Source: a virus (lineage: Duplodnaviria; Heunggongvirae; Uroviricota; Caudoviricetes). From it: a stretch of 6,978 nucleotides of DNA. Below, piece after piece: positions 1-6,978 of this stretch. The position numbers and the translations under genes are program-made. The stretch lies in IMG/VR virus record IMGVR_UViG_2529292719_000015; one strand, written 5' to 3'. How positions within the stretch are numbered: the first letter of the stretch is position 1; each line of letters starts with the position of its first letter. The notes beneath the pieces are model-generated. The model was not told the origin of the DNA. It saw only the letters and a program-made list of their open reading frames with translations, and did not search any database.

Positions 1-365
1 CTAAATCACGTCAGCGCTGGCTGTTTTACGCGTATGACAGGATACGGAGGACAGTTGTGGCGCACGTTTTCGGTGAACGCACTCTGGCCACACTGGCGCG
101 TCTTCTGAGCCTGCTGTCGGCCTTTGAGGTCGTGGTATGGATGACGGATGGCTGGCCGCTGTATGAATCACGCCTGAAGGGAAAGCTGCACGTTATCAGC
201 AAGCGTTACACTCAGCGCATTGAGCGACATAATCTGAATCTGAGACAACATCTGGCAAGGCTGGGACGGAAGTCACTGTCGTTCTCAAAATCGGTGGAGC
301 TGCATGACAAGGTCATCGGGCATTATCTGAACATAAAACACTATCAGTAAGTTGGAGTCACTACC
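1..365 (+). mobile_element. IS1 right-hand portion (insB 3' end to right inverted repeat)
   Basis: Ends at 343-365 with ATCAGTAAGTTGGAGTCACTACC, which matches the IS1 right terminal repeat (canonical ATCAATAAGTTGGAGTCATTACC as recalled). Carries the insB C-terminal reading frame. Positions 1-26 are identical to 6953-6978. Confidence 0.93.
3..350 (+). CDS. insB: IS1 transposase InsB, C-terminal part (5' end lies in the IS1 portion at the window end)
   Basis: Frame is open from position 3 ([12 protein letters not shown]...) to the stop at 348-350. Translation ...[21 protein letters not shown]...[70 protein letters not shown] matches the IS1 InsB C-terminus. The M at 57 in the ORF track is an internal GTG codon, not the real start. 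Confidence 0.9.
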
Positions 366-458
366 GTCGGTGCGGTACTGACGATATTAACCTTCCTGGT
401 GCATATCACCCTCGGCGTGTGGTGGTGGAATATGCTGATCGGCTGGAACATGCTGTAA
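366..458 (+). pseudogene. ybhI: 3'-terminal remnant of ybhI (membrane transporter) truncated by the IS1 insertion
   Basis: In-frame hydrophobic tail VGAVLTILTFLVHITLGVWWWNMLIGWNML* starts directly after the IS1 right end, with no start codon. Position upstream of ybhJ matches the K-12 gene order ybhI-ybhJ-ybhC-attB. Confidence 0.7.
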
Positions 459-601
459 ATATTCTCGTCATACTTCAAGTTGCATGTGCTGCGTCTGCGT
501 TCGCTCACCCCAGTCACTTACTTATGTAAGCTCCTGGGGATTCACTCGCTTGTCGCCTTCCTGCAACTCGAATTATTTAGAGTATATCCATTTATTATCT
601 T

Positions 602-625
602 TCTGCGCACTTCACGGTGCGCAGA
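602..625. promoter_or_regulatory. Perfect GC-rich inverted repeat (9-bp stem, 6-nt loop) just upstream of the ybhJ ribosome-binding site
   Basis: TCTGCGCAC (602-610), loop TTCACG, then GTGCGCAGA (617-625), an exact reverse complement. No T-tract follows on either strand, so it is not a typical intrinsic terminator. Confidence 0.45.
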
Positions 626-640
626 TATCTGGAGCATTTG

Positions 641-2902
641 ATGATCAAGTTATCTGAAAAAGGCGTGTTTCTCGCCAGTAATAACGAAATAATTGCCGAA
701 GAACATTTCACCGGCGAAATTAAAAAAGAAGAAGCCAAAAAAGGCACTATTGCCTGGTCTATTCTCTCTTCGCATAATACGTCCGGAAATATGGATAAAC
801 TTAAAATTAAGTTTGATTCATTAGCCTCTCACGATATTACCTTTGTTGGTATTGTACAGACCGCTAAAGCGTCCGGTATGGAACGTTTCCCGCTGCCGTA
901 TGTGCTGACCAACTGCCATAACTCACTCTGCGCCGTCGGCGGCACTATTAACGGTGATGACCATGTTTTTGGTTTATCGGCGGCCCAGCGTTATGGCGGG
1001 ATTTTTGTGCCTCCGCATATTGCGGTCATCCATCAATATATGCGTGAGATGATGGCAGGCGGCGGCAAAATGATCCTCGGGTCAGACAGCCACACCCGTT
1101 ACGGTGCATTAGGGACAATGGCAGTCGGTGAGGGCGGCGGTGAGTTGGTAAAACAGCTGCTTAATGACACCTGGGATATCGACTATCCGGGCGTGGTTGC
1201 GGTGCATCTGACCGGAAAACCTGCGCCGTATGTGGGGCCACAGGATGTGGCGCTGGCTATCATTGGCGCGGTGTTCAAAAACGGTTACGTCAAAAACAAA
1301 GTCATGGAGTTCGTTGGACCGGGCGTTAGCGCGCTCTCTACCGATTTCCGTAACAGCGTTGACGTGATGACCACTGAAACGACCTGTTTAAGTTCTGTCT
1401 GGCAAACCGATGAAGAAGTCCATAACTGGCTGGCGCTGCACGGTCGCGGCCAGGATTACTGCCAGCTTAACCCTCAACCGATGGCGTACTACGATGGCTG
1501 CATCAGCGTTGATTTAAGCGCCATCAAACCAATGATTGCGCTGCCGTTCCACCCGAGCAACGTGTATGAAATCGACACACTGCACCAGAACCTGACCGAC
1601 ATTCTGCGTGAGATTGAAATTGAGTCCGAACGCGTGGCGCACGGTAAAGCCAAACTCTCGCTGCTGGATAAAGTGGAAAATGGTCGCCTGAAAGTGCAGC
1701 AGGGGATTATCGCGGGCTGTTCTGGCGGTAACTACGAAAACGTCATCGCGGCGGCGAATGCACTGCGCGGTCAATCCTGTGGCAATGACACCTTCTCGCT
1801 GGCAGTTTACCCGTCATCACAGCCGGTGTTTATGGATCTCGCCAAAAAAGGTGTGGTAGCAGATTTGATTGGCGCAGGCGCAATCATCAGAACCGCGTTC
1901 TGCGGCCCATGCTTTGGCGCGGGCGATACGCCAATCAACAACGGTTTGAGTATTCGCCACACCACGCGTAACTTCCCGAACCGCGAAGGCTCTAAGCCAG
2001 CTAATGGGCAGATGTCAGCGGTGGCGTTGATGGACGCTCGTTCTATCGCTGCGACTGCGGCAAACGGTGGCTATTTAACCTCTGCCAGCGAACTTGATTG
2101 CTGGGACAACGTGCCGGAGTACGCCTTCGATGTAACGCCGTATAAAAACCGTGTTTATCAGGGCTTTGTGAAAGGGGCAACTCAGCAACCGCTGATTTAC
2201 GGGCCGAACATTAAAGACTGGCCGGAATTGGGTGCGCTGACTGACAATATCGTCCTGAAAGTGTGCTCGAAGATCCTCGACGAAGTGACCACCACCGACG
2301 AACTGATTCCTTCCGGTGAAACCTCTTCTTATCGTTCAAATCCGATTGGTCTGGCGGAGTTTACCCTGTCTCGCCGCGATCCCGGTTATGTTAGCAGAAG
2401 TAAAGCGACTGCTGAGCTGGAAAATCAGCGTCTGGCGGGGAATGTCAGCGAGCTGACAGAGGGGTTTGCGCGCATTAAGCAGATTGCTGGTCAGGAGCAT
2501 ATTGATCCGCTGCAAACTGAAATTGGCAGCATGGTCTATGCGGTGAAACCAGGCGATGGTTCTGCGCGTGAACAGGCGGCGAGCTGCCAGCGTGTGATTG
2601 GCGGTCTGGCGAATATTGCCGAGGAGTACGCGACTAAACGCTATCGTTCTAACGTCATCAACTGGGGGATGTTACCGCTGCAAATGGCGGAAGTACCAAC
2701 CTTTGAAGTGGGGGATTACATTTACATCCCTAGCATTAAAGCGGCGCTGGATAATCCGGGTACGACGTTTAAAGGTTATGTGATCCATGAAGATGCGCCG
2801 GTAACGGAAATTACGCTCTATATGGAAAGTCTGACTGCTGAAGAGCGCGAGATTATCAAGGCGGGTAGTTTGATTAACTTCAATAAAAACCGTCAGATGT
2901 AA
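641..2902 (+). CDS. ybhJ: Aconitase-family putative hydratase YbhJ
   Basis: 753-codon ORF from ATG 641, preceded by GGAG at 631-634. The ORF track's 617 start is a GTG inside the hairpin. Aconitase-family motifs are present (GSDSHT, CGPCFG cysteine ligands, SRRDPG). Gene order matches K-12. Confidence 0.9.
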
Positions 2903-2917
2903 AAAGCGCCATGTGAA

Positions 2918-3119
2918 TGTAGGTCGCATTCGGCACTTATTGTCGGATGCGATGCTTGCGCATCTTATCCGACCTACGAATCGCATCGAATCTGTAGGCC
3001 AGATAAGGCATTTTCGCAGCATCCGGCACTTATTGTCGGATGCGATGCTTGCGCATCTTATCCGACCTACAAATCGCATCGAACCGTAGACCGGATAAGG
3101 CGTTTACGCCGCATCCGGC
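2918..3119. repeat. REP/BIME cluster between convergent ybhJ and ybhC
   Basis: Four full REP-like palindromic units in alternating orientation (about 2942-2977, 2994-3027, 3035-3070, 3086-3119) plus a partial unit at about 2918-2936. A ~93-bp block (CGGCACTTATTGTCGGATGCGATGCTTGCGCATCTTATCCGACCTAC...) is tandemly duplicated with a few mismatches. Confidence 0.85.
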
Positions 3120-3135
3120 AAATAGTTAATTGCTC

Positions 3136-4419
3136 TTACTTCTTCGCCTCTGCAACCACTTTACTACCCACGCCGCGGTTATTGTATTCCCACATGCGGT
3201 TGTAGTTAGTGTCATTCAGATTGCGCTGTATTTCGTCGTTATCATCTACGCTGCCGGTATTACCCGCAAACGGACGATTAGAGATCACCGCATCGGCCCA
3301 CGGTTTAGCCGTGTTAAAACCTTCGTTGATGGCGCTATCACGGATCACCACCTGACCGTTGGTATTGGCATCAACATCCAGCGAGCGGCCCAGTTGCGCC
3401 ACACCATCACCGAAAGCATTGAAACGGCTGTTTACGGCGAGGAAACCGTAGTAAATGTTGGACAGCGTAGCCGGTGCAAACACATACGCTTCTTGCTGAG
3501 TACGTGAGTTCACCACGCGGAATTCGGTGTTATCGAACACCACTGCGCCGCGACCAGAAACGATATCCACATCCCCTTCAATGTAGCTGTTGGTCACCAG
3601 CGTACGCGGCTGACGATTCGTTTCCAGACGGTTCTGCACACCGCTGTTGGTGACAAAGAAGGTGTTCTGACGACCGAGAATGTTAACGTTGTTAATCTGT
3701 ACCTGGTCACCATCAGTACGCAGTGCCACCGCCGGATGGTTACCTGCATCTACGCTATCGCCCAGCGTGTTTTCGATGGTCAGATTTTGCAGTTGCAGGC
3801 CATTGTTTTGTGACCAGAAGACCGCAGAGCAGAGAACACCGATACTGTCGCTGCGTTTGCTCTGGCAGCTATCGTACATATACCACGCTGGTTTACCTGG
3901 CATATATTTGCCGCGCGGGTTGACGTCGTGACGCCAGTCGGCAGGGCTCATGCCACCATCAAGGGAAAGCCCAATCTTCACATCAATCGGTTTTTCACCT
4001 GTACCGTACAGAGTAATTCCACCCGGAGCGGCAGGGACATATACCGTTCCCTGATACTCACCAGGCATCACGGCAATATACTGGCGCTTGTTGGTACGCT
4101 TGATAATTGCCGCATCTACCGCCGCCTGAATCGTGGTATGCGTTACACCTTGAGTGCCCGCCGGGCCGACAACAAAGTCAGGTTGCGCAGGCAGGGTAAT
4201 CGGGGAAGGATTCCACGCTGCAGCACCTGGTGTCAGGGATGCAAAATAGTGTTGAGCATCGAAATTCTGCGCTTCTTTTGCCGACAGAATCGGGCGAGAA
4301 GAGGTACCAGGCGCGGTTTGATCAGAAGGACGTTGATCGGGCGGGGTTGAGCTACAGGCGGTCAGCGTCACGCCAAAAGCCAATGCCAGCGCCAGACGGG
4401 AAACTGAAAATGTGTTCAC
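3136..4419 (-). CDS. ybhC: Outer-membrane lipoprotein YbhC, pectinesterase (CE8)-like fold
   Basis: 427-aa ORF starting with GTG at 4417-4419, GGAG 6 nt upstream. N-terminal signal peptide with lipobox LTAC. Sits immediately next to the attB-derived arm, as in K-12. Confidence 0.9.
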   Translation of the reverse strand: MNTFSVSRLALALAFGVTLTACSSTPPDQRPSDQTAPGTSSRPILSAKEAQNFDAQHYFASLTPGAAAWNPSPITLPAQPDFVVGPAGTQGVTHTTIQAAVDAAIIKRTNKRQYIAVMPGEYQGTVYVPAAPGGITLYGTGEKPIDVKIGLSLDGGMSPADWRHDVNPRGKYMPGKPAWYMYDSCQSKRSDSIGVLCSAVFWSQNNGLQLQNLTIENTLGDSVDAGNHPAVALRTDGDQVQINNVNILGRQNTFFVTNSGVQNRLETNRQPRTLVTNSYIEGDVDIVSGRGAVVFDNTEFRVVNSRTQQEAYVFAPATLSNIYYGFLAVNSRFNAFGDGVAQLGRSLDVDANTNGQVVIRDSAINEGFNTAKPWADAVISNRPFAGNTGSVDDNDEIQRNLNDTNYNRMWEYNNRGVGSKVVAEAKK

Positions 4420-4454
4420 AGGTTGCTCCGGGCTATGAAATAGAAAAATGAATC

Positions 4455-4560
4455 CGTTGAAGCCTGCTTTTTTATACTAAGTTGGCATTATAAAAAAGCA
4501 TTGCTTATCAATTTGTTGCAACGAACAGGTCACTATCAGTCAAAATAAAATCATTATTTG
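4455..4560. other. Lambda attL (B-O-P'): bacterial B arm, 15-bp common core, phage P' arm with IHF H' and Int arm-type sites
   Basis: B arm CCGTTGAAGCCT, then core GCTTTTTTATACTAA at 4466-4480, then P' arm GTTGGCATTATAAAAAAGCATTGCTTATCAATTTGTTGCAACGAACAGGTCACTATCAGTCAAAATAAAATCATTATTTG. IHF-like ATCAATTTGTTG at about 4504-4518. Arm-type repeats AGGTCACTAT, CAGTCAAAAT, AAATCATTAT at about 4527-4557. The int stop codon lies inside the P' arm, as in lambda. Confidence 0.92.
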
Positions 4561-5624
4561 ATTTCAATTTTGTCCCACTCCCTGCCTCTGTCATCACGAT
4601 ACTGTGATGCCATGGTGTCCGACTTATGCCCGAGAAGATGTTGAGCAAACTTATCGCTTATCTGCTTCTCATAGAGTCTTGCAGACAAACTGCGCAACTC
4701 GTGAAAGGTAGGCGGATCCCCTTCGAAGGAAAGACCTGATGCTTTTCGTGCGCGCATAAAATACCTTGATACTGTGCCGGATGAAAGCGGTTCGCGACGA
4801 GTAGATGCAATTATGGTTTCTCCGCCAAGAATCTCTTTGCATTTATCAAGTGTTTCCTTCATTGATATTCCGAGAGCATCAACATGCAATACTGTTGGGA
4901 TGGCAATTTTTACGCCTGTTTTGCTTTGCTCGACATAAAGATATCCATCTACGATATCAGACCACTTCATTTCGCATAAATCACCAACTCGTTGCCCGGT
5001 AACAACAGCCAGTTCCATTGCAAGTCTGAGCCAACATGGTGATGATTCTGCTGCTTGATAAATTTTCAGGTATTCGTCAGCCGTAAGTCTTGATCTCCTT
5101 ACCTCTGATTTTGCTGCGCGAGTGGCAGCGACAGGGGTTGTTGTTATATGGCCTTCAGCTATTGCCTCTCGGAATGCATCGCTCAGTGTTGATCTGATTA
5201 ACTTGGCTGACGCCGCCTTGCCCTCGTCTATGTATCCATTGAGCATTGCCGCAATTTCTTTTGTGGTGATGTCTTCAAGTGGAGCATCAGGCAGACCCCT
5301 CCTTATTGCTTTAATTTTGCTCATGTAATTTATGAGTGTCTTCTGCTTGATTCCTCTGCTGGCCAGGATTTTTTCGTAGCGATCAAGCCATGAATGTAAC
5401 GTAACGGAATTATCACTGTTGATTCTCGCTGTCAGAGGCTTGTGTTTGTGTCCTGAAAATAACTCAATGTTGGCCTGTATAGCTTCAGTGATTGCGATTC
5501 GCCTGTCTCTGCCTAATCCAAACTCTTTACCCGTCCTTGGGTCCCTGTAGCAGTAATATCCATTGTTTCTTATATAAAGGTTAGGGGGTAAATCCCGGCG
5601 CTCATGACTTCGCCTTCTTCCCAT
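4554..5624 (-). CDS. int: Lambda-type tyrosine integrase Int
   Basis: 356-aa ORF (MGRRRSHERRDLPPNLYIRNNGYYCYRDPRTGKEFGLGRDRR...GREWDKIEIK) is near-identical to phage lambda Int as recalled. It overlaps xis by 23 bp and ends in the P' arm. Confidence 0.95.
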   Translation of the reverse strand: MGRRRSHERRDLPPNLYIRNNGYYCYRDPRTGKEFGLGRDRRIAITEAIQANIELFSGHKHKPLTARINSDNSVTLHSWLDRYEKILASRGIKQKTLINYMSKIKAIRRGLPDAPLEDITTKEIAAMLNGYIDEGKAASAKLIRSTLSDAFREAIAEGHITTTPVAATRAAKSEVRRSRLTADEYLKIYQAAESSPCWLRLAMELAVVTGQRVGDLCEMKWSDIVDGYLYVEQSKTGVKIAIPTVLHVDALGISMKETLDKCKEILGGETIIASTRREPLSSGTVSRYFMRARKASGLSFEGDPPTFHELRSLSARLYEKQISDKFAQHLLGHKSDTMASQYRDDRGREWDKIEIK

Positions 5625-5820
5625 TTCTGATCCTCTTCAAAAGGCTACCTGTTACTGGTCGATTTAAGTCAACCTTTACCGCTGATTCGTGGAACAGATA
5701 CTCTCTTCCATCCTTAACCGGAGGAGGGAATATCCTGCACTCGCGTACCCATCGACGAACTGTTTCAAGGCTTCTTGGGCGTCGCTGGCGTGCGTTCCAC
5801 TCCTGAAGTGTCAAGTACAT
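5602..5820 (-). CDS. xis: Lambda excisionase Xis
   Basis: 72-aa ORF MYLTLQEWNARQRRPRSLETVRRWVRECRIFPPPVKDGREYLFHESAVKVDLNRPVTGSLLKRIRNGKKAKS matches lambda Xis. 23-bp overlap with the int start. Confidence 0.95.
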   Translation of the reverse strand: MYLTLQEWNARQRRPRSLETVRRWVRECRIFPPPVKDGREYLFHESAVKVDLNRPVTGSLLKRIRNGKKAKS

Positions 5821-5832
5821 CGCAAAGTCTCC

Positions 5833-5846
5833 GCAATTACACGCAA
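5833..5846 (-). promoter_or_regulatory. cII-binding TTGC-N6-TTGC element of the pI (int) promoter
   Basis: The minus strand reads TTGCGTGTAATTGC immediately upstream of the xis ATG, the arrangement known for lambda pI. cII itself is not encoded in this window. Confidence 0.65.
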
Positions 5847-5847
5847 G

Positions 5848-5868
5848 AAAAAACCGCCATCAGGCGGC
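5848..5868 (-). terminator. Candidate intrinsic terminator between the orf55-like gene and xis
   Basis: The minus strand reads CCGCC-TGAT-GGCGG followed by TTTTTTCTT. The stem is short (5-6 bp) and overlaps the orf55 stop codon. Confidence 0.45.
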
Positions 5869-6027
5869 TTGGTGTTCTTTCAGTTCTTCAATTCGAATAT
5901 TGGTTACGTCTGCATGTGCTATCTGCGCCCATATCATCCAGTGGTTATAACAGTCGTTGATGTTCTCTGCTTCGATAACCCTGTTGAATGGCTCTCCATT
6001 CCATTCACCTGTGACTCGGAAGTGCAT
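5860..6027 (-). CDS. Small hypothetical protein, lambda orf55-like (55 aa)
   Basis: ATG at 6025-6027 (minus) and stop at 5860-5862, translated by hand as MHFRVTGEWNGEPFNRVIEAENINDCYNHWMIWAQIAHADVTNIRIEELKEHQAA. Position and length match the 55-codon ORF next to xis in the lambda genome as recalled. No clear Shine-Dalgarno seen. Confidence 0.5.
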   Translation of the reverse strand: MHFRVTGEWNGEPFNRVIEAENINDCYNHWMIWAQIAHADVTNIRIEELKEHQAA

Positions 6028-6038
6028 TTATCATCTCC

Positions 6039-6066
6039 ATAAAACAAAACTCGCCGTAGCGAGTTC
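6039..6066 (-). terminator. Intrinsic terminator downstream of the 142-aa orphan gene
   Basis: The minus strand reads AACTCGC-TACG-GCGAGTT (7-bp stem) followed by TTGTTTTAT, about 45 nt after the gene's stop codon. Confidence 0.6.
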
Positions 6067-6110
6067 AGATATAATTTCCACCAAAGGCAGTAGTTGCTTG
6101 ATGCTAAGAA

Positions 6111-6539
6111 TTATTCAATATCTATTCCTGTAATATCTTTTATCTTTTTCCTTGCAAAGCCTTTTGCTAGTGATTTTGAAACACTCATAAGTGTACTAAT
6201 TCCCTCATCCTTAAAGTTTGTTTTTATAGCTTGCCAGACATCCTTTTGACGTAAGTCAGCAATAAAATCATGCCCTCTTGCTGTCAACCTCAGTGGTACT
6301 TCGATCCAACTATATCCAACACCTTCCCCTAACGCTTTGGACAATATATGATCGAACCCAGGTTTTCCATCAACCCTGACTATTAATTCGTAGTCACATA
6401 ATAATCGCATATGGAAAATAAAATCTTGGTCATATCTATTAAAGCCATTATCCTCTAGTTCACTAAGCATCGTGTCAGGGCCACGAGTTTTTTCGAATGC
6501 GATAAGTAGATCTTTTAGATATTGCTGGTCTAATTTCAT
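6111..6539 (-). CDS. Hypothetical protein of unknown function (142 aa), AT-rich accessory gene in the prophage pL-operon region
   Basis: ATG at 6537-6539 (minus), preceded by GGAGG with 5-nt spacing. Stop at 6111-6113. Translation MKLDQQYLKDLLIAFEKTRGPDTMLSELEDNGFNRYDQDFIFHMRLLCDYELIVRVDGKPGFDHILSKALGEGVGYSWIEVPLRLTARGHDFIADLRQKDVWQAIKTNFKDEGISTLMSVSKSLAKGFARKKIKDITGIDIE. The ORF track's longer 150-aa version starts at a TTG inside the IS1 terminal repeat and is not credible. No family recognised by eye. Confidence 0.7.
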   Translation of the reverse strand: MKLDQQYLKDLLIAFEKTRGPDTMLSELEDNGFNRYDQDFIFHMRLLCDYELIVRVDGKPGFDHILSKALGEGVGYSWIEVPLRLTARGHDFIADLRQKDVWQAIKTNFKDEGISTLMSVSKSLAKGFARKKIKDITGIDIE

Positions 6540-6604
6540 TGCCGCCTCCGGTGATGCTGCCAACTTACTGATTTAGTGTATGATGGTGTTTTTGAGGTGC
6601 TCCA

Positions 6605-6880
6605 GTGGCTTCTGTTTCTATCAGCTGTCCCTCCTGTTCAGCTACTGACGGGGTGGTGCGTAACGGCAAAAGCACCGCCGGACATCAGCGCTATCTCTGC
6701 TCTCACTGCCGTAAAACATGGCAACTGCAGTTCACTTACACCGCTTCTCAACCCGGTACGCACCAGAAAATCATTGATATGGCCATGAATGGCGTTGGAT
6801 GCCGGGCAACTGCCCGCATTATGGGCGTTGGCCTCAACACGGTTTTACGTCACTTAAAAAACTCAGGCCGCAGTCGGTAA
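6605..6880 (+). CDS. insA: IS1 InsA (transposition regulator / N-terminal part of the InsAB' transposase)
   Basis: 91-aa [46 protein letters not shown]...[10 protein letters not shown] with a CxxC...CxxC zinc-finger pattern, matching IS1 InsA. Confidence 0.93.
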
Positions 6881-6978
6881 CCTCGCGCATACAACCGGGC
6901 AGTGATGTGATTGTCTGCGCGGAAATGGACGAACAGTGGGGCTACGTCGGTGCTAAATCACGTCAGCGCTGGCTGTTT
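6856..6978 (+). CDS. insB: IS1 insB reading frame, 5' part, reached by -1 frameshift at the A6C motif (continues at window positions 3-350)
   Basis: AAAAAAC at 6856-6862 is the known IS1 slippery site. The -1 frame is open from 6778 to the window end (…[42 protein letters not shown]) and is in phase with the InsB frame at the window start. Confidence 0.8.

Follow-up and report, generated by a model that had tools for sequence, protein, structure and literature searches.

A 6,978 bp Escherichia coli draft contig from the lambda attachment region with both ends inside IS1

Gene content of the window

The stretch of DNA analysed here (the window, 6,978 bp) corresponds over its whole length to GenBank draft contig AQDD01000017.1, part of an isolate draft assembly (GCA_000355475.2). 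Its left end lies within an insertion sequence: coordinates 1–365 (+ strand) correspond to IS1 positions 404–768, the right-hand 365 bp of the element, which include the C-terminal part of insB (3–350, +) and IRR (343–365, +), match Pfam DDE_Tnp_IS1, and are identical here to the resident IS1 of the comparison locus L001. This copy is inserted in the anion permease gene ybhI, whose last 93 bp, including the TAA stop, follow at 366–458 (+) and are colinear with L001 5001–5093; the L001 ybhI coding sequence spans 3660–5093, and its 5’ 1,341 bp are absent from the window. To the right are ybhJ (641–2902, +), which encodes a 753 aa aconitase-family hydratase (L001 annotation and Pfam Aconitase) with an apparent V608G change that is probably a consensus error, and ybhC (3136–4419, –), coding for a pectinesterase-fold lipoprotein annotated as a putative acyl-CoA thioester hydrolase, assignments that draw on annotation and Pfam. 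The two genes are separated by a REP/BIME-like pair of ~93 bp repeats (2926–3120, no strand assigned; repeat families D1 and D2), which we take to be REP elements by the E. coli REP consensus.

Homology to phage lambda starts at coordinate 4466, where the att common core GCTTTTTTATACTAA (4466–4480, +) occurs as a single exact match (0/200 shuffles) and marks attL, the junction between chromosome and prophage remnant. The remnant contains leftwards-transcribed genes for a lambda-type integrase of 356 aa (4554–5624, –; 98.9% nucleotide identity to lambda int, Pfam Phage_integrase and Arm-DNA-bind_1), a 72 aa excisionase, Xis (5602–5820, –; Pfam Exc), a 55 aa hypothetical prophage ORF known from annotation (5860–6027, –), and a 142 aa DUF2513 protein (6111–6539, –) with a G63D allele (T at window 6352) that is the sole genuine marker of this clone. 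The window ends with the left-hand 429 bp of IS1 (IS1 1–429; 6550–6978, +), containing IRL (6550–6572, +) and insA (6605–6880, +) followed by the start of insB. This is the resident copy that truncates the prophage; it is the same as the L001 IS1, and its junction recurs in 24 complete genomes with 100% identity.

The first-pass annotation was correct in placing ybhJ, ybhC and the int-xis-attL module within an IS1-bounded unit. The Pfam matches of the cargo include no replication protein, and the content (aconitase-family and pectinesterase-fold proteins, Int, Xis, the 55 aa ORF, DUF2513 and IS1 only) is not that of an autonomous replicon or of a phage genome with direct terminal repeats.

Terminal identity and reach into IS1

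The longest prefix of the window that is also its suffix is exactly 26 nt (CTAAATCACGTCAGCGCTGGCTGTTT; 1–26 and 6953–6978, both +), giving a period of 6952, and both values agree with those measured previously. Joining 6550–6978 to 27–365 yields 768 bp in which insA, the A6C frameshift motif (AAAAAAC, 6856–6862) and the insB frame are unbroken, confirming that the two pieces less their overlap make one intact IS1 with insB in phase. The rebuilt element has the properties of the IS1 family, with a length of ~768 bp, the terminal inverted repeats GGTGATGCTGCCAACTTACTGAT and GGTAGTGACTCCAACTTACTGAT (imperfect, with IRL and IRR arms of 24 nt that are 79% complementary; ~23 bp in the family), and insA plus insB’ arranged for production of an InsAB’ transposase by –1 frameshifting at A6C. 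It matches Pfam Zn_ribbon_InsA/HTH_Tnp_IS1 and DDE_Tnp_IS1, and is identical at 768/768 positions to an IS1 of the closed genome NZ_CP029981.1; the RefSeq label on an identical copy is ‘IS1 family transposase, programmed frameshift’.

A 26 nt identity is far beyond chance, yet its cause is trivial: both contig ends lie inside one repeat, and the terminal ‘repeat’ of the window is simply IS1 positions 404–429. Once the summed reaches into a 768 bp repeat pass 768, the surplus bases are present at both ends of the contig (365 + 429 = 794 = 768 + 26), and both the sum of exactly 768 bp and the phase of the insB frame follow automatically from the two ends lying in IS1. The 9 bp just inside the two IS1 pieces differ, as reported before (GCCGCCTCC at 6541–6549 versus GTCGGTGCG at 366–374), but as inner flanks of two separate IS1 copies they would not be expected to duplicate one another.

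Both IS1/cargo junctions are reproduced base for base in AQGG01000022.1 (6,859 bp), AQDE01000019.1 (6,696 bp) and the ENA SPAdes contig NODE_1120 (6,433 bp). These reach into IS1 by 317/358, 192/320 and 125/124 bp (left/right) and their ends do not meet; of the four assemblies compared, only the window has a summed reach above 768. Because the reach varies between assemblies, the terminal overlap is not proof that a single IS1 joins the two ends of the cargo. The reach also varies elsewhere in this batch, from ~247 to 333 bp at a second IS1 junction, a further IS1-bounded draft contig (JNSA01000119.1) has ends meeting at IS1 427–430, and APXO01000121.1, an 84.9 kb linear contig of a sister assembly (ushA flank), begins at exactly the IS1 base with which the window starts. 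In AQDE and AQCZ the contig-end consensus inside IS1 flips between IS1 types, which indicates collapsed copies. We also considered whether the shared terminus at IS1 404 is a fixed de Bruijn node (k = 27), and set this aside as unprovable, since the contigs were selected by that criterion and sister contigs end elsewhere.

The window is thus very probably a linear contig of a short-read draft assembly that represents a chromosomal segment from an ETEC-lineage E. coli isolate, bounded by two similarly oriented IS1 copies, and the apparent circle is best read as an assembly by-product rather than a circular DNA molecule. The earlier description of the window as circularly permuted is not sustained: AQDD01000017.1 is linear, its ends fade inside IS1, and the sister assemblies of the locus do not close. 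Of the first explanation then offered, the chromosomal segment between two identical direct IS1 copies stands in substance, and its collapse into a circle does not. What was observed directly is that both junctions are present and recur across assemblies, that the reach into IS1 varies, that the IS1 sequence is identical to that of the resident copy, and that the cargo is colinear with the chromosome; from these we infer that two physical IS1 copies bracket the cargo.

The chromosome of the clone would then contain, at the classical lambda attachment site, a 6,184 bp stretch between two direct IS1 copies with the 3’ end of ybhI, ybhJ, ybhC, attL, int, xis and two small prophage genes. The right copy would be old and fixed, having cut off most of a lambdoid prophage, and the left copy would have inserted more recently, 93 bp from the 3’ end of ybhI, and is presumably chromosomal with an outer flank of its own. 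With dozens of IS1 copies present, an assembler would extend from the unique cargo only partway into each flanking element, by 365 bp to the left and 429 bp to the right in this assembly, the two reaches coming from two physical copies of identical sequence. Co-resident IS1 types differ at 262–414 and are identical again from 415, which is the likely cause of the stop. The AQDD assembly presumably comes from a project that used Celera Assembler with 300 bp inserts at >200x (PMC4462620), and would then be a Celera Assembler product. A literature search found no mention of the WGS accessions.

A chromosomal tandem amplification, [IS1-cargo]n-IS1, produced by unequal crossing-over between direct IS1 copies, would have a compatible set of junctions and a contig that closes on itself, and amplification of this type has been described for directly repeated IS1 (PMC7986276). 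We regard it as very improbable here: reach lengths alone explain the closure, which is absent from three other assemblies of the clone, and the sole coverage figure (10.6x for the SPAdes node, with no comparator) lends no depth support to extra copies.

Chromosomal context and the flanking IS1 copies

The cargo is colinear as one piece in 1,835 of 5,426 complete E. coli genomes. Exactly at the right edge of the cargo, 24 of these genomes carry an IS1 in the same orientation that is identical to the window IS1 at 768/768 bases and is followed by a truncated blc-like gene. This resident copy has no target duplication (GCCGCCTCC to its left versus GGTATTCTC to its right), and the 9 bp outer-flank duplication that had been proposed as a check is therefore not found for it. 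A search of plasmid and phage collections with the whole window identified no record with the unit.

Two independent deletions in related strains are anchored at the IRL of the resident IS1, one of 8,980 bp (AQEU) and one of 9,229 bp, the latter carried by AQFJ and by the closed genomes E54, E1316, E1648, E1654 and E1739. Their far ends are in ybhD, at L001 1955 and 2204, and not at the ybhI site of the window. We considered whether the mosaic IS1 of AQFJ records excision of the unit by an IS1 x IS1 crossover, and discarded this because E8 has that mosaic as its resident IS1 allele with the region intact.

These deletions bear on the second explanation offered previously, that a real 6.95 kb circle was sequenced. 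Such a non-replicating 6,952 bp molecule (one IS1 plus cargo), abundant enough to assemble, could originate by recA-dependent recombination between the direct IS1 copies, or as the reciprocal product of intramolecular replicative transposition of IS1 (adjacent deletion) into ybhI. The window does have the junctions expected of it, the old cargo-end|IRL and the new IRR|ybhI, the two IRL-anchored deletions suggest that circle-making chemistry or recombination operates at the locus, and a precedent exists in the R100.1/NR1 r-determinant (PMC7986276). The known deletions, however, end in ybhD rather than at the ybhI site and are not reciprocal products, the ybhI5’|IRL junction is in no complete genome, and none of the complete genomes has the reciprocal deletion chromosome (ybhI 5’|IS1|blc’). 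Moreover, the unit lacks a replication function, yet three isolate assemblies, seven ENA assembly places and four Logan runs all contain it, from which we conclude that it is inherited across isolates, metagenome assemblies and runs. A circle accompanying an intact locus would also branch the contigs at the start of the cargo, whereas in each of the four assemblies the contig continues directly into IRR with no intact-ybhI branch. We regard a sequenced circle as extremely improbable. It is likewise very improbable that the 6,952 bp unit with its intact lambda int-xis-attL is an active element, looping out or amplifying in tandem through its direct IS1 copies as a living intermediate of the ybhD-to-prophage deletions fixed in sister sub-clades. 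The clone’s DUF2513 allele is found on 14 contigs, every one (14/14) shorter than 10 kb, showing that the segment never assembles past its flanks.

With the unit read as chromosomal, a simple insertion of the left copy predicts the 5’ part of ybhI, with a 9 bp duplication, ending in TGGTGGTTGGTCGGTGCG and running straight into GGTGATGCTGCC of IRL. The ybhI5’...GTCGGTGCG|IRL junction is absent from all complete genomes searched, and megablast of both left-hand junctions against the 5,426 complete genomes gave two-piece matches only, with IS1 elsewhere in ybhI; an exact 40-mer search for IRR|ybhI in IMG/VR, GTDB representative genomes and JGI metagenomes returned 0 matches. The predicted YbhI(1-450)-IS1 read-through protein is absent from ~15 billion proteins by exact look-ups that covered duplications of 7–11 bp and seven contig-edge truncations, while 148 contigs index the equivalent read-through at the resident IS1, used as a positive control. 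Many sister drafts have contigs ending at ybhD’|IS1, but a reading of these as the missing outer-left flank is not supported, since closed genomes assign that junction to a simple 9.2 kb deletion allele.

The absence of all predicted read-through products with a working control raises the possibility that the left IS1 is something other than a simple insertion, with an outer flank that is not ybhI 5’, either through a further IS1-adjacent deletion or other rearrangement that removed ybhI 5’ and upstream genes, or through a move of the unit to another site as a Tn9-like compound transposon. The frequency of IS1-anchored deletions at this locus and the lack of a target duplication at the resident IS1 itself are consistent with this, but one amino acid difference in the YbhI of the clone would also explain the negative look-up, and a move of the whole unit is at odds with the ancestral position of the right IS1 and the colinearity of the cargo with the native chromosome. 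We consider a non-simple left end unlikely. A chromosomal analogue of the two-copy arrangement is verified in the closed genome E143, where ybhI is interrupted by an IS1 with TGAAGTCTT on both sides (9 bp duplication) and the resident IS1 is also present in the same orientation; this ybhI insertion is independent of that in the window.

The finding is ordinary IS1 biology together with an assembly effect. Its main value is as a caution that contig termini matching within a multi-copy IS do not demonstrate circularity. This contig, on which genes for a phage integrase and excisionase lie, would be misclassified by pipelines in which terminal repeats of at least 20 nt suffice to call a plasmid or virus circular. 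The finding is also a further case in ETEC of the gal-bio/lambda attB region being remodelled by IS1, with ybhI insertions, prophage truncation and 9 kb deletions, as is expected of IS1.

Comparison with known systems

IS1 adjacent deletions arise by intramolecular replicative transposition, and include the classical deletions of the gal region. The deletions in related strains resemble these in being nested, with one end fixed at the resident IRL and variable ends in ybhD, and the lack of a target duplication at the resident IS1 is a further likeness. The window clone differs in that it keeps the segment, and its IRR|ybhI junction is of the insertion or excised-circle type rather than a deletion junction. 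The compound transposon Tn9, with direct IS1 copies around cat, similarly has a few kb bracketed by two direct elements, but the cargo here occupies its native ybhI-ybhC-attB region with the right IS1 at its ancestral position, and there is no sign that the unit moved whole.

The r-determinant of R100.1/NR1 has the same architecture, with direct IS1 copies flanking resistance genes; it forms a recA-dependent, non-replicative circle with one IS1 and undergoes amplification, and such circles and tandem arrays are expected as rare by-products (PMC7986276). The window unit differs in that its DNA is chromosomal, made up of housekeeping and prophage genes, and includes no selectable marker, and neither circle nor amplification is observed. 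IS26 translocatable units, in which one IS and adjacent DNA are considered as a circular intermediate (PMC7986276), are comparable in that respect, but they belong to another IS family with another mechanism, and the window shows no circular form.

A close parallel is with repeat-bounded, falsely ‘circular’ short-read contigs, in which a unique segment lies between copies of a multi-copy IS, both ends fall in the repeat, and the repeat is itself the source of the matching termini. The effect is seen again in JNSA01000119.1 and in the sister contigs that stop short, and there is no substantive difference; the only peculiarity of the window is that its reaches exceed the length of the IS by 26 nt.

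Identity and content of the contig

An exact look-up with the end-truncated InsB fragment identifies the window as the entire GenBank contig AQDD01000017.1 of the isolate draft assembly GCA_000355475.2. Of 5,426 complete E. coli genomes, 1,835 carry the cargo between its two IS1 pieces (366-6549; 6,184 bp) as one colinear block, and the genomes nearest to the window are ETEC strains of the O6:H16 type, such as 99-3165. The cargo starts with the last 93 bp of ybhI (366 onward), followed by ybhJ, ybhC, the lambda att core GCTTTTTTATACTAA (4466-4480), an int-xis pair with 98.9% identity to phage lambda, a hypothetical 55-aa ORF, and a DUF2513 gene as the last gene. Two tandem REP/BIME-like palindromic repeat units of ~93 bp lie between ybhJ and ybhC (2926-3120). 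The int-xis-hyp-DUF2513 block (4466-6554) shares 99.8% identity with Escherichia phage Chlobot (PP925838.1), and the match extends 5 nt beyond the IS1 boundary; the phage continues with GGTGA as does the start of IRL, one of the IS1 terminal inverted repeats, so that the point at which IS1 entered the phage sequence can be placed only to within 5 nt.

The window differs from its closest complete genomes at four positions, three of which are T-to-G changes immediately after GG (1000, 2463 and 5137). Two of these occur in the window contig alone and the third also in one sister assembly; the clone's remaining assemblies read T at those sites. Sequence-specific Illumina errors in the consensus probably account for them, and the YbhJ V608G and Int N163T variants they create are probably spurious. 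The same kind of T-to-G change after GG is seen in L012 at the equivalent of window position 4147. The remaining difference, DUF2513 G63D (6352), is a private allele of the clone and the sole genuine marker among the four. A look-up of this allele gives 14 contigs of less than 10 kb each, among them the sister drafts AQGG01000022.1 (6,859 bp) and AQDE01000019.1 (6,696 bp), the SPAdes metagenome node ERZ1743097 NODE_1120 (6,433 bp), six similar places, and four Logan runs.

Terminal overlap and the question of a circle

The terminal features reported in the first-pass annotation are reproduced. The longest prefix identical to a suffix is 26 nt (1-26 and 6953-6978), giving a period of 6952, and the two IS1 pieces (6550-6978 and 27-365) join into one element of 768 bp that passes sequence tests for IS1, with terminal inverted repeats, insA, the A6C frameshift site, and an unbroken insB frame. 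The inner 9-mers adjoining the IS1 ends, GCCGCCTCC and GTCGGTGCG, are unlike, as was also noted. However, both IS1/cargo junctions match those of the window in all aligned sister contigs, and the assemblies differ in how far they reach into IS1: 365 bp on the left and 429 bp on the right in the window (sum 794), 317 and 358 bp in AQGG01000022.1 (675), 192 and 320 bp in AQDE01000019.1 (512), and 125 and 124 bp in the SPAdes node (249). Only in the window does the sum exceed 768, by 26. Since both ends lie in identical copies of one repeat, the identical termini, the exactly reconstituted IS1 and the frame in phase follow arithmetically from this excess.

Other contig ends point the same way. 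The 84.9-kb linear contig APXO01000121.1 of a sister assembly, with a ushA flank, begins at the window's exact IS1 base, and at another IS1 junction, contigs of that sequencing batch extend ~247 to 333 bp into the element. JNSA01000119.1 (6,502 bp; metG region), from an unrelated project, has an IS1 half at each end, the two overlapping by 4 nt at IS1 positions 427-430, and would likewise look circular to a low-threshold terminal-repeat test. At least two IS1 types are present in these genomes, with differences confined to IS1 positions 262-414 and identity resuming from 415. In AQDE and AQCZ the consensus at contig ends within IS1 switches between types, a signature of collapsed copies. The window ends at IS1 positions 404 and 429, on the transition between the variable and shared sequence, which plausibly accounts for where contig extension stopped.

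The other proposal, a real circle of one IS1 plus cargo, is not borne out. The terminal overlap is arithmetic, the cargo contains no replication gene, and the IS1-bounded unit is inherited, since it turns up again in several isolates, in metagenome assemblies and across sequencing runs. A circle present beside an intact locus would cause assemblies to fork at the cargo start; no fork is found there, and the cargo runs unbranched into IRR in all four assemblies. Searches of plasmid and phage collections found the IS1-bounded unit in no record. With the junctions shared across assemblies and the same arrangement present in a closed genome (E143, below), the window is very probably a stretch of chromosome flanked by two directly repeated IS1 copies, and its two ends in all likelihood derive from two different physical copies. 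A chromosomal tandem array of the IS1-cargo unit would also place cargo between direct IS1 copies, and we consider it highly improbable.

The two IS1 copies, probably both chromosomal

In 24 complete genomes an IS1 oriented as in the window lies exactly at the right edge of the cargo, and next to it comes a truncated blc-like lipocalin gene (blc'). This resident IS1 is identical to the element rebuilt from the window at 768 of 768 positions. It separates the prophage DUF2513 gene from blc' (window 6541-6549; 11185-11961 in L001, from NZ_CP029981.1) and has no surrounding target duplication; the site bears the mark of an earlier deletion, mediated by IS1, in which most of the lambdoid prophage was lost. 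With two chromosomal copies, the resident IRR would read into blc' as ...GGAGTCACTACC joined to GGTATTCTC. The resident IS1 has two alleles at this site, one of the window type (L001, L021, L026) and one a mosaic (L002, L023, L031, L043) with IS1A/B-type bases at 13 positions within IS1 262-414 (window 6811-6963), which resembles a gene-conversion patch.

All 24 of these genomes have an intact ybhI, so the sole new junction in the window is that of IRR with GTCGGTGCG, 93 bp before the ybhI stop codon. Neither this junction nor its expected partner is present in any of the 5,426 complete genomes, and the junction was not found in IMG/VR, GTDB representative genomes or JGI metagenomes. A simple insertion would join the 5' part of ybhI and a 9-bp duplication to IRL as ...TGGTGGTTGGTCGGTGCG followed by GGTGATGCTGCC, and the clone should then encode YbhI(1-450)+GDAANLLI. 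This product is absent among ~15 billion proteins, as are the read-through variants for 7, 8, 10 and 11-bp duplications and contig-edge truncations; for the resident IS1, the corresponding Blc' read-through product is indexed on 148 contigs. Either one residue is changed in the YbhI of this clone, or another sequence lies outside the left IS1, for example after a further IS1-adjacent deletion.

The proposed arrangement is seen directly in E143, a closed genome of the same lineage, with the order ybhI5'-IS1-ybhI3'-ybhJ-ybhC-int-xis-hyp-DUF2513-IS1-blc' and with its two IS1 copies pointing the same way. Its ybhI element (L021 8383-9150) is IS1B-type with 47 mismatches, lies ~300 bp further upstream than the window's and has a perfect 9-bp duplication, TGAAGTCTT; it is an independent insertion. 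Two left-junction searches returned 50 and 13 complete genomes, respectively, with an IS1 no more than ~650 bp from the insertion site in the window, at several positions and of various IS1 types; IS1 appears to have targeted ybhI repeatedly.

Blc' read-through also revealed two independent deletions with one end at the resident IRL and the other at different points in ybhD, the IRR side remaining joined to blc'. Both remove ybhD'-ybhH-ybhI-ybhJ-ybhC-int-xis-DUF2513, over 8,980 bp in AQEU01000005.1 and 9,229 bp in AQFJ01000005.1; the latter is fixed in five closed genomes of Bangladeshi ETEC (E54, E1316, E1648, E1654 and E1739) and occurs at contig ends of many sister drafts. This is classical IS1 adjacent-deletion behaviour. 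The mosaic IS1 in AQFJ01000005.1 was considered as a crossover scar of excision of the two-IS1 unit and rejected, as the same mosaic is the resident allele in E8, where the region is intact. The deletions show that the resident IS1 is active at this locus, and circles of the kind first envisaged must arise transiently; the deletion end-points differ from those of the window, and nothing points to the window being such a circle.

Relationship to known IS1-bounded units

The IS1-bounded unit does not qualify as a replicon, as a phage genome with terminal repeats, or as a transposed compound transposon. Its closest known likenesses are repeat-bounded or falsely circular contigs, IS1 adjacent deletions, Tn9-type compound transposons, and the r-determinant of R100.1/NR1, with which it shares a direct-IS1 architecture and which is able both to excise as a non-replicative circle and to undergo amplification (PMC7986276). 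The original observation is correct and its cause ordinary, and the window contains nothing new in kind relative to these systems.

Follow-up and report, generated by a model that had tools for sequence, protein, structure and literature searches.

The 6978-bp stretch of DNA analysed here (the window) very probably carries the left arm of a decayed lambdoid prophage that lies between ybhC and ybhB, at the primary attachment site of lambda; an IS1-associated deletion would have removed its interior, and it would be immobile through non-expression. The window corresponds to the entire draft contig AQDD01000017.1 of E. coli 2872000, assembly GCA_000355475.2, and each of its ends stops within IS1. 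O6:H16 strains are among the closest complete relatives of this strain. Decayed lambda-like prophages at this site are common and have already been described; the present left end is ordinary and of little importance beyond its correct annotation. All sequence features marked by a previous sequence-only reading were present, and its view of a lambda module truncated by IS1 held, whereas its orphan gene, the reduction to about 2 kb and the lock through loss of attR were not supported.

The attL-int-xis-orf55 module

The Int/Xis module of the window is a lambda-type attL-int-xis-orf55 arrangement truncated by IS1 (Table 1). Positions 4466-6075 could be aligned without gaps to lambda (J02459, 27724-29333), giving 18 mismatches (98.9% identity), and homology to lambda stopped at 6075. 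Gene order, the int/xis overlap (xis covers 23 nt of the 5′-end of int), the core, the P′ arm and the pI cII site are the same as in lambda. The window differs in being the integrated form (attL) and in containing, past 6075, a DUF2513 gene in place of ea8.5. The isolated lambdoid Escherichia phage Chlobot (PP925838) was 99.8% identical over 4466-6554, a segment that takes in the DUF2513 gene. Where the window has IS1, the Chlobot genome goes on to a regulator, a UmuD-like gene, exo, bet, gam and kil.

The 15-bp att core GCTTTTTTATACTAA was located at 4466-4480 with ybhC lying 46 nt leftward. It is preceded by the ybhC-side B arm (...GAAGCCT) and followed by the lambda P′ arm. Since there was no mismatch to lambda within 4466-4882 (lambda 27724-28140), all P′ arm sites (P′1-3 and the IHF site H′) are identical in sequence to their lambda counterparts, and the attL had rightly been described as intact, with its B arm, core, arm-type sites and IHF site. 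Phage DNA upstream of ybhC, which is co-oriented, was likewise borne out.

Both recombination genes had been predicted to be full length, which agrees with proteins of 356 and 72 amino acids with complete Pfam domains. The six catalytic residues of Int (R212, K235, H308, R311, H333 and Y342) were all intact. Alignment with lambda revealed four substitutions in Int, and the differences suspected in the sequence-only reading proved exact: N163T and H164P lie in HITTTPVAATR, A245V and I248V in PTVLHVDALG. Residues P164, V245 and V248 are shared with Chlobot, while the exact Int protein with N163T came up on a single contig; in the closest complete genome, residue 163 is still N. Xis differs from the lambda protein by G59S. 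Judged by sequence, the core with its B arm, the P′ arm, Int and Xis mark this segment as a lambda-type recombination module.

Table 1. Coordinates of features in the window.
Feature	Position	Strand	Remarks
IS1, last 365 bp (insB′ end and right inverted repeat)	1..365	+	direct read; same orientation as the other IS1 piece; abuts ybhI
ybhI, last 93 nt	366-458		abutted by IS1 right inverted repeat
attL (B-O-P′)	4455..4555	.	ybhC-side B arm, 15-bp core, lambda P′ arm into int 3′-end; direct read
int, lambda-type tyrosine integrase	4554-5624	-	356 aa, full length; PF09003, PF00589 and related Pfam domains
xis, excisionase	5602-5820	-	72 aa; PF07825 over residues 1-72, E = 3.9e-41
cII-binding repeat TTGC-N6-TTGC of pI, TTGCGTGTAATTGC	5833-5846	-	only match in window; inside the 98.9% lambda block
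Terminator-like hairpin between orf55 and xis	5851..5870	-	consensus scan alone; inherited from lambda, function inferred
orf55, small lambda gene	5860-6027	-	phrog_676, E = 1.7e-39; one amino-acid change vs lambda
Terminator-like hairpin between DUF2513 gene and orf55	6047..6066	-	consensus scan alone
DUF2513 gene, lambdoid accessory gene	6111..6539	-	142 aa; PF10711, E = 8.5e-11; phrog_585, E = 2.2e-34
IS1 left inverted repeat and insA, first 429 bp	6550..6978	+	breakpoint by alignment; runs to contig end

IS1 copies and the probable prophage remainder beyond the contig

The predicted IS1 boundary was confirmed, as homology to Chlobot and to the prophages of ATCC 8739 and F829 ended at 6549/6550, 10 nt upstream of the DUF2513 start codon. 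Taken together, the pieces 6550-6978 and 27-365 give an IS1 element of 768 bp with terminal inverted repeats (GGTGATGCTGCC... and ...GGAGTCACTACC), insA, the A6C frameshift motif (AAAAAAC at position 307) and insB′, and the contig yielded the Pfam matches InsA and DDE_Tnp_IS1. A second co-oriented IS1 is situated in ybhI, 6.2 kb from the IS1 at 6550, a likeness in layout to IS1-flanked composite-like segments. This second copy in the 3′-end of ybhI, together with the breaking of the short-read assembly in the repeats, would explain why IS1 forms either end of the contig.

The IS1/ybhI junction was present in four draft assemblies. Among the matches listed from 5426 complete genomes it was nowhere contiguous, and exact scans of viral_contigs and metagenome_contigs gave zero matches. 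The lack of a contiguous match in the complete-genome listing, along with a terminal overlap (bases 1-26 equal 6953-6978) and IS1 pieces amounting to exactly one 768-bp IS1, would also suit a real circle or a tandem amplification composed of one IS1 and ybhI′-ybhJ-ybhC-attL-int-xis-orf55-DUF2513, generated by replicative intramolecular transposition of IS1 or by IS1-IS1 recombination. We consider this very unlikely and did not adopt it as the main reading: both junctions also occur on sibling contigs, which measure 6859, 6696 and 6433 bp and have only 675, 512 and 249 nt of IS1, respectively. The smaller amounts of IS1 on these contigs imply that the terminal overlap reflects the reach of the assembly into two flanking IS1 copies. 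Moreover, simple IS1 insertions occur elsewhere in ybhI in 20 complete genomes, and a circle devoid of a replication origin would not persist. A simple IS1 insertion is typically flanked by a 9-bp target-site duplication; the ybhI-5′/IS1-IRL junction of such an insertion would end in a 9-bp copy of GTCGGTGCG.

As had been listed before, the window holds no attR, no cI or cII and no replication or morphogenesis gene. Since the contig stops inside IS1, absence from the window says nothing on the DNA beyond, and a draft contig ending in IS1 is not to be taken as the end of a prophage. The DUF2513/IS1 junction was found identically in 24 of the 5426 complete genomes. Inspection of the downstream DNA in two of these 24, FDAARGOS_1077 and 99-3165, disclosed approximately 11 kb more of decayed prophage after IS1, with a lysis cassette, fragments of tail genes and a diguanylate cyclase gene. 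In both genomes this DNA comprises blc′, a ybgA-like gene, an HTH gene, essD-rrrD-Rz, trkG, ynaK′, J′, tfa′, pin′ and the diguanylate cyclase gene, after which comes ybhB; the IS1-IRR/GGTATTCTCTGTTCGG sequence marks the blc′ junction. FDAARGOS_1077 deviates from the window by 5 mismatches across 6613 nt and its IS1 is identical. Its att cores reside at 24101 and 38272, 14,171 bp apart, and the attR adjoining ybhB (GTTCAGCTTTTTTATACTAACTT(G/T)AGCGAAACG) comprises P1, P2, core and B′ with a conserved P arm, which differs from lambda around X2 and H2. Besides FDAARGOS_1077, ATCC 8739 and F829 contain attR, and the junction counts in the 5426 complete genomes were 1920 for attL and 1921 for attR. 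The lambda attB is thus occupied, with both hybrid att sites present, in about 35% of complete E. coli genomes.

These data bear on the reading, drawn from the earlier proposal, in which no more than a stub of about 2 kb is left of the prophage in this genome; attR and everything else would have been lost and the stub would be permanently locked. The window contains no other phage DNA, and the extra co-oriented IS1 in ybhI indicates that IS1 has been active around the locus, so that further deletions are possible. Yet a reduction to about 2 kb is unreadable from a contig that terminates in IS1 and makes absence uninformative, both inspected genomes with the same junction keep their additional DNA, and attR is as common as attL, which makes a lock for lack of attR unlikely. 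We therefore regard the permanently locked stub as very improbable. The converse outcome that the sequence-only reading had considered, an intact prophage past IS1, was not encountered either, for the inspected relatives harbor a remnant there. From these relatives and the population counts we infer that strain 2872000 would retain the remaining prophage and attR.

With regard to the origin of the junction, no 9-bp target duplication was found around IS1 in FDAARGOS_1077 (flanks GCCGCCTCC vs GGTATTCTC), as would be expected after an IS1-associated deletion or recombination between IS1 copies, less so after a simple insertion. The arrangement resembles IS1-mediated adjacent deletions in that a complete 768-bp IS1 occupies the deletion junction without target duplication. 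The right IS1 flank corresponds to the part of lambdoid genomes that immediately precedes the holin gene, at 41.7-44.7 kb in phages of 46.7 kb. Most probably, a lambda-like phage with a left arm nearly identical to that of Chlobot integrated by Int-mediated recombination of attP and attB, yielding attL. A later IS1-associated deletion would have fused the position 10 nt upstream of the DUF2513 start to a blc-like lipocalin moron immediately upstream of the lysis genes, and would have removed the remaining early-left operon (exo, bet, gam, kil, cIII), N, the immunity region, cII, O, P and Q.

Similar remnants are known from this site. The prophages lambda-B of E. coli B (REL606) and lambda-Cr of Crooks (ATCC 8739) are listed at ybhC-ybhB (PMC3032704), the insertion site found here. 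REL606, ATCC 8739, F829, FDAARGOS_1077 and 99-3165 all combine an intact int-xis-orf55 left arm with a decayed interior. Involvement of IS1 was seen in ATCC 8739 and F829, but its position and the extent of the deletion differ from the window; in REL606, orf55 is followed by different cargo, and IS1 is missing at that point. A presumed location of DE3 beside lambda-B in BL21(DE3) turned out to be wrong, as only DE3 lies between ybhC and ybhB.

In the closest relatives, a diguanylate cyclase gene (WP_000586337.1) adjoins attR. Judging by its position and the literature, it is probably dgcX, a gene implicated in biofilm formation. Adjacent to prophage remnants, dgcX has been reported at attB in the ETEC strains H10407 and E24377A (PMC4287979). 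In complete ETEC-like relatives, the int-xis stub is thereby tied to an island carrying a diguanylate cyclase gene at the reported dgcX position.

Expression and mobility of the remnant

The predicted cII site of pI was present (Table 1), and the point that pI lacks its activator was substantiated: the window lacks pL, N and cII, which leaves int and xis without a cognate activator. With pL, N and cII lost and two terminator-like hairpins lying between IS1 and xis, both genes may be transcriptionally silent, a conclusion drawn from the missing regulators and from terminator matches at the consensus level. According to a passage in PMC4287979 citing Prentki 1986, IS1 ends bear outward promoter elements; these could drive at least the DUF2513 gene, which counts against silence. 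A consensus scan found no promoter-like site on the minus strand near 6540-6600, and on visual inspection the sole -10 partner for TTGGCA of the left inverted repeat was a poor one within the ORF. Overall, the element is more likely silent from loss of pL, N and cII than locked by loss of attR. It would accordingly be lack of expression, not lack of sites, that renders it immobile, and the element could still respond to a superinfecting lambdoid phage that provides Int and Xis, or cII for the retained pI. Excision of such remnants in trans is a reasonable but minor question.

A more far-reaching explanation would be that int, xis, attL and attR are under selection as parts of a domesticated, excisable dgcX island that is triggered by cII of an incoming phage acting on pI. 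In keeping with this, remnants that have decayed in very different ways still have int and xis intact, the identical Xis accession WP_001303849.1 recurs in ETEC-like strains, Crooks and REL606, pI with its cII site has been retained, and both att junctions are near-universal among occupied sites. Against it, the high identity to lambda (98.9%) fits a recent acquisition that left too little time for decay, and int exhibits four nonsynonymous and no synonymous changes relative to lambda and thus no sign of purifying selection. Domestication is for these reasons extremely improbable. Highly improbable too, in our estimation, is a dgcX island that stays silent on its own and leaves the chromosome once a superinfecting lambdoid phage brings in cII, or Int and Xis; if true, excision would restore attB or remove the island. 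A prophage remnant kept immobile by non-expression is the reading we prefer.

The DUF2513 gene

The gene between orf55 and IS1 had been called an orphan. This designation has to be dropped, since its product belongs to DUF2513 (PF10711, 42.5 bits against a gathering cut-off of 29.6; phrog_585) and the gene occupies the same slot in Chlobot (99.8%) and in the prophages of ATCC 8739 and F829, the slot that is filled by ea8.5 in lambda. Homologues numbered 99, with named examples from Escherichia, Citrobacter, Serratia, Yersinia, Pantoea and Cronobacter. A literature search retrieved no paper mentioning DUF2513, and a PADLOC search assigned neither the DUF2513 protein nor orf55 to a defence-protein family at E <= 0.1. 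The sole match of a PDB sequence search with the DUF2513 protein had E = 0.44. Its AlphaFold2 model (pLDDT 92) gave only weak PadR/MarR-like winged-helix matches with Foldseek against the PDB (E >= 0.07), and on the basis of this model the protein is possibly a PadR/MarR-like DNA binder.

In a search of plasmids, most matches to ybhJ-ybhC fell in records of at least 0.7 Mb, which probably stem from chromosomes. The int-xis-orf55-DUF2513 segment was also present, at 99.8%, in a few plasmid records of 145-455 kb.

Prophage DNA on both sides of the IS1 element in complete relatives

Alignments with the isolated lambdoid Escherichia phage Chlobot (PP925838) and with the lambda-site prophages of ATCC 8739 and F829 revealed that phage homology stops at 6549/6550, where the left inverted repeat of IS1 begins, at a distance of 10 nt upstream from the start codon (ATG) of the DUF2513 ORF. 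The same DUF2513|IS1 junction exists in the complete E. coli genomes FDAARGOS_1077 and 99-3165. The FDAARGOS_1077 chromosome exhibited five mismatches to the window in 6613 nt and an identical IS1, for which no target duplication was found. The DNA directly to the right of this IS1 is lambdoid and matches a stretch of Lambda-like phages that closely precedes the holin gene (41.7-44.7 kb in genomes of 46.7 kb). Both genomes continue beyond IS1 with a lipocalin gene that is truncated, one ybgA-like and one HTH gene, essD-rrrD-Rz and trkG, and further on with ynaK, J, tail-fibre and pin fragments, a diguanylate cyclase gene and finally ybhB-bioA. On sequence grounds, the lambdoid right flank, the missing target duplication and the content beyond IS1 indicate that the element marks an IS1-associated internal deletion within a single prophage. 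The deletion would have taken out all genes starting with the one upstream of DUF2513 and extending over exo-bet-gam-kil-cIII, N, the immunity region, cII, O, P and Q.

The lambda core is present twice in FDAARGOS_1077, in attL and in a second copy 14,171 bp away and 105 bp from ybhB. A lambda-like P arm with conserved P1, P2 and X1 lies ahead of the second core and a B' arm behind it; the same arrangement was found in ATCC 8739 and F829. The sequence-only reading had inferred that only about 2 kb of the prophage is left and that, attR being absent, it is probably locked in place. This claim, on which the closest complete genomes bear rather than the window contig alone, is unsupported by them, since the prophage remainder lies beyond IS1 and attR is present in FDAARGOS_1077.

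Some further features of this remnant were recorded. The B' arm of FDAARGOS_1077 contains a G-to-T change (CTTTAGCG), and trkG and the lysis cassette persist between IS1 and attR. Directly inside attR lies a gene for a MASE4-type sensor diguanylate cyclase (36300-38376 of the extracted locus L001). Judged by its position and by published descriptions, the diguanylate cyclase gene of the relatives is probably dgcX, which adjoins prophages or remnants at attB in ETEC H10407 and E24377A (Richter et al., PMC4287979; see also PMC10459773).

Recombination module and mobility

Features of the window
Feature	Position	Strand	Remark
IS1, last 365 bp	1-365
ybhI, last 93 nt	366-458
ybhJ	641-2902
REP/BIME repeats	2926-3120
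ybhC	3136-4419	minus
attL, 15-bp lambda core	4466-4480		between ybhC and int
int	4554-5624	minus
xis	5602-5820	minus
cII repeat of pI, TTGCGTGTAATTGC	5833-5846	minus
orf55	5860-6027	minus
Two terminator-like hairpins	6066-6047 and 5870-5851	minus	consensus-level prediction
142-aa ORF (DUF2513)	6111-6539	minus
IS1, first 429 bp	6550-6978

Lambda 27724-29333 (J02459) could be aligned to window 4466-6075 without gaps and with 18 mismatches. None of these precedes 4883, so the P' arm is the same as that of lambda. Int differs from lambda Int by N163T, H164P, A245V and I248V, exactly the residues that the sequence-only reading had suspected, and Xis by G59S. Int retains its six catalytic residues, and both proteins have complete Pfam domains. 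The Int of Chlobot carries three of the four substitutions. An exact look-up of the Int protein yielded one contig only, AQDD01000017.1 (GCA_000355475.2), where it is named 'integrase [Escherichia coli 2872000]'; with its 6978 bp, this contig corresponds to the entire window. As N163T is private to the window contig, it may be a sequencing error. Relative to lambda, int contains four nonsynonymous and no synonymous changes, xis and orf55 five synonymous and one nonsynonymous change each, numbers too small for significance.

Thus the core, the lambda-like int and xis genes, the cII site of pI and the IS1 boundary noticed by the sequence-only reading were all found, and neither the cis sites nor the two recombination genes are damaged. 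Nevertheless, int and xis are probably unexpressed, since pL and N are absent and pI lacks its activator cII. IS1 ends are reported to carry outward promoter elements (Richter et al., PMC4287979). Transcription coming from IS1 would hit the two predicted hairpins with no N to suppress them. Hence, the element is probably immobile through silence and not through loss of attR. Int plus Xis, or cII, provided by a superinfecting lambdoid phage could in principle act on it.

The DUF2513 gene and relatives of the locus

The 142-aa product matched Pfam DUF2513 (E = 8.5e-11, over the gathering score) and phrog_585 (function unknown). Ninety-nine homologues were detected, the named ones stemming from several enterobacterial genera. 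The protein gave no PADLOC match and no meaningful match to PDB sequences. Its AlphaFold2 model was confident (pLDDT 92.1), and Foldseek searches with this model disclosed merely weak matches (E at least 0.07) to PadR/MarR-type winged-helix proteins. The gene, initially taken for an orphan, belongs to this family and resides at the equivalent position in Chlobot (99.8% DNA identity), ATCC 8739 and F829, whereas in lambda the slot is occupied by ea8.5. Accessory genes of this sort are ordinary in lambdoid phages.

A scan of 5426 complete E. coli genomes found the attL junction in 1920 and an attR junction in 1921; at least 80% of the window was present in 1408 and the exact DUF2513|IS1 junction in 24. 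The locus is of an ordinary, already described kind, and its description from the sequence was accurate. At ybhC-ybhB, 'lambda-B' and 'lambda-Cr' were entered in the E. coli W genome paper (PMC3032704). The E. coli B strain REL606 possesses the same int-xis-orf55 with other cargo, and ATCC 8739 and F829 contain a less decayed version of the prophage, with IS1 lying 1.3 kb further in. In these two prophages IS1 is present in multiple copies, in F829 up to four, whose differing positions and orientations point to a repeated, independent erosion of the lambda-site locus by IS1. The int-xis-orf55-DUF2513 segment also occurs at 99.8% on plasmid records of 145-455 kb (NZ_CP022155.1, NZ_CP034659.1, NZ_CP081775.1 and NZ_CP081783.1), starting at the att core, which suggests that a lambdoid prophage either inserted into these plasmids or was joined to them in assembly.

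Contig ends and the region around ybhI

Both ends of the window lie in IS1; bases 1-26 are identical to 6953-6978, and the two IS1 pieces sum to exactly one 768-bp IS1. The end identity would suit a circular molecule. This possibility was rejected because in sibling assemblies the IS1|ybhI and DUF2513|IS1 junctions reside together on contigs of 6859, 6696 and 6433 bp that reach less far into IS1. The overlap therefore reflects over-extension into two flanking copies, and the window is the unique segment between two co-oriented IS1 elements, the assembly breaking in the repeat.

The right end of IS1 joins ybhI at 365|366, 93 nt before the stop codon, and cuts off the last 30 codons. This junction is real, as it is present in four draft assemblies; the matches listed from the 5426 complete genomes included no contiguous one. 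IS1 was located near this stretch of ybhI in 20 of these genomes; AGR6128, the one that was examined, has it within ybhI at a position other than in the window. Hence, IS1 may have hit ybhI repeatedly.

The spacer between ybhJ and ybhC, 233 nt in the window versus 140 nt in REL606, contains tandem REP/BIME-type repeats composed of a 65-nt unit and a 35-nt unit, each present twice. Rfam naRNA4 (RF02564) matched 2997-3067 with a score barely over the gathering cut-off.

Follow-up and report, generated by a model that had tools for sequence, protein, structure and literature searches.

A DUF2513-family gene with a predicted winged-helix product in the ea8.5 slot of an IS1-cut lambda-type prophage

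The accessory gene next to orf55 in this prophage, a 142-aa coding sequence on the minus strand at positions 6111–6539 of the window (the whole 6,978-nt stretch of DNA that was analysed), encodes a member of the catalogued DUF2513 family with a predicted winged-helix fold. The reading that we favour, at a probability of roughly 0.45, is that its product is a stand-alone winged-helix module with a binding function, which temperate phages carry as a self-contained cassette, that it is probably conflict-related and that the present copy is inactive. The window itself, a whole draft-assembly contig with IS1 copies at both ends, covers the left end of a lambda-type prophage that sits at attB in E. 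coli and has been cut by IS1. It begins with the right end of IS1 (1–365, plus strand, with the 3' end of insB and the right inverted repeat at 343–366) and continues through the last 92 nt of ybhI, ybhJ, REP elements and ybhC to the lambda att core GCTTTTTTATACTAA (attL, 4466–4480, plus strand), which places the end of a lambda-type prophage at attB beside ybhC. Beyond the core lie int, xis, orf55 (5860–6027, minus strand; the lambdap35 homologue, phrog_676), the 142-aa gene and finally the left 429 nt of IS1 (6550–6978, plus strand; left inverted repeat and start of insA), which stand in place of the native upstream region. The inverted repeats form the pair 6549–6572 (IRL) and 343–366 (IRR), both IS1 parts have the same orientation and the first 26 nt of the window are identical to 6953–6978.

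The minus-strand reading frame that had been picked out from the letters of the sequence is present and intact. The list of open reading frames gives it in a longer form (6111–6563, minus strand, TTG start, 150 aa), which extends into IS1; the ATG at 6539 (142 aa, 429 nt) is the start chosen by RefSeq for the identical gene in other genomes. It is preceded, at a distance of 5 nt, by the strong Shine-Dalgarno sequence GGAGG described earlier (6545–6549, minus strand), of which GGAG is kept in all close homologues. The AT-richness first judged by eye is borne out by the composition of the gene (GC 0.361, GC3 0.287, as compared to GC of 0.515 for ybhJ, 0.533 for ybhC and 0.452 for int), and the suggestion that the compact gene was acquired horizontally is supported, as is its position in the ea8.5 accessory slot. 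The slot is defined by the alignment to lambda: window 5860–6075 corresponds to lambda 29118–29333, covering orf55, a conserved part of the lambda backbone and the downstream neighbour of the 142-aa gene, and the hairpin that lies between them. Since the homology to lambda ends 40 nt short of the ea8.5 stop codon, the 142-aa gene occupies exactly the ea8.5 slot, as the sequence-only reading had proposed.

The hairpin (stem-loop 6066 to 6047, GAACTCGC-TACG-GCGAGTTT, followed by TGTTTTAT; 6039–6066 on the minus strand with the U-tract included) was flagged by a terminator scan, which found 6 terminator-like sites in 5600–6978 as against 1.3 expected from shuffled sequences. It had been described as the gene's own terminator, and while the hairpin and the U-tract are real, they belong to the lambda backbone (lambda 29305–29333), so that the structure is the conserved downstream boundary of the ea8.5 slot and not a private terminator of the 142-aa gene. 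An Rfam search of the gene region gave no match. Lambda Ea8.5 and the 142-aa protein are both encoded between orf55-xis-int and the genes on the ea22 side, with the same hairpin bounding them downstream, and both are small, non-essential and of uncharacterised function. The earlier statement that the protein is not Ea8.5 is nevertheless correct, as there is no sequence similarity between the two (BLASTP E = 8.4), the length is 142 aa as opposed to 93 aa and the fold class is different. For Ea8.5 a fused homeodomain/zinc-finger fold has been reported.

The protein had also been regarded as an orphan in which no family could be recognised, and here the database searches lead to a different view. 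Residues 2–115 align to the entire Pfam DUF2513 profile (PF10711, positions 1–100 of 100) with 42.5 bits over a gathering cut-off of 29.6 (E = 8.5e-11), and residues 1–135 align to positions 1–127 of the 128 in phrog_585 (PHROG 585, E = 2.2e-34). The DUF2513 motifs, MKxDxxYLKxLL..FE at the N-terminus, FxFHMRLL and PLRLTxxGHDF, are all present, and the invariant columns of a 70-sequence alignment are kept, with the exception of the near-invariant G63 (glycine in at least 90% of homologues), which is aspartate here as it naturally is in a few of them. This substitution (G63D) is the sole difference from RefSeq WP_000762731.1, named 'DUF2513 domain-containing protein', and the exact window allele is already public, being recorded on seven contigs, of which the longest has 6,978 nt. 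The gene is present at a coverage of at least 80% in 168 of 5,426 complete E. coli genomes and, among sequenced phages, in one, Chlobot; length and position in the window are as in these. The orf55 segment is found in about 2,570 genomes and DUF2513 fills the slot in about 6–7% of them. Relative to WP_000762731.1 and the family in general, the window copy is unusual in its lack of the native upstream region and in G63D, and in nothing structural.

Outside E. coli, there are 99 close homologues of about 140 aa in Enterobacterales, and an exhaustive profile search returned 1,505 clusters (50% identity) at E ≤ 1e-3, nearly all of them stand-alone proteins of about 135 aa. Between genera pN is 0.11–0.28 and pS 0.65–0.94, the synonymous sites being saturated; purifying selection on the protein is therefore strong. 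No NCBIfam model matches the window protein, PADLOC-DB v2 contains no family that matches it at E ≤ 1, and the literature that was searched contains no paper that mentions DUF2513 or PF10711 and nothing relevant to phrog_585. The sequence, the family and the RefSeq name are thus already public and the family function remains unassigned, which agrees with the earlier description of the function as uncharacterised. With no well-characterised family matched and no decay of the reading frame in relatives, the gene keeps its place as a candidate for such a function, though as one among many members of a known, large family.

The structure was predicted with AlphaFold on the 70-sequence alignment, as the single-sequence model (pLDDT 48) was discarded. 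The resulting model (pLDDT 93.2, pTM 0.84) contains helices at residues 5–17, 25–30, 38–49, 87–97, 99–108 and 114–137 and consists of a winged helix-turn-helix core (residues 1–98) followed by three C-terminal helices, with a four-stranded wing region (53–85) that holds a long variable insert (residues ~56–82). The confident model shows the three-helix bundle and the beta-hairpin wing that define the class and has structural matches to solved winged helix-turn-helix proteins. The identity and fold of the protein can be taken as near-certain, and it is predicted with high confidence to be a winged-helix binding protein, which would act via binding and not via catalysis. A catalytic or metal-binding role for the invariant H43 and H90 was weighed and discarded, since fused homologues have tyrosine or glutamine in these positions.

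Within the winged-helix class the protein is less easily placed. Foldseek returned only generic matches of the MarR, PadR and TubR types (E of at least 0.07, TM ~0.4, identity 9–20%), a Foldseek search of viral structures gave uncharacterised proteins only, and sequence searches of the PDB with the single protein and with the family profile gave nothing meaningful. The protein differs from MarR, PadR, HxlR and TubR proteins in its long variable wing insert, its acidic core and the lack of a Pfam match to them, there being no match to the MarR, PadR and HxlR Pfam families even at E ≤ 1. The winged-helix core carries a net charge of −5 over residues 1–98 (pI 5.9), and the third ('recognition') helix, FIFHMRLL, consists largely of hydrophobic residues, no other segment of the protein being as conserved. 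The most variable parts are the tip of the wing (about 64–81) and residues 17–37. Judged on the model, an acidic core and a hydrophobic third helix are atypical for a sequence-specific DNA binder, and the pattern of conservation would at least fit a wing surface that binds a protein or a ligand.

What kind of genetic unit carries this protein? Close homologues (at least 60% identity) occupy widely different prophage positions. In E. coli and phage Chlobot the gene is in the ea8.5 slot, in Citrobacter it lies in the nin region between the dATP/dGTP pyrophosphohydrolase gene and dinI, in Serratia it adjoins the exonuclease gene near int, in Pectobacterium it stands alone on its strand, within an island that carries an integrase, and in the epsilon15-like prophages of Cronobacter it is flanked by phrog_536, the last early gene, and by terS; distant homologues are often found just upstream of terminase genes. 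The sequence-only reading had raised a co-occurring partner gene as something to check, and clustering of neighbours over 48 species revealed no conserved neighbour or partner.

The part that does accompany the gene is its upstream region. About 60 nt upstream of the ATG are common to all seven close contexts (E. coli and six other enterobacterial genera), in the order GGCTGGCA, 17 nt, TATAAA or TATAGT, 3–5 nt, GTGACATGTCAC, GGAG and ATG. The similarity among the contexts starts at the −35-like hexamer CTGGCA, and GTGACATGTCAC is a perfect 12-bp palindrome between the −10-like hexamer and the Shine-Dalgarno sequence. Since the synonymous sites of the adjacent reading frame are saturated, the upstream blocks represent a phylogenetic footprint, and their survival makes the unit look like a self-contained moron cassette. 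We propose that the block is a putative sigma-70 promoter (−35 cTGgCA and −10 TATAAa or TATAgT, separated by 17 nt, the −10 often being extended by a TGn motif), which would give the cassette independent transcription, probably in the lysogen. CTGGCA-17-TATAGT was called promoter-like by the promoter scan in Serratia, and the E. coli −10 (TATAAA), which has no T at −7 and overlaps with the stop codon of the gene before it, was not called. In E. coli and Cronobacter, where just 28 nt separate the gene from the early gene ahead of it, it could be read simply from the early operon.

Phage morons are add-on genes with promoter, reading frame and terminator, described for HK97- and lambda-type phages, and the DUF2513 gene resembles them in several respects. 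Its GC content is deviant (36% as compared to 45–53% in neighbours), it is inserted between otherwise adjacent genes, the conserved promoter-like block travels with the reading frame and a terminator-like hairpin follows it in 5 of 8 contexts (E. coli, Cronobacter, S. liquefaciens, E. mori and S. quinivorans). The insertion is best seen in the comparison of filled and empty sites: phrog_536 and terS are adjacent in phages ZX5 and TL-2011b and the DUF2513 gene intervenes between them in Cronobacter prophages, while ZX5, TL-2011b and a Citrobacter murliniae prophage, all without the gene, keep phrog_536, the palindrome and the terminator with ~20–40 nt between. The 13–14 nt that contain TATAAA are absent from the related phages without the DUF2513 gene. 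The filled-site/empty-site pattern is that of a moron. The unit departs from a typical moron in that the E. coli block is a candidate promoter with an imperfect −10 and that the window copy is promoterless. Taken over all the contexts, we consider it somewhat more probable than not that the gene forms a self-contained, promoter-bearing cassette, and a cassette of the moron type would fit expression from the prophage.

In the window this arrangement is broken. Alignment with an intact prophage and with strain E66 puts the start of the IS1 left inverted repeat at 6550, abutting the Shine-Dalgarno sequence and thus exactly between the palindrome and GGAGG. IS1 stands where native copies have the promoter-like block and the palindrome as well as the phrog_536 gene, and the early-operon context is lost too, so the earlier claim that it severs the gene from everything upstream is confirmed, and the claim that the native promoter is gone is supported by the location of the apparent promoter block beyond the junction. 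The promoter scan found no minus-strand promoter-like site in 5600–6978 and no outward promoter-like site in the IS1 end, where the only match is IS1's own inward promoter; expression, as had rightly been judged, would depend on fortuitous transcription. Cut off by IS1 from its apparent promoter, the window copy is most likely silent, as far as promoter-like sites can tell. This junction is not peculiar to the window, being found in 24 of the 168 gene-bearing complete E. coli genomes (those listed are O6:H16 ETEC-type strains), and the other 144 retain the native upstream junction. In the genomes with the IS1 junction, the sequences beyond IS1 are unrelated fragments (a lipocalin fragment, ybgA, DLP12- and Rac-type genes), and therefore the rest of the prophage is gone or rearranged.

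What, then, could the intact copies do? One pointer comes from relatives in which DUF2513 is fused to other domains. A survey of the best 150 of the 1,505 cluster representatives revealed about seven with C-terminal extensions, most of them on short metagenomic contigs. The extension is a CAP12/Pycsar-type TIR in P0159 (PADLOC PDC-S35, PycTIR), a ThsB-like TIR in P0267 (PADLOC PDC-S66, 2e-57), a PDC-S60-like module in P0229 and an AbiTi-like module with a terminal hydrophobic tail in P0145, P0223 and P0235. The fused domain is 38–42% identical to the window protein over residues 1–133/136, i.e. over the whole protein. PADLOC models match the fusion proteins through the C-terminal modules only, and DUF2513 therefore appears to be one among several N-terminal input domains that are interchangeable. 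Compared to these TIR and AbiTi single-protein abortive-infection candidates, whose N-terminal domain is homologous to the whole of the window protein, the latter has no effector module and no PADLOC match. Among the 140 nearest neighbours of the family in 47 species, type I restriction-modification subunits, helicases and PADLOC matches recur in a few loci, and prophage lysis and terminase genes recur as well; the restriction-modification and helicase neighbours belong to distant homologues. It is because of the TIR, AbiTi-like and PDC-S60-like fusions and the type I restriction-modification neighbours of distant relatives that we propose a conflict role, in which the protein would act as a stand-alone sensor or regulator module in phage–phage or phage–host conflict, of the exclusion or defence type. 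Drawn as it is from the company that relatives keep, this role is put forward tentatively, as somewhat short of an even chance.

The palindrome invites another explanation, namely that the protein is an ordinary MarR/PadR-like dimeric repressor acting on GTGACATGTCAC over its own transcription start, perhaps also binding a few phage or host operators, and has no conflict role at all. All the structural matches to the fold are winged-helix regulators, the C-terminal helices of the model could make a PadR-like dimer interface, and the perfect 12-bp palindrome is conserved despite the saturated synonymous sites; with its position at about +1 it is a putative site for some dimeric factor. However, the missing MarR, PadR and HxlR matches, the acidic core and the hydrophobic third helix all argue against such a repressor, and the TIR and AbiTi-like fusions are left unexplained by it. 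Furthermore, the palindrome persists behind phrog_536 in phages and in a prophage whose corresponding site is free of a DUF2513 gene. It therefore cannot be an operator for DUF2513 alone, and in the retrieved loci its 10-bp core has only one extra exact copy (L059). An ordinary repressor thus seems unlikely to us. The module that we favour might still regulate its own promoter through the palindrome, and we regard such autoregulation as doubtful too. Other identities of the upstream sequence were tried and rejected: a LexA box over the palindrome, as CTGT-N8-ACGG is restricted to E. coli and E. mori; a sigma-54 promoter, as TGGCACG is there without the −12 GC element; and an RNA hairpin at the palindrome, as the stem would have just 4–5 bp and the variants are one-sided and not compensatory.

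If DUF2513 is an input domain of effector proteins, a phage could also use a copy of it against them. In this explanation the gene encodes an anti-defence decoy, an effector-less copy of the input domain that is made early and blocks proteins of the DUF2513-TIR or DUF2513-AbiTi type, through competition for the trigger or through inactive mixed oligomers. The full-length homology (residues 1–133) with the N-terminal part of the fusion proteins speaks for it, and so does the position of most prophage copies, which are co-directional with and inside early operons (pL side, nin, early-right end). Anti-restriction and anti-RecBCD genes of lambda (Ral, Gam) occupy such early-operon locations. On the other hand, a conserved promoter-like block of its own and, in Pectobacterium, a solitary copy on the opposite strand fit expression in the lysogen better than early lytic expression, and fused and stand-alone forms were seen together in one island (L073), which can be read either way. 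We consider a decoy improbable, distinctly more so than the repressor.

The least likely alternative, a two-gene module with the native upstream neighbour (a 112-aa phrog_536 protein, the pair being for example toxin–antitoxin-like or regulator and target) that IS1 orphaned here, draws on a junction kept in all 144 E. coli genomes without IS1 at this point, on the pair being present in Cronobacter as well, likewise spaced by 28 nt, and adjacent in Yersinia, and on 47–60% identity of the partner across the three, and is hardly tenable when only one of the 58 phage records with phrog_536 has DUF2513 and when the partner is absent beside close DUF2513 homologues in four genera. In E. coli, Cronobacter and Yersinia the upstream block is the 3' end of the phrog_536 gene, encoding ...GWHETKLMI and the stop codon, and in Enterobacter, Citrobacter, Serratia and Pectobacterium just a ~35-nt 3' remnant of this gene is left. 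The linkage is therefore explained by inheritance of the block together with the position of the putative promoter, inside the 3' end of the partner; an obligate pairing is rejected, as each gene is mostly found without the other.

The window copy as such is of little consequence, a relic without a promoter in the stump of a prophage, with IS1 on either side. The family matters more, with its ~1,500 clusters, strong purifying selection, movement from slot to slot with a promoter-like cassette and, in some members, fusion to effectors. What is added here to the existing annotation (the conserved cassette with promoter-like block and palindrome, the comparison of occupied with empty sites, and the fusions to effector modules) amounts to modest leads and concerns the family and not the window copy. 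One broader proposal, which we put forward as a speculation with the odds rather against it, is that DUF2513 is a hitherto unrecognised phage-sensing or ligand-binding input domain common to stand-alone prophage morons and single-protein abortive-infection effectors of the DUF2513-TIR, DUF2513-AbiTi-like and DUF2513-PDC-S60 types. If this is true, the stand-alone copies would be effector-less sensors, serving as prophage exclusion factors or phage-encoded decoys, and the hypervariable wing (residues ~64–81) would be the recognition surface. Assigning a role to DUF2513 would cover a widespread phage accessory domain and possibly also single-protein defence candidates.

The 142-aa gene (window 6111-6539, minus strand) differs from the common allele (WP_000762731.1) by one base at window 6351, in codon 63, which replaces glycine by aspartate (G63D) at a residue that is glycine in at least 90% of homologues. 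The G63D allele is real, since it is carried by four NCBI protein accessions and seven contigs; among the complete E. coli genomes listed as matches, the best 25 all lack it.

Window 1-26 is identical to window 6953-6978, and the IS1 parts at the two ends (1-365 and 6550-6978) overlap and share their orientation. The longest contig recorded for the exact G63D protein also measures 6,978 nt. The window is thus a complete draft contig with IS1 copies as its boundaries, and represents either a composite-transposon-like segment of 6.2 kb or a repeat collapsed in assembly. The IS1 at the window start interrupts ybhI about 92 nt ahead of its stop codon (window 366-458, with the TAA at 456-458). In strain E66 ybhI also carries an IS1 but at another position, while in FDAARGOS_1077 it is uninterrupted. 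E66 has an extra IS1 between orf55 and the DUF2513 gene (L003 7213-7910), so that there the gene has IS1 on either side. Elsewhere in the window, tandem REP/BIME-type repeats lie between ybhJ and ybhC (2913-3120), with units of 65 nt and 35 nt at a spacing of 92-93 nt and an Rfam match to naRNA4 (RF02564) inside them at 2997-3067. A second terminator-like hairpin is found between orf55 and xis (5851-5870), and the equivalent site in phage HK140 is annotated as a rho-independent terminator.

The native DUF2513 junction is on plasmids in 11 of 172 places. The 191-kb E. coli plasmid pECO-cbb3 (L074, NZ_CP026206.1 126325-136465) carries the same int-xis-orf55-DUF2513-phrog_536 prophage segment, broken by IS110 and IS5.

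A perfect 12-bp palindrome, GTGACATGTCAC, occurs at L002 7690-7703, L056 5978-5991, L069/L070 at about 1840-1855 and L008 2241-2254. It sits immediately 3' of phrog_536 also in phages of the epsilon15-like type and in one Citrobacter prophage, all of which lack a DUF2513 gene at that site. Between the palindrome and terS, phages ZX5 and TL-2011b have an 8-codon mini-ORF and then a terminator, and this stretch may be an empty site or the remnant of a deletion. In epsilon15/phiV10-type phages phrog_536 is the final early gene, preceding terS. The phrog_536 gene (L002 7709-8047, minus strand, upstream of DUF2513; L056 5635-5973) encodes a 112-aa protein labelled 'transcriptional regulator' in PHROGs and without a match in Pfam, with a basic, conserved N-terminus and an invariant Cys-rich motif, CGKCG...C.C..G.S.CW, at the C-terminus.

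Further afield, several distant DUF2513-like genes (25-30% identity; L025, L026, L029, L032, L034 and others) directly adjoin genes for proteins of about 900-1,000 aa. Among the 140 nearest neighbours of homologues, pooled over loci, the R and M subunits of type I restriction systems recur, as do helicases and further PADLOC matches. One locus (L073) holds both a stand-alone DUF2513 gene and a DUF2513-PDC-S60 fusion less than 3 kb apart, beside an HTH/ImmA-like pair.

Closer to the window protein, a second DUF2513 subfamily (about 47-50% identity; L008, L010, L014-L017) has its own conserved block about 70 nt upstream, unlike that of the first subfamily. Within this block lie an extended -10-like motif, TGnGATAAT, and complementary CCCY...RGGG segments whose pairing is predicted to sequester the Shine-Dalgarno sequence, and together these motifs suggest that members of the second subfamily would be expressed from a promoter of their own and subject to translational control.
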